A stretch of DNA of 64,000 nucleotides from Candidatus Poribacteria bacterium (lineage in GTDB: Bacteria > Poribacteria > WGA-4E > PCPOR2b), in NCBI GenBank assembly GCA_965218095.1, contig OZ244587.1, positions 6,016,001 to 6,080,000 on the forward strand, written 5' to 3'. The position numbers were made by a program, and so were the translations under genes. This document shows positions 1 through 64,000 of the stretch, in pieces. Every line of letters begins with the position of its first letter. Positions within the stretch are counted from its first letter, which is position 1. A model generated the notes under the pieces. That model saw nothing but the letters and a program-made list of their open reading frames with translations, was not told the DNA's origin and did not search any database.

Positions 1-296
1 AATGCTGTGTGGAAAGCGAAACCAGATCTCGGCTTGTGCTGTCTTCAGTAGAAGTGAACGAATTGACAGGATGAGCGTGGTATCACTCCCGACCCGCGGG
101 GCGTGCGATAAACGCAAATCCCCATGCTTTCGGCAGGAGGCGCTAGTGTGCAGATACGAGCGGCGCAAAAAGCAGAAAAAGGTATAAGACGTGAAACGTC
201 ATGCGTATCATGTCTTGCGTGTTATAATGAACTCATGAACCCATGAACTCATTCGCTTATTTGTCCATACGCTCATTCGCAGATTCCCCTACTCAT

Positions 297-1037
297 TCAT
301 TTTTTCTTCAATGCTGCCCAAGTTGTTGCCAATTTATCTTTTGGTTCCACAGCGACTACAGTCCCATCGATGGTTACATCAAAGCGGATGAGCTCAAAAG
401 TAATATCATTTGTGGTGATGGTTTTCACCAAACCGATATCCGGGGCAAGCCACATCACGTTGCTTTGCGGAGACAGGTCAGTGATACCTGGAACACGAAT
501 TTGAATATCCTGCTGGATTTTTAGACAGTTTCGGAATGTTCCCGCCGGCACGGTGACATCTTCGATGACGACAATTTTAGCATGGTTGGTCAATTGGACC
601 TTTATTCCCAGCGGTAGTCCGCCCTCGCTCACTACCTTCCATTCTGAGCCCAAACCGATTGGAGATGGGAGGAAGGTCTGGGGCGGTGAATAGTCAAACG
701 TAACGTTCCCAAACACCGGTACCGATGTCACCGCCCGAAACAGTTTAACGCCGTCTGATTCGCTCTTGATAAAGAACTGATTGATATTGTCGTTTGTTCG
801 TTCCACAATGATTTTCAGCGATTCGCCGTTGATTATCTGAGGTCCCTGAATTGTGATAACCCTCTCATCAATCCCATCCGTGCTACGTAAAAACCACATA
901 TTTCCGAATTCGTCTGGATAATAGTTTTGCGCATAGCCGGATGAAGCTGAACCATATACTGCTATTATCAATAGCAGGCAGAGCAACCAATAACGATGAC
1001 AGACTGTGAGAAACCGGGTTTTTATATTGATATTCAT
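297..1037 (-). CDS. Secreted hypothetical protein with C-terminal AVEPKDKLATTWAALKKK motif
   Basis: ORF 297..1118. Likely start MNINIK at 1037, after AGGAG. Signal peptide ends in YA-Q. Contains EDVTVPAGTF..C and W.AP..GLVK motifs of a beta-sheet family, then the C-terminal tail. Confidence 0.75.
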   Translation of the reverse strand: MNINIKTRFLTVCHRYWLLCLLLIIAVYGSASSGYAQNYYPDEFGNMWFLRSTDGIDERVITIQGPQIINGESLKIIVERTNDNINQFFIKSESDGVKLFRAVTSVPVFGNVTFDYSPPQTFLPSPIGLGSEWKVVSEGGLPLGIKVQLTNHAKIVVIEDVTVPAGTFRNCLKIQQDIQIRVPGITDLSPQSNVMWLAPDIGLVKTITTNDITFELIRFDVTIDGTVVAVEPKDKLATTWAALKKK

Positions 1038-1177
1038 TTGAACGGATGCGCTCCTTTCCATTTTGTGCTGGTCAGGAAGATAGGAGACATGTACTGATCC
1101 CGATGGATCGGGATTCAAAGCAACTTAGGCCAATCCAAGCTAAGCGGTATTTTCCATCCTATCGATCACTACGGAGC

Positions 1178-2155
1178 TTAATCGCGTGCAAAAACCAATA
1201 CATCCACGCCCTTATCCTGATGTTGGATTTGGTTTTTCAAAGTTGCTTCGTGGTGAAAGCCGGCGTTTTCAAGGACGTCGGCTTTACCTTTCGCTGTTGA
1301 TTCAACATAACACTGGACTTTGGCGTCTGGGAGATTAATCGCCTCCAGCAAAACAGATGATGCCTCCCAGAAGTCAGGGTGAACGAAAAGATCCAGCACT
1401 GCTGTGTGAGGCTGCCATCGCAGATCCCATGAGACAGTTGCCACACCGACGATTGCGTGAGCGTCCGATTCGAGCAGCTTTGCGTCGTGATAGCTGTCAC
1501 CATTTTCCAGTTCGTGTTTGAATCCGGGGAAACCGCCCTCAAAGTTGGTTGGTCCATAGATACCAAACGCGATGCTGCGGAGATAATCCCCTTCGACGAT
1601 TCCTGTTAAGGCGGTCATTTTGGACCAATCATGCCATTCCACGTCTTTCACATGAACGTCGTTCAGGGCAAAATACCGCGCATCAAAATCGTCAACCGCG
1701 CGATATTTCATGAAGCCCGAACGGGGATAAACACTTTCAAAGCCGAAACGCTTATAGATATAATACGGATGGCTATTGTACCCCGTTCCAAGATAGAGGG
1801 CTTCACCGCTGCGCTGACGGAAATCCTCCATTTGGGATGCCATCACCGATTTACAGGCGCCTTTGCGACGCTGCGCTGGTGTCGTAAAGACATGCCCAAG
1901 GATGCCAACGTGCCGGTGTTCAACTATCATAATATTTGTGATAATCTCTCCATTCAATTTACCGACATAGAAGCGTGTCTCCAAGGCATCAAGCGGTTCC
2001 ACAACAGATCGCCCAAGATGCCACTTGAAGCCTCCACCTTTGTGTGTTAAGAAGGGTTTGATTTTTTCCGCATACTCTTCATCCGGGGTGATAATAACGC
2101 CAACCTCAATCCGCTCGCCTGTTTTGAGTTTCGCCTCTGTCAGTTGATTGTACAT
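1178..2155 (-). CDS. GNAT family N-acetyltransferase
   Basis: Acetyl-CoA motif VFTTPAQRRKGAC and YKRFGF. A second degenerate GNAT-like half (LFVHPDF...ENAGF) follows. Confidence 0.8.
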   Translation of the reverse strand: MYNQLTEAKLKTGERIEVGVIITPDEEYAEKIKPFLTHKGGGFKWHLGRSVVEPLDALETRFYVGKLNGEIITNIMIVEHRHVGILGHVFTTPAQRRKGACKSVMASQMEDFRQRSGEALYLGTGYNSHPYYIYKRFGFESVYPRSGFMKYRAVDDFDARYFALNDVHVKDVEWHDWSKMTALTGIVEGDYLRSIAFGIYGPTNFEGGFPGFKHELENGDSYHDAKLLESDAHAIVGVATVSWDLRWQPHTAVLDLFVHPDFWEASSVLLEAINLPDAKVQCYVESTAKGKADVLENAGFHHEATLKNQIQHQDKGVDVLVFARD

Positions 2156-2334
2156 TTCGCCTTCTTGAAGATCTGTTGCCTAAACTTTGAAAAGGTTTGA
2201 CTGTCCAAATTCATGGAATGATTCACCAGCAATCAGATTTTATAATCCCAACTAATCCTTTGTCAAACCGTTTATTGCTCACTGGACCTCTTCCCCAGCT
2301 CTTCTCTGGCGCCTTACTTTTACCCAGATCCTTT

Positions 2335-2524
2335 CGCTCGGCGATGAAGTCGCCGAGCTACAGAAAACGGCGTCCGATGAATCGGACTTTCGGGGAATCT
2401 GAAAAGCCCGATTCATCGAACGCAAAGCCACGTTCCACAAGTTGAGCCCCGATCAAAAATCGAGGGTAACCCTGATTTGCAATCGGGATGCGAGCAACCG
2501 CGCGAAATCCCGATCTATCGGGGA
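2335..2524. repeat. REP-like palindrome cluster with CCCGAT-Nx-ATCGGG mini-palindromes
   Basis: GCGTCCGATGAATCGGACTTT pairs imperfectly with AAAGCCCGATTCATCGAACGC. Three mini-palindromes lie at 2447-2523. Confidence 0.65.
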
Positions 2525-2652
2525 CGTTGAAAATTTGTGGGTAAAAGCAAGCCGGCAGAAAGGAGGGAAAAACTTTCAAACGAGGGAAAAAAACTCCCAA
2601 AAATTTAGGAGCTTGTTAGAATTCGTTTTCAAAAAAATTGCGCTGTTGAGGT

Positions 2653-2913
2653 TTACTCCTCATCTCCCTGGGGTTCATCTCCCTGGGGTTCATCTCCCTG
2701 GAGCTCATCTCCCTGGAGTTTAACGACACTCTGTGCTTGATACCCCTTGGGGCCTTCTACGATTTCAAATTCAACTTCTTCATCTTCTCTGAGGGTTTTG
2801 AAACCTCCTCCCTCAATCGCAGAGTAATGAACGAAAACGTCTTCCCCTGCATCAGTGGTCAAAAATCCATAACCTTTTTGGTTACTAAACCATTTAACAC
2901 GACCCGTTGCCAT
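2653..2913 (-). CDS. Cold-shock protein (CspA family) with acidic repeat tail
   Basis: [18 protein letters not shown] (RNP1), DVFVHYSAI (RNP2), GPKG.QA. RBS AGGAGG upstream. Confidence 0.95.
2661..2720. repeat. 4 x 15-bp tandem repeat encoding QGDE(L/P/E)
   Basis: CATCTCCCTGG(G/A)G(T/C)T four times, read directly. Confidence 0.95.
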
Positions 2914-3119
2914 CGGCTTGGGACCTCCTTTCGCCTAGGTGTTCTGTGCTACAAATGTTTCATGGAATTTGAAGCGTTAAGGTACAAACCGAAGCTGGAG
3001 AAAGACGCGATTTGCGTTCTGTTTATCATATCGCTTACGTTTTGCTCCTCACGTTGCTTGCAAAACTTCCTTTGAATCCATTTCAAGTAATTTTCAGGAT
3101 TAAACTATACATCCCGTTT

Positions 3120-3173
3120 GTACTAGCGCAATTCATTGCGCGTTTGGAACAGTGATGAATCGCCTCACTACAA
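3120..3173. repeat. REP-like doublet (GTAG class)
   Basis: GTACTAGCGCAATTCATTGCGC ... ATGAATCGCCTCACTAC. Confidence 0.55.
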
Positions 3174-3289
3174 ACCATTACTTTCTTTTTGAAAATTACT
3201 TAACAACTATGGGCGGCATTATATCATTTCTTCACCTGAAATGCAAGCGGATCATTGCGGGCTTGATTTAATTGCATGTTGGCTTTCTA

Positions 3290-4282
3290 TCAATCCTTGG
3301 ACTTAATGATTTCTCGAAGTTTCGCCTCCGTGGCTGACAGTGCCCCGCCCTGGGCCTCTGTCATCATCCGTTTGAGCTTTTTGTAACCAGTGCGCCGTTC
3401 CTCAAGGAGTTCAGCAGCAAAACTGCCCTCCTTAATTTCGTCAATGATTTCTTGGATCTGCGTGCGTGTTTGATCAGAGAACAGCTTGCGTGAATAGGAG
3501 TGAATGCCGTATTGACACGCAGGTGAAGCGTGTTTTTCAACCATCTGGAACAGCCCAATCTTCGCCCCTTCGATAAGCACTTCGCCGAGCTCCCGTGACC
3601 CGTAGAGTTCCATCACCGCTGCTTCGGGCGTGTAGCTGTTTTCGATCAGGACATCGTAGGCGAGTTGTAACGCGCCAATCACGAGTGGGTAGACGAAGTG
3701 TTCAGAAAAGTGATCCAATTCGGTTTCCTCAGCGAAGGAAATCTCCATGGCGCCGACGCGTGTCGCGCCAATCGCCTTCGCGAGAGCGAGCGTTCGCTGC
3801 CACGCTTTGCCTGTGGCATCGTGCCGCACATCAACGAATGCTGGAACGCCATCGCCGCGCAGAAAAAAATCCCGCACATATCCACCCGGCATGCGTGGAG
3901 CGACAAGAAGGCAATCAACGAAATCGGGTGGCTGAATCAACCCGTAGCGGATGGCGAAACCGTGCGCGAAAACAAGGGCATTTCCGTCCTTAAGACCATC
4001 TTGGATGCCCTCCCGATAAACTTCCGCTTGAATCTCATCCGGGATGAGCAGGAGGAGGATGTCCCCCCGTTTGGCAGCCGCGTCGATATCGAAGATCTTG
4101 AATCCATCAGACTTAGCGCGTTTGCGATAATCATCGTCTTGATTACCGACAATGACGGAAAGTCCCGAATCTCTCAAATTCAGGGATTGCGCGCGTCCCT
4201 GGATGCCGTAGCCGATGACCGCAACGGTCTCATCTGAGATATGTGCGATGTTTGCATCATCGTCATAGTATACTTTTGCCAT
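3290..4282 (-). CDS. ilvC: Ketol-acid reductoisomerase family protein (divergent IlvC-like)
   Basis: IGYGIQGRAQSLNLRDSG, LLIPDE, FAHGF, AKAIGATR, ISFAEETELD. Several active-site motifs deviate (see findings). Confidence 0.75.
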   Translation of the reverse strand: MAKVYYDDDANIAHISDETVAVIGYGIQGRAQSLNLRDSGLSVIVGNQDDDYRKRAKSDGFKIFDIDAAAKRGDILLLLIPDEIQAEVYREGIQDGLKDGNALVFAHGFAIRYGLIQPPDFVDCLLVAPRMPGGYVRDFFLRGDGVPAFVDVRHDATGKAWQRTLALAKAIGATRVGAMEISFAEETELDHFSEHFVYPLVIGALQLAYDVLIENSYTPEAAVMELYGSRELGEVLIEGAKIGLFQMVEKHASPACQYGIHSYSRKLFSDQTRTQIQEIIDEIKEGSFAAELLEERRTGYKKLKRMMTEAQGGALSATEAKLREIIKSKD

Positions 4283-4798
4283 CTTGATCTCCTGATTACG
4301 CAGATCCTTTAGTAACCTTTAAATCTGGAATTGGTTAGGACTTACGCAGCCGTTTGAAGGTGCGATGGTCGTTTCCGTATCCTCATTCAGTTCATCAACA
4401 GTTGACTCCTATTCAGTGGAAGCAACTTTGTTCATATCATTCTCCTTATTTGGGAAGATTTAGCCGTCGGGCTCAAAAAAATTCAATGCAGATATTCTAT
4501 CAAAGGTGTTAGAAAATGTCAAAGAAATCAAAGACGAGTTTAGGAATTCGCAATCAAGCAATCTATCAGGGCAAATAGACTGACACGAGACAGAAAATTC
4601 ACTCCCGAAGGTTAAGTTGACACAGAAGATTAACGAATCGACGAATCGGCTTTATACCATTTGGACTTCTAGATGCGACTATGGGGGTGTTGGAGGAGTG
4701 GCGTGTTGGGGTTTATGCACCCCATTCCCCCAATACCCAAACACCTGTTTGCCTCCGGCAAATCGTCACATTTGAAACTAAAAATATTACGTTTCACT

Positions 4799-5458
4799 TT
4801 ATCCAGATTCGTTCTCCACCGTCCGTGGGGCGAGTTCATTCCACACGTCTCCTAGATCATAAACCTGTTTGAACATCGTGTAGATTCCGTCCCACATGGC
4901 ATTCCGTGCATCAGTGGCAGCGTGATTGTCTCCTTCAGCGATAGCCCGCTTGAGTTTGGCGTCTATCTCTTGCTGAACCCGGGCACAGGCCTGGGCAGCT
5001 TGAGCAACGGCTTCGCTGGCATTGACGTGGCGCTCGATGAGCTCCTCAACAGGCGTACTTGTGTCTTCCTCTATGTCGTAGGCGCTAGACGGCATGAACC
5101 GGATCGGGAGTCGCTGCCCGTCCTCGGCGCGCATGGTGTGGGTTGGCTGAATATGGGGGGTAACCGAGAGATACAGCGTCATCGGTGCATCTCCGACAGC
5201 ACGCAGAAGGTGGATCTGGTCGGCTAACGCGACGCACATCTGACCGGAGCCAAGTTCCTGGGTTTCGCCATCAATCTCAAACTCTACCCTCCCTTCCAGG
5301 ACAAGAAAAATCTCATGTCCCAGGTCGTGGCTATGGATCTGGGCAGTTTGACCAGGCTCCATTCGCATAAAGCGGGAACGTATCTGTGGGGTAACAAGGA
5401 CGTTGCGGATGTCGGTTCGGTAGTCATAAATAGCAAAGCTCATGGTTGTTTCCTCCAA
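4799..5458 (-). CDS. Cupin domain protein with helical C-terminal extension
   Basis: HSHDLGHEIFLVLEG ... ADQIH cupin metal motifs. True start may be MSFAIY at 5443. Confidence 0.85.
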   Translation of the reverse strand: MEETTMSFAIYDYRTDIRNVLVTPQIRSRFMRMEPGQTAQIHSHDLGHEIFLVLEGRVEFEIDGETQELGSGQMCVALADQIHLLRAVGDAPMTLYLSVTPHIQPTHTMRAEDGQRLPIRFMPSSAYDIEEDTSTPVEELIERHVNASEAVAQAAQACARVQQEIDAKLKRAIAEGDNHAATDARNAMWDGIYTMFKQVYDLGDVWNELAPRTVENESG

Positions 5459-5567
5459 TTTTCAATATTGGTTGATGATGAGATTCTGAAGATATTCAAA
5501 AATTGACGTAAGTGTACCCAAAATTCGCTGGACAGTCAAGCCCCGATCTCAGATCGGAGTTATCTTT

Positions 5568-5690
5568 AGAGTTACGCACTTCAAATTGAACAAACCGTGT
5601 TGTGCCTACATTTTGAATCCTGAATCCAGGACAAGATGCAAGACACAGGCAGACATAGCTTGAGTCCGTAGAATCAACTGCGTAAGTCCT
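5568..5690. mobile_element. MITE-like element with (A)GGACTTACGCA-type terminal inverted repeats
   Basis: AGAGTTACGCA (5568) and TGCGTAAGTCCT (5679-5690). Interior resembles the copy at 32652-32789. Confidence 0.65.
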
Positions 5691-5702
5691 AATCTTTTTA
5701 TA

Positions 5703-5730
5703 TTGACAACATTTCCCGATTGCGTATAAT
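5703..5730 (+). promoter_or_regulatory. Sigma70-type promoter upstream of the Gfo/Idh/MocA gene
   Basis: TTGACA-N16-TATAAT with perfect hexamers. Confidence 0.7.
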
Positions 5731-5748
5731 GAATGGAAGGAAGCACCA

Positions 5749-5877
5749 CTAGTCATGAAGGGTTAGTAGAGCCTGCCGCTGGCTGGTTCATCTGCAGTTC
5801 GTTCAACCGCAGATGAACGGGCGAGCCGCCCGCTCTACTCCAATAGTCAAAACTAAATTTATCTGATAGTGGACTAG
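5749..5877. repeat. CTAGTC...GACTAG-bounded element containing a GTAG REP pair
   Basis: Nested inverted repeats GTAGAGC/GCTCTAC and GTTCATCTGC/GCAGATGAAC. Confidence 0.55.
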
Positions 5878-5951
5878 AGTAGGATAATGGTAGAGGCGAA
5901 TCGATATTTTCGCTAATCTTGAATGTCAAATTTCATTAAGGAGCATCATCA

Positions 5952-7004
5952 ATGGCAGAGAAGACATACAGAGTCGGCGTGGTCGGCCTAACGGGTATTG
6001 CAGCGAATCGACTGAGTGCAGATGCACGGTCAGTCCTGAACACACCGATGCCGGGATCGCACATCGCGTCTTATGCGGCCCTGCCGCACACGGATTTGGT
6101 CTCCGTCTGCGAGTTGAAAACAGAACTGTTTAACCAGTTTAAGGAACGGTGGGGCGATGTTTGCCCCGATGTGCGAACCTATACGGACTATCGCGAAATG
6201 CTGGGAAAAGAGAACTTGGACATCCTTAGTGTCGTTACCTCCGACAATCGCCACGCGGATATTGTGGTTGACGCCGCAAACGCAGGCGTCAAGGGCATCA
6301 TTTGCGAAAAGCCGCTCGCCACGACCGTGGACGACTGCAACCGCATGATAGCGGCTTGCGAGGAGAATGACGTTCCGCTTTCAGTCGATCATACGCGAAG
6401 GTGGCGTCCTGCCTACCACCGCGGGCGTCAGGCAATCCATGAAGGGTGGATAGGCGGCGTCCGTCGCATCGTGGGTCACATGGCCGGTCCCAGAGCGATG
6501 TTGTTCCGCAATGGCACCCACCTGATTGACGGTGTCTGTTTCTTCGCCGAATCGGCGCCGGGGTGGGTGTTTGCAGAGTTGGACGAAGGCTTTGAGGACT
6601 ATTTCTCCTACCGTGGGGATGGTGGACGTAGTCCAGAAGGCGACCCCGGCGGCAGCGGATATATTCATTTTCAAAACGGAGTGCGAGCTTTCATCAACGG
6701 CTCGAAAGGACAGGTAGGCGGCTTTCGCATCGAAGTCATCGGCGAGGAAGGGCGTGTGGAGGTGGGAAACACCGTGACTTTGTGGACGGAAGGGGGCAAA
6801 TGTGAACAGCTCGACACGCTGCCGTACATGAAAGAAGGTATCACCGCTTGCATTGAGGAACTCATCCGTGTGATGGAGAATGGCGGTGAGCTGCTTTCTC
6901 CCGGATCCGAAGGTAAGAAAGTGATTGAGATCATCGTTGGATTCCTCAAGTCACAAGAGCGTGGAAACGGCCGTGTGGATCTTCCGCTGCCGCCGGGGAA
7001 TTGA
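5952..7004 (+). CDS. Gfo/Idh/MocA family oxidoreductase
   Basis: YRVGVVGL, IICEKPLA, HTRRW, NGTHLID. RBS AAGGAG. Confidence 0.92.
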   Translation: MAEKTYRVGVVGLTGIAANRLSADARSVLNTPMPGSHIASYAALPHTDLVSVCELKTELFNQFKERWGDVCPDVRTYTDYREMLGKENLDILSVVTSDNRHADIVVDAANAGVKGIICEKPLATTVDDCNRMIAACEENDVPLSVDHTRRWRPAYHRGRQAIHEGWIGGVRRIVGHMAGPRAMLFRNGTHLIDGVCFFAESAPGWVFAELDEGFEDYFSYRGDGGRSPEGDPGGSGYIHFQNGVRAFINGSKGQVGGFRIEVIGEEGRVEVGNTVTLWTEGGKCEQLDTLPYMKEGITACIEELIRVMENGGELLSPGSEGKKVIEIIVGFLKSQERGNGRVDLPLPPGN

Positions 7005-7157
7005 AGCCAGCCAGAACGGGAGCATTTGGGATGCTTATTTTTCTGGACGTACTTAGTCTGTCCATGTTTACCTCAGTATTATTTTGGCAATCAGTGATGA
7101 TTGCAGTGTGTGCCCAGTTCCTAGCCCTTAGCTCCGAGTTCCGAATTCCCGAAGCTC

Positions 7158-7176
7158 AATAGGTAGCAACTTGGGT
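7158..7176. mobile_element. Solo IS982-like terminal repeat
   Basis: AATAGGTAGCAACTTGGGT matches the reverse complement of 28596-28614 at 18/19. Confidence 0.65.
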
Positions 7177-7247
7177 TTAATTATCAAAGTAATGGTTAAT
7201 CTCAATTAGTTGCCTGCCACTCATGGTCAAAGCTAAATAAAACCAAA

Positions 7248-7340
7248 TGGCTCATGTCAAAAGAAAATGCAAAAGCATCAGAGAAGCATCGAAATCACTG
7301 ATCTGGATTTTTCCTTTGCACAAGTTTTTAACATGAGCCA
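7248..7340. mobile_element. 93-bp MITE-like element
   Basis: TGGCTCATGTCAAAA and TTTTAACATGAGCCA form a 14/15 inverted repeat. Confidence 0.5.
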
Positions 7341-7355
7341 GGGATTCTTCCCTTC

Positions 7356-8624
7356 TTACTCAAGTCTGAAGGAGGTACCGGCAACATGGCGTATGGCCGA
7401 CCATGCCAACTGCCCAGCACCTCGGTCCTGGTTTACGCTTGGGATGCGACCCTCCCGGTCGGCCACCGAGATGTAGTACGCCGTGAAGATACGTCCGTCG
7501 TCTAACTCGGTCACCACCGGATAGCCGAGGTCACCACAACAGCCATCATCCCTAAGCACGAACTCCTGGCTCCACGTCTCACCCAGATCGTCGCTGACCA
7601 CGCCACCTATGCCATACGGGGGCCGCCGCCTGCCGAAAATAATCACGATCCGTCCGTCTCGGGTAACCAATGCGCAGGGCGACCGGTAGGCGTTGTACCA
7701 CGAGCCGATTGGCTTGCCGTTATCATTGAACCAGTGATGACGCTGCTTGGGCAGTTCGAAACTCCCGGGTTTGGGCAGAGCCGCCGCCGGGACATGGTCC
7801 GGACGGACGATGTATCTGGGCTCGCTCCAGGTCATCCCGCCGTCATCGGAGAATGCCACGCAAGGGTAATCACCCAGGGGTCTCAGGAGCCGGTGCATGC
7901 AGAAAAACAAGCGGCCGTCCGGCAGTTGATGTACACCCCCATAGGTGTAGTCGTAGCGGCCCAGGGGATCGTATGCAACCGTACTGACGCAATCCCAGGT
8001 CAGCCCCTGGTCGTAACTGACATAGTAGTAGCAGCCGCTGGGGGCGATGCCTAGTACACCGTTGGGAAACCTGATATAACCGAGATTCGCGACGGTACCG
8101 CCGTTAAGGAACGGCGGTGCCGGAACCAGCGAGGGCTTGCTGTCCCAGGTATGGCCTTTATCTTGGCTGCGCAGGCAGAAGCTTATCCCGTGATTGATCG
8201 GATCCGGTCCGGACTCAGCCCTCCGGATGTATTGTGTCTGGCCGAAGTGCATAATCGCGTCCGAGTGCGTCATGTCAATCTCATCATGCTGGTCCGGATC
8301 GTCGTACAGCCAGGAGCGAATCTCCTCGATGGATCTGTTGTTATTCCAGATCCAGTGCTTCTTGTCTTCCGGCCAGGTCTCGCCGCTGTCATAGGAGCGG
8401 TTCAGCATGACGCCTGCACCGGGATTGTTCGAATATCCGTGGTCGACACCCTCACCCGTCGTGTAGTTGATGGGCTTGAGCAAATGCGCCACGGCGATCT
8501 CACCGGCGCCGAAGTTCCAGATCCCTCCCCGGTTGGTGTGGGCGGCGTACATATTGTCGTCGTAGAAGATGCGTACATGACGAACATCGGCTAACTTGAC
8601 CTTTTTGAAACTTTTCGATGCCAT
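7356..8624 (-). CDS. Sialidase-like BNR/Asp-box beta-propeller protein
   Basis: Five Asp-boxes (SYDSGETW, SQDKGHTW, SYDQGLTW, SDDGGMTW, SDDLGETW) and DLGYP...LDDGRIFTAYY. Confidence 0.85.
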   Translation of the reverse strand: MASKSFKKVKLADVRHVRIFYDDNMYAAHTNRGGIWNFGAGEIAVAHLLKPINYTTGEGVDHGYSNNPGAGVMLNRSYDSGETWPEDKKHWIWNNNRSIEEIRSWLYDDPDQHDEIDMTHSDAIMHFGQTQYIRRAESGPDPINHGISFCLRSQDKGHTWDSKPSLVPAPPFLNGGTVANLGYIRFPNGVLGIAPSGCYYYVSYDQGLTWDCVSTVAYDPLGRYDYTYGGVHQLPDGRLFFCMHRLLRPLGDYPCVAFSDDGGMTWSEPRYIVRPDHVPAAALPKPGSFELPKQRHHWFNDNGKPIGSWYNAYRSPCALVTRDGRIVIIFGRRRPPYGIGGVVSDDLGETWSQEFVLRDDGCCGDLGYPVVTELDDGRIFTAYYISVADREGRIPSVNQDRGAGQLAWSAIRHVAGTSFRLE

Positions 8625-8988
8625 GATCTTTACCTCCTCGTAAAACAGATCCGAATCCCATTGGGTTCGGCAAATTGCCAGCCATCGCTGAGCCGGTCAA
8701 AGCTGAGAATGCGGTTGCGCATTTTAAGAACTCCTGGATCGATTTTGAAGCATGATCCAAGGAAAATAACAGCTATACTCAACACGGTCACAAACTGAGC
8801 TTTTGAGTTCACAATTTCCACAGGGTATGTACAAACCACATTTTGAAAAGCGCAATCTATGCCTGTGCGCAGTATAACCGCTGCTGATCCTGCAGCGTGG
8901 GTCGCCCATGAGGAGGCCGGCCACGCGATTGGTCAATCCATGGACTGCCTCAAGCATTTTTCTGGCGCCGCATGTGTGACATCTCGAT

Positions 8989-10134
8989 TTACCCCTTCCT
9001 CAGATATCGAGAGGGGGTACGGCGGGGCGCCATGCTGCGGAAGAAACGCTCATAATCCGGCTCTTTCGTCAGCGGCAGCGTCACCTCTCGCTTTTCCTGG
9101 GCGGATAAATACGTCGCACTGGTCACCTCAACCGCAGCGCGCCCCATCTCCCCATCTGTAATCGGGCGCTTTCCAGACCGCACGCAATCCACGAAGTGAT
9201 CCAGCTCGACCTTGTACTGGCCAAATTGCACCCCTTCTCCCAGCCAGTTACGGCTGTGTTTGGGCTGGTGGTTCTCCCGCAGACGCCCGTAGCGATGCAG
9301 GTATATCTCGTGGGGCGTCGTGTAGCGCCACACCTCCGAGGCGTGCCTCGTCTCAATTGTTCCTGTCTCCCCGAAGATCAGGTAGTGTTCCTCGCCCTCA
9401 CGGTGAAAGTACCGGGTGGCTTGATGGACGCTTCTGGCACCCGACTCGTGGGTACATATCACGATGTAGTCGTTTTCGACCTCCGGGTAGGGCCCGGTGA
9501 TGTCGAAGGTGGCGATCACAGCGCGGATCGGGCCGGCCCACCACTGCACCAAGTTCACGCTGTGGGCGCCGTGGTCCTGCCATTGGCCGCCCCAGGTTTG
9601 AAGCGACCCTCGCCACCGAGGATCGATCCAGCCGCTTTCATCCGGTCCCCAATCCCAGTTATGGCGGATGCCCATCACCTGGCCAATGGCGCCCGTTTCT
9701 ATCAGTGCCGCGACTTTTCTCATTGACCGGTTGAAGCGCTTCATGAAAGCGACCATCAGAATCGTGCTAGCCTTCTGATGAGCTGCGAGAATCGCGTCGC
9801 ATTCGCTCGGCGTTCGCGCCATCGGTTTTTCCAACAGGACGTGGACCCCTCGTTCTGCACAAGCGACCGCGTGGGCCGCATGTTCGTAAACAGGGGTCGC
9901 AATCAATGCCACGTCTAAGTTTTCCTTGTCGAGGCACTCCTCCAACGTATGGTAGCCGTTGCTGAAGCCATACGCGTCCCGGGCCGCGGCGAGCCCGTCA
10001 TCCCGGGAATCCACCACGGCGACCACGTCAAGACCTTCCACAAAGCGGAGTACCGCACCGAACATCGTATGTAGGCAACTACCCAATCCTACGAATGCCA
10101 TCCGTAATGGTCTGTTCATAGCTACCATAACCAA
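8989..10134 (-). CDS. Gfo/Idh/MocA family oxidoreductase
   Basis: AFVGLG, HVLLEKPMA, FMKRFN, DHGAH. Confidence 0.92.
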   Translation of the reverse strand: MVMVAMNRPLRMAFVGLGSCLHTMFGAVLRFVEGLDVVAVVDSRDDGLAAARDAYGFSNGYHTLEECLDKENLDVALIATPVYEHAAHAVACAERGVHVLLEKPMARTPSECDAILAAHQKASTILMVAFMKRFNRSMRKVAALIETGAIGQVMGIRHNWDWGPDESGWIDPRWRGSLQTWGGQWQDHGAHSVNLVQWWAGPIRAVIATFDITGPYPEVENDYIVICTHESGARSVHQATRYFHREGEEHYLIFGETGTIETRHASEVWRYTTPHEIYLHRYGRLRENHQPKHSRNWLGEGVQFGQYKVELDHFVDCVRSGKRPITDGEMGRAAVEVTSATYLSAQEKREVTLPLTKEPDYERFFRSMAPRRTPSRYLRKG

Positions 10135-10271
10135 TATCCTCCATTCTCGATTTCAACAATTCCGAGGTAGAATTCCTTGCTGTCCGATTTGTGCCGCACA
10201 CGAGCCACCAAATCCTCACCGCCGAACATTATCCACTCGGAGAACACGTCCTTTTCAATACAACGTGCGAG

Positions 10272-10707
10272 TCAAAATCGGCGTTTGACATCCCCCCAGA
10301 TTATCGGTAATTTCTCTTGCGGTTCGACGGCCAGGTTGGCTCCGGAAGGCGTCTTGTTGGCGTCAAACCCCTGCCTCCACGTTGCAAAGATGGCATCCAT
10401 ATAGGCCCCATCCTCTTGCTGAATAAGGTAGAACGTATGTTTGCCAGCCGTCAACTTTAGGGGCGTCGCATCACCGATGCCTTCAAATGGCCCACTGTGA
10501 CTACTCGACCGGTACCACGTCCAACCGTGCACCACCTTTTCCGGGGGTGGATCGCCCAACACGAAACGAATACTTGAACCAGGAACCGGTGCTACTTTCT
10601 GCACCGTTGATCGACCCGACAAACGCGTTGCCGGAAGTCTCAGCGATTTTATATTTTACTCTATTCACATCCGTTTCCTCATGCGGGGGTCTCAAAACCT
10701 CCGGACT
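10272..10707 (-). pseudogene. Remnant of secreted protein with AVEPQEKLPIIWGDVK tail
   Basis: Two overlapping out-of-frame pieces (10501..10695 and 10272..10622). The N-terminus is missing next to the IS5. Confidence 0.7.
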
Positions 10708-10737
10708 TTAAGTGAAAAACTCGTAAAATTTGTATTA

Positions 10738-11557
10738 GGTTCTGTTGACATTTGAGTATAAGGTTGTGGCATAATAGAAGAATGACGCCAATAACCTTAC
10801 CTGATGAACAATGGAATAAGATATACCGGTTTCTTCTTAGCTGTCCCACCATCTATGTTGGCGACGAAGCTGCTACACGCCGCTTCGTCGAAGCAGTTCT
10901 GTGGGTGACTCGTAGCGGGGCTCAATGGAGACTTCTACCAGACACCTATGGCAAATGGAACACCCTCTACAAGCGTTTTGCTCGATGGTGCGACAAAGGT
11001 ATCTTCACACAGATGCACTCCCACTTCGCCTCTGACCCCGATATCGAGTCGCTTATTGTGGACAGTACCATCTGCCGCGCTCACCCGTGTGCGGCGGGCG
11101 CCTTAAAAAAAAGGGTGGCACTGAAAACCAAGCATTAGGTCGGTCTCGGGGCGGTTTCAGTACAAAAAATCACATCACAGTTGACGGACTAGGCAATCCC
11201 CTAAGAATTCATCTGACACCCGGTCAGAGACATGACATAACTGAGGCGGAAGGGTTGATAATCGGATATAACAGTGAATATGTGATTGGAGACAAGGGGT
11301 ACGATTCGGACGCTTTTATCGCGGTTATTGGGGCGAATGGAGCGATTGCGGTGATACCGCCAAAAAGTCATCGTGTTGACCAAAGAACGTATGACAAACA
11401 CTTATACAAAGAGAGACATCGGGTTGAATGTTTCATCAACAAGATAAAATGGTATCGTCGTATCTTCTCTCGGTTTGAGAAGCTAGCTGTCCGTTATTTT
11501 GGATTTCTCAGCTTTGTCGCCACTCTTATATGGCTCCCTTGAAATGTCAACAGAACC
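10738..11557 (+). mobile_element. IS5-family insertion sequence (820 bp)
   Basis: Perfect 16-bp IRs GGTTCTGTTGACATTT / AAATGTCAACAGAACC, flanked by TA on both sides. Confidence 0.92.
10782..11542 (+). CDS. IS5 transposase (two ORFs joined by probable -1 frameshift)
   Basis: SGAQWRLLP..YGKWNTLYKRF, VDST, GRSRGGFSTK.H, GDKGYDS, YKERHRVE. A8G slippery run at about 11105-11113. Confidence 0.9.
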
Positions 11558-11834
11558 TAGTGCCCAGATTACCTGTTATTGATGCCTTGCCAACTTGTTC
11601 ATTCTCTTTTATAATAAACCTTGGTCCACCATTTAAAAATGATCTGTCAATCGAGTCTGTTTCAAGTCCATCATCGGAATTAAAGGATTGATGCCTACCT
11701 TTTACATATATCTTAAAAGAGTTGAAATCTGATAAATTGGGATAAGTGCCCGCCCGCTGAAACAATTGGAATTGGGCACCCGTCAAGGTCACACTCATAG
11801 CCAGCAGCAAACCCGCCAGCAGCAATATCTCCAT
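11547..11834 (-). pseudogene. Short secreted hypothetical protein running into the IS5 end
   Basis: Signal-peptide-like N-terminus. The stop codon lies inside the IS inverted repeat. Confidence 0.45.
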
Positions 11835-11865
11835 ACGTCAAGCGATTTTCTTCTCTCTTTCATCG

Positions 11866-13074
11866 CTACCGCCTCCCTAAGATCCTCTCAAAAAGTGTGT
11901 CCAGGTATCGCTGATCCTGTTCTCCGTATTCCTTAGTAAGATACTCCTCTATCTCAGAACGACTGTATCCGTCTGCTAGCGTGTCCCGGATAAAAATCTC
12001 AATCGGATCTGTAACCACGTTAATTCCTGAAAGTTTTTCTGAGTCAGTTTCAGGTGGCTTGTCCCATTCCTCTTTAAATATCTCTGGCACTTCAAACTCC
12101 GAACTCAAACCGAACTCTGGCTTTACATCGTCCAGGAAGCTCGCGTTTGCCACGCCAAACACATTTTTGTAAAAGTTTTTCTGGTTCGTTTTCGCCGAAT
12201 CTTCGAACGCCTTGAGGTTGCGAAGGTTCACCGTCCAGCTCCGACTCCGACTGATATCGGAAAACACCCGCTCGTATGCTTTTTTATCGCTCTCTGCAAC
12301 CGATAACGATGCGAGGTATTCAGTAATTACTTGACTCCAAACAGTGCGGTACTCAGCCAGCAGCGGATCAGAAGTTGTTCCCATATCTACCCCTTTTTTT
12401 CGCATTTTAACCAAAATACTCTTCAATCGCTTCGTCGCTGACAGCATCTTCCATCGACTATCTTCTTGCTCCCGCATTTTTGTGGTGACATTCGTCATCC
12501 CGATGTTCCGCAATATCGATTTGGTCTTCGTATATTTGCCATCTCCCCGTTCCTTGTCTTGGTTTATTGCCTTAATCAACCTGTGGCCCATCGTGTACGC
12601 CTCTTTCTGCGTCTTTGTGCCCGCTGTTGCAACATTGAAGCCGCCTTGCACTGCTGTAGGCGCATGCGATAAATCCGGCTCAATATCCTCTTTCTTCGGG
12701 AGCTTAGCGTTGAGCTCTGCCTTATACTGATTTATTGCGATGTTCCTTAGTTGATCTTTCAGGTCGTCGTCGCCAGCATAGTTATTGATGTCCTCCAATT
12801 CCCGCAGAAATTTCTGGAAGTCTGTTTCCTCAATGCCGGATGCCTTTTGCAGAGCTGCCAGTTTGCCTAGTTGCGCTTGCTTTAATAAATCAGGATTATC
12901 AGGGTTCTCCGCTATCAATAAATTCCAGCCCTCAAAGATCTCATCCAGTCCTGTCTTCCGATTGTAATGCCCTCCCGAGCTGTCAGTTCCGCCACTGTGG
13001 GAAAAGGCACTCAAGGGAATCAGGGAAACCACACCAATCACAAACAACAAAACCTTCGTATGTCGGCTCATCAT
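11866..13074 (-). CDS. Secreted hypothetical protein with N-terminal YHYH-like stub
   Basis: 402-aa ORF with RBS AAGGAG and signal peptide. HSGGTDSSGGHYNRKTG is followed by a charged helical region. Confidence 0.7.
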   Translation of the reverse strand: MMSRHTKVLLFVIGVVSLIPLSAFSHSGGTDSSGGHYNRKTGLDEIFEGWNLLIAENPDNPDLLKQAQLGKLAALQKASGIEETDFQKFLRELEDINNYAGDDDLKDQLRNIAINQYKAELNAKLPKKEDIEPDLSHAPTAVQGGFNVATAGTKTQKEAYTMGHRLIKAINQDKERGDGKYTKTKSILRNIGMTNVTTKMREQEDSRWKMLSATKRLKSILVKMRKKGVDMGTTSDPLLAEYRTVWSQVITEYLASLSVAESDKKAYERVFSDISRSRSWTVNLRNLKAFEDSAKTNQKNFYKNVFGVANASFLDDVKPEFGLSSEFEVPEIFKEEWDKPPETDSEKLSGINVVTDPIEIFIRDTLADGYSRSEIEEYLTKEYGEQDQRYLDTLFERILGRR

Positions 13075-13103
13075 AATCTGCTCCTTATTTTTGGGAGTCA
13101 GGG

Positions 13104-13649
13104 CTATTGCCCAGTAGTAACAAAATAAATCGTTTCTTTTAACGGATTACCGGCAGCATCTGCAACATCGATTTCAACCGCGTATGCGCCCTCATGGATG
13201 AGTTCCAAGCCTGCAACCGCAGTTAGCATTGCTGTATTTCCCTGCACCTGTCCAATCCAATTGAAGTCAGTCCCAGCTTCATCAATGAGTCTGATACTTC
13301 CAGTGACATCCTCACTGAAATCAAACCGGAAGCCGCCGGCATTGATCGGCGCGGGGTCAACCATGTCCCCATCAATCACCGTACTACTGACGATTACCGG
13401 CGGTGCCACATCTTGAGAAGCTTTCTTAAATACCTTAAATACAATGACACTTCCATCATCATCATTGAGTGTTAGCGTATCCCCTTCTCTAACCCACATC
13501 CCCATCTTTACTACTTTTTCCACGGTGTTTGCTGTGTCGTCTCCAAAAGGAGACTCTGCTGTTAATGTTGTGAATGTATAGTTAAAACCATCTAAGGCAT
13601 AAGTACCCATAGCTTTGATTGAAAACAGTATTTGCTCAACCCCATCCAC
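13104..13649 (-). CDS. Ig-like (Big-type) domain protein, probably N-terminally truncated
   Basis: PPVIVSSTV.DG, FDFSEDV, V.DAAGN...I.FVT. No signal peptide. Confidence 0.6.
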   Translation of the reverse strand: MDGVEQILFSIKAMGTYALDGFNYTFTTLTAESPFGDDTANTVEKVVKMGMWVREGDTLTLNDDDGSVIVFKVFKKASQDVAPPVIVSSTVIDGDMVDPAPINAGGFRFDFSEDVTGSIRLIDEAGTDFNWIGQVQGNTAMLTAVAGLELIHEGAYAVEIDVADAAGNPLKETIYFVTTGQ

Positions 13650-13689
13650 ATGGATCCGCGCCAGGAGCGGAATGCCTAGACTGAAAGTT

Positions 13690-13895
13690 GAACAAACTAT
13701 TTATAAAATACTTAACTTCGCCCCATCCCAAGTGCCGGTGACATGCAGCCATCCTTGACCGATAACGGTTGTTGCAGAGTCGAGTCGAACGATGAGGTAA
13801 AACGTATGATCGCCTGCTGTCAATGCCACGGGCGTCGGATCGTCATACGAGCCGACACCTAGAAATGGGCCACTGCGACTGCTCAACCGGTACCG
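13690..13895 (-). pseudogene. Fused remnants of secreted-protein domains (SSRSGPF module plus LamG-like piece)
   Basis: YRLSSRSGPF...LTAGDHTFYLI resembles 10420-10520. It is followed by WLHVTGTWDGAKLSI. Confidence 0.55.
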
Positions 13896-14312
13896 TGTAA
13901 ATTAATGGAGTATATCCTCCGGTGGCGGGTCGCCAGCCGGGAAGTTGTCGGAGTTTCCGGCTGCCTCATTGCTTTACGAATTATACGATTTCGATTTTGG
14001 GGATCGAAAGCGTATCAATTTTGGCCGAAGTCGTCCGTGACGTGTAACGATTTTATGAGACTAACGGCAAAAATTAAATTCGCAGCAATTTCTGCTGCCA
14101 TTTTCAAAGCGGGATTTTAGCACTCTTTCTATTTTATGTCAAGCATAAAAATGCCAAAAAATTTGCGTGACAAGCACAATCTGTCTGTAGCGCCCTCGCG
14201 CAATCTGTCAGATATCGGGAAAATGCGCTCGTAGCCTAAGATTCTATATCTTGGCCTTTGCAGCAGAACCAAGTTAGAAACTTGGACTACAATTGGATCG
14301 ACGAATCAGTTC

Positions 14313-14327
14313 GTCAACAGAGCCTAG
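14313..14327. mobile_element. Solo IS5-like end
   Basis: GTCAACAGAGCCTAG matches 11546-11560 at 14/15. Confidence 0.45.
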
Positions 14328-14383
14328 TATACTGTAAAATAAATCCTGATAAATGACTTGTCAAGACTAATTTCACAGAGCAC

Positions 14384-16343
14384 CTAGCCCGGTGCAAAGT
14401 CGTAGATCGGCGCACGAATAATAACGCTCAACACGCTCCAGAACGCACCCACGCAGTACTCACCCAAAATCACACCAAAGAAAAAGAAGATTCCTTTCCG
14501 ATACCGCGCAGGACCTCCATATTTCAAGATAATCCATTTGATAATTGTGCTAATCACCAGGCAAGTCCAGAAATACTCGACACCGAAAGTCATCGAGATA
14601 GCATAACCAGCGGGGTGCAGGGGCCACCAGATAAATCACATGCGCATAATCATTAGTATGAAAGTGAAGATCATGCCGCCCCCCATGAAACTAATCGCGG
14701 GAACGTCGGCCTCCCGGGGAAAGGCGAAAAGTCCAGCAAGCCAGCGAAACTGACCGCGAACATGTCCGACGGAAGGTCCAATGCCGCCGCCTGCACCCGT
14801 CACCGCACCGCCTAAGCGGTAAAGCTCGGTTACGATTGCCCAGAAGAACGCGAGCGATCCCATCACAACGGCGATAACCATCGCCAGCCCAAGCTTCCTG
14901 GTATTCATTCGCCCCCGCTCCGCCATTTTGAATGCTTCCAATTGATGGGGCATAATGTGTTCACGATAACCGCGTCCACTAAAGAACCAAAAATAGGGAA
15001 AGACCGTCAGGTTATTCGAGCCAATGGGGCGTGTTCCCAGGATATTGATCAGGAACTGTTGGGCATTGACCATGCCCGCCATTTCATGTGCCGGGGGCCC
15101 CACTTCCGCACGAACTCGCGTAATGGCTAAAGAGATCGCATAGAAGAACCCGAAGAAGGGGGCAATAATCGGGAGCGTCATACCGGCTTGGAGGCAGAAC
15201 CAGATGATGAACAAACTGGAGAGAATGATCAGGAGGAGAGCCGTTCGGTAGCGGATCGGTTCCTGGGAATCGTCGATCCCATTTGGACTGCCGAAAATTG
15301 TACGGGCAACGTTAAACAGGTGTCTGCGTGTAACGATCAGTGCGGACATGAAGATCGCCATCCACGCGCCGATGGATTGCTCACTGGGGTAAGGGAAGGG
15401 AGATGGAATGCCCACGGCGCTGCCGAAAACACGCTGGAGTCGATTGACAATGAAGAAAAACTAGATTGAGAAGGAGAGATCAAGGGGTAGCAAAAATCCA
15501 AGCCCGATCAGAAAAGGATAAAAAGGGACGGGTACGGCGCCAACAGCGTTCCAGGGTTTCTCCGTAAAGAGGCTCCCCCAATTCCGGGCATTATGCCGGA
15601 CGCTGAAATCCGGCAGGATGGGATAGAAATGCGCTAAGCCGTGCCAGATGTCGAGCGCAGCGGCGATGATGAAGCCGTACCATAACAGACGATTTTGGAA
15701 AAAGCTGGACGTGCCGCCCCGCTCTGTGATCGCCATGGGTAGTTGAATGATTGGATAGGCGAGTTTTTCATGCTCAGTCCACTGCTTCCGAACGATCACG
15801 TTAAGACAGATCATGATCGTTCCGAGCGCAAGGATAAAAGCCGTCTACCATAACGTCGGACCGATCCATGCTCCCAGAATCGTCTGCGTGTAGAATGGTG
15901 TATCTCCTTCATAGAACCCGCGGATAATGTCCTTGTCAGAAACAACGAGATGTTTGGGAATATAAGCGTGAAACAGACCCGCCCAATCGTTTTCAGGCGT
16001 TGCAAACCAGAAGGCATGCGGAATAGCGGGAATGGTCAAAGCCAGGCTATCGTGTCCAGCCAATCCGGATGCGATCGAGAGCATCACATAGATCGTGATC
16101 ATCTCCCCCTGTGTGAGGGCTGTGTTCGGGGCGATCCGCTTGATGAACAGATTAATCAAGATCAGAATAAATAGGTTGAGAACGACATTCCAGAAAAGGG
16201 AAATTGTGGTTGGGTGTCCGGAATGCCAGACACACTCGACTTCAATGACCCAAAAAACATTCGGTGGGATCAGTAGGAGAGAAATTAGAATGGCACGCTA
16301 GGTGACTCCTGGTTCCTGAGGAGTTTTTTTTTGCACGCTTCAT
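14384..16343 (-). pseudogene. Polytopic membrane protein (OPT-like, DUF6785/DUF6784 type) with four in-frame stops
   Basis: Fragments share one frame. Motifs RKQWTEHEKLAYPI, TRVRAEVG, WWPLHPAGY. Stops at 16298, 15845, 15461 (TAG) and 14636 (TGA). Probable frameshift in an A9 run near the start. Confidence 0.85.
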
Positions 16344-16424
16344 CCCTAAACAAATACGATTGGATTCCCTTGTTTTCTGGCAACGGTAGTGCACTACATG
16401 TAATGCTGTGGAATGTGGTTGACA

Positions 16425-16570
16425 GAAACTTTTCGATGCCATGATCTTTACCTCGGCGTAAAACGGTTCCACCACTTCGATCAGTGTTTGCCAGATGTCG
16501 CCCTTGAGGGGGATGTCGTCGCGGCAGCGTTTCCGGCGTAATCGCGCTTCAAGGTCGCCAGGCACAGGCA
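16425..16570 (-). pseudogene. Remnant: Ldh_2-like C-terminus followed by first codons of a sialidase paralogue
   Basis: VPGDLEARLRRKR..DIPL...WQTL, then MASKSF. 30 bp are identical to 8607-8636. Confidence 0.6.
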
Positions 16571-16575
16571 CGACG

Positions 16576-17430
16576 TTAAAACGCCGCAATATTGAGGACT
16601 GTCTTTTCCTGTGGAGTCAGCGCCGCGATCTGCCCCTTGCTCATCTCGCGGAAATGCGTATTCGGCGGCACCTTGGCCTCTAGCCCCCAGAACGTGCGCT
16701 CCTCCAGCGTCATTTGCTGGCGAATTTCTGCTGGCACGAGGCGATACGAATCGTTGAATCCTTTCAGCCACCAGCGATGGAAGTAATAAACCAGAGAGTA
16801 CCGAGGGCTGTCGCCACAGTTGGCACCGCTCGTGTGCCACAGGGCCGAGTCCCAAAGGATGACCGATCCGGCGGGGGCTTCAGCGCGGATGTAGCCAAGT
16901 GGTAGTGTCTCGGGCTGTTCCGGCGGAATCTCGTTTTTCAGGTGCGAGCCTGGCCACAGATACGTGGCCCCCGTCTTTTCCGTAAACTCGGCGATCGCCC
17001 ATACCGATTGGATCGCCATCGCATAATGCTTTCCGCCAATAAACGGGTCAATGGTGAAGTGATGCCAGTCGGCGTGCAGGTACCCGCCGAGTTTCGTCCA
17101 GTCCTTTTTGCCCGTCGGCAGCGGCTTACGAATCGCCACGTTGTGAGCGAACATGTCGTCGCCAAGGACACGGCGGATGACCTGCACTGGCGTCTGATGA
17201 CGCAGGGCAAGCCCATAAAAGTACGGGTGCTTACCCTGAGCGTTGTAGCACATCTGCAAATCTTCGTTTTGTAGGCCGTACTTCGTCGCGGTTTCTCGCT
17301 CGGCGTCCAGCACCAGGTTAATCGCCTGCTTCGTCTTTTCGATCTCCTCTGGCGGCAATACGTCCCGAATGATGGTGTAGCCTTCTCTTTCCAGTTCATT
17401 CACGTGTTGGTCGATATCAAATCCAGCCAT
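16576..17430 (-). CDS. Phytanoyl-CoA dioxygenase (PhyH) family Fe(II)/2OG enzyme
   Basis: LEREGY, LHAD, GAT...PGSH, GSVILWDSALWH...N...R. Start MAGFD follows AAGGAG. Confidence 0.92.
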   Translation of the reverse strand: MAGFDIDQHVNELEREGYTIIRDVLPPEEIEKTKQAINLVLDAERETATKYGLQNEDLQMCYNAQGKHPYFYGLALRHQTPVQVIRRVLGDDMFAHNVAIRKPLPTGKKDWTKLGGYLHADWHHFTIDPFIGGKHYAMAIQSVWAIAEFTEKTGATYLWPGSHLKNEIPPEQPETLPLGYIRAEAPAGSVILWDSALWHTSGANCGDSPRYSLVYYFHRWWLKGFNDSYRLVPAEIRQQMTLEERTFWGLEAKVPPNTHFREMSKGQIAALTPQEKTVLNIAAF

Positions 17431-17575
17431 TTCAAATCTCCTTTGTGTCAATGTATTTTATACCATTATAGGTCATAACTTATACCACGACATTTTGCAT
17501 CCCTGACAGATCGGGATTTCGCCAGACTTATTCCGATGGATCGGAATCTCCGGTGTTCGCTATTTTCTATCTAGA

Positions 17576-18490
17576 TCAGATTGGGTTAGGCCAACGTGGG
17601 ATCAGCGGGTGTGGTTTTGAATGTACCAACTGCTTCTCCCACATACTTACCCATTCAGGATGGGTAAGCTCGCTCTCAGGTTGACTTCGGCTTCTTACGA
17701 TAAATCCTTCATAATACGGATGGCCGGTCGGCTTGGATGGATCCTGGTAGCGCAGATCTATGCTCCAGCGGGTGCGGTCCGAGATGTTTGGAATGCTTGA
17801 GTGGCAGGTGAAGTTGTGGAATATGATAAGACCGCCCGGCTTTGTAGGAAGTGGTTTTGGTTCGCCTGGGGGAAGCTCCTCATCCGGAATGATGTAAGTA
17901 AAGAAAAAGGGCGCTTTGTTAACGCTTTGGTGGAGGCACAGACCATGCTTATGGCTGCCCGGTATCACAGACAGGCAACCGTTCTCCATATTAGCCTCGG
18001 TAAAGGGGATCCAAGCTGTCAGAAGCAGAGTGTTATCGGCCTCTGGACGGAATACACCTGCATCTTGATGCCAGGGCACTCTCCTACCACCGTATCGGTA
18101 ACCATCCATATGCGTATTATCGCGCATCCGCGGGCGGACCACTTGAGTGGGATGACACAGAATCTCCGGGCCAACCAGGGACTCAATAACATCAAGTAGC
18201 TTGGGATTGCGCATCAGGTGAAACATGGCTGGACCCTTAGTCTGAATAGGGCCCAGCCCATCGGTAATGGACTTTGCCTCCTCAGCCAGAAGGGCAATGC
18301 GACGATCGAAAGGCTCACGCTCGTGAAGGGAGGTGATTTTGCCCTCGGCGTACAATTTGCGCGCCCTTCGATCTATAATACCTTCGAACTCCCAGATGAC
18401 GGGATTTAGATCCTCAGGGGCCAGGAGGTTATCGAGTTGGAGGTAACCCTCCTCGTGAAATTTGTCGATCTGAGATTGCGTAAGCTTCAT
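17576..18490 (-). CDS. PhyH family dioxygenase (tandem copy A)
   Basis: FHEEGY, PWHQD, NGCL.VIPGSH, HSSIPN...RWSIDLRY. Confidence 0.93.
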   Translation of the reverse strand: MKLTQSQIDKFHEEGYLQLDNLLAPEDLNPVIWEFEGIIDRRARKLYAEGKITSLHEREPFDRRIALLAEEAKSITDGLGPIQTKGPAMFHLMRNPKLLDVIESLVGPEILCHPTQVVRPRMRDNTHMDGYRYGGRRVPWHQDAGVFRPEADNTLLLTAWIPFTEANMENGCLSVIPGSHKHGLCLHQSVNKAPFFFTYIIPDEELPPGEPKPLPTKPGGLIIFHNFTCHSSIPNISDRTRWSIDLRYQDPSKPTGHPYYEGFIVRSRSQPESELTHPEWVSMWEKQLVHSKPHPLIPRWPNPI

Positions 18491-18529
18491 CGTTATTTTT
18501 CCTCCTATTTGAATCTCTATGATACGAGA

Positions 18530-19444
18530 TCAGATCGGGTTAGGCCAGCGTGCAATCGGGGGCCACGGCTCTGAATGGACCAATTGTTTTTCCCACATGC
18601 TAACCCACTCAGGATATGTAAACTCACCCTCAGGGGCCTTTCGGCTTCGAACAATAAAACCTTCAAAGTACGGATGGCCGGTCGGCTTGGACAGGTCCTG
18701 GTAGCGCAGGTCTACGCTCCAACGGATGCTATCCGAGGCGTTTGGCATGCTTGAGTGGCAGATAAAGTTATTGAATAGGAGAAGGCCACCCGGCTTGATA
18801 GGGAGTGGTTTCGGTTTGCCCAAGGGCAACTTCTCCTCCGGGATGGTGTAGGCGGAAACAATGGGCGGTTTGTTGACGGTTTCGTGGTAGCACAGGCCAT
18901 GTTTGTGGCTGCTAGGTATCACTGCCAAGCAACTGTTCTTCATAGTAGCCTCGGTAAACGGTATCCAGGCTGTTACAAGCAGGGTATTGTCACCCTCTGG
19001 CCGTAAGACGCCGGCGTCTTGATGCCAGGGAATTCTTCTACCACTGTACCGGTAACCGTGCATGTGGGTATCATCACGCATCCGCGGACGAACCACATGT
19101 GTGGGATGACATAGAATCTCCGGGCCAACTAAAGACTCGATAAAATTAAGTATCTTAGGATTGCGCATCAGGTAGAAGATAGCCGCCCCCTTAGTAAAGC
19201 TAGGGCTGAGCCCATCGGTGAGGGATTTCGCCTCCTCAGCCAGGAGGGCGATGCGACGGTCGAAAGGCTCACGCTCGTGAAGGGAGGTGATTTTGCCCTC
19301 GGCGTACAATTTGCGCGCTCTCCGATCTATGATACCTTCGAACTCCCAGATGACGGGGTTTAGATCCTCAGGGGCCAGGACGTTATCGAGTTGGAGGTAA
19401 CCCTCCTCGTGAAATTTGTCGATTTGAGATTGCGTAAGCTTCAT
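18530..19444 (-). CDS. PhyH family dioxygenase (tandem copy B)
   Basis: Same motifs as copy A. Start MKLTQS at 19444 by homology and RBS GGAGG. Confidence 0.93.
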   Translation of the reverse strand: MKLTQSQIDKFHEEGYLQLDNVLAPEDLNPVIWEFEGIIDRRARKLYAEGKITSLHEREPFDRRIALLAEEAKSLTDGLSPSFTKGAAIFYLMRNPKILNFIESLVGPEILCHPTHVVRPRMRDDTHMHGYRYSGRRIPWHQDAGVLRPEGDNTLLVTAWIPFTEATMKNSCLAVIPSSHKHGLCYHETVNKPPIVSAYTIPEEKLPLGKPKPLPIKPGGLLLFNNFICHSSMPNASDSIRWSVDLRYQDLSKPTGHPYFEGFIVRSRKAPEGEFTYPEWVSMWEKQLVHSEPWPPIARWPNPI

Positions 19445-19593
19445 CGTTATTTTTCCTCCCTTAAACCCCATGGCTGACGAGAAATTGCGGATTTCGGAAT
19501 ATTGTAACTTGGCTCAACGTGAATATTCAAGTAAAATCTGGGGAGCGCTTTTTGGGGTAGTAGCTTTAAATAGCCTGCAAATATTATAATCTT

Positions 19594-19709
19594 TGGTGCT
19601 AGTTTTGGAATGCGGATTCAATAACGACAGGCATAAAGCCCTGGACTACGGAGAGTGGTGTCGTAGTCGAGTCCCTTGTGGGCGTTGAGTTTGGTACGAA
19701 CTAGCACCA
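19594..19709. repeat. Palindromic MITE/REP-like element
   Basis: 11-bp IR TGGTGCTAGTT / AACTAGCACCA enclosing GACTACG / CGTAGTC. Confidence 0.55.
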
Positions 19710-19736
19710 CTAGTTTATAGGAGATTGCATCAGGTG

Positions 19737-22226
19737 TCAGTGGGCAAAACGGAAGGTATACAACTTTGCCCGGTCGAGCGCAAAGTGCAGTTGCACAGCC
19801 CGGCCGACGAGATGCTCGCGATCCCTAGACTTCCAGGTCACCGTATGTGCTGTATCGTCCCCAGAAAAAGGAACACAGTCGCTCAGCGCGTAGCCGGGGA
19901 TCACCACGTTCGCGCCGTCCCGAACCTCCATCCGGACGCTCCCTCCCCCCTCAACCGCTGCGTTGATCACGATGCCATTCTCTCCAGCGAGGAGGCGCCG
20001 GGACGTTAGATGGGCTATGGTATCCACCGGTTCCGCGTGTGCTAAGCGGCCGATCTTGCAGCGAGCCATCGCAGGATATGTGCGGAAGGACTCGCGCTGC
20101 TCGAAAACCTCCTCCCATGTCTCGAAGCCACTCATGTCCTTGTAGTGGGAGAAACGTTTCTTGAACTGATCAAGGCTCCCCTTGAAGCTCGACGCCTTTC
20201 CCGAGTAGTGAAGGGACGGCGACGCGCTGAAGGGAAACCACCACTCTTCGCCAAACTGGTAAGCCTGCGCGTCCTGGGCGCGTGCCCAGCCACCGCAGTA
20301 GGTCCCAGGGGTGGTAAGTTCAATAAAAGGATGGCGTTCCTTCGTGAATCGATGCCAGCGAATGAGATCTCGACTCCAGGTGAGTTCGTGCCACAGGCGC
20401 CCACTCCAAAGTTCGTAGTGCAGCACGCTTCCGAGATACATCGGGCTCTTCGCAAGCGCACATTGCGGGTAGAGGGAACGCTTGAACCCCGTGGGCGCTT
20501 CTTTGCCCACAAGCTTGCTTCCGATGGGCCCGATTGCGCACATCGCGTAGTACACAGTTCCGTCCACGTCGAATTCGTCTGGACTCAGCGCAAAGCGACG
20601 CTCCCAAGTAAAGCCGTCGTTCGTCCAGAGAACAGCGATGCAGCGCCTTGCGTGACAGAGGTTGTCGCTGGGCGCCCAGTGCGGCGGGTAGCCAGGGGGC
20701 GTCGGCCGAAAGAAGTAGAAAAGCCTTTGCGATCCGTCGAGATTCGCATGTCCGCGGACGGTCTCGGTGCAGTGCCAGAGGTTTTGTCCGACCCCACCAT
20801 ACATAATGGGCTCACGGGTGAGTACGACGAAGTCACCGTCACGCTCGATCATCGGACTGTAGCCGCGCGGTCGACCGCGAAAGATGCTGTCACCCTCGGG
20901 ATGTTCGGGGATGGCGCGAGCCTCAATGATACGCTGGCACTCCTCCGGAAACCCTCGCTTCCAGGCAGGTATGAGGATCTCGCTGAGGTCGATCGGTCCA
21001 TCGCGATCCGGATCGTAGAAGCGGAAGTTTGCGTTTTCGATAGCCCGACGCGCCTCCTCGGAATTTTCGCCAAACTTGCCAGAGAGGTACTTTGTCGGCG
21101 CGTTTGAAAGAATGTTGTTCGCCTTGCTCCCCTGAAACTCGACGCGTCCCAGATTGGGCTTCTCCCACTCCAACCCATCTTTTGACACCGCCAGAAGATC
21201 CGCGAAGCGAAGCGCGGCTGCTTCTTCCGCCCGCTCAGGACGATACGTCGAGGTTCTATAGATGAGGCGGAACTCCTGCCTTTCTTCGTCGTAGGAGATC
21301 TCATGGACGCTCAAACCATCCAACTCCCAAGGTCGATCCGATTCAATCAGCGGGCGGTCGGGAACCCTGGGAGCCGGATCAGGACAAAAGCGGATGTTCT
21401 CAACGCTTTCAAAGAATGTTTCGTCTGTCAGAAAAACCGTGCCCGTTCCAAGATCCATCGGCGTGGAAGGCATGGTCGAGGTGGAAAGCTGAAGCGAGTT
21501 GCTGGCCTCCTTCGTAAAGAGTCGCACGCAGTAGGCGCCCACGGACTCGCCGTCGTGCAGCACACGCAAACGGATCCAGTAGTCGGCGCGCCCCCAACCT
21601 TTCGTAGAGAAAGTCTTTTGCGAGCGGCGACCATCTACGCACATGCGCCAGGGCCCAGCAAGCGGCTCATCGGTTCCCGCGAGCACAACGTCTGCCTCAA
21701 GTTCGCATTCGGACACCCGATCCGGCACCGTACACACATGAAAGGCAGCGTGATCTGCGTCAATGTAAATCGGCCTCAATGGCGAGCATTCCAGAAACTG
21801 GCGATCCGAATGCGTTGCGGGTGGATCGCCGCTTCGCACGCGATAAAAGTCGTAAACGTCCAGCCGGGTGGAAATCGCTTGAGGCGAAACGCCCTGCTGC
21901 TCAAAGCAAGCCGTAAAAATATAGTCCCCCTGTATCCACCGTTTGTCCCATTCAGGCGTGAAATCTTCGGTGGTGCCGGCTTTTTCGGGGCCTTCCCACT
22001 GCCCATCGTCCAGCAGCGGGTAGAGTACATCAAACTCGACCCCGCCATCCTGAATCTCCACCGCACGTTCCATACTCTGGCGGTAACCGTTTGGCTGAGT
22101 GACGTTCAGTGACACCCTTGCCTCACCATCGTGCAGCGAGAGGTTCTTGAGCGACACAGCTACCCACCAGAAGTCCTTTGGTTTCAACTCCATACACGAG
22201 CTCATTCTTCTTCTCCTATTACGCAT
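19737..22226 (-). CDS. Large hypothetical protein, probable five-bladed beta-propeller glycosidase-like
   Basis: 829-aa ORF. SKDGLEWEKPNLG.VEF.GSK.NN, WSRDLIRW, and a C-terminal INA...G.VR.E..D....IPGY..SDC..F.GD domain. Start probably MSSCME near 22205. Confidence 0.7.
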   Translation of the reverse strand: MRNRRRRMSSCMELKPKDFWWVAVSLKNLSLHDGEARVSLNVTQPNGYRQSMERAVEIQDGGVEFDVLYPLLDDGQWEGPEKAGTTEDFTPEWDKRWIQGDYIFTACFEQQGVSPQAISTRLDVYDFYRVRSGDPPATHSDRQFLECSPLRPIYIDADHAAFHVCTVPDRVSECELEADVVLAGTDEPLAGPWRMCVDGRRSQKTFSTKGWGRADYWIRLRVLHDGESVGAYCVRLFTKEASNSLQLSTSTMPSTPMDLGTGTVFLTDETFFESVENIRFCPDPAPRVPDRPLIESDRPWELDGLSVHEISYDEERQEFRLIYRTSTYRPERAEEAAALRFADLLAVSKDGLEWEKPNLGRVEFQGSKANNILSNAPTKYLSGKFGENSEEARRAIENANFRFYDPDRDGPIDLSEILIPAWKRGFPEECQRIIEARAIPEHPEGDSIFRGRPRGYSPMIERDGDFVVLTREPIMYGGVGQNLWHCTETVRGHANLDGSQRLFYFFRPTPPGYPPHWAPSDNLCHARRCIAVLWTNDGFTWERRFALSPDEFDVDGTVYYAMCAIGPIGSKLVGKEAPTGFKRSLYPQCALAKSPMYLGSVLHYELWSGRLWHELTWSRDLIRWHRFTKERHPFIELTTPGTYCGGWARAQDAQAYQFGEEWWFPFSASPSLHYSGKASSFKGSLDQFKKRFSHYKDMSGFETWEEVFEQRESFRTYPAMARCKIGRLAHAEPVDTIAHLTSRRLLAGENGIVINAAVEGGGSVRMEVRDGANVVIPGYALSDCVPFSGDDTAHTVTWKSRDREHLVGRAVQLHFALDRAKLYTFRFAH

Positions 22227-22419
22227 TACGTTTTGGTTTCATGCATCGCGTTTCACTTCCTATGACACAAGGACAACTCCACTCCCTACCAGAGAAATCG
22301 CCAAAGCTAACGAGATCGAGATCGAATTCATCCGCAAAAACCGCGAGCCGCGGAAAACGCTTCTTGTCATGTCTCGCTGCGTCTGGCGTGCTTGCCATGA
22401 TCATGAAATGGGTCGCCGC

Positions 22420-22938
22420 TTAAAGCTGTACCGGGTCAAACACATGCTTCCACGTTGTTTCCGTCACGCTTGCAAAGTTGACATCGCCGAGTTGTGTGAG
22501 ATCTTCGAGCAATTGCTCCGCCTGCTCCCGCGTTGCGCAGCCAACCGTCCAGCGCTCCAAGCCATCGTGCTGCGTTTCCATGCCGATTTTGAAGCAGCGG
22601 TTTTTTTCGACAACCTGCGAGCAGAACCCCTGCGGCGAGCATCTTGCTTTCCAGCGAATGAATGCCCACTGCGGTGTGCGCTCAAGCAGCTCGAACTCGT
22701 CATAGCCGGGTGTGCTGCCCAGGTAGGTCAACACGGCTTGTACATCGTCGTCACTGGGGTTGTGGATGGCCGCGACCTCTTCGACCATCGATTGCTCAAC
22801 CACGAAACCACCCGGCGAAACAAACCGAATGTGTGGCAAAGCGCGCGACATCTGGTTTGTCGGACAGTTGTTGTGAACAATGCTGAATTCGACTTTGAAC
22901 ATCCGTTGTTCCTCCTCTCCGTGATTTGTCACCACCAA
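22420..22938 (-). CDS. Hypothetical protein resembling the N-terminal domain of archaeal Bat/HTH_10 regulators, lacking HTH
   Basis: HNNCP, DGLERWTVG..TREQ..QLL..L...G.V...SV pattern. Likely start MFKVE after GAGGAG. Confidence 0.55.
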   Translation of the reverse strand: MVVTNHGEEEQRMFKVEFSIVHNNCPTNQMSRALPHIRFVSPGGFVVEQSMVEEVAAIHNPSDDDVQAVLTYLGSTPGYDEFELLERTPQWAFIRWKARCSPQGFCSQVVEKNRCFKIGMETQHDGLERWTVGCATREQAEQLLEDLTQLGDVNFASVTETTWKHVFDPVQL

Positions 22939-23347
22939 TACACCAGGTGCATTAGAAAGCCTCTGTTTCGCGATTGGAGCCGCATAAGGGTTATACCATT
23001 CTAGTGCTATACAGCATAAATAAACCCATCTGCGCCAATTCCTTCCACATCCGACAAACCGAAAACGGTTGTTTGCCGACTGACGCTTGAAAACCCAAGA
23101 GGGCCGCCGTCAACCGTAAAACGACTGTTAGGATCTCAGACAAATACTGCTGGTGAGACATGAAACCTCGCCGCGAGAGCTTGAAGGCCCTTGACTCTAA
23201 GCTCTTGTTTACTATTAAGGAGCTCCGAGACAATGTGTCGTCAAATCCGGAGATCGACCAAGCAATGAGCATATCGGTATAAAGCGAAATCACGCTTATG
23301 AGCGCTCGGAGCGTGATATCAAAATTCCTATCAGATCAAAATACGCC

Positions 23348-24334
23348 TCACCTTTTTACGTGTTGTCCCGTCACCTGGACCAACCCCGTCCCAACATTCA
23401 CTCGGGGCAGTCGGCGTAGAAATATCACCACCCCATCCTGCTCGGCAGTGACCTCATCTGTCACCTGGCCGAAGAAATCTTCAATAGTCCCCAGGCGTTG
23501 ACCGACACTGACCTCATCTAGCAAGCCAACATCAGGCCGGAAGAAACCTGCCGCCGGGGCAGAGATCACCACATCCAGATTGCCGTCCCCTACTAGGTGA
23601 TAGATGGTCGGTCGGGGCTGCGGCTCACCCGGCGCCATCCCCAAATGTTTCATGACGTTGAGCACCCCCTCAATATAACAGTCCACATCATCCGGCGTGG
23701 CCCGACCTCCGCCCGGAGTTTCGGTATAAAGCCAGGGGACGCCAAACGCAGTGGCGGCGCTGACGCTGCGGCCCAGTGACACAGGCGGTGGGTGCCCCCA
23801 CAATACCGGTGCGCCAAAAGCTTTGGCGGCAGCTTGGGATTGTTGGCCCAACGCATCGTCGCTGTGCAGATAGCCGATCAGGGTCGGGATGTTGGACTCA
23901 ACGCCACCGCTGTGAAGGTCGATAAAAAAGTCGGCTGGTTTGATGAGCTTGTGAGCGAGCCAATAGGCGATGCGCTGGGTGATCGTGCCCCGAACATCGC
24001 CGGGAAAGACACGAGCCAGATTGAGTCCGTCAATGGGGCTGTTGCGAATGCCGGCCTCGTAAGCAGGCATGTTGCAGACGGGGATCATCACCAGTGCGCC
24101 GCGCAAAACGTCGAGTTGCACCTGTTCAAAAATGCGGGGTATCGCTTCAACCCCCTCATATTCATTGCCGTGGACAGCGGCGGTGACGACGAGCGTCGGG
24201 CCGGTTGTGGCGCTCGTGACGTAGAGCAAAGGCAATCGCCAAGCGCTGCCGTCTGCCCGAGGGGCGACATCGAGCCAGCCGGTCGCTTTTTCTCCGGAAG
24301 GAAGTTGGGAAATATCAAATGCTTGAAACCGCAT
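23348..24334 (-). CDS. Succinylglutamate desuccinylase/aspartoacylase (M14) family
   Basis: VHGNE, NLARVFPG, DLHSG, ETPG, and a C-terminal biotinyl-like domain. Confidence 0.92.
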   Translation of the reverse strand: MRFQAFDISQLPSGEKATGWLDVAPRADGSAWRLPLLYVTSATTGPTLVVTAAVHGNEYEGVEAIPRIFEQVQLDVLRGALVMIPVCNMPAYEAGIRNSPIDGLNLARVFPGDVRGTITQRIAYWLAHKLIKPADFFIDLHSGGVESNIPTLIGYLHSDDALGQQSQAAAKAFGAPVLWGHPPPVSLGRSVSAATAFGVPWLYTETPGGGRATPDDVDCYIEGVLNVMKHLGMAPGEPQPRPTIYHLVGDGNLDVVISAPAAGFFRPDVGLLDEVSVGQRLGTIEDFFGQVTDEVTAEQDGVVIFLRRLPRVNVGTGLVQVTGQHVKR

Positions 24335-24493
24335 TGTTTGTCCTCTTAGAAAACTCACGAGATCCGCTTAATATTAAGGCTTATCGCTGGCGCTATATGA
24401 TGGATCTGATAGAAGAAGTCGCGAGTTGGATCAGACACCTCGCCTAACTGGAACATTACCTACCGTGCGTGATGGACCACTTTGACTTCGACC

Positions 24494-25354
24494 TTATTCT
24501 ATCGTGGGACCATCACCGGCAAGGGTGGTGCGGTGCAGAATGCGCTTGTGATTTCCACTGTCCCAGGGGCGTCCCCGGTGCAGACAGCAGCGGTTGTCAT
24601 AAACAACGAAGTCATTCACTCGCCATTGGTGGCAGTAGACGAATTGCGGCTGTGTCGACCACTCCAGCAGTTCCTTCAACAAGGCTTTGTCCTTCTCGAT
24701 CGGCCAGCCGATGACGCGAGATGTGTAAGAGCCAACAAAGAGTGCCTTCTTCCCGGTCTCGGGAATCACGCGTACGAGGACCTGATTGACCGGAGGTGTC
24801 TCTTTCTGGAATGCTTCGCTCATCAAGTTCGGAGCGATCTGAGCCCGTGAGTTGGCAAGGCTATGCTCGACGACCAGGCCCTCCAGGCCAGCCTTTTTCT
24901 CCTCGGGTAGGGATGCATAAGCGGCGCAGAGGCTGGCGAATTCGGTCTCACCGCCTTCAGGCGGCACGACCTTAGCCGAGAGCAGCGAGCCTCGCAAAGG
25001 TACACGCTTGAACGAACCATCGGAGTGCCAGAGCGTGTTGGCAACGGTATACAGCATCCGAGGATCTTCTGGCGGAATGATTTCGCCATTCTCATCGAGG
25101 TTGGAAATGATGCCGATCGGCCCCCCGTTGCCGATGGGGTCATTCACCATCGTCATTTCGAGTTGACCGAAGCGCTTGCTGAAGGCGACGTGCTGTTCGT
25201 CCGTGATGTCCTGATCCTGGAAGACAAGGACGGAGTATTTGTAAAAGGCATCGCGAAGTTGTTCAAATGTCTCGTCATCAATGGGCGATGTGATGTCAAT
25301 GTCCTGAATTTCCGCGCCGATGTGCTCTTCCAGTTTGCTAATCGTGACCGTCAT
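24494..25354 (-). CDS. TauD/TfdA family 2OG dioxygenase
   Basis: GAEI, WHSD, GGETEFA, DNRCCLHRG, HRTTLAG. Confidence 0.95.
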   Translation of the reverse strand: MTVTISKLEEHIGAEIQDIDITSPIDDETFEQLRDAFYKYSVLVFQDQDITDEQHVAFSKRFGQLEMTMVNDPIGNGGPIGIISNLDENGEIIPPEDPRMLYTVANTLWHSDGSFKRVPLRGSLLSAKVVPPEGGETEFASLCAAYASLPEEKKAGLEGLVVEHSLANSRAQIAPNLMSEAFQKETPPVNQVLVRVIPETGKKALFVGSYTSRVIGWPIEKDKALLKELLEWSTQPQFVYCHQWRVNDFVVYDNRCCLHRGRPWDSGNHKRILHRTTLAGDGPTIE

Positions 25355-25533
25355 TGCGTTTCCTCCTCAACTCGTCGCGTAGCGTTGTCAGCTTCCAGTG
25401 TAGTGCCTAGTTCGGTGCCCTGGTCTCCTTTGTGACCTGCCTCAATTTTTCTAGACACCAAAACCGGTATCCTTTAGCAGGGATTTTGGGCTGACTTCCT
25501 TTATCTGCATGAGTGTGGCGTGTCACAATCGTC

Positions 25534-25791
25534 TTAGAAAGATCCGAGTTCATGTTGTAGAACATCCGCTCCAATTGCCGAAACCTTGTCCTGAAGGTAG
25601 ATCGCAGATTCTAAGTTGACGGCAAGCTCAATCTGAGGTGCAAGCTCGGCTGGAATCGTCATTTTGGGAACATCAATAGCTTCTGCTTCACGAGTGGTTT
25701 GGTGGCTCGTACCTATGCAACCAATGAGACATGAAATGGTCAAGAATAACGCGCACCTTGCGATATGACTCGCTCTAGATGGTTGTTCCAT
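25534..25791 (-). pseudogene. Short, probably truncated lipoprotein-like ORF
   Basis: Hydrophobic stretch with LIGC lipobox, then an early stop. Confidence 0.35.
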
Positions 25792-25993
25792 TACGGTTTT
25801 CCCCTCTTCTGTGCATCGTGAAAACCGATCTCTAATACACACCTAACTTTTGATTATGCTCATTATAATCCTTTATGCTAGATTTTTTCCGTATAAAATT
25901 TTCCCCAGAATTTCTCACTTGAATCAATTTCCAAAACTTGATAAAATAGAAACCAAACGGTTGACGAAATTATACAATCTTTCTAAACCGCAG

Positions 25994-26377
25994 TCAACGG
26001 AAAGTTGTGGAGGAAAAAATGCAATGACGCCCCAAAAACTCCTCGTAAAGCGCGATTCCTCTGGCTACTGAATGTGCCATGGTGGTGCGTTGCGCGATAT
26101 GTTCTTTGAATCGAGCCACATCAAAGAAGATTAATTGTACTTTTTCATCCAGTTGTTTTTGCATTCCCCACTGCTCTTTGGGGCGAACAGCAGTTTCTTT
26201 CACGTAGAGCACATCCACATCGCTTTCGGGTCCAAAATCCCCTGCTGCAATACTTCCAATGATCACAATTGCCTGGATATCAATATAGTGTTCCAACAGA
26301 TAACTACAGGCATGCGCGACCATTTCTCGGTACGTTACGGGAACATGCTGGAGGTGAAGTGCTCCCACTTGAGCCAC
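25994..26377 (-). CDS. Minimal nucleotidyltransferase (MNT) domain protein
   Basis: IIGSIAAGDFGPESDVDVL motif. Likely GTG start after AAGGAG. No HEPN partner seen. Confidence 0.75.
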   Translation of the reverse strand: MAQVGALHLQHVPVTYREMVAHACSYLLEHYIDIQAIVIIGSIAAGDFGPESDVDVLYVKETAVRPKEQWGMQKQLDEKVQLIFFDVARFKEHIAQRTTMAHSVARGIALYEEFLGRHCIFSSTTFR

Positions 26378-26406
26378 TTGTTCTCCTTCTTGTTTGCAAC
26401 TTTGGA

Positions 26407-26481
26407 AACTTCTAAGCCTATCGTAGAAATTCCCCACGCATAAGAAATAGGTGAGACTCATGGGGAACTTCTAAGCCTATC
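26407..26481. repeat. 16-bp direct repeat pair enclosing a short inverted repeat
   Basis: AACTTCTAAGCCTATC at 26407 and 26466, with TTCCCCA / TGGGGAA between them. Confidence 0.8.
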
Positions 26482-26490
26482 AAATTGTAC

Positions 26491-26520
26491 TTGCATACAC
26501 AATAGAGATTGTGCTACAAT
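26491..26520 (+). promoter_or_regulatory. Putative gspG promoter
   Basis: TTGCAT-N18-TACAAT with extended TGn. CACAAT-N4-ATTGTG palindrome in the spacer. Confidence 0.5.
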
Positions 26521-26552
26521 GAGGCACATTTTTTATTGAAGGAGGTTACCGT

Positions 26553-27005
26553 TTGAGAAAAATTGTCAATCAACAGTCCGGTTTGACATCCACGCAGCTC
26601 CTCGTCGTGGTCATTGTCATCGGCATTGCAGCAGCGGTCGTCTTAGCACCACGCATACTCGGTCAAGCGGGCAAGGCACTCCAAGCCCAGGCGGCTGAAG
26701 AGATCGAAACGATTGGCATCGCACTTGACGCCTACGCGAAAGACAATGGGGATTATCCATCGACCGAACAAGGGCTGGCAGCACTCTGGGAAAAACCTGA
26801 GAAGCCACCAATTTCCATCGACTGGAAGGGGCCTTACTTGAAGGTTCCTATCACAAAGGATCCTTGGGGGAACGATTACATCTATATTCGTCCCGGTGTC
26901 CATGATCGATACGGCTACGATTTAATCTCCTTCGGCAGGGATGGACGCGAGGGAGGAACCGGCGACGCAGAAGATGTGGCAAGCTGGATCCGTCCGGACG
27001 AGTAA
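26553..27005 (+). CDS. gspG: Type II secretion major pseudopilin
   Basis: Prepilin-like N-terminus, ALDAY..DNG.YPSTEQGL.AL, WKGPYL, DPWGN.Y.Y..PG, S.G.DG..GG.G...D. Confidence 0.9.
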   Translation: MRKIVNQQSGLTSTQLLVVVIVIGIAAAVVLAPRILGQAGKALQAQAAEEIETIGIALDAYAKDNGDYPSTEQGLAALWEKPEKPPISIDWKGPYLKVPITKDPWGNDYIYIRPGVHDRYGYDLISFGRDGREGGTGDAEDVASWIRPDE

Positions 27006-27722
27006 TCAATCTGAGGCGGAGGAAATCGCGGCTTTCAGATCCAAGGTGCCCGTATAAAGCGCTCGCCCGATGATTGCACCGTAAACGCCGATTGTTCTGA
27101 GGGCTTCAATATCTTGAATTGACGTGACGCCGCCGGAGGCAATGAGGTTAATTGATACAGCTTTAGCAATCGCTTGGGTGGTTTCCAGGTTAGGCCCCTT
27201 GAGCATGCCGTCGCTTTTGATGTCTGTGTAGATGATGGTTTGGACGCCAAGGGTTTCCATCTCTCTGGCAAACGCAAGGGCGGGTTTTTCAGACACATCA
27301 AGCCAGCCTTCTGTGGCGACCATGCCCTCTCTGGCATCAATACCAACAGCGATCCGGTCACCATATCTCTTGCACGCTGCTTCGACCAATGGCGAGTTTT
27401 TGAGCGCCGCCGTACCAAGAATCGCCCGTGTTACGCCAAGCTCCAAAACCCTTTCCAGCCTGTCCATCGTGCGGATGCCGCCCCCCAACTGGATGGGGAT
27501 GTGAATCGTATCGGCAATTTCCTTAACGATGGGAAGATTGTCCGCTGTGCCTTGAAACGCACCATCAAGGTCTACAAGATGGAGGTATTCAGCCCCATCT
27601 CTCTGCCATTGCTCCGCTATTTCCACAGGCTGATCAGAGAAGACCGTTTCTTCCTCTGCACGCCCTTGCAGCAAATTCACACATTTGCCATTTCGGAGAT
27701 CGATTGCCGGTAAAATTAACAC
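27006..27722 (-). CDS. hisA: ProFAR isomerase
   Basis: ILPAIDL..GKCV.L.QG, LHLVDLDGA, QLGGGIR, YTDI..DGML.GPN, IASGGV. GTG start at 27722. Confidence 0.97.
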   Translation of the reverse strand: MLILPAIDLRNGKCVNLLQGRAEEETVFSDQPVEIAEQWQRDGAEYLHLVDLDGAFQGTADNLPIVKEIADTIHIPIQLGGGIRTMDRLERVLELGVTRAILGTAALKNSPLVEAACKRYGDRIAVGIDAREGMVATEGWLDVSEKPALAFAREMETLGVQTIIYTDIKSDGMLKGPNLETTQAIAKAVSINLIASGGVTSIQDIEALRTIGVYGAIIGRALYTGTLDLKAAISSASD

Positions 27723-27814
27723 TGTTATCTCACCCAGATAAATTTGACGGTTTTCTTGAAAATGAATCCAACCTTTGGAAGGTTTAACTGCTAGTTGAAA
27801 GAAAGGAATCGCCA

Positions 27815-28543
27815 ATGCGCCCGGTTATCGGCATCACTTGCAGTTTAACAGTGAGTGCTATCAATGGTTCAATGTATACTTTAGAGCGTAACACCATCGC
27901 TCGTGATTATGCTCGTGCCATCGAATATGTTGGCGGTGCTCCTCTTCTTTTGCCACACGTTGAGGATTCAGCGTGCATTGACCAATACATGGGGATGCTC
28001 GATGGGCTTGTCCTCTCCGGCGGCGGTGACATCGATCCGTTACTGTTTGGTCAAGAACCTCATCAAAACATTGGCAGTATTGACAGGGTGCGCGATGAGA
28101 TGGAGATTCAACTTACTCAAAAGGCATTGGATCAAGACTTGCCGATTTTCGCAATTTGTCGCGGCATCCAGATGCTAAATGTTGCTGCGGACGGAACGGT
28201 GTACCAGGATATTGCATCGGAAATGTCCCAGCCAACTTTGCGCCATTCACAGGCGGGGGCTGGCTGGTATGCTTCACATACAATCGACATTCTGTCCGAC
28301 AGCCGTCTTCACCAAATCATTGGCAGCACAACAGCCCGCGTCAACTCGTTCCATCATCAAGCGGTGCGGGATGTCGGCGAAGGGTTTACCGTAACAGCCA
28401 AAGCAACAGATGGCGTCATTGAGGCGATTGAAGATCCGACGCATCGTTTCGCACTTGGAGTCCAATGTCACCCGGAGATGATGTGGAAACGACACCCCGA
28501 GTCGCTGAATCTGTTTACGGCGTTTTTGAAGGCGTGCCGATAG
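27815..28543 (+). CDS. Gamma-glutamyl-gamma-aminobutyrate hydrolase family (peptidase C26)
   Basis: PVIGIT, LSGGGDIDP, ICRGIQ, VNSFHHQAV, VQCHPE. Confidence 0.93.
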   Translation: MRPVIGITCSLTVSAINGSMYTLERNTIARDYARAIEYVGGAPLLLPHVEDSACIDQYMGMLDGLVLSGGGDIDPLLFGQEPHQNIGSIDRVRDEMEIQLTQKALDQDLPIFAICRGIQMLNVAADGTVYQDIASEMSQPTLRHSQAGAGWYASHTIDILSDSRLHQIIGSTTARVNSFHHQAVRDVGEGFTVTAKATDGVIEAIEDPTHRFALGVQCHPEMMWKRHPESLNLFTAFLKACR

Positions 28544-28595
28544 CGATTAGAAATACGGAGACAGAACAAAGGTGTAGTTTGACAATATTATCTTA

Positions 28596-29532
28596 ACCCA
28601 AGTTGCCACCTATTATCGAATAGGCGATTGAACTCAGAGTTGATTGATACTGCTGGCTAATACAAACAAGACCACTTTCAATTCAAATCCCTGTCGTGTC
28701 ACCGCATGGATACAACGGGGGAGCAATCTCTCAATTAAACTCCCAACCGTCTCAACAGACTTACGATAGTAATTAGCCAAATAGGTCTCCCATGGCGGGT
28801 AGGCACGCTTGGAATTCTGCTTGCGTATCGGCTTTAATTCCACTTCGACTGTTGCAACTATATCTTCTATCTCATAGTTATTGTACGCTTTGTCACCGTA
28901 GACTCGACTCCCCGGTGGCAAGTCGAAATCAAACCACTGTAACCCTTCAACGTCGCCTGTGCCCGCTGAGGTCACAAAGAATTCAACCGGTTGTTGGCTC
29001 GCGGTCACTAGCAGATGAACCTTCAAGCCATAGAAATACCGACGTTTGGACGCTTGATAGCCCCGAAATGCCTCATCGGTGTAGAGTTTCGACCGACAAA
29101 TACGAATATTGTCACAGACCGCAATCGGCATAGTATCCATCACATAGATTTTCTGTTGATTGAGTTGTACATAGCTTTGTGCCAAGATTTTGAACAATGT
29201 GATGAACATCGGTTTAATTCGATGAAGTCGTCGATTGAATCGACTCTTTGAGAGCATCTTTGGGATATAGCCATGAGTGTGGAGAAAGTCTCGAGTTGTT
29301 TGAAAGTTTGCCCCAAAAAACAGGGCAGCGACGCCGCCGGTGGTCATCACCTCGGCATCAGACATCTGAGTTTGTGGGTGCGGTCTCGGGTTAAAGGCTT
29401 CTAAGAGCTTGTCACAGAGATAGAAAATGGTTGCAATTTGTATGTCCATGGGTTTCTCCTTTGAGGTGTTATGGTTGACTACCTCAATTTTAACGGAAAA
29501 CCCATGGATTTTCAATTACTAGCAACTTGGGT
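28596..29532 (-). mobile_element. IS982-family insertion sequence (937 bp)
   Basis: IRs ACCCAAGTTGC / GCAACTTGGGT. 7-bp flanks TATCTTA / TATATTA. Confidence 0.9.
28634..29449 (-). CDS. IS982 family transposase
   Basis: MSDAEV, SRFNRR, DTMPI.VC.N.R, FYGLKVHL, GDKAY, RKSVET, GFELKV. Confidence 0.92.
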   Translation of the reverse strand: MDIQIATIFYLCDKLLEAFNPRPHPQTQMSDAEVMTTGGVAALFFGANFQTTRDFLHTHGYIPKMLSKSRFNRRLHRIKPMFITLFKILAQSYVQLNQQKIYVMDTMPIAVCDNIRICRSKLYTDEAFRGYQASKRRYFYGLKVHLLVTASQQPVEFFVTSAGTGDVEGLQWFDFDLPPGSRVYGDKAYNNYEIEDIVATVEVELKPIRKQNSKRAYPPWETYLANYYRKSVETVGSLIERLLPRCIHAVTRQGFELKVVLFVLASSINQL

Positions 29533-40354: not shown

Positions 40355-41601
40355 TCATCCTCCCACATCGGACTCCAGCGGAAGTGCCGTCAGTCTACGG
40401 AAGAAGTTGTTGGGTCCAAACTCAATGTTGGTGTTGTCCGCAAGTCGCAGATTGGGTAGGCGTCGCAGCAGCGAGGGGATGGCGATTTGCGCTTTGAGCC
40501 GTGCCAGCGGCGTGCCGGGACAGAAATGTGGGCCCAGGCCGAACGACACGTGCTTGTTGTTTTGGTGGCCAATGTTGAATTCGTTGGGCTCATCAAACTG
40601 GTCCGGATCGCGGTTGGCCGCGGCGAGCACCTGTTGGACGAAGTCACCTTTTCAGATCGTCTGACCGCGAAGATCGATGTCTGTGGTCGCGATACGGTGA
40701 GCGCGTTGTGTGGGGGCGTCATAGCGCAACATTTCTTCTACGGTGCTACCAATTAATTGCGGGTCGTCTTTGAGGCGTTGTGATTGATCCGGACGTTGCA
40801 GCAGCGCGAACATGCCGTTACCGATCAGGTTAGTTGTGGTCTCGTGGCCACCGATCACGAACATGATGCAGGTTGAGAACAACTCGGTTTCGGTAAGTTG
40901 CGTGCCTTGCTCTTGGGCATTCGCCAAGCGTGACAGAAGGTCATTGCGTGGTTGTTTACGACGCTGATCGATGAGGCCGCCCAGCCAGGTCCGCGCTTCG
41001 AGCAGCGCTTCCTGGCTTTTCTCAACGCGGTTGCTGAATCCGCCCTGCCCGTGCCATGAAACGCTGCAATCTGATCGGACCAGGTTTTGAACTGCGCGCG
41101 ATCCTCCTGAGGGAAACCAAACATGTCCGCGACAACCATCGCCGGCAACGGGTTCCCAAAATCGCCAATCAGATCGATACGCCCCGTTGGGATGACCGCG
41201 TTGATCAGGTCATCAACAATCTGCTCGATGTGCGGGTGTATCGCCTTGACAACGCGCGGCGTGAAGGCTTTGCTCGTAATGGTGCGGACGCGCGTGTGGT
41301 CTGGCGGGTCAAGACGCACCTGACCGGCGGTGAAATGCTCGTACAGTGGCCGCACCTTATCCAAGGTTTTCGGGGGAAGTTGATCCAGGTATCAAGTGGT
41401 TGTGCCGACGCTTGAGAAGGACCGAAAGTCTCGTAGCGTCGCCGCTACGTCGTCATAACGTGTCAGCAGCCAGCACTGCTACGTATCTGACCAGTGCACG
41501 GGATGTGCCTTGCGCAGCTCGCGGTAGGTCGAATATGGATTCTGCAAGAACTGTGGCATCGTGAGTTGTTCGTCAAGCGCAGAGATCGAGGATGTTTTCA
41601 T
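40355..41601 (-). pseudogene. Cytochrome P450 pseudogene
   Basis: PYSTYRELR, DPPDHTRVR, GGHETT, EEMLR, FGLGPHFCPG spread over several frames. Stops at 41479 (TAG) and 41392 (TGA). Confidence 0.92.
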
Positions 41602-41608
41602 CCGATTT

Positions 41609-42121
41609 TCACCAATCAACTTCCTTTCCAGGGATGAAGCGCATCCCCTTGAGCCAGCGGGTCCGGCCGCTGCGGTAGTGGTCGCCCTGGTAGAAGGGGT
41701 AATACCTGGTGCGTGGATAGATGGCCACCACATTGGCGCCTCTCCTGACAAGGGTGTATTTTCGCTTTTGAATCCACACTTCGTCCGTCCGCTCGCCGAT
41801 CAGGAACGTCAGGGTAGCCGTATCCTCTGGCCGGACCTCCCCCACCTCGGCGTACCTGCCGCTCCAGCCGGGATTCCGATCCGCTCCGTTCACCTGCACT
41901 CGAACGTCATTCGGCAATACCCACTCCGGAATGCGGACCGAAAGCTCGACGGGCTGCTTTACCTTGATATCAACACGCCCCTGATATGGAATGTAACTGC
42001 CCACGTCAGCCCACTGCGAGGCACGATTCAGGAGCAGGTTCACCTTTAGTTTGCCGTCGGCGCACGTCAGGCTGCGATGCCACACCCAGTAGAGGGCGCG
42101 CGTGGCGCTATGCACAACCAA
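41609..42121 (-). pseudogene. C-terminal fragment of GH127-like protein
   Basis: ATRALY, VNLLLNRAS, PYQG.V, VRIPEWV. Catalytic N-terminal part is missing. Confidence 0.65.
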
Positions 42122-42291
42122 TCGGGTCGCCAGGTTCCCAGTGAATTGTCATGGGAACACCCTCCAGTTAAGAACGGTGATGGGGGAGAATACCTTGACT
42201 TCCGGTTCGGTTAATCGGGGACAGCGCTGCCGTCGGAGGCTGTGGAGACAGGACCGGGGAGGCCATAGGGCGTGTCGAGTTCACTGTTATA

Positions 42292-43278
42292 CTAAAGAGG
42301 TCGGACGTTCGCTGGTACCACCACCTGGTTCAAAGAATTCGGAGGAGCGCGCCCTTGCAGGACTTCTGCCGCGTTCCTGGCAGCGGTCATGGACATCTTG
42401 CTGACAGATTCCTCTGTATAGGCAGCCGACCACGGTGTCAACAGGACATTATCCAGTTGTCCGAGCGGATCCTCCGGCGCTAAAGGTATCGGATCGTGCA
42501 CGTCGAGCGCGGCACCGGCAATCCCTCTCGCCTGCAACACTTTTGCCAAGGCTGCCTTGTCCACCACGGCGGGCCGGCTGGTGTCGATCAGATATGCTGT
42601 TTTCTTCATCAGTTTCAGCCTATGCTCGTTGATTAGCTTCCGCGTGTTCCTGTCGAGTAGCACGTGGACGCTGACAACGTCCGACCGGGCCAGCAGATCG
42701 TCGAGCGGTACATATTTGACCTGCCACGCTGCCGCAAAAGCATTGTCCGGCTGTACGTCGTAGGCGAGAACTTTCATTCCAAAGCCTCTTGCTCTTTTGA
42801 TGACCCGCCGGCCAATGCTGCCGGCGCCGAGGATGCCTAGGGTCAGGCTGTTCAACTCCCGCCCCCGGAACTTTTTCCACTTGCCCTGCTGTGTATCCCG
42901 TGCCATACCATGGATATTGCGTACCAAACAGAGGATCAAGCCAATCGTGAAGTCAGCCACCGCCACGGCCGGGCCGTTGGCGCCTGGAGCATTTGTCACC
43001 CACACGCCATGCTTGGTCGCCGCCGCTAGGTTGATGGCGTCGAAGCCAGCGCCGGCGCGGGCAACGATTCTGAGCCTGTCCGCCGCGTCGAACACTTTGG
43101 CAGTATACGGCTCATTGCCGGCGATGACAGCATCTACACCTTGGATTTCACGGATCACCGCCTCTTCTTCGAGGACGCCATCCCATTTGCGATGGCTTAC
43201 CTGGCAACCATTTTCTACCAGGTAGCCAAGCGCCTCCTGAGTCAGCTCATCCACCATTATATGGACTCTACATGTCAC
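42292..43278 (-). CDS. D-isomer 2-hydroxyacid dehydrogenase (SerA-like catalytic domains)
   Basis: ARAGAGFD, LGAGSIG, TSR, ALDV. The usual E and H positions read PIP and TPW, so it may be divergent or decaying. Confidence 0.85.
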   Translation of the reverse strand: MTCRVHIMVDELTQEALGYLVENGCQVSHRKWDGVLEEEAVIREIQGVDAVIAGNEPYTAKVFDAADRLRIVARAGAGFDAINLAAATKHGVWVTNAPGANGPAVAVADFTIGLILCLVRNIHGMARDTQQGKWKKFRGRELNSLTLGILGAGSIGRRVIKRARGFGMKVLAYDVQPDNAFAAAWQVKYVPLDDLLARSDVVSVHVLLDRNTRKLINEHRLKLMKKTAYLIDTSRPAVVDKAALAKVLQARGIAGAALDVHDPIPLAPEDPLGQLDNVLLTPWSAAYTEESVSKMSMTAARNAAEVLQGRAPPNSLNQVVVPANVRPL

Positions 43279-43381
43279 CTTGTTAGACCTCCTTTGTTTC
43301 CGCCTTATCAGTTACTCAGGCAATGTCTGCAAAACCCGAAATGAGCCCCTGATTTCGTTGTCATCTGGCTGAGTCCTCAAC

Positions 43382-44155
43382 TTAGATCTTGAGGTCTTGC
43401 AACATCTCCTTCATTTGGCGAAAACCTGAGACTAGGACGGCTTGATCGTTACCAGATTGCAAAAGGCGTGCGCCGCGCCGAAGTAGTGCCTCGGCGTGGT
43501 CCCGACTCTCAACAGGCGCTCCCCACCACTTACCATGCCTCGCGCAGGCTTCAGCCATAGCATCTGTCGCCTGATGTATCACCGGATGGTCCAACTGTCC
43601 TATCAAACCATAGCTCTGAGACAGATCGCCTGGGCCAAGCAACAAGGCGTCGATCCCTTCTGTCGCAGCGATGGTGTCAACCTCGTCGACCGCTTCTTTG
43701 TCCTCAATAATAACTGCGACCAGGGTCTCGCGATTAGCGTGCTGGAAATATTCCATTCGGTCTGATGTACCATAGTCCGCGTCAACGCTCCCACCCGCCC
43801 CACGCATTCCCAATGGTGCATACTTGGCGTCGCGGACGATGGATTTCGCGTCCTCAGCCCCCATACAGTGCGGGACGATGATGCCGGTGACGCCGGCTTC
43901 AAGGAGCTTCAAGATACCAGTGTATCCCGTACGTGCAACACGAACCAGGGAATCCATATCGTGCGCTCTGGCTGCCAGAATCATCTGAGATAATTCTCCA
44001 TAGCTGAAGTCGCTGTGCTCGTGTTCTATCCAGACCCCATCAAACCCAAGCACACCCATAAGGTCCACAACCTTCCAATGAGGCACAATCCAGGATTGAA
44101 CGATGACAACATACTCGTCCCGCTTCAGTTTTTCAAGAATAAGGCTTCGTCTCAT
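43382..44155 (-). CDS. HpcH/HpaI aldolase family protein
   Basis: WIEHEH, YAPLGMRG, IED, GPGDLS. Confidence 0.92.
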   Translation of the reverse strand: MRRSLILEKLKRDEYVVIVQSWIVPHWKVVDLMGVLGFDGVWIEHEHSDFSYGELSQMILAARAHDMDSLVRVARTGYTGILKLLEAGVTGIIVPHCMGAEDAKSIVRDAKYAPLGMRGAGGSVDADYGTSDRMEYFQHANRETLVAVIIEDKEAVDEVDTIAATEGIDALLLGPGDLSQSYGLIGQLDHPVIHQATDAMAEACARHGKWWGAPVESRDHAEALLRRGARLLQSGNDQAVLVSGFRQMKEMLQDLKI

Positions 44156-44296
44156 TGATATCTTCCTTTCGATAGTAGATTGTGGTCAAAACCTGCCTCA
44201 AATGTAGTAGACAGCATCAGGCTTTAACCATCCTTACTTGGAGTTGTATCTTGACTTTGTTAGATTAAAAGAGCTCATCGGCAGATCCACTGGTAG

Positions 44297-44372
44297 CTTG
44301 CCCCCCGGCCCCCACCTTCCCTCAATCCCTCCAACTTTGAGGGGGAGGGAAGAATCGCAAAAATTCCTGAAG
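44297..44372. repeat. C-rich/G-rich REP-like element, copy 2
   Basis: Aligns with 30940-31010. Confidence 0.8.
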
Positions 44373-44521
44373 CCTGCCCCGATCCATTATTGGGGGCCGG
44401 GGGACGTACCAAAATCAAGGTATTATAACACGGAAAATGGGGAAGATGCAGGAGAAAATGAGATAGTCTCGTCAGCATCAAAAATCAGGGACATCTTGGT
44501 TACTGGCTGTCACACCCGTAA

Positions 44522-45580
44522 TCAGCTATTGCGCCACACTACGACCTCCTCGCCCACCACCTTGAATTTCGCTCCTAACGGGCGCGATAGCTGCTCGACG
44601 GTGTGGACCACGCCTTGCCCTTTGGGGCTTTGTGGCAACACTAGTTGTGGTTGTCCTGTCTCGTTTCTCCACACTAGCGCAAAAGAAACCTTCACCAGTT
44701 CCTTTTCCCGCACCGCGCAATGGACCAGCAGCCCATCCCGGCAGCCCGTCATGCCTTCCTAGCCGAAGATGAAGTTTCCGAGACTGTAAAAAATGACACG
44801 TTCGTTGTAGACCTCGACTCTTTGCGGTACATGCGGGTGATGACCCATGACCAAATTTGCACCGGCGTCGATCGCCGCATGTCCGATTTCCACCTGATAG
44901 TCGACAATCTCCTCACTTCCCGATACACCCCAATGACAAGAAACCACCAGCACATCGACACATTCTCTCAGCGCCCTTACGTCTTGCTGCATCGCGCCAA
45001 GTTCTTCAGGGTCAGCCCATGAGACCACAATCGCCGGTGCGCCGGGCATCTCCAGCACACGGTGATGGGGACGATAGGCGGTATGCCCTTTGATGGTCGC
45101 TACCCCCGGTTGTCCCGGACCCGCCGCATACCCCACGGGCGAGAACACCGAGGTATACGCTAAAAATCCGAACCGCGTTCCCTTTCGCTCCAGCACTATT
45201 GGCTCTCGCGCTGACTCCCGGTCTTTTCCGGCGCCGGTGTAGGCGATTCCGTGCCGATCTAGATGCTGTAGCGACTCCACAATCGCTTCTGCACCGTAAG
45301 TGACGTTGTTCGCACACCCCCCCCCATCGAATCCGGCGACCACCACCCCTGTGATCGTCGAGCGAGCCGGATGAAACCACCCTGGCTTGTATGGAATCTC
45401 AACTGATGGATCAGCAAAACACCCCTCGCAATTTCCGAACTGCAGGTCTGCCGCGTCGAAAACCTCCTGCACCAACACGAAAGGCAGATTCGGGTCTGTC
45501 ATATTTCTGAGATTGACATCGCCAACCAGGATAACGGAGAGCGCATTGCCCTCCAGACGACTCCATTGAGCCATAGCCAC
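44522..45580 (-). pseudogene. CapA-family metallophosphatase with one in-frame TAG
   Basis: VGD, GNCE, ANN, HWG, GHHPH, YSLGNF. TAG at 44759, then the same frame continues to 44522. Confidence 0.85.
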
Positions 45581-45728
45581 CTCCTGAACAGCTTCCTGGT
45601 ATCAGGGAGACATGTTTGAAAAAACGGTGCAGGTCTGAGCGGGCTGTTATCTGACTATATCCCGCCTTGGAGAGCGGCATAATATCGGCCACGCCCATAA
45701 TATCCCGTTTCAGCACGACGCCATGTCG

Positions 45729-46547
45729 CTATTTCCCTCGAAACGTCGGTCTTCGCTTTTCCATGAACGCCCGACGTCCCTCTTTATAATCCTCGCTGGC
45801 GTAGCAGTCATCTACGAGGCGTCTGCAAAGATCGAGATTCCGGTCGTCCGGATCTTTGCAAATCTCCGCGATGATCTGCTTGCAGGCTTTGATGGTAAGA
45901 GGTGCATTGTTGGCGATGGTCTCCGTGTATTCATTCACAAAGCCATCCAGTTCGTCCCTGGTCAGCACATGGTTTATGAGCCCCATGTCGTAGGCTTCCG
46001 CCGCGCTAAATTGTCTAGCGGTGAACAGAATCTCCTTGGCGCAGATCGGGCCGACGAGGGCGACCAACGGTCTTAACCCGCCATAGCCATAGCCGAGCCC
46101 GAGCTTGGCCGCAGGAATACCGAATTTTGAATCGTCGGTGGCGAAACGCAGGTCACAACAGAGTGATGTTGCCAGTCCACCGCCAATGCAATACCCCGTA
46201 ATCTTGGCGATGGTGGGCTTAGAAACGTTGGTAAGTTTCTGGTTAGCGAGTCCGCTCGCCGTGTTGTAGATCTCAACGGCATCCGCCGACGCTCGCTTTT
46301 CCTCGAATTGTGATATATCCGCGCCGGCGGAAAATGCCCTGCCTCCCTCGCCCGAAACGACAATCACGCGGACGCTATCGTCGGACTCGAAATCGTCCAT
46401 AACCTGGGAGATGCCCTGCCACATTTCGTAAGAAATGGCGTTGTGCTTTTCGGGCCGATTCAGGCCGAGATAACCGACTCCTTTCTTCCTTTCGACGATG
46501 AGCGTTTCCGTCATGTTGTTTCTCGAACCTGTCGCTGTATCGTTCAT
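45729..46547 (-). CDS. Enoyl-CoA hydratase/isomerase family
   Basis: NRPEKHNA, FSAGADI, CIGGG, FGIPAAKLG, EGRRAFMEKR.P.F. Confidence 0.95.
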   Translation of the reverse strand: MNDTATGSRNNMTETLIVERKKGVGYLGLNRPEKHNAISYEMWQGISQVMDDFESDDSVRVIVVSGEGGRAFSAGADISQFEEKRASADAVEIYNTASGLANQKLTNVSKPTIAKITGYCIGGGLATSLCCDLRFATDDSKFGIPAAKLGLGYGYGGLRPLVALVGPICAKEILFTARQFSAAEAYDMGLINHVLTRDELDGFVNEYTETIANNAPLTIKACKQIIAEICKDPDDRNLDLCRRLVDDCYASEDYKEGRRAFMEKRRPTFRGK

Positions 46548-47731
46548 ACGATGTTCCCCTTTCGCAGTGCCTCAATCTCGTCATCAGAGAATTCAAACTC
46601 CCTCAAGACTTCATCTGTGTGTTCCCCCAGCTCGGGAGCGGGACGATACGTCATCTTTGGGGTCCCACTCAGGTTCGTCGCATGACGCAGCACATTCAGT
46701 ATGCCGAGCGCCGGGTGCTCCACGGGGCGTGACATTTCGAGATGTTCCACCTGCGGATCTGCCCACATCTCGTCCATATGGTAGATCGGACCACAAGGCA
46801 CACCTGCTTCGTTGAGCAAATCAATCCATTCGCCGCTGCTTCCTTTTGAGAAATAGTCACCCAGCTTGTCGTTCAACGCATCTCGATTCCATGACCTTGC
46901 CCCATCGTCGGCATAGTCGGGATGGTTGCGAAGTTCGTCGGCCGAAAGCACGTCACAGAGCCGCTGCCACATCACGTCGCCGCTGGCCGCAATGTTGATG
47001 TAGCCGTTGGTGGTCTGAAATACACCGGTTGGAATGCTCGTGGGGTGATTGTTGCCTGCCTGCCCAGGCACCTCGTTTCCGATGAGCCAGCGCGCCGCTT
47101 GGAAATCGAGCATGGCGATCTGCGCTTCGAGCAGCGATGTGTGCACCCATTGCCCTTCGCCGGTTTCCTCACGTTGCAGCAACGCGGTCAGAATTCCGAG
47201 GGCAGCGTACATCCCGGAGGCGAGGTCTGCGATAGGCACGCCGACTCGCATGGGGCCCTGGCCCGGCGCCCCGGTGATCCACATTAAACCGCCCATCCCT
47301 TGAGCGATCTGATCGAAACCCGGTCGCATCCGGTAGGGACCGTCCTGCCCGAAACCGGAAATGCTGGCATAGACAATGCACGGGTTTTCCGAGCGGCACG
47401 CTTCGTAATTGATGTTGAGTCTGCCTTTGACGTCGGGGCGAAAGTTCTCCACCACCACATCCGCTCGCTTTACCATGCGCATGAATGCCGCCCGTCCGGC
47501 TTTAGCCTTGAGGTTCAGTGTGAGACTGCGTTTGTTTCGCTGGAGATTCTGAAAATCAAAGCCATGGCGGGCGCCGCCGAGATCCTTGGACTTGTCGATA
47601 TTTTCAGGCAGTTCGATTTTTATGACGTTGGCACCCCAATCGGCAAGCTGGCGTACAGCCGTCGGTCCGGCTCGGACCCGGGTTAAATCAAGAACTGTAA
47701 AACGAGAGAGGGGGGCTTTATGATTGATCAT
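46544..47731 (-). CDS. CoA transferase family III (CaiB/BaiF)
   Basis: AGP....LADWGA.VIKIE, RNKRSLTLNLK, ENFRP, SGFGQ.GPY, IAD, APELGEHT. Confidence 0.96.
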   Translation of the reverse strand: MINHKAPLSRFTVLDLTRVRAGPTAVRQLADWGANVIKIELPENIDKSKDLGGARHGFDFQNLQRNKRSLTLNLKAKAGRAAFMRMVKRADVVVENFRPDVKGRLNINYEACRSENPCIVYASISGFGQDGPYRMRPGFDQIAQGMGGLMWITGAPGQGPMRVGVPIADLASGMYAALGILTALLQREETGEGQWVHTSLLEAQIAMLDFQAARWLIGNEVPGQAGNNHPTSIPTGVFQTTNGYINIAASGDVMWQRLCDVLSADELRNHPDYADDGARSWNRDALNDKLGDYFSKGSSGEWIDLLNEAGVPCGPIYHMDEMWADPQVEHLEMSRPVEHPALGILNVLRHATNLSGTPKMTYRPAPELGEHTDEVLREFEFSDDEIEALRKGNIV

Positions 47732-47805
47732 CGGTTAATTCTAACTGCTTTGTCGAGGTGTGCAAGGCGCCAACTGTACAGAGTATGTGGCTCGGACTTC
47801 TTCCG

Positions 47806-48486
47806 TCACTGAGATTTAATCACCTGATCATGAGGATATGTGCCTCGAACGGAAACTAGCGGATACACCAAGCAGCGTTTCCCAAGCACCGTGCCCGGAT
47901 TCAGCACAGCATTACACCCCATCTGCGTGTGATCTCCGATTATTCCACCAAATTTTTGGAGTCCGGTTGCATAAGTTTTCTTGTCGATATCCCGGAGAAT
48001 CACTTCAGCGCCCGTTATTTTTTTATTTGAGAGTTTGACACCGGCGCCTAGATTGACTCCAAAACCGACGATTGAATCGCCGATGTAGTTCCAATGGCTT
48101 GCTCTTACCCCATCCATGAGGATCGAATGCTTAATCTCCGTCGTGTTTCCAACTACACACTCACTTCCAATCAGGACATTTTCACGAATGTACGCATTGT
48201 GCCGGACAACCGTTCTATCACCAATGATCGCCGGCCCTTTGATGTATGCATGAGGTTCTACAACGACATCTGCCCCCAGGACAACATCAGGGCTTACGAT
48301 GGCTCCCGGCATAATGTTGACATTCGGTTGATGCCGCCGTTCCAGAGTATGAGCGGCAATATACCCTTCCAACCGCGTAAGTACTTCCCACACATAGTTA
48401 ATGCCTTCAAATAACGCCTTATGTTCAAAGCATTCATAATCAAAGAGTGCTTCAGGGAATATCATGCCTGATTCAGTGTTTGCCAT
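47806..48486 (-). CDS. GlmU-like hexapeptide-repeat acetyltransferase
   Basis: [37 protein letters not shown]. Confidence 0.85.
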
Positions 48487-49606
48487 TACACATTGTCCTC
48501 TCTGATTGATGTTCCGGCGATGAAGTGGTTGTTTGTCGTGATTCCCATGCGGCTGCCCTTTCTTCCAACTCGGCGTACTCTTTTAGTAGTTGCTCCTGTT
48601 GCCACGTCAGGGTGGTCGGAACTTCAATAATCACCGTGACGAGGAGATCTCCATACTCATTTTCAGATTTCTGAATCCCCCGTCTTTTCAAACGGAAAGT
48701 CTGATTGGACTGTGTTCCTCGGGGAATGTTCAACGTGACGGAACTGGAAAGCGTTGGGACATGAATTTCTCCACCCAGCGCTGCCCTTGCAAAGCCAATC
48801 GAGATTTGACATTGCAAATCATACCCATCACGCCGCAGGACAGGGTGTGGCTCAACACGAACCTCCACAAACAGATCGCCACTTTCTCCTCCGCGTAAGC
48901 CGCATTCCCCCTGACTAGGCAAGCGCAATGATTTCCCACTCTCAATTCCCGGAGGAATCTTCACCAGTAAAGACCGCTCCTTGCGACGGACGCTTGTCCC
49001 CCGACAAGTCTGACACGGATGGTGGATCAGCACGCCTGTCCCCTGACAGCGGTTACACGGTTTATTGTACGATGCACCACCGAGCGGTGATTGATTGGAG
49101 GCCTCGCCGCTGCCCGTACATTTGGGACAGGTTGATTGCGGTGAGCCCTTTCGCTTACCAGCGCCCCCACAATTTTCGCATGCCTCATTGCGTTGAATAC
49201 GGATAGTTTTCTCCACCCCCGACATAGCTTCTGTGAACGGGATGGCCAGATTCGTTCGTATATCAGCACCACGCTTTCCCTTTGCCTCAGTGTGCTGCTG
49301 GGTCTTAAACAGATTATCAAAAATAGCGCTAAATCTGGAACCACCATCCTCAGAACGCTTAAATCCGCCGAATCCCTGGTTCTTTGTATCTGTACCTGAT
49401 GACTGATCGTAGGTGTGCCGCGGATTCGGCTCGCTCAATGCCTGATAAGCCATTGATGCTTCCTTGAATTTTTCCTCTGCCCGCTTATCGCCCGGATTTT
49501 TGTCCGGATGATATCGCAGCGCAATTTTTCGATAGGCTTTTTTTATTTCTTCAAAGGTGGCATTTCGACTCACGCCAAGTATTTGATAGTAGTCTTTTTT
49601 TCGCAT
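48473..49606 (-). CDS. dnaJ: Molecular chaperone DnaJ
   Basis: J domain with HPD, four CxxCxGx(G) motifs, DnaJ_C. Confidence 0.93.
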
Positions 49607-49635
49607 CAATTTTCTATCTTCTTTCCTTTTATGTT

Positions 49636-52374
49636 TTATCGTTGGATTAATAACACCCGCTTCGTTCCCTTATTTGAGGCCGTTCGGACGAGTGTTTTAA
49701 GGTCAGGAATCTCATCAACGCCAACGGTTGGAACATGAAAGTGGATGGTCTGCTTCATCGCCATTTTTCGCTTAGATTTCGTGTATTTGAGTTGGATAGA
49801 TCCAACGCTGTTGCGAATCTCACCATCTTCAGGTACAGAGTTAATTACAAATGGAGACGTTAAATTGACGATGAGCTCATCTTCAAAGGTAAGCGCTTTG
49901 CCGAGGAGGACCGGGTGTGTACGGCTGCCTTCACTCAGCAGCGCCGCATAAGGGTGCTTGACAATCGGCAATTTGAGAACATACTGCCGACCAATTGCGA
50001 AAAGATAATCCGCACAATGCCATGACAGCGAAATTTCCAATTCGTTTCCCATTGTATCCAAATCTGAAATCTTAAACTGATCTAACTTCGCGCGATCGTC
50101 AAGCTCAATATGCTCTCGCAGAAATTTCGCGCGCTCATCAGGGTTTCTGTATTTCAATTGGCTTCGGAGTTTCGTGTTGAATTCACCGGTGACAATGAGC
50201 TCCTGATCGACCTTCACCGAAAGATTTCTCTCTACCTGAATCCGTGTAACCACGCGCTTCAGATTGCCATCCGCCGGAATTGTCGGGCTCTTTGCAAATT
50301 GATACAAACGATTGTGCATCCCTTTGCCCATCTCACCTTTTTTTCCGGTAAGAAAATCAGGATTGACAATCAGTGTCCACCGATCCTGATCGCTTGCGGG
50401 GAGGTCGCCAAAAGCGCAGGTTTCCGCGGTCGCATCCAGCCAGATGAGATCGCCATCGTTATTTTCCTCCACAGCGAGAATCATGTGATTGAAGTAGGCG
50501 AGTGACGGAATTTCGTGGACGACTCTGCTGGATTCGCCAGCGGAGATTAACACAGGATAGGACTTAATCCCTGCTACGGAGAGCATCGTACTCAGCAATG
50601 TCGCTTTATCCTTGCAGTCCCCATAGCCTTCTTTGAAGATCTGGGGCGCTGCGTGTGGCTTAATCGCCCAGATGCCGAGCTCAATGCCAACATAATCGAT
50701 ATTCGCTGCGACGTATTCGTAGAGCCGCTTGATCTTCTCCTTCCGAATCCAGGCTCCCTTGAGCAACACTTTCGTCCTCTGCTCGATTTCCGGCGTGATA
50801 TAATCTTGTTCGCGGATGAGCGTCACGTACCATTCAACAAGGCTTTCCCACGAGTCAAGCGATGTGATACTGATACTATAGGCAAGATCTTCGATGGCGG
50901 GCATAAAGGCTTCTTCACGTAACGCAGGAACATCTTGCGCCTTAAACGTATAGGTGCGCGTGTAGTTCGTCTCTGTAACCGTCGGTTCGATTTGTGGGCC
51001 ATTGATCTGATAGTGGAGTTCCTTCTTTTTCGGGACATGAATGGTAAAGCGGTAGTGCCGCACAGGCTCCGAAGTTTGGAGGAAGACCTGACGCCAAAAT
51101 TCGCCGCGCATAAGGTGTTCCCGATTTCTAGACGAGTAAGCGTAGTCAATGATACAACCATCGGACATCTCAGGCATTGTAAAGTGCATAAGCCGAGCAT
51201 CGACGAACAAGCCGGCTTGAACCGCGCTCGGCGGCGGAATATCCTTGATAATTTTACGCTGATTAAGCATAATCGTTCGGCCATCCGATGTAATCGTTCG
51301 GGCGTAATGAATGGTAATATCATCGTTTCCGCGGGTATAGGGAATGCTGACTTCGCCAAACTTTCTTCCTTTCTCATTCAAGATTTTCACGACCCGTCGC
51401 ATTGAATAGATGTAACTGCTGTCTTCGTCAACGTCCAGCACTTCAGTTTCCCACAATACGACAGCACCGGCATATGGAAAGTCGTCTGCCTTCGGTGCGT
51501 CAGCGATCAACGCTTTGATCTGTTGCTCTTCTGCTTCCGAAACGAAATCATAAGAAAGTGCAGTAGCAACAACGAGCGATGAACGCCGTTTCCCGAAGAA
51601 TGTCCCTTGAGCGAGCAATCCATCATTGGGGAGCTCCTTGCGAGAGGGGATGCCATCCCCATTGTCGTCGAGGTGTGGGTGTTCCGATTGAACGGAACCA
51701 TCGTTTTCGTACCACGTTTTCACCCGATCTTGGGTATACAAAAATGCTTCTAACAGAGAGATTGCACCGTCTCTGTCTGTATCCGCAGCGGCATCGGAAA
51801 AGGCATCGATGAAAATATTGCCGAATCCCGATTGCATATACCCTTCATGCGGTGAACATGACGTGATAATCGTTCGCCCCTCCTTGCTGACTTGTGGTAC
51901 CATGCGGGCACTGTAAGGAAATCCGAAAATCAGGATGGTCTGTTCAGCGGAGATCTGATTGATGAAATCGGCATATTCCGTGCCGTTGAGATCCCGTCCG
52001 GGGAGGTTAAATTTTAGTCCGGCTCCAGTTTTGGTCGCATGCCCGATCATAAAGAAGACAAATCGATCCCCCGGTTGTACTTTCTGTGCAATCTCAGCGA
52101 AAGCACTCTCAACACCCGCTTTCGTCGACTTCCCATCAACCAAACCCAGCGCCTCTCCGTCATCTTCAAACAGGAAGCTGATATGCTCTGGCGAATAACC
52201 GTATTCCTCTGTCAACAGGTTGTGCATTCGTGATGTTGCGCTCCAAAATTCATCGTAAAAGGATTTCTCTCCACCCACGCCGCCGACAATCAGGGCGTAA
52301 TCTTCGGCGAAGGTTTCCAGTGCGATGACCAGAATGCAGGTCAAAAGTATGCAAACGAAAAGCGTCCTTATCAT
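49636..52374 (-). CDS. Secreted caspase/C13-like plus DUF3857 plus transglutaminase-like multidomain protein
   Basis: Signal peptide at [53 protein letters not shown] triad. Confidence 0.8.
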
Positions 52375-52402
52375 ATCAGTCAACTCCTTTGAAATTGGCG
52401 AA

Positions 52403-52738
52403 TCACCCATTCGCCTTAAAGTCTGCTTCAGCTTGAGCGGCAACCTGTTGAAGTGGTAGTATCTCGGCACCGATGAGTAAGGGGGGAATACGCAGCACAC
52501 CTATATCATTATCCTGTAGACGCAAAAAGATATGGGCACGGTCGGAGGCAATCTGTAGAATCAGATCCGTCGCTGTTCGGAGCAGGATTGGCGGCACACG
52601 CCAGGGGCCGGTCTCAAAAGTCCGTCGCAGACTTTCCGGCTTACCCGATTCGTTGACAATGATAGCAACCACGGTTTGAGCCCCTGTGTTTTCGGTGTAC
52701 ACCCGCTTGCCGTCGCCTAGATCACTCATGTATATCAT
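52403..52738 (-). CDS. Hypothetical protein
   Basis: 111-aa ORF with RBS GAGGTGG. LGDGKRVY.EN.G.QT..F.TG.W..PP.L.RT pattern. Confidence 0.6.
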   Translation of the reverse strand: MIYMSDLGDGKRVYTENTGAQTVVAIIVNESGKPESLRRTFETGPWRVPPILLRTATDLILQIASDRAHIFLRLQDNDIGVLRIPPLLIGAEILPLQQVAAQAEADFKANG

Positions 52739-53044
52739 TTTCCACCACCTCGCCGGCTAAAGAGTTGCGTGGTCGTCGCCAAATAGCTCGAGCGCATCAA
52801 GATTGTCAACTAAATCGGCGGCAAAGAGCGCGCTTAACGGATCGGATAACCCCACCCCAACTTTAAAATGGTTAATCCAATGAGTATACTCAGCTATAAT
52901 GTGTTGTTGCACCTCGGCGATTGTACAGGTTGAGTTGTCTCGCATCGCGAGAATGCCTTTATTAACCTTTGGTGCTAATTGGTGGGGATGTAGTCTCCAC
53001 AAGGGATATAGAATTTACATATTCTGTTTTCTGTGTTTTGGTGT

Positions 53045-53524
53045 TTACTCTTCCCTCACAAACGTTCCACTTTTGCCGCCCGTCTTTTTGACTAGTCGAA
53101 TATCCGAAATCACCATCTCCCGATCCACGGCCTTACACATATCGTAGACAGTCAAACCAGCGACGGAGACGGCGGTCAAGGCTTCCATCTCCACACCGGT
53201 CCGTCCGACGGTCTGCACCTCTGCCTCGATTTCGACGCGATGTTCCGCTTCGTTGATTGACAGATCGACTTTGACCGAGGTAAGCGCAAGCGGATGACAG
53301 AGGGGGATGAGATCCCCGGTGCGCTTAGGCCCCATGATGCCAGCGAGTCGAGCCACTTCGAGGACATCGCCTTTTGTGAACCCACGCTCGGCGATTAAAC
53401 GGATCGTTTCTGGTTTTGCGGACACATGCCCGCGTGCCACTGCAACCCGCAGTGTTTCCGCTTTTGGTGTCACATCAGCCATACGGGTATGTCCTTTTTC
53501 GTCAAAATGTGTGAGTTTATTCAT
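53045..53524 (-). CDS. moaC: Cyclic pyranopterin monophosphate synthase
   Basis: [41 protein letters not shown]. Confidence 0.98.
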
Positions 53525-53646
53525 TTTTGCTTTCTCTCCACAACCGAATCATTCAGAGGAACGTCGACCACAAAAAGCCTTTCCTCACACCCAATGAAGA
53601 GTTTGTCTGACTCATGGATTGAATAATAGACCAATGTTCATGGTGA

Positions 53647-53769
53647 TTATGGATTACTGTAATTTTCATCAGACTCTACCTCCTCAACCACCGCCGTCAC
53701 CCAATCAAACTGCGGCTTAAGCGCGGGATAAAGATTTCGATAAATCTGATAGTATTCCTCATAGATCTT
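53647..53769 (-). pseudogene. xylB: Detached C-terminus of xylulokinase
   Basis: KIYEEYYQIYRNLYPALKPQF joins in frame to DNVKIY at 55981 when the IS1595 element is removed. Confidence 0.92.
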
Positions 53770-53789
53770 CGCGCTTATAAGGTTTAGGC

Positions 53790-53818
53790 TTGCAAGTTTT
53801 GTGTAAATTTGATACAAT
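53790..53818 (+). promoter_or_regulatory. Transposase promoter overlapping left IR
   Basis: TTGCAA-N17-TACAAT with extended TGn. Confidence 0.65.
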
Positions 53819-53857
53819 ATAGGCATCAAACCCTTATGAATAAAGGAGTTGAGATGA

Positions 53858-54739
53858 ATGAACTTGTTTGATGCTGTAGAACGATTTTCTGACCAAGAGA
53901 GTTGTATTAAACACTTAGAAACTATCCGCTGGGGTGGCAAACCTGAGTGTCCATATTGCGAAAGTAAAAAGGTTGCACCGAAGAATGAAGCTAGCATAAT
54001 TGGTCGTTGGAATTGCCATACTTGTAAGTCAAGTTTCAATGTGTTACAGGGAACGATATTTCAAGGAACACAGATTCCACTTCAGAAGTGGTTTATGGCT
54101 ATCCTGTTAATGAACGATGCGAAGAAAAGCCTATCAAGTTGTCAAATGGCTCGTCATTTGGACTTAACGCAACCCTCAGCTTGGTTCATGATGAAACGAA
54201 TCAGGTCTGAGATGGGTAGAAAGGGCAAGGTTTTACTGAGAGGAATTATTGAATGCGATGAAACCTACGTGGGCGGTAAGCCCCGACGACGAAAAGACAA
54301 GGACGGGAACTTGCCTCCACCGAGCAAGCGAGGTAGAGGCACGAAGAAAACGCCCGTTATCGGTGCTGTTGAACGGGCTGGGAATGTTGTGGCGCGTGTA
54401 GCTACGAGTTTGAGTCGTAAGGGCGTTTTGGGGTTCATCAAAGGCGTTATTGAGAAGCCGAAGGATTCAGTTCTAATGACAGATGAGTTCTCATCGTATG
54501 AGGCGGTTGATGGGCTCATGCCTCACCATGTCATCAGACACAAGAACTGGCAGTACGTGGACGGTAATACCCACACAAACACGATTGAAGGGTTCTGGTC
54601 GCTGGTGAAACGTGCGTTTCATGGTACACATCACCACTACAAGCATGTTTCGCTCTACATCGCTGAGGCGTGTTACAAGTACAACAACCGGAAGAACCGG
54701 AACATCTTCAAGAAGTTTATCAGGGAATGCTTTGTGTAG
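53858..54739 (+). CDS. IS1595 family transposase
   Basis: Zn ribbon CPYC..CHTC, GTIF..T.IPL.KWF, ECDETYVGG, TDE, NTIEGFWSLVKR, Y..E..Y.YN.R. Confidence 0.97.
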   Translation: MNLFDAVERFSDQESCIKHLETIRWGGKPECPYCESKKVAPKNEASIIGRWNCHTCKSSFNVLQGTIFQGTQIPLQKWFMAILLMNDAKKSLSSCQMARHLDLTQPSAWFMMKRIRSEMGRKGKVLLRGIIECDETYVGGKPRRRKDKDGNLPPPSKRGRGTKKTPVIGAVERAGNVVARVATSLSRKGVLGFIKGVIEKPKDSVLMTDEFSSYEAVDGLMPHHVIRHKNWQYVDGNTHTNTIEGFWSLVKRAFHGTHHHYKHVSLYIAEACYKYNNRKNRNIFKKFIRECFV

Positions 54740-54777
54740 GGTGGGAAAACCTCTGGAGACTCCATAGAAGGATTAGA

Positions 54778-54972
54778 TTACACTATTTCCAACCTTTTGA
54801 AAATGGTTGTAATTAGTGTGTAGTCATTTTTAAGTAACTGAATTGCAACTCTTAAATCTTCTACGGTTGCAGTAGAGGTAAATAACCTCTCTTCAATTCG
54901 GTGGGTTTTATCAGCATGTTTTTGTAGATGTTCTTTAACACGTTGAATATCCACCTTCCTTTGTGATGACAT
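54778..54972 (-). CDS. Small hypothetical cargo protein (64 aa)
   Basis: RBS AAAGGAGG. AT-rich and enclosed by an inverted repeat. Confidence 0.65.
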   Translation of the reverse strand: MSSQRKVDIQRVKEHLQKHADKTHRIEERLFTSTATVEDLRVAIQLLKNDYTLITTIFKRLEIV

Positions 54973-55103
54973 AACATCTGCCTCCTTTCTGAGTCATATT
55001 TTCAGAGGTTTTCCCATAAGGGAGTGTCCGGTGGGAGCCGGACACTCTAGCAACAAAATATCAGGGAGTGCTTTGTGTAGCACCCCCTGATATTGCCTAA
55101 GAG

Positions 55104-55214
55104 TTATTGCTTAGGCGTAGCCGTATAAGGACTGCTATACGGCGTTTGATTACCCTTACGTTTAGCGATTTTGAGTACGATAAACGTAAAGGTTTTGCGT
55201 ATTTTTATAAACAC
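55104..55214 (-). CDS. Putative 36-aa basic peptide
   Basis: AAAGGAGG RBS then GTG. MFIKIRKTFTFIVLKIAKRKGNQTPYSSPYTATPKQ, translated by hand. Confidence 0.4.
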   Translation of the reverse strand: MFIKIRKTFTFIVLKIAKRKGNQTPYSSPYTATPKQ

Positions 55215-55341
55215 GATAATCCCTCCTTTCATTGGAATAAGTCGTGATGCAGAGGGTGTTATCAGCAGTTGTCCGTATATGTGGACTTACAAGCGTGCCG
55301 TCTTTACGCCTGTAAGACTTGATGTATTTGATGCGTGGCAT
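55162..55341 (-). CDS. Putative 59-aa basic protein with YRRKDGTLVSPHIRT motif
   Basis: AAAGGAG RBS then ATG. Below the ORF-track cutoff and translated by hand. Confidence 0.6.
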   Translation of the reverse strand: MPRIKYIKSYRRKDGTLVSPHIRTTADNTLCITTYSNERRDYRVYKNTQNLYVYRTQNR

Positions 55342-55406
55342 GGGGGGTCTCCTTTGCCATGTTGTGGCGGTGGGGGTGCTATAACACCCCCTCGCCTGTT
55401 TTATGT

Positions 55407-55847
55407 CTATCTCATGTGCAATCTTCTAGCAACATTTCGGAGGGTTGTTTCGGTTTGCCCAAATCGTTCCTCCATTTGGGCATAACGCCCCTCTATACTA
55501 TCTATTGACTTGATGACTGCTACATGAGTTGCAAGGGTAGTTGTCATGTACCTGTCCATTCTCGTTACTGACTGTTGAAAAGAATCAAGTTTCTTGTCAA
55601 TATCTTCAACAGGTACGGTTTTCTTCGCAGTTGCATCTCTAGTTTTCAGATTCTCTGCGATGTTGGTAAGCTCTACCCTTCTTAAATTGACGACTTCTTC
55701 TTTCAGTTGTTTTGCTTCATCTCTGAAGTCTATGAAGGACTTTCTGATACTATACAAATCGTCACTACTGGGAATGTGTTTCCAAATGAACTTTCCAGCA
55801 GCAATGATAATGAGTATATCCGCTACTACACTAAGAAAATCACTCAT
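55407..55847 (-). CDS. Cargo protein: N-terminal membrane anchor plus coiled coil (146 aa)
   Basis: FLSVVADILIIIAAGKFIW followed by heptad-rich helices. RBS AAAGGA. Confidence 0.75.
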   Translation of the reverse strand: MSDFLSVVADILIIIAAGKFIWKHIPSSDDLYSIRKSFIDFRDEAKQLKEEVVNLRRVELTNIAENLKTRDATAKKTVPVEDIDKKLDSFQQSVTRMDRYMTTTLATHVAVIKSIDSIEGRYAQMEERFGQTETTLRNVARRLHMR

Positions 55848-55931
55848 TGGGGTGTCCTTTACTTTGGCGAGGAAAGGTAAAACAAGCCAACGATTTAATA
55901 AACTTCAGAATCACAGGCTTGTAACACCCCA

Positions 55932-55960
55932 ATAATATCACATATTCAAAGAATCTGCAA
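55932..55960 (-). promoter_or_regulatory. Inward cargo promoter overlapping right IR
   Basis: TTGCAG-N17-TATTAT with extended TGn on the minus strand. Confidence 0.6.
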
Positions 55961-57428
55961 GCCAATTATTTATAAATGCGTAGATCTTTACGTTGTCAGG
56001 AATCGGTTGCGTCGTTGACGTAATCTTGACGATCTCATTCGCCGCGCTCTCAACACTGTCGTAAACTCCCGTGCCGACGCCCGCGAGAATTGCCGCGCCA
56101 AATGCGGGGCCTTCGGCGATGTTGATTGTGACCAACTCGGCGTTATAGACATCGGCTTGGATCTGCCGCCAAAGCGGACTCCGCGCCCCACCGCCGGTGG
56201 CGCAGATCTGCTCGATCGGAACATCCAGTTCACGAATAATCTCCAATGAGTCCCGCAAGACGTAGGCGACGCCCTCCATCACCGATCGAACCAGGTGCGG
56301 CTTGCCGTGCCGTAGTGTCATACCGAAGAACGTCGCTTTGGCATTCGCATCCGCGTGCGGCGTCCGTTCGCCGGTGAGGTACGGCAAGAAAATTAAGCCC
56401 TCGCTGCCGACGGGCGCTTCCGCTGCTTCTCTGGTCAAAATCTCATACGGATCGACGCCCTCGATTTTTGCCGCTGCAACCTCATGGTCACCTAAACTAT
56501 CGCGGAACCAGCGAAATGCCCCCCCGGCTGAAAGCACCACGCCCATCAAATACCATTTATGCGGCGCGGAATGGCAAAAGCTGTGCGCTCGCAAGTTCAA
56601 GTCAACCTTGGCTTCATCGGTATGCGCAACGATTGCCCCTGATGTCCCAACACTCGCTGAAACCCGTCCTGCTTTGACAATCCCGTTGCCGACAGCGCTG
56701 CAAGCGTTGTCCGCCCCGCCCCCAACGACTGACGTTTCCGCCCTGAGTCCCGTCAATTCGGCGACCTCGGCGGTAATCTTTCCGCAGACATCAACCGATT
56801 CGTACACGGGCGGCAGGAGGTCCGAATCGATATCGAGTTTACGCAGCACTTCCTCAGACCAGCGGCGATTCCGCACATCAAACAGGAGCGTCCCTGCGGC
56901 ATCAGAAACCTCCGCGGCGATTTCTCCCGTCAAGCAGAAGCGGACGTAATCTTTTGGGAGGAGTATCGTTGTGGTTTTGTCCAGGACTTCCGGCTCATTA
57001 TCTCGAACCCAGATCGCTTTCGGCGCAGTAAATCCCTCGAGTGCAGGGTTGCATGTGCTTTGTACCAACAGGTTTTCGCCGACAGTCCCTGTGATGTAGC
57101 GGCATTGCTCAGTTGTTCTCACATCGCACCAGAGGATCGCCGGACGCAGCACGCGACGTTCGCCGTCCATCAGCACCAGGCCGTGCATCTGCCCGGAAAG
57201 CCCCAATCCCTTGATCTCGTCAGGCAAAACCTGCGATTCGGCAAGCACCCTTTGGATGGATTTCACTATTGCCTGCCACCAGTCCTCGGAGTCTTGTTCC
57301 GCCCATTTCGGTTGAGGCGTGTGCAGCGGATACTCCTCTAACGCACTCGCGTGGAGTTTACCCGCTTCATCAACGAGGATGGTTTTTGCACCTGTTGTTC
57401 CAACATCAATTCCGATGAGATATGTCAT
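55938..57428 (-). CDS. xylB: Xylulokinase, C-terminally truncated by the transposon
   Basis: GIDVGTT, SGQMHG, LWCD.RT, LPKDY, GGGADN, GTSG, YLTGERTPH, GGGARS. The last 13 aa are IS-derived. Confidence 0.92.
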   Translation of the reverse strand: MTYLIGIDVGTTGAKTILVDEAGKLHASALEEYPLHTPQPKWAEQDSEDWWQAIVKSIQRVLAESQVLPDEIKGLGLSGQMHGLVLMDGERRVLRPAILWCDVRTTEQCRYITGTVGENLLVQSTCNPALEGFTAPKAIWVRDNEPEVLDKTTTILLPKDYVRFCLTGEIAAEVSDAAGTLLFDVRNRRWSEEVLRKLDIDSDLLPPVYESVDVCGKITAEVAELTGLRAETSVVGGGADNACSAVGNGIVKAGRVSASVGTSGAIVAHTDEAKVDLNLRAHSFCHSAPHKWYLMGVVLSAGGAFRWFRDSLGDHEVAAAKIEGVDPYEILTREAAEAPVGSEGLIFLPYLTGERTPHADANAKATFFGMTLRHGKPHLVRSVMEGVAYVLRDSLEIIRELDVPIEQICATGGGARSPLWRQIQADVYNAELVTINIAEGPAFGAAILAGVGTGVYDSVESAANEIVKITSTTQPIPDNVKIYAFINNWLADSLNM

Positions 57429-57473
57429 GCATTCTCTCCTTGATTTCTACTTCAATAATCATATTTCTCCATC

Positions 57474-57670
57474 TCATGCGTATCCTTCTAGCTGCCAGTT
57501 TAGAAACTGCGTGACGTCACTCGCCGCCGAGTCAGCGTGCCCTCTGACGTAATCGCTTGGGTTGTGCAAAGCAGTTTCAATCACAGGCTTGACCCGTTTT
57601 TCATCCAACTGACTGAAACGGCGTACGAGGTGTCCAAAGCCCAGCACTGCGTTCCCACGTATATTTTTTC
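57474..57670 (-). pseudogene. C-terminal remnant of a small HEAT-like (immunity-type) protein
   Basis: NIRGNAVLGFGHLVRRF..LD...VKPVIE.AL..PSDYVRGHADSAASDV in an unstarted frame. Confidence 0.5.
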
Positions 57671-57908
57671 CGTAAATAACGAATCAAGTCTCCGCGCTTA
57701 ATCGGACCAGAGCGAGGCATTTCTGGCATGACCTAAAGCCGCCTGTATGTAATTCGTCAAAATCGTTGTGCTCCTTGTGCGCGAAGCGTGGTCATTGATA
57801 CAGGAATGCGGAAATACAAATGTATCCTCACATCCCTATATCAATAATTCTCCACATCTTTGTATCTGCGACGACACTTCGCTGCTCCCTATGCTTAGTG
57901 AAGAACCC

Positions 57909-59150
57909 TTACTGCCCCGGATACGCCCGGTTTTCCAACTCCGCGATAAACTTCTCCGCCGAAATTGCCGCTGCGGCGCCGGCGCCGCCGGCAGTAATCG
58001 CCTGTCGGAAGACGTGATCGTGTACATCACCCGCTGCAAAGACGCCCTCAATGTTTGTACGCTGGAGTTTGTCAGCGATAATGTATTCTTGCTCATCCAT
58101 GTCGATAACCCCTTTGAATAGCTCAGTATTCGGGATGTGTCCAATGAAAATAAACACCCCATCAATCGGGAACACCTGCTTTTCGTCGGTCTTCACATTT
58201 CTGAGCAGCGCGCCGGTGACCTTTTCACCATCGCCGCGGATGTCTTCAACGACCGTATCCCAAATGAACCGAATCTTGTCGTTTTTGAAGGCGCGTTCTT
58301 GCATAATTTGGCTAGCACGAAGCTGATCTCGACGGTGAACGACATAAACCTCTGAGGCATACTTTGTCAGAAATATCCCCTCCTCAAGGGCAGCGTCGCC
58401 GCCACCGACAACGATGAGGCGTTGGTTCTGAAAGAAGAACCCATCACAGGTCGCGCAGTAGGAAACGCCACGCCCACCGTATTCTTCCTCACCGCGAATG
58501 TCGAGTGTACGTGGCGAAGCACCGGTGCAGATAATGACGGCTTTGGCAAGATATTCCTTTTCGTAGGTTTTCAAGTAGAACGGGTGGCGATTGAAATCAA
58601 CCTCCGCCACCATGTCAAACCGCACCTCTGTCCCGAAACGCTCGGCTTGCTCTTGCATCCCCTTGATGAACTCGGCAGCTTCGGTGCCAAAGAAGCCCGG
58701 ATAGTTTTCGAGGTCGAGTGTTAGTGAGAGTTGCCCACCAAGCGCGTCCCCGGTGATGAGCAGTGGTTCGAGCATCGCCCGTGAAGTGTAGACACCTGCG
58801 GCGAAACCAGCTATCCCTCCACCAATGATAATGACGTTACGTTCTTCTAAACCATCGCCATCGTTTTTTTGGGGTTCTGTCACTTGCGTTTCTCCTCCTT
58901 GTCGAAATATCTCATCCAATTCGCCCGAATTCGCAAGTTCTGCCAGATCATCATCATCGCCAATATGCTGATCATCGATGAAGATTTGCGGCACATCACG
59001 TCTTTCCGTCAACTGTTGGATTTCATCGCGCATTGAGGGGTTTCCGTAGATGTTGATCTCTTCAAATTCGAGTCCTTTACTTTCAAGGATATATTTTGCC
59101 CGATCACAGTATGAGCAAAAATCAGTCGTGTATATTCTGATATGTGGCAT
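57909..59150 (-). CDS. trxB: Glutaredoxin-thioredoxin reductase fusion
   Basis: Grx CSYC and VPQIFI, then GGGIAG, VSYCATCDG, GGGDAA, HRRD.LRA, FAAGDV, RQAITA. Confidence 0.93.
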   Translation of the reverse strand: MPHIRIYTTDFCSYCDRAKYILESKGLEFEEINIYGNPSMRDEIQQLTERRDVPQIFIDDQHIGDDDDLAELANSGELDEIFRQGGETQVTEPQKNDGDGLEERNVIIIGGGIAGFAAGVYTSRAMLEPLLITGDALGGQLSLTLDLENYPGFFGTEAAEFIKGMQEQAERFGTEVRFDMVAEVDFNRHPFYLKTYEKEYLAKAVIICTGASPRTLDIRGEEEYGGRGVSYCATCDGFFFQNQRLIVVGGGDAALEEGIFLTKYASEVYVVHRRDQLRASQIMQERAFKNDKIRFIWDTVVEDIRGDGEKVTGALLRNVKTDEKQVFPIDGVFIFIGHIPNTELFKGVIDMDEQEYIIADKLQRTNIEGVFAAGDVHDHVFRQAITAGGAGAAAAISAEKFIAELENRAYPGQ

Positions 59151-59200
59151 TTATGAGATCCTTTCATGTACCTAAGGTTAATTTGGAAATTTCTGGGGTA

Positions 59201-60019
59201 TCAGTACCGTCTTTCCCAACGCCAGCTATCGTTTCCAGAGATTAACGGCTGAATCTCCTCAGGCAAGGTTTCGATAAATTCAGGACTGATTTCATTTCCG
59301 GGCCACTCGCGCAGCATCGGTGGTGTATATCCGGCGACCAGGATGGTGCGTTCCTTGTCGCTACGGATGGCGGTCGTGCTGTGGATAAGGGCTTCTGCGA
59401 AGAGGAGTACAGAGCCAGCGGTCGCTTCAACTTGATAAATCAGCTTGTCGTCTGATAGCGCGGCTTCAATCATCTCCTCTCGAGGCCAGGTGAGCCGGTG
59501 ACTACCCGGAATAACGCAGGTGCCGCCATCGTCGGGGCCCACATTGGTAAGATAAGCCAACGTCTTCACGAAGATGCAATGGAATTTGTTTTGCTCAATG
59601 TAAGTCCCCCAACCGTGCTGTGTCCCGCGATGAAACCCGGTGGGATTGTAACGTTGCTTGTAGAGTTCTTTGAGGTCTGCATTTGGATCTCGGTGGTTGA
59701 TGATTGCTTCGGTCTCCTCAAGGCGCACCTTGCCACCGACAATGTCCTCAACAAGCGGTACCAATTTGGGATGGGTAGCATATTCCAGCAAAGCGGGATC
59801 GTACTCAACCAGGTTGCCCAAAAGTATATGGTGGTCGCCCCGCTTGTGAGTGTAAACCCGCTTGGATTTCAGAGTAGGATCGGCTTTCATGCGATAGAGT
59901 GCGTCCTTCATTCGGGACCCTTCATCAGGCGTCAGGACGTTCTCCAGCAAGACAAAACCGTAGATGTCGAAGTGTAGGCGTTGCGCCGGTGTAAGACTAA
60001 CTGTTTCGGTGTTTTCCAT
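59201..60019 (-). CDS. PhyH family Fe(II)/2OG enzyme with HxG motif
   Basis: FDIYGF, FHRG, DGGT.VIPGSH, GSVLLFAEALIH, R. Confidence 0.88.
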   Translation of the reverse strand: MENTETVSLTPAQRLHFDIYGFVLLENVLTPDEGSRMKDALYRMKADPTLKSKRVYTHKRGDHHILLGNLVEYDPALLEYATHPKLVPLVEDIVGGKVRLEETEAIINHRDPNADLKELYKQRYNPTGFHRGTQHGWGTYIEQNKFHCIFVKTLAYLTNVGPDDGGTCVIPGSHRLTWPREEMIEAALSDDKLIYQVEATAGSVLLFAEALIHSTTAIRSDKERTILVAGYTPPMLREWPGNEISPEFIETLPEEIQPLISGNDSWRWERRY

Positions 60020-60033
60020 ACTCATGAATCCTT

Positions 60034-60111
60034 TCATAATATCCTGTGTGGCTCTCCCTCAATTTGTACCCTCCAATTATTGAAATTCTCGTCAGCAGCT
60101 AGCCGTAGCAT
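60034..60111 (-). pseudogene. Deleted DUF5615/PIN-like toxin stub
   Basis: MLRLAADENFNN overlaps the DUF433 stop, then ends after 25 aa. Confidence 0.7.
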
Positions 60112-60451
60112 GACTCACAGCCTCCTGCTTGGTACGCCGAGCTAACAGACAGTCACACACGCCGTTCAGGTCAAATCGAAACTCATTCTGCTTGCGTATG
60201 CTATCTGCTTGCTTTTGTCGCTGTCGCAAATAAGCTTCTACCTCCTTATGTCGCCGCAGATAGTGTGCAATCACAGCATACACATCGGCTAGATGGAGGG
60301 AGGGATACTGATGCGCAATCTCTCCAGCGGTTGCACCTTCATTAAACGCCGCCACAATTGTATCGAGCGTTATACGAGTCCCGCCAACACGAATAACACC
60401 ACCAGTGTCCATCTCTAGCGGGATTAGTTCGGTTTCGATTAAAAAAGACAT
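60092..60451 (-). CDS. DUF433 family antitoxin-like protein
   Basis: RVGGTRITLDTIV...GAT..EI..QYPSL.LADVYAVIA.Y. Confidence 0.92.
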   Translation of the reverse strand: MSFLIETELIPLEMDTGGVIRVGGTRITLDTIVAAFNEGATAGEIAHQYPSLHLADVYAVIAHYLRRHKEVEAYLRQRQKQADSIRKQNEFRFDLNGVCDCLLARRTKQEAVSHATASC

Positions 60452-60469
60452 GATATACCCTCCTGGTTT

Positions 60470-63400
60470 TCACTTTGCCAAAGACTCATAATACCGATCG
60501 ACCAACGTGCGATATTCCGGCGGCACGTCTTCCTTCAGGACCTGTGCCAGGCGCTTCTTCTCTTGAATCTCTACAAGCCAGTCCTCAAGGGCGCCCTCAA
60601 GTTTCCTGAGTTCATGCAGGGCAAAATCGTAGTTGGGGAACGGTGTCCTACGATTGCCTCGACGACTGCTCATCGCATTAATTGCCCCAAGCCACAGTTC
60701 TTTGATCTCCCGATCCGATTCCGCGCCTCCGGCTCGCGCCTGTTGTGCCTGCATTGCATCCTGCGCACGCTGCTGGATCCGCGTCTGCTGCTCGGACAAC
60801 TGTCGCTGACGTTGTTCCTGCTCAGGCGTCAACGGCGTTTCCTGATTATCCATCGCCTCAAGTTCGCGCTGGATGTCCTGCATCTGGTCTTCCCAACTTT
60901 CGATTTGCTCCAATGTGGCTTCGAGTTGTTCCTCCTCGGTGGCCGCCATATTCGACCGGGCTTGCTGCAAATCATCTCGTGCCTGCAAGAGGGTATCAAG
61001 AACCACCCGCTGATTCTGCTCGGACGCTAGGAAGTTGCGCCACTGCAACGCCCGTTGCGCATCTGCCATATTTTCAGGCGCACCCTCTTCAACGAGACGG
61101 CGCCTTGCATCTGCAACATTTCGCGTGGCTTGCGGATTATTCTCGTTAAGCGCATCTTGCAGATTAGAGAGGTTGCGTTGCAGGTGGCCGAGATCTTGAC
61201 GAAGGGTTCGTTGTTGATTCGCTAACTGAGAGGCTTGCCGCAGATCTTCGGGACGCATTCCATTTTGCTGAGTCCGCTCCTGAAGCGCCTCCGTCTGCTG
61301 TTGAACTTCCGATTGCTCTGCCATAAGTTGATCTAGCTGTTGGGTCGCATCCTCAAGGGCTTGATCCGTGAACTGTGCAGCAACCTTCTCAAGCTCTTCG
61401 ATTGCTCGCTGAAGGTTTTCTTCGGCTTTTTGCCCCTTCGCGGCGCTCACCTGCGGGCGTTGTTTTCCCATATTTTGCGCAGCCTGCTGCATATTCTCAG
61501 ACGCCTGCTGCAATGCTTCGCCTGCTTGCTCCATGCGCTGTCCTGTATTGTTCTGTCCAGCGTCCTGCCCCGGTTGCTGTCCCATCTGTTGGGTCTGTTG
61601 TCCCATCTGTTGCGCTTGTTGCGCCAACTGCCCCTGTTGTTGGCTAACCTCCTGCATCTCGCGCTGCGAAGGGCGCCCCTCACGTCCCAACTGCTGGCTC
61701 TGCTGCGTGAGTTGTTGCTGTTGAGCGAGCATTTCTCGTGCATGGTCTAGCATCTCCTGCGTCTGCTCACGCATCTCCTCATCCAACTCATCCTCATCTT
61801 CCTCAAACACGCTCTGCAGATCGTCCATCTCCATCTCTATGTTATCAGCGACTTCTTGATTCCCGCTTTCTCGCATCCGCCTCAACACTTTATCCATCTC
61901 CTGTGCGACTTTGATAAGCAATTCAAGTGCGTCTTGCTCATAAGGCATTGCCTCTCGTGACTGAATTGCATAGAGTGCATCACTAGCTTGACCCATCTTA
62001 TCAATGGCTTCTTCCATGTTCATTAGAATCTCCGGATCAACAAAGCCGGTACGCATGAACGAGCTAATCTCATCGACGAACCGTTGCGCCATATCTTTCA
62101 GCTTGGATTGCTTCTCGCCGGTTTTCTTGACGGCAAGTTTGTAGGCATCTGTAAGCGGAGATGGACGAGAATTGATATGGCGCCATGTTTCCCTGATAAT
62201 CTGCTTTTGAATTGCGATTAGCTTATGACACACATTTTGCCCACCTTGTGTTTGCACCTCCACATATCTTTCACTAAACGGGCGCACTTCGATGAAATAA
62301 ATTTGAGAGGCACTCACCCCCGGTCCTGTTCGTGAATTGTTGTCAGTGGCTTCAGCGTAGTAGGAGATGACTTCCCCCGGTTCCACATCAATCTCCTCAA
62401 GGTAGAAGATGTAGGCACCAGAGATTATCTTGCGCTCTTCAACTTCGACGGTTTCCACCGGCAACGCTTGCGTTTCACCGGATCCAATGCTGTACTTCAA
62501 TGCCATTTTTTCAATACCGTAGTCATCTATCGCCTCGGCGACAATTTTAACCTCTTCTAGCTTCGTGGCTTTGATATCCCGTCCCGGCTCTTTGATGACA
62601 ATCTCAGGCGGTTCATCAGGAATCGCGGTAATCGAATATTCGATCGGCGTCTGGTTTTTGAAACCATCAACGCAAAGGAGTTCAACGCTGTACCTCCCAT
62701 CTTCCAGAACATCGAGGGTTGTCGTCAGTGTGCGGCCATCAGAGATGATCATAGCGGTCAAATCCTTTCCCGCTACCGTGAGCGTCGTGGACTGAATGGC
62801 TTTGTTCGTCGCGATACGGACTTCTGCCTCAGATCCAGCGACAGCGCGGATGTCCCCATCCCCCTGCTGCACGATCGGTTTCAATTGCGTATGTTCAGGA
62901 TAGGTGTAGGCGACCTCGATTGCACTAACTTTGGGCATGTCAAACACTTCAACGGTGTAACGCTCCGATTCGGCTTCATTCGCCACTACGTAGTATTTCA
63001 TGTTTTCATTGATATTGAAGATTTCATAACCGAAGAGATGTTTTTCACCTGCGATTCGCACCATATCGATCTGCTGTTCCCCCGATCTCTGATCGGGGAT
63101 TTCGCGCAGTTTATCCCAATCTTTGGATTGGGGCTCAACTTGCGATTCTGTATCGGCGGCTAGAGTCGCCTTTGTATAGACAAGTCTCACCTTGTCTGCG
63201 AATTTGCCGGTGACTTCGACATTGATCGCAAGACTTCGGCCACGCAAGATGCGAGCATTACCCGGCTCGACCGTCAGCTTTGTCGTCAACACCGGATCCG
63301 TCTTTTCCCACGGGGTCAACAAACGGTCCAGCGTAATGCCAATCTCAGCGGGGAAAATCAAGGCGAGCAGCGCACAGCCGGCAATGGCGACAAACGCAAT

Positions 63401-63865
63401 ACCGATGTGCTTGCGCTTTTTGCTTTTATTAACAGTCGCTTTGAAATCAATGTTTTCCGCACGCCCCGCAGCATCAGTGACGAGCCTATCCAGCAAATGC
63501 GCTTCGATTGGATCATCGGTTTCCCACTCCCCAAACTGGAGCGCACTGACGAGCCGGTCCTCAAGGTCGGGGTGCTTCTGCTCAACGTTAAGCGCGACAT
63601 CGTGCAGCGTGAGTTGCGCACGAAGGGGTTGGATGAGATATTTGTAAAGCAGGTATCCGGCCGCCCCGATGCCGCCGATGAGCAGCGCAATGCGGAGGCT
63701 ACTCGGCAGCGGCATCAATAAATCAACGATCGCTTCCCCAGCGAGAATTGCAATCAGTCCGACGATGATAATTGCACAGCCAGTCCAAAACAGTGTCCGC
63801 TTCCAGACGCGGCGTGTTTCTAATACTTTTGCTTGTAATTTGGTGTAGCCTTCTCTTGTTGCCAT
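60470..63865 (-). CDS. DUF4175-like membrane-anchored coiled-coil protein
   Basis: Three TM segments, LEDRLVSALQF, D.PP.I.I.EP, A.DDYGI, Y.AEA.DN, Gln-rich coils, VPPEYR.LVDRYYESL. Start MATREG after GAGGTGG. Confidence 0.85.
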   Translation of the reverse strand: MATREGYTKLQAKVLETRRVWKRTLFWTGCAIIIVGLIAILAGEAIVDLLMPLPSSLRIALLIGGIGAAGYLLYKYLIQPLRAQLTLHDVALNVEQKHPDLEDRLVSALQFGEWETDDPIEAHLLDRLVTDAAGRAENIDFKATVNKSKKRKHIGIAFVAIAGCALLALIFPAEIGITLDRLLTPWEKTDPVLTTKLTVEPGNARILRGRSLAINVEVTGKFADKVRLVYTKATLAADTESQVEPQSKDWDKLREIPDQRSGEQQIDMVRIAGEKHLFGYEIFNINENMKYYVVANEAESERYTVEVFDMPKVSAIEVAYTYPEHTQLKPIVQQGDGDIRAVAGSEAEVRIATNKAIQSTTLTVAGKDLTAMIISDGRTLTTTLDVLEDGRYSVELLCVDGFKNQTPIEYSITAIPDEPPEIVIKEPGRDIKATKLEEVKIVAEAIDDYGIEKMALKYSIGSGETQALPVETVEVEERKIISGAYIFYLEEIDVEPGEVISYYAEATDNNSRTGPGVSASQIYFIEVRPFSERYVEVQTQGGQNVCHKLIAIQKQIIRETWRHINSRPSPLTDAYKLAVKKTGEKQSKLKDMAQRFVDEISSFMRTGFVDPEILMNMEEAIDKMGQASDALYAIQSREAMPYEQDALELLIKVAQEMDKVLRRMRESGNQEVADNIEMEMDDLQSVFEEDEDELDEEMREQTQEMLDHAREMLAQQQQLTQQSQQLGREGRPSQREMQEVSQQQGQLAQQAQQMGQQTQQMGQQPGQDAGQNNTGQRMEQAGEALQQASENMQQAAQNMGKQRPQVSAAKGQKAEENLQRAIEELEKVAAQFTDQALEDATQQLDQLMAEQSEVQQQTEALQERTQQNGMRPEDLRQASQLANQQRTLRQDLGHLQRNLSNLQDALNENNPQATRNVADARRRLVEEGAPENMADAQRALQWRNFLASEQNQRVVLDTLLQARDDLQQARSNMAATEEEQLEATLEQIESWEDQMQDIQRELEAMDNQETPLTPEQEQRQRQLSEQQTRIQQRAQDAMQAQQARAGGAESDREIKELWLGAINAMSSRRGNRRTPFPNYDFALHELRKLEGALEDWLVEIQEKKRLAQVLKEDVPPEYRTLVDRYYESLAK

Positions 63866-64000
63866 TTGTCCACCTCTGTTTATACGGTTGATAATCAATT
63901 GGATGTACCTTGATATTCTTTGAACCATTGCATCATTACGTTAGCGCGGATGCGTTCTTTCGTTCCTCAATAACTATTGCGTCGTAGATGTCGAAGCACA

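Follow-up and report, generated by a model that had tools for sequence, protein, structure and literature searches.

The window analysed here, a 64,000-nt stretch of the genome of a Candidatus Poribacteria bacterium, carries at positions 53770-55980 a 2211-bp element of the IS1595 family, which interrupts the 3' end of a gene for a sugar kinase. Its ends are imperfect 25-bp terminal inverted repeats, IRL (53770..53794, plus strand), the core of which, GGCTTGCAA, provides a -35 box, and IRR (55956..55980, minus strand); the two are identical at 18/25 positions. An 8-bp target site duplication, TAGATCTT, flanks the element at 53762..53769 and 55981..55988, so that the element has both the inverted ends and the duplication length expected of IS1595. 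In-silico excision of the element together with one copy of the duplication restored a 520-aa FGGY-type kinase ORF, and the exact ends given in the original prediction were confirmed. Nine full copies are present in the host genome, near-identical with one single-nucleotide polymorphism (SNP) among them, and each has its own target duplication (exact 8-bp in six, exact 9-bp in two and imperfect in one). The full 2211 bp was thereby shown to be mobile as a single unit that makes 8-9-bp target duplications. All nine copies hold the same orf146, orf59 and orf64 between the same ends; these are genes outside the transposition function that lie between the terminal repeats and are carried along when it transposes, as in transporter insertion sequences (tIS). 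Beyond the copies of the element and two relatives, no match to its internal parts was observed in the host genome. The element is an active IS1595-type insertion sequence with passenger genes, resident in a sponge-associated bacterium.

The transposase gene (53858..54739, plus strand) encodes 293 aa with an N-terminal zinc ribbon and an IS1595 DDE domain. The protein matched Pfam DDE_Tnp_IS1595 (PF12762; E 1.6e-34, 119.6 bits against a cut-off of 27), Pfam Zn_ribbon_IS1595 (PF12760; E 3.6e-08, 33.7 bits against 25.4, residues 12-57) and NCBIfam transpos_IS1595 (NF033547; E 1.4e-53, 181.9 bits against 75). Its true 3' end, stop codon included, forms the first copy of a 22-nt direct repeat (54718..54739, plus strand); the second copy, 95% identical, lies at 55059-55080, where it is the plus-strand left arm of a 16-bp hairpin.

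Three genes on the minus strand, orf146, orf59 and orf64, look coding from their sequence and are preceded by ribosome-binding sites of the form AAGGA or AAAGGAG(G). The original prediction had listed four minus-strand ORFs, each with its own site; this description fits the three, whereas the 36-aa ORF (54935-55045) starts at a GTG within a hairpin, lacks a ribosome-binding site and is probably spurious. The first passenger gene, orf146 (55407..55847), encodes an orphan protein of 146 aa with an N-terminal hydrophobic helix and then three long helices, a pattern suggesting a membrane-anchored helical protein; its structure model is all-helical, with a pLDDT of 56. It is 69% identical to P0002, where the frame is held across indels, and 48% identical to P0009 over residues 5-73, and two of the three SNPs in RNA contigs over the gene fall at third codon positions (codon positions were read by eye). 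The small basic peptide gene orf59 (55162..55341, 59 aa) retains an N-terminal 28 aa with the motif RKDGTxVxxHxRT, which matches a host protein motif and P0006, the intact 61-aa form found elsewhere; the C-terminus is rearranged in this copy and in all nine.

The third gene, orf64 (54778..54972, 64 aa), has the ribosome-binding site AAAGGAGG, runs convergently to the transposase gene and is predicted to encode a helical hairpin (pLDDT 85.5). It is 89% identical to P0004. Pairwise BLASTP against distant relatives gave no match; single-sequence phmmer returned E values of 2.9e-4 and 1.1e-3, and orf64 was the best other match (E 2.8e-8 among 2757 ORFs) to a profile built only from the proteins of two genomes, G010 and G011. 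The orf64-like genes of those genomes lie just past the end of the transposase gene in 7/7 copies checked. From these sequence comparisons we infer that orf64 is a conserved accessory gene of this group of insertion sequences, not accidental cargo, and its apparent conservation in distant relatives looks to be a new detail. Searches of the cargo proteins against Pfam, PHROGs, PADLOC and NCBIfam matched no family or known fold.

Each end of the element carries an inward promoter-like site. The left one (TTGCAA-17-TACAAT with a TG; 53790..53818, plus strand) lies upstream of the transposase and was found by a promoter scanner (9/12). The right one (TTGCAG-17-TATTAT with a TG; 55932..55960, minus strand) has its -35 box in the inverted repeat, in a position that mirrors the left-end box. 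The claim of two inward promoters stands for the left end, but for the right end it holds only to the extent that the site is present: the -35 box scores 3/6, the scanner makes no call, and the overall score of 9.5 is reached by 11% of shuffled right ends. For the closest relative, L033, 41% of shuffles score as well, whereas in four other relatives (L062, L067, L125 and L131) the inward promoter at the right end is strong, its score being reached by 0-0.3% of shuffles, and is followed by minus-strand cargo. Downstream of the right-end site is a structured leader (55848..55925, minus strand) with an ACAAGCC/GGCTTGT stem followed by TTTTA (fold z -4.9), which is kept in the genome of the closest relative (G058) and in two degenerate relatives. 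A local stem of the leader pairs with the Shine-Dalgarno site of orf146, and this site was predicted to be mostly paired in 6/6 transcript starts tried. Because it is mostly paired for any start, a simple "expression platform" is not obvious.

The region between orf146 and the transposase gene is dense in hairpins, as the original prediction had stated. Minus-strand RNA of 55000-55420 (421 nt) folds at -162.2 kcal/mol against -100.2 ± 5.7 for shuffled sequences (z -10.9), with 0/100 shuffles as good, and contains about 9-11 stems. A hairpin with a GGGGGTG/CACCCCC core (55366..55396, minus strand; -31.1 kcal/mol, z -5.0) lies between the orf146 stop and the orf59 ribosome-binding site. Closer to the transposase is a 169-nt hairpin-rich segment (55092..55260, with hairpins at 55120-55143 and 55152-55193), in which hairpin 2 also lies (GCCTAAG...CTTAGGC; 55095..55116); in L021 and L022 hairpin 2 likewise follows the stop-codon hairpin. 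Next is the 16-bp hairpin with a T-rich tail (55057..55094, minus strand), which is terminator-like; in relatives without an insert its counterpart contains the transposase stop codon. This stop-codon hairpin was predicted in 8 aligned elements, with 14 pairs, 3 of them with compensatory changes; the covariation is small (term 0.23), and the left arm is constrained by coding anyway. A 10-bp GC-rich hairpin (GAGTGTCCGG/CCGGACACTC; 55022..55047, minus strand) upstream of the orf64 ribosome-binding site has homologues in L021 and L022, and a perfect 14-bp inverted repeat (54742..54755 and 55003..55016) encloses orf64. A stable hairpin stood upstream of an AAAGGAG site in 6/6 intercistronic units examined. 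The hairpins are unlike one another in sequence and length (stems of 8-19 bp).

Metatranscriptome contigs from four libraries of one study covered the 3' part of the transposase gene, orf64, the hairpins and orf146; these contigs are unstranded and carry no transcript starts, and DNA carry-over is possible. They exit the element exactly at 53770 and 55980/55982 into other flanks. Contigs from sponge metatranscriptomes also revealed a variant in which 110 other nt replace 55092..55260, with the joint running from 55091 to 55261 in 4/4 runs.

In L033, located in G058, the 133 nt of the right end are 89% identical and the transposase DNA 75% identical to those of our element, and the ORFs between them are unrelated. 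A conserved layout with swapped cargo was observed in L033, L021, L022, L062 and L067; what the relatives retain around different genes is the right-end promoter and leader, the stop-codon hairpin and the hairpin-plus-RBS junctions. The original prediction had named unrelated, unstructured cargo in relatives without conserved hairpins or promoter, or cargo matching one contiguous phage fragment, as evidence against itself; since the relatives keep hairpins and right-end expression signals around different cargo, and no phage fragment was found, this comparison fails to refute it, and the platform idea gains partial support from it. Copy pairs in nine other genomes gave element sizes of 1.18-3.03 kb, with more than 0.9 kb of cargo in 5/9, and cargo-free relatives of 1.18-1.43 kb exist. 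Two cargo families recur in different elements (L033_125 and L126_128, E 4e-11; L033_41 and L126_67, E 2e-7). The first gene after the right end encodes a membrane, lipo- or secreted-looking protein in all eight elements read, a character judged by eye from the translations. An insert follows the transposase stop codon in our element and in three further lineages; in all four the left hairpin arm is duplicated, within duplications of the transposase 3' end that measure 22-43 nt, and the hairpin is thereby retained on the cargo side. This repeated insertion of DNA right behind the transposase stop codon, with the hairpin arm duplicated each time, looks to be a new detail as well.

The original prediction knew of no description of such an architecture, but insertion sequences with passenger genes were defined on the IS1595 family as tIS (Siguier, Gagnevin and Chandler 2009, cited in PMC3129680 and PMC7986276). 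As far as the available portions of these sources describe them, tIS share with our element a zinc-ribbon and DDE transposase, terminal inverted repeats, an 8-bp duplication and co-moving non-transposition genes inside the repeats. Relative to those portions, our element differs in several ways: a promoter-like site and leader, both conserved, serve the passenger side from the right end, orf64 is present as a small conserved accessory gene, hairpin-plus-RBS junctions separate the genes and, across the group, the transposase 3' end is duplicated again and again around inserts; a literature search found none of these features in the portions of text it covered.

Other known systems show partial likenesses. 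Elements of the IS10/IS50 type have a promoter in the end, antisense RNA and fold-back inhibition, and our element resembles them in the -35 box within the terminal repeat, in RNA structure that can mask a translation start and in convergent or antisense transcription; here, however, the structured leader precedes a passenger gene and not the transposase. Classical fold-back inhibition is unsupported, as the predicted pairing of the Shine-Dalgarno site is nearly the same whether the transcript is native (mean unpaired probability 0.14-0.18) or read-through (0.05). In bacterial operons, intercistronic stem-loops and REP-type elements stabilise mRNA or partially terminate transcription, and the GC-rich stable stems found here directly after a stop and before the next ribosome-binding site (6/6 units) are alike, although they are part of a mobile element and not a dispersed host-genome repeat.

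Four other explanations of the cargo were weighed. An addiction or toxin-antitoxin module, in which an orf146-type membrane protein is toxic, a small protein, leader or antisense RNA neutralises it and loss of the element is penalised, would fit the order seen in 8/8 relatives read, a small hydrophobic or membrane first gene and then a small basic or helical ORF, as well as the predicted sequestration of the orf146 Shine-Dalgarno site, as in tightly repressed toxin genes. We consider it unlikely: Pfam, PADLOC and NCBIfam scans of 13 cargo proteins gave no significant toxin, antitoxin or defence match, the genome tolerates nine identical copies, all of which have kept orf146 with its putative partner orf59 rearranged, and some first genes encode lipoprotein-like or secreted-looking proteins of 125-235 aa that are not toxin-like. 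Phage exclusion, with a membrane-anchored coiled-coil protein that blocks infection or injection and an insertion sequence that spreads by protecting its host, is suggested by the language-model look-alikes of orf146, which are phage proteins with a membrane anchor and coiled coil (score 0.90; DUF2746 in 16% of one cluster, DUF2730 in another), and by weak PADLOC coiled-coil matches (E 0.002). By the tool's own note, however, that score is reached by 4-10% of shuffled proteins; nothing on the cargo rose above noise in PADLOC, the best matches (E 0.0017-0.0019) falling on coiled-coil stretches of giant proteins. The cargo has no phage match by DNA or protein and is unrelated among relatives, all of which makes a defence role very improbable.

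The remaining two explanations turn on the hairpins. The element could act chiefly through RNA, with the transcript from the right end and its hairpins serving as a long antisense RNA or attenuator over the transposase and most of the small ORFs incidental; the cargo is indeed convergent with the transposase, the RNA is extremely structured (z -10.9), relatives conserve the stop-codon hairpin, which is re-created following inserts, and the C-terminus of orf59 has been overwritten by the 169-nt block of hairpins. We nonetheless regard this as quite improbable, because orf146 and orf64 have protein-level relatives, all three of orf146, orf59 and orf64 are preceded by a ribosome-binding site, hairpin sequences are conserved in close relatives only, and the cargo-free relatives indicate that such a device is unneeded for transposition. 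A search of Rfam with 53000-57000 of the window, both strands, gave 0 matches at E up to 1, and with at least three ORFs that look coding the earlier suggestion of a structured RNA with embedded peptides was not upheld. An integron-like array, with hairpins as recombination sites and cassettes exchanged by a site-specific recombinase, would likewise present a row of small, unrelated, promoter-less genes with imperfect palindromes read from one end promoter; here unrelated genes are flanked by conserved junctions, the loop of the stop-codon hairpin is the single point where inserts recur, and the GCCTAAG...CTTAGGC hairpin bears what we take to be a superficial resemblance to attC core sites. 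The sole enzyme encoded within the element is the DDE transposase, however, with no integrase or other recombinase, the hairpins do not form one site family, and the duplications flanking inserts vary in length, unlike the precise joints of site-specific exchange. We see next to no likelihood in this explanation, and the miniature cassette array put forward in the original prediction is set aside with it.

As a whole, the locus is probably best explained as an active tIS with an inward right-end promoter, a passenger operon, a terminator-like stem and the accessory gene orf64. In this model the right inverted repeat, mirroring the left, would give the -35 box to an inward promoter that would transcribe the passenger operon through the structured leader, in the order orf146 (putative membrane-anchored helical protein), hairpin, orf59 (damaged basic peptide), run of hairpins and 16-bp terminator-like stem. 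That terminal stem would be the former stop-codon hairpin of the transposase and the meeting point of two convergent transcription units, where it most likely prevents antisense read-through of cargo transcripts into the transposase gene. The hairpins between cistrons are most likely partial terminators or 3' stabilisers that would set the ratio of first-gene to later-gene expression, and orf64, which lies beyond the terminator, may have the element as its target, perhaps controlling the transposase or convergent transcripts. With no family or fold recognised for any cargo protein, our functional statements about the cargo are all inferred. The membrane, lipo- or secreted-looking first gene in 8/8 elements suggests that this clade ferries small envelope proteins. 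It is possible, if doubtful, that a Poribacteria-wide IS1595 clade acts as a modular gene shuttle with fixed expression and insulation flanks, allowing integrase-free exchange of envelope genes, with the loop of the stop-codon hairpin as the preferred entry point (the hairpin being rebuilt through duplication of the last 22-43 nt) and orf64 as a new regulator. In such a shuttle the promoter and leader of the right end would form one fixed part and the transposase stop-codon hairpin the opposite one, with genes exchanged between and next to them.

The element at positions 53770-55980 of the window is a transporter IS (tIS), an insertion sequence with passenger genes inside its inverted repeats, of the IS1595 family. 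It is 2211 bp long, is flanked by the target duplication TAGATCTT as a direct repeat (53762-53769 and 55981-55988), and has terminal inverted repeats identical at 18 of 25 positions; its transposase ORF (53858-54739, plus strand, 293 aa) matched the Pfam models DDE_Tnp_IS1595 (1.6e-34) and Zn_ribbon_IS1595 (3.6e-08) and the NCBIfam model transpos_IS1595 (1.4e-53). The family, boundaries, 8-bp duplication, and imperfect 25-bp repeats of the original prediction were therefore confirmed. Transporter ISs as a kind were described in 2009, as cited in passages of PMC3129680 and PMC7986276, so the suggestion that this architecture was undescribed does not hold. The 6.35-Mb genome carrying the element (G000) has nine occurrences of it, with one SNP in all among the copies and with target duplications that are exact at 8 bp in six, exact at 9 bp in two, and imperfect in one. 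Sponge metatranscriptome contigs (four libraries, one study) exit the element at 53770 and 55980/55982 into other flanks. As the nine copies are near-identical and bear target duplications, and as the RNA contigs leave at the exact ends, this is a recently active transposon that moves as one whole. Its G+C content is 0.43, versus 0.51 for the window. Removal of the element and one repeat copy in silico restored a 520-aa FGGY-type sugar-kinase frame on the minus strand, indicating that the window copy lies within the final 37 codons of a host gene. The interrupted kinase is xylulokinase-like (55938-57428 and 53647-53769, minus strand), and the truncated kinase ORF extends 13 codons into the element.

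Inward-facing promoters had been proposed in both inverted repeats, and the left one stood: TTGCAA, 17 nt from TACAAT with a TG, was the sole sigma-70-like call of the scanner in the region, and its -35 box falls within the conserved GGCTTG core of the inverted repeat. Since the right repeat mirrors the left, TTGCAG occupies the equivalent position, spaced by 17 nt from a TATTAT with a TG and in the minus-strand direction; this right site is present in the sequence but weaker, with a 3/6 -35 box, no scanner call, and a score matched by 11% of shuffled right ends. Across elements of the family, the right-end promoter score was reached by 0-0.3% of shuffles in four of the seven with minus-strand cargo; among six with plus-strand or no cargo, the best right-end score was reached by 5% of shuffles.

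On the minus strand, the right end is followed by a structured leader of ~80 nt (100-nt fold, z -4.9) and then by orf146 (55847-55407). A GGGGGTG/CACCCCC hairpin separates orf146 from orf59 (55341-55162), which is followed by a hairpin block and by a 16-bp stem (55094-55057) that has a T-rich tail and was called as a terminator by the scanner. Last come a 10-bp GC-rich hairpin and orf64 (54972-54778), whose end is 39 nt away from the stop of the transposase gene. The strong hairpin content expected beside these tiny ORFs was borne out, as minus-strand RNA of 55000-55420 is exceptionally structured (-162.2 kcal/mol versus -100.2 ± 5.7 for shuffles; z -10.9). The Shine-Dalgarno (SD) site of orf146 is predicted to be masked by pairing whichever start the RNA has, with a mean unpaired probability of 0.14-0.18 for a start at the predicted promoter versus 0.05 for a start outside; orf146 expression may therefore need a trigger. 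Because the predicted difference between the two starts is small, classical fold-back inhibition is not supported, and repression of orf146 in read-through RNA was dropped as the main idea. The motif GGGGTG(T/C)TA and its complement, a pair that looks like SD and anti-SD sequences, occur repeatedly (55846-55933, 55252-55262, 55381-55392, and 55078-55088): they are present in the leader and the terminator stem, where orf146 starts, and both ahead of orf59 and within it.

The 146-, 59-, and 64-aa minus-strand ORFs have coding relatives (P0002 and P0009; P0006; and P0004 with genes of G010 and G011, respectively) and are upheld as genes; the 36-aa ORF, also predicted, is not, its GTG start lying within a hairpin and having no ribosome-binding site. 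P0004 is 89% identical to orf64. Elements of G011 and G010, two other genomes of the order (transposase 55% identical), carry small genes related to orf64 at the same place and in the same orientation. Pairwise BLASTP of orf64 against these genes returned nothing; phmmer with orf64 placed them at the top of 2757 ORFs (E 2.9e-4 and 1.1e-3), and a profile built from the G011 and G010 proteins only recovered orf64 at E 2.8e-8. A gene of this family lies just past the transposase gene end in all seven G010/G011 copies checked; members of the family were found in 4 of the order's 159 genomes, and in G009 an orf64-like sequence stands alone, with no transposase within 1.5 kb. Structure prediction gave orf64 as a hairpin of two helices (pLDDT 85.5); no PDB fold matched it at E ≤ 0.001, generic helical hairpins coming closest, and its atlas look-alikes were weak (0.82).

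Residues 1-28 of orf59 carry an RKDGTxVxxHxRT motif in common with a 223-aa host protein, and P0006, a 61-aa form of orf59, carries on with the remainder of that motif. An RNA variant in all four libraries has 55092-55260 (169 nt) swapped for 110 other nucleotides. The intact P0006 form and this variant without the 169-nt block indicate that the C-terminus of orf59 was overwritten in G000 by the hairpin-rich block. In the block, read on the minus strand, AAAGGAGGG precedes a GTG that opens a further 36-codon basic frame through three hairpins; a 42-aa frame from an ATG (55104-55232, minus strand) overlaps it, and of the two only the 42-aa frame is in the ORF list. The 223-aa host protein (G000:C1:2047608-2048279), which has no Pfam family, contains GGYHFH and YYRKDGTYVRPHYRTTPDGNPYNN motifs and, after them, an extended helical tail, and its basic motif is the start of orf59 and P0006.

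The first passenger gene after the leader, orf146, encodes by eye an N-terminal hydrophobic helix; its all-helical structure model is of low confidence (pLDDT 56), too poor for a fold search, and its atlas look-alikes were weak (0.90). In a set of 5.8 billion proteins, its only relatives were a 99%-identical variant and P0002, which hardly differs from orf146 up to residue 76 and has diverged beyond it, with in-frame indels. Scanning 1.84 billion representatives with phmmer yielded, in addition, P0009 (85 aa; 48% over orf146 residues 5-73) and two coiled-coil giants, the latter of which we read as noise. Two of the three RNA-contig SNPs in orf146 fall, by eye, on third codon positions, and the third is the D88G of the 99% variant. 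No relative was found among 133 pattern hits in genome_contigs, in alignments to metagenome_contigs (0 of 231), or in the 158 other genomes of the order.

Of the 159 genomes of the order, 106 contain the transposase family. When 37 relatives were delimited automatically, with an inverted repeat and an exact 8-bp duplication required, L062 alone was confirmed, and copy-pair comparison was used instead. The closest relative, L033 (a 1.69-kb element in G058; 79% protein identity), has its transposase stop codon in a hairpin loop. Beyond another hairpin, it has two ORFs with a 19-bp hairpin between them: a basic one of 41 aa, then one of 125 aa with, by eye, a signal peptide and membrane segment. 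The leader and right end of L033 are 89% identical to those of the main element over 133 nt and its transposase DNA 75%, and the ORFs between are unrelated. Two degenerate elements of G000, L021 and L022, retain the leader, the stop-codon hairpin, hairpin 2, and the GTGTCCGG hairpin, and their cargo ORFs differ again. L062 (G038; 2.5 kb, duplication TAACAAAA, 67% identity) and L067 (G018; about 3.35 kb, 61% identity) share a plan of strong inward right-end promoter, long structured leader, and lipoprotein-like first gene, with hairpin-plus-AAAGGAG units downstream ahead of small ORFs. The cargo comparison proposed in the original prediction thus found conserved hairpins and right-end signals around exchanged cargo. 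Copy pairs in nine further genomes delimited elements of 1178-3034 bp. In five of the nine the cargo exceeds 0.9 kb, and between them these five encode a 472-aa DNA methyltransferase and secreted metalloprotease-like, lipoprotein-like, membrane, and small basic proteins; two cargo families were found in more than one element (E 4e-11 and 2e-7).

In L021 (G000:C1:5095000-5099600), the transposase is frameshifted and the plus-strand cargo comprises a 70-aa ORF that looks like a membrane anchor with a helix, two 95%-identical copies of an 83-aa ORF, and a 293-aa repeat protein with chromosomal paralogues at ~0.69, 1.17, 1.36, and 1.38 Mb, one of which adjoins an IS left-end fragment. L022 (G000:C1:2550800-2553800, minus-strand reading) has the right-end leader module twice in tandem, each before its own small ORFs, with a full inverted repeat only at the end of the outer one. 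The methyltransferase-like gene is on the same strand as the transposase in L123/L124, a 2457-bp element in at least 15 places in G145, of which two compared copies are 100% identical. Leader BLAST across the order found G000 and G058 only, and the leader DNA pattern gave 1 true hit of 33 in genome_contigs (a G058 contig) and 0 of 6 in metagenomes. Five Nitrospirota pattern matches (L085, L086, L108, L110, and L112) were rejected as leader relatives, being instead a conserved gene of theirs; the five unrelated MAGs have in common a 120-nt stretch containing the pattern by chance.

L033, L063/L064, and L047 each have a 14- to 16-bp hairpin at the end of the transposase gene, with the last codons as its left arm and the stop codon in its loop; in an alignment of eight such hairpins, 3 of 14 pairs have compensatory changes. 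In four lineages, DNA has been inserted right behind the stop codon and the gene's last part is repeated on the far side, which keeps the hairpin beside the cargo (55057-55094 in the main element) and loses it at the real gene end. The repeat is 22 nt in the main element, with copies 341 bp apart and orf64 between, 37 nt in L021 (insert about 1.7 kb), 39-43 nt in L062 (about 0.4 kb), and 28 nt in L067 (about 0.55 kb). Each repeat matches the gene end of its own lineage, so the events look independent. Insert-free forms are L033 and one RNA contig that runs from 54739 directly into the right hairpin arm. We read this as selection for the hairpin where two convergent units meet, with long repeats lost again; a targeted insertion mechanism is possible.

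For the main element, we propose that the right end would drive cargo transcription, that the stems would act as partial terminators or stabilizers and would insulate the transposase gene from antisense transcription, and that orf64 would act on the element itself. RNA contigs from one study, which carry neither strand nor transcript ends, span the cargo, with 55148-55233 uncovered in two runs and the first 200 nt of the element thinly covered. An origin as one contiguous phage fragment was ruled out, as phage and plasmid collections gave no match to the element. Cargo serving phage exclusion or forming an addiction module is improbable; orf146, orf59, orf64, and 10 cargo proteins of relatives gave nothing above noise in Pfam, PHROGs, PADLOC, or NCBIfam. 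The fold of 55000-55420 might point to a mainly RNA-based regulator, a reading to which we give low odds; Rfam gave no match, and three of the ORFs have coding relatives. The hairpin-punctuated small ORFs invite comparison with an integron-like array, which is likewise unlikely.

The element is a transporter IS, a known kind, with the conserved right-end leader, the accessory gene orf64, hairpin-plus-RBS junctions, envelope-type cargo, and stop-codon hairpin rebuilding as its variant features; none of these was found in print by a literature search whose scope ended short of the 2009 paper, ISfinder, and supplements. For annotation, elements that share this transposase and measure 1.2 to 3 kb need end-based delimitation, and their small ORFs are worth keeping. 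That the hairpin has been rebuilt time and again serves as a natural experiment and suggests its importance for an element with convergent genes. The cargo of these sponge symbionts is apparently mostly small membrane or secreted proteins, and nine copies amount to a high dosage of orphan genes in the host. If our reading is true, these elements would illustrate a route from a plain insertion sequence to a small gene shuttle, whose ends carry fixed signals for expression and insulation and which combines a conserved accessory gene with cargo slots refilled by lineage.

Follow-up and report, generated by a model that had tools for sequence, protein, structure and literature searches.

A unit of 341 bp nested within an insertion sequence (IS) of a sponge-associated poribacterium is a real passenger module that occupies a recurrent entry point beside the transposase gene of its host element. 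It comprises 319 new bases and a 22-nt duplication, and separates the transposase stop codon from the 3' arm of a conserved hairpin; because a second copy of the gene's last 22 nt accompanies the 319 bp, both the transposase C-terminus and the hairpin are intact. The spot is a recurrent place of cargo pick-up by such elements, since related elements carry other genes or nothing there. As to origin, our leading reading, held tentatively and with slightly less than even confidence, is that of a nested passenger module in a transporter IS, which would have arisen when related IS copies recombined, or a template switch took place between them, at the hairpin. The window, by which we mean the whole 64,000-nt stretch of DNA that was analysed, derives from Candidatus Poribacteria bacterium (GTDB lineage Bacteria; Poribacteria; WGA-4E; PCPOR2b; assembly GCA_965218095.1, contig OZ244587.1, positions 6,016,001-6,080,000, forward strand).

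Table 1. Features of the insertion sequence and its passenger module, in window coordinates
Feature	Coordinates	Strand	Basis
Target-site duplication, left copy TAGATCTT	53762..53769		nine-copy comparison and empty-target contig joint
Left terminal inverted repeat CGCGCTTATAAGGTTTAGGCTTGCA	53770..53794	+	nine copies identical from 53770 onward
Promoter-like site TTGCAA-17-TACAAT with TG, upstream of the transposase	53790..53818	+	consensus match only
IS1595-family transposase, 293 aa	53858..54739	+	Pfam and NCBIfam domains
Repeat copy 1 (DR1), last 7 codons and stop of the transposase	54718..54739	+	repeat search
Inserted passenger module, 319 bp, missing in empty relatives	54740..55058		comparison with L076; 9/9 copies
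14-bp inverted repeat, left arm TGGGAAAACCTCTG	54742..54755	+	repeat search
64-aa ORF, no known family	54778..54972	-	ORF list; lies between the inverted-repeat arms
14-bp inverted repeat, right arm	55003..55016	-	repeat search
Perfect 10-bp hairpin GAGTGTCCGG/CCGGACACTC	55022..55047 (arms 55022-55031/55038-55047)		repeat search
Conserved hairpin, spanning the transposase stop codon in empty relatives	55057..55094		folding, covariation
Repeat copy 2 (DR2), 5' arm and loop of the conserved hairpin	55059..55080	+	repeat search
Second small hairpin GCCTAAG/CTTAGGC	55095..55116		sequence reading
59-aa passenger ORF, no family match	55162..55341	-	ORF list
Intergenic hairpin GGCGGTGGGGGTG..CACCCCCTCGCC, core resembling the conserved hairpin	55366..55396		sequence reading, repeat search
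146-aa passenger ORF; hydrophobic N-terminus, then a coiled-coil-like stretch	55407..55847	-	ORF list
Conserved right-end region and right terminal inverted repeat	55844..55980		all nine copies diverge past 55980
Target-site duplication, right copy TAGATCTT	55981..55988		nine-copy comparison and empty-target contig joint

The host of the module, at 53770-55980, is an IS1595-family IS of 2211 bp whose terminal repeats are imperfect. Its ends were placed by comparing its nine copies, and at 18 of the first 25 positions the left end is complementary to the right, an imperfect pairing that BLAST-short missed. The copies are near-identical, with at most one SNP over 2211 bp, and their target duplications are an exact 8 bp in six, 9 bp in two and a 7/8 match in one. 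An 8-bp target duplication is typical of the IS1595 family, and the element displays both this and terminal inverted repeats. For the copy in the window, the uninterrupted target is represented by a contig joint running from 53761 to 55981 with 8 shared letters (runs X5 and X12). The transposase combines an ISXO2-like DDE domain (PF12762, 119.6 bits, E 1.6e-34, cut-off 27) with an N-terminal zinc ribbon (PF12760, 33.7 bits, cut-off 25.4, residues 12-57), and it matches NCBIfam NF033547 at 181.9 bits (cut-off 75). Between it and the right end lie three minus-strand ORFs, identical in all nine copies, as expected of a transporter IS. None of the three gave a match above threshold in Pfam, PHROGs, NCBIfam or PADLOC; the 146-aa ORF shows coiled-coil matches, all of them below threshold. 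The 319-bp module and the ORFs are present in 9/9 copies, and the whole composite was later transposed as one unit to nine sites. Among 173 genomes of the class the module and its 64-aa ORF are restricted to these copies, and a search of 5.8 billion proteins yielded one homologue of the 64-aa product (P0002, 89% identical).

The module is recognizable by the direct repeat TATCAGGGAATGCTTTGTGTAG, the two copies of which (54718-54739 and 55059-55080) differ by one mismatch (21/22). There is no third match in the 64-kb window at three or fewer mismatches, and none of 100 shuffles gave any match; the repeat, already pointed out in the original prediction, is hence not expected by chance. Its second copy forms the arm and loop of a 16-nt hairpin, as had also been proposed. 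The arms, AATATCAGGGAGTGCT and AGCACCCCCTGATATT (55057-55072/55079-55094), are 94% complementary around a 6-nt spacer, and as RNA the hairpin folds at -23.2 kcal/mol (z -6.3), a value matched by none of 200 shuffles. Folding beats shuffles in all eight hairpin contexts (z -2.4 to -6.3) and in none of the four left-copy contexts; the hairpin of L102 is unlike the others and not significant alone (z -1.2). In the hairpin alignment 82.5% of cells are paired, compensatory changes occur in 5 of 15 pairs, and the covariation score of 0.207, against 0.122 in shuffles, was reached by none of 500 shuffles; judging from these sequences, the hairpin is under selection. Rfam returned a single match, which at 20.7 bits fell short of the gathering score (72.2). 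On the minus strand the hairpin of this IS looks terminator-like, with a G+C-rich stem followed by a T run which comes from the end of the insert, and empty relatives have the stem without a following T run. The small GCCTAAG/CTTAGGC hairpin that comes next likewise follows the first hairpin in L076 and in two further elements, ISb and ISc.

Comparison of 12 related elements, of which four are empty, four filled and four without the hairpin, places the module in a series of forms. The empty forms are L076, the closest foreign relative (79% amino acid identity), in which the hairpin 3' arm stands directly after the transposase stop, together with L160, L161 and L162; loose contig ends from X6 (one contig) and X12 (three contigs) similarly run from the transposase tail into the stop and 3'-arm-like sequence. 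In the empty state, which is ancestral, the final codons of the gene double as 5' arm and loop of the hairpin, whose 3' arm comes immediately after the stop. The elements ISb, L159 and L102 carry different inserts at the equivalent spot, each bordered by a copy of its own transposase 3' end. Insert sizes over the four filled elements are 319, about 1735, about 365 and 548 bp, and a comparison of all of them gave weak short matches only, i.e. the inserts are mutually unrelated. The tail-copy repeats measure 22 nt (95% identity), 29 nt (93%), 39 nt (95%) and 28 nt (96%), or, expressed as ranges, 22, 28, 29-38 and 39-44 nt, with the 38-nt version 87% identical. The left copy terminates exactly at the stop codon in 4/4 filled elements and the right junction is variable. 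In the transposase tree the filled elements are spread over three lineages interleaved with empty ones, the four examples including two from one genome that may share one ancestral duplication; the equivalent spot has been filled independently in related elements. The original prediction is thereby supported as regards its unit of about 340 bp, which is bounded by the transposase stop and by a hairpin that in relatives extends across the stop codon. It had named a lack of empty or alternative alleles, with absence of the repeat from related elements, as grounds for abandoning it, and both empty forms and other inserts exist.

Wider searches delimit the pattern. Among 53 more distant relatives (34-62% amino acid identity) and L076, a downstream tail copy was found in L102 only (26/28), the best scores of the others being 14-19/28 and control-like. 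A possible decayed tail copy in L156, located 1297 nt downstream, was discarded, as it falls in an apparent membrane-protein coding region. A degenerate pattern for the tail/3'-arm junction recovered the known sites alone, in three genomes, from the 173 genomes of the class, and its eight matches in the JGI metagenome collection, with a transposase nearby in 0/8, were put down to chance. The assembled contigs, which drop rare variants, yielded neither an empty allele nor an excised circle of this IS, and the contigs of runs X1, X5 and X6 all contain the module. Run X12 also has a joint from 54735 to 55038 with 27 letters on one side.

The mechanism that we infer is recombination or template switching, preferred to an att reaction of the integrase type because of the variable repeat length, the 270-nt repeat in ISb, a 3-nt junction microhomology and mosaic ancestry. 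The ISb repeat (95% identity) surrounds a 981-bp insert, and its overlap with the tail copy at the junction amounts to 3 nt (ACA). The mosaic is seen in the transposase gene, which at the nucleotide level is 78.6% identical to that of ISb against 74.8% for L076, and in the right end, where L076 is 88.7% identical over 133 nt against 81% over 59 nt only for ISb. A second breakpoint, at the right edge of the hairpin (55091/55092) in X5 and X6 contigs, likewise speaks for recombination. In the proposed sequence of events, a stall or break at the hairpin would start recombination or template switching between related IS copies. One partner would have had cargo abutting its stop codon, and since the homology of the two partners stops at that codon, the left junction would be fixed. 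From the second would come the transposase gene end, the hairpin and the right-hand part of the element; the joint would be illegitimate and fall at a varying distance, 22-44 nt, before the stop of this partner, and a dedicated integrase would be unnecessary. Relatives with cargo abutting the stop do exist, e.g. a DNA methylase in L077; no donor element with the 319-bp module abutting a stop codon was found. A hairpin like that at 55022..55047, a feature not listed in the original prediction, is located upstream of a small ORF in the right part of ISb and ISc, and this resemblance suggests that the insert came from the IS cargo pool. Several of these observations admit another explanation: the base-exact left junction in 4/4 cases is equally expected from a site-specific reaction, the 3-nt microhomology is a single case that could be chance, and the conservation of the right end could reflect constraint instead. 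Microhomology-mediated template switching produces templated or duplicative insertions, and the present case resembles these in the variable length of its direct repeats, the junction microhomology and breakpoints at structure-forming sequence; it differs in that the outcome is filtered so that gene end and hairpin survive, and in recurring at one base in a mobile element.

Site-specific integration, in which circular cassettes carrying the transposase 3' end would enter at the hairpin and rebuild the gene end, is an unlikely alternative. Its core site would be the hairpin (13-nt arms, 8-nt spacer), acted on in trans by a tyrosine-type recombinase or by the transposase. Such a reaction would account for left junctions exactly at the stop codon in 4/4 filled elements, for empty and filled forms at one spot, for a direct repeat of the target at both junctions with an unoccupied site in relatives, and for a hairpin conserved with compensatory changes whose right edge (55091/55092, in X5 and X6 contigs) is a second breakpoint. 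It would also suit the similarity of the 64-aa ORF to a circular permutation of the 72-aa ORF of L159 (reached by 1 of 10000 shuffles in each direction), a lead only, as the signal is absent with the 72-aa homologues P0005 and P0006 (20 to 323 of 3000 shuffles). A tail-like stretch within the 64-aa ORF (26 and 20 of 1000 shuffles) was set aside, being without counterpart in L159 and L102 (211 and 812 of 1000). Against an att reaction, repeats of 22, 28, 29-38 and 39-44 nt lend no support to a constant core; each element has one complete site because the left copy is without the second arm; and the left junction tracks the stop codon rather than hairpin geometry, the loop being 8, 9 or 10 nt. 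There is, moreover, no end motif common to the inserts and no recombinase ORF in 53770-55980, the insert holding just the 64-aa ORF. The description of the duplication as att-like is unsupported, in view of a repeat length that differs from case to case, a single complete palindrome, an element encoding no recombinase and the 270-nt repeat around another insert in ISb. Integrative elements that target the 3' ends of tRNA and tmRNA genes are likewise bordered by a direct repeat of the gene's 3' end, and the module shares with them a gene kept whole, a repeat that stops at the gene end and a displaced partial copy at the far side. It is unlike them in being without an integrase, in size (0.3-1.7 kb), in having a transposase gene as target and in a repeat that varies among closely related events.

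Another alternative is an in-place tandem duplication of about 341 bp, reaching from the start of the transposase tail as far as the hairpin that precedes the small ORF, after which the transposase-proximal copy diverged or was overwritten until only the tail remained alike; this, too, we regard as unlikely. Both units consist of a small minus-strand ORF with a strong ribosome-binding site and an upstream hairpin, ISb has a clear duplication of 270 nt, and an in-register patch (54896-54931 and 55247-55282) is 72% identical at a spacing of 351 against 341, its local score being reached by 19 of 1000 shuffles. The units are, however, unalignable outside the patch, the 64-aa and 59-aa proteins are unrelated (BLAST, E 1e-3), and the left unit has neither the 3' arm nor the second hairpin. 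The divergence required would be very uneven (95% identity in 22 nt, near-random elsewhere), and the duplication would not account for the fact that ISb, L159 and L102 have unrelated inserts.

An inverted repeat around the 64-aa ORF, likewise noted beforehand and not expected by chance, raises the question of whether the inner 275 bp (54742-55016) moved on their own. The repeat TGGGAAAACCTCTG is perfect (14/14) and extended by GACTC (54757-54761) and GAGTC (54991-54995); its two occurrences are the sole matches in the window at one or no mismatch, and none of 100 shuffles gave two. On this alternative, which we consider improbable, the 275 bp would be a non-autonomous mobile cassette of the MITE or MIC type using the 14-bp terminal inverted repeats, and the 22-nt repeat would stem from a separate, earlier event. 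The perfect repeat at both ends of an ORF-bearing unit fits this, and the flanks TAGGG/TAAGG agree at 4/5 positions like an imperfect target duplication, a weak match. Genome-wide the 14-mer occurs nine times per strand, every time within the nine IS copies, and 29 other sites sharing its first 10 bases have unrelated contexts; thus no other element has such ends. A cognate transposase was not found, and the arms fit equally an RNA stem closing the cassette transcript and covering its ribosome-binding site: in the minus-strand RNA they close the entire cassette (-82.7 kcal/mol, z -5.5). Relative to MITEs and to the mobile insertion cassettes (MICs) as mentioned in PMC3129680, the unit is comparably short, encloses a passenger ORF in terminal inverted repeats and encodes no transposase, and it differs by having no independent copies, no clear target duplication and a repeat that doubles as an RNA stem.

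Pairing of the cargo RNA with the end of the transposase mRNA had been offered as a further possibility. A minus-strand transcript through 55059-55080 would indeed be complementary to the transposase mRNA tail at 21/22 positions, and pairing may occur as a by-product. That no insertion took place, with the second copy serving antisense control, is highly improbable: the empty/filled series already disfavours it and is left unexplained by it, empty relatives having a single copy, at the stop, and filled relatives unrelated inserts. For antisense control the second copy would be needless, because convergent transcripts already overlap in empty elements, and that copy, together with a 3' arm of its own, has been conserved as a hairpin.

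Integrons hold cassette arrays with attC hairpins, an IntI gene and RYYYAAC/GTTRRRY core sites. The right part of the IS resembles such arrays in its small, mostly promoterless ORF modules split by imperfect hairpins, in entry beside a fixed site and in one outward promoter region for the whole array. Unlike integrons, it has no IntI ORF or domain in 53770-55980 and no RYYYAAC/GTTRRRY at the hairpin borders, and its flanking repeat is 22-44 nt of coding sequence. That the stop-codon hairpin is a dedicated docking site, making the IS clade an integron-like cassette platform, strikes us as rather unlikely. Small circular cassettes would here be loaded beside the transposase stop by a hairpin-reading enzyme (the transposase or a host recombinase), each loading leaving a hairpin copy, such that the right part of the IS would be an array built up one loading at a time; traces of this would be the 64-aa/72-aa pair of permuted ORFs and the stem, similar to the hairpin, that separates the 59-aa and 146-aa ORFs.

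The closest counterparts are the IS1595-family transporter insertion sequences, or tIS (Siguier, Gagnevin and Chandler 2009, as cited in PMC3129680 and PMC7986276). The present IS has their zinc-ribbon and DDE type of transposase as well as terminal inverted repeats and a target duplication of 8 bp, and like them it carries passengers behind the transposase gene which are mobilized along with the element. It differs in that a duplicate of the transposase 3' end borders the passenger module and that entry recurs at a conserved hairpin overlapping the stop codon. The literature searched, in which the 2009 paper is represented through citations, contains no account of such a module or hairpin entry point, and it describes the carriage of passengers by tIS and not the route of their acquisition.

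To our knowledge, the way in which transporter insertion sequences acquire passenger genes has not been worked out. The IS clade offers a natural series of empty, filled and differently filled forms at one base-precise spot, and the conserved hairpin together with the diagnostic duplication makes cargo acquisition testable. An active IS, with nine identical copies, tolerates a transposase gene end that has lost the hairpin. Were a dedicated enzyme at work, the clade would represent a new system of cassette capture; otherwise it would be a clean example of hairpin-linked templated insertion shaping the mobile elements of sponge symbionts.

The 293-aa ORF encodes an IS1595-family transposase (PF12762, PF12760; NF033547 at 181.9 bits), and the genome holds nine copies of the 2211-bp unit around it, two being identical and seven carrying one SNP. 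It is bounded by imperfect inverted repeats that match at 18 of 25 positions, and the target duplications beside them are of exactly 8 bp at six of the nine copies, of 9 bp at two and with a 7/8 match at one; contigs of two other sequencing runs preserve the unoccupied target site, linking 53761 to 55981 with 8 letters shared. As the transposase is accompanied by three ORFs on the minus strand (64, 59 and 146 aa), for which searches of Pfam, PHROGs, NCBIfam and PADLOC found no family, the element is a transporter IS, a kind already known in the IS1595 family (PMC3129680, PMC7986276). Its insertion lies within the 3' end of a 496-aa ORF that resembles a sugar kinase and, judged by sequence, possibly a xylulokinase; the final 14 codons of the interrupted ORF (55938-55980) are IS-derived, the native C-terminus resumes in frame from 53769 downwards, and the uninterrupted allele is found in runs X5 and X12.

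The original prediction described a 22-nt repeat of the transposase 3' end, a hairpin and an inverted repeat enclosing the 64-aa ORF, and all three were recovered at the same coordinates and against shuffle controls (see table). The repeat copies are identical at 21 of 22 positions and are the only matches in the 64-kb window at up to three mismatches, with no match in any shuffle; the hairpin RNA folds at -23.2 kcal/mol (z -6.3). This architecture lies wholly inside the IS, and all nine copies have it.

Features of the IS and inserts of the filled elements
Feature	Position	Extent or insert	Pairing or tail copy
IS, copy in the window	53770-55980	2211 bp	
Left copy of the 22-nt repeat	54718-54739	final seven codons and stop of the 293-aa ORF	
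Right (tail) copy of the 22-nt repeat	55059-55080	5' arm and loop of the hairpin	
Hairpin arms	55057-55072 and 55079-55094		15/16 positions paired
Inverted repeat around the 64-aa ORF	54742-54755 and 55003-55016	14 bp	perfect
64-aa ORF	54778-54972, minus strand		
Hairpin separating the 59-aa ORF from the 146-aa ORF	55366-55396		
Right-end region	55844-55975		
Kinase-like ORF	55938-57428 and 53647-53769, minus strand	496 aa	
Insert of this IS	54740-55058	319 bp	22 nt
Insert of ISb, second element of the same genome, 79% nt	in L021	~1735 bp, four ORFs on the plus strand	29 nt (93%) or 38 nt (87%)
ISb 270-nt repeat	L021 1478-1747 and 2729-2998 (genome 5095300-5099400)		95%
ISc, third element	L022, genome 2550900-2556000, minus strand		
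Insert of L159		~365 bp	39 nt at 95%, by reading 44 nt
Insert of L102		548 bp	28 nt at 96%

Related elements supplied the evidence that the prediction had called decisive for an insertion at the hairpin with duplication, namely empty forms and other inserts at the same spot. The comparison set comprised twelve elements from the window's genome and seven others, with transposase genes 57-95% identical pairwise at the nucleotide level; relatives are recorded from Candidatus Poribacteria and other sponge-associated lineages. Four are empty, with the hairpin 3' arm directly behind the stop codon: L076 (the same as L053), at 79% aa the nearest foreign relative, whose 1687 bp form a complete IS that matches this one in layout save for the 64-aa module; L160 and L161, two copies in one genome; and L162. 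Loose contig ends in runs X6 (one) and X12 (three) likewise pass from the transposase tail through the stop into 3'-arm-like sequence. Another four (this IS, ISb, L159 and L102) are filled, the left copy terminating exactly at the stop codon in each and the tail copy resembling the tail of the element that carries it, while their inserts are mutually unrelated except for weak short matches. The remaining four have neither hairpin nor tail copy. In the transposase-gene tree the filled elements fall into three lineages interleaved with empty ones, and among 53 more distant relatives the duplication occurs in L102 only. Pairing of the cargo RNA with the transposase mRNA end, offered by the prediction as the alternative, leaves this empty and filled series unexplained, and pure antisense control thus has very little probability as the sole account.

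The cargo entry point is therefore recurrent and, on its left side, base-precise, whereas the right junction varies between 22 and 44 nt upstream of the stop. We tentatively put forward that a stall or break at the hairpin is mended with the help of a related IS that has cargo behind its stop, by template switching or by copying; since the homology between the partners would end at the stop codon, the left junction would be fixed without any enzyme recognising a site. If the original template were then rejoined illegitimately, a few tens of bases further upstream, the duplication would result, and selection would retain only products with both transposase and hairpin intact. Cargo abutting the stop is found in L077, where a DNA methylase gene (PF01555, 131 bits; 4879-6489) begins at the transposase stop. 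The 'att-like' mechanism of the prediction is unsupported: an integrase-type reaction would equally produce an exact left junction, but the repeat length is variable, the left junction has no second arm, no recombinase is encoded within the IS and the junction tracks the stop codon while the loop ranges over 8-10 nt, making it unlikely. Tandem duplication of a 341-bp unit in place could explain an in-register patch (54896-54931 versus 55247-55282; 19 of 1000 shuffles), but the units do not otherwise align and we consider it improbable. That the inner 275 bp is a MITE or MIC, as its 14-bp ends might suggest, seems quite improbable given that it has no further copies in the genome, that its flanks match at only 4 of 5 positions and that the arms also close the minus-strand transcript in a fold covering its ribosome-binding site (-82.7 kcal/mol, z -5.5).

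A gene beginning at the transposase stop is carried by many relatives that are more distant, at 50-62% aa, and come from Chloroflexota, Latescibacterota, Nitrosomonadaceae and further sponge-associated MAGs; that of L077 was identified by its domain match, and in the others the DNA reads as a similar start. The hairpin-less relative L156 (1361-1560; G027:C5:325000-332000) has repeated GGCGGCGGCTTATGGCGGCGGC and GCCGCCATAAG units right behind the stop, a stretch that looks structured.

Folding is stronger than in shuffles for each of the eight hairpin contexts (z -2.4 to -6.3) and for none of the four left-copy contexts; taken by itself the L102 hairpin, which differs from the rest, is not significant (z -1.2). 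In the alignment of the eight hairpins 82.5% of cells are paired, compensatory changes affect 5 of 15 pairs, and the covariation score exceeds 500 of 500 shuffles and every slid control; in L162 the 5' arm encodes its arginine by CGA in place of AGG, and the 3' arm is altered to match. Judged from these sequence comparisons, the structure is under selection despite half of it being coding. Read on the minus strand, the hairpin of this IS together with the T run from the insert end looks like an intrinsic terminator, but relatives lack the T run, so termination is probably not what it does in general. The stop-codon hairpin has GGGNGTGCT...CACCCCCT in common with the hairpin that separates the 59-aa ORF from the 146-aa ORF; similar GGGTG..CACCC hairpins stand at the corresponding place in L076, L159, L102 and ISb, and 18 of the 126 loose matches to the motif in this genome fall inside the IS copies, whose share of the genome is 0.4%.

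The module recurs in contigs of three runs: X1, over 1565 nt without a difference; X5, over 422 nt with two differences; and X6, over 1644 nt. No empty allele or excised circle of this IS was seen in the contigs, which hide rare forms. Among 173 genomes of the class the 64-aa ORF is confined to these nine copies, with one outside homologue at 89% identity, and a metagenome search for the tail/3'-arm junction pattern returned chance matches only. The ORF aligns with the 72-aa ORF of the L159 insert (L159:5183-5401) as a circular permutation, at a score reached by 1 of 10000 shuffles in each direction; two homologues of the 72-aa protein did not give this signal.

In other samples a second breakpoint lies where the hairpin has its right foot (55091/55092): in X5 one contig ends there and one joint runs thence to 55872, and an X6 contig has 110 other letters in place of 55092-55260. 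Sequence identities show an apparently mosaic ancestry: the transposase gene of this IS resembles ISb (78.6%) more than L076 (74.8%), and its right end resembles L076 (88.7% over 133 nt) more than ISb (81% over 59 nt). The right-end region could be a conserved leader RNA; it has no match in Rfam. Within it ATTGGGGTGT and ACACCCCAAT, separated by about 75 nt, are complementary at long range, and on the minus strand their pairing would occlude the 146-aa ORF's start codon.

In ISb and ISc the small ORF of the right part is preceded by a hairpin akin to the one upstream of the 64-aa ORF. In ISb the 270-nt repeat flanks a 981-bp insert, its end overlapping the tail copy by three bases. Each of its copies is an 83-aa ORF, and between them lies the gene for a 293-aa repeat protein of ~66-nt units, with relatives in both the L162 and the L102 cargo; a frameshift splits the transposase of ISb into ORFs of 209 aa and 74 aa. 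ISc no longer has a transposase; it keeps a frameshifted 293-aa gene and the tail hairpin, together with the small ORF, other ORFs and the right inverted repeat, and an ORF upstream of it reads as truncated and sigma-factor-like.

Our literature search, which did not extend to the key 2009 transporter-IS paper, returned no account of passenger genes flanked by a duplicated end of the transposase gene. The nine near-identical copies show that the transposase functions without a hairpin at its own gene end, and the IS is a transporter IS with a defined, recurrent cargo slot.
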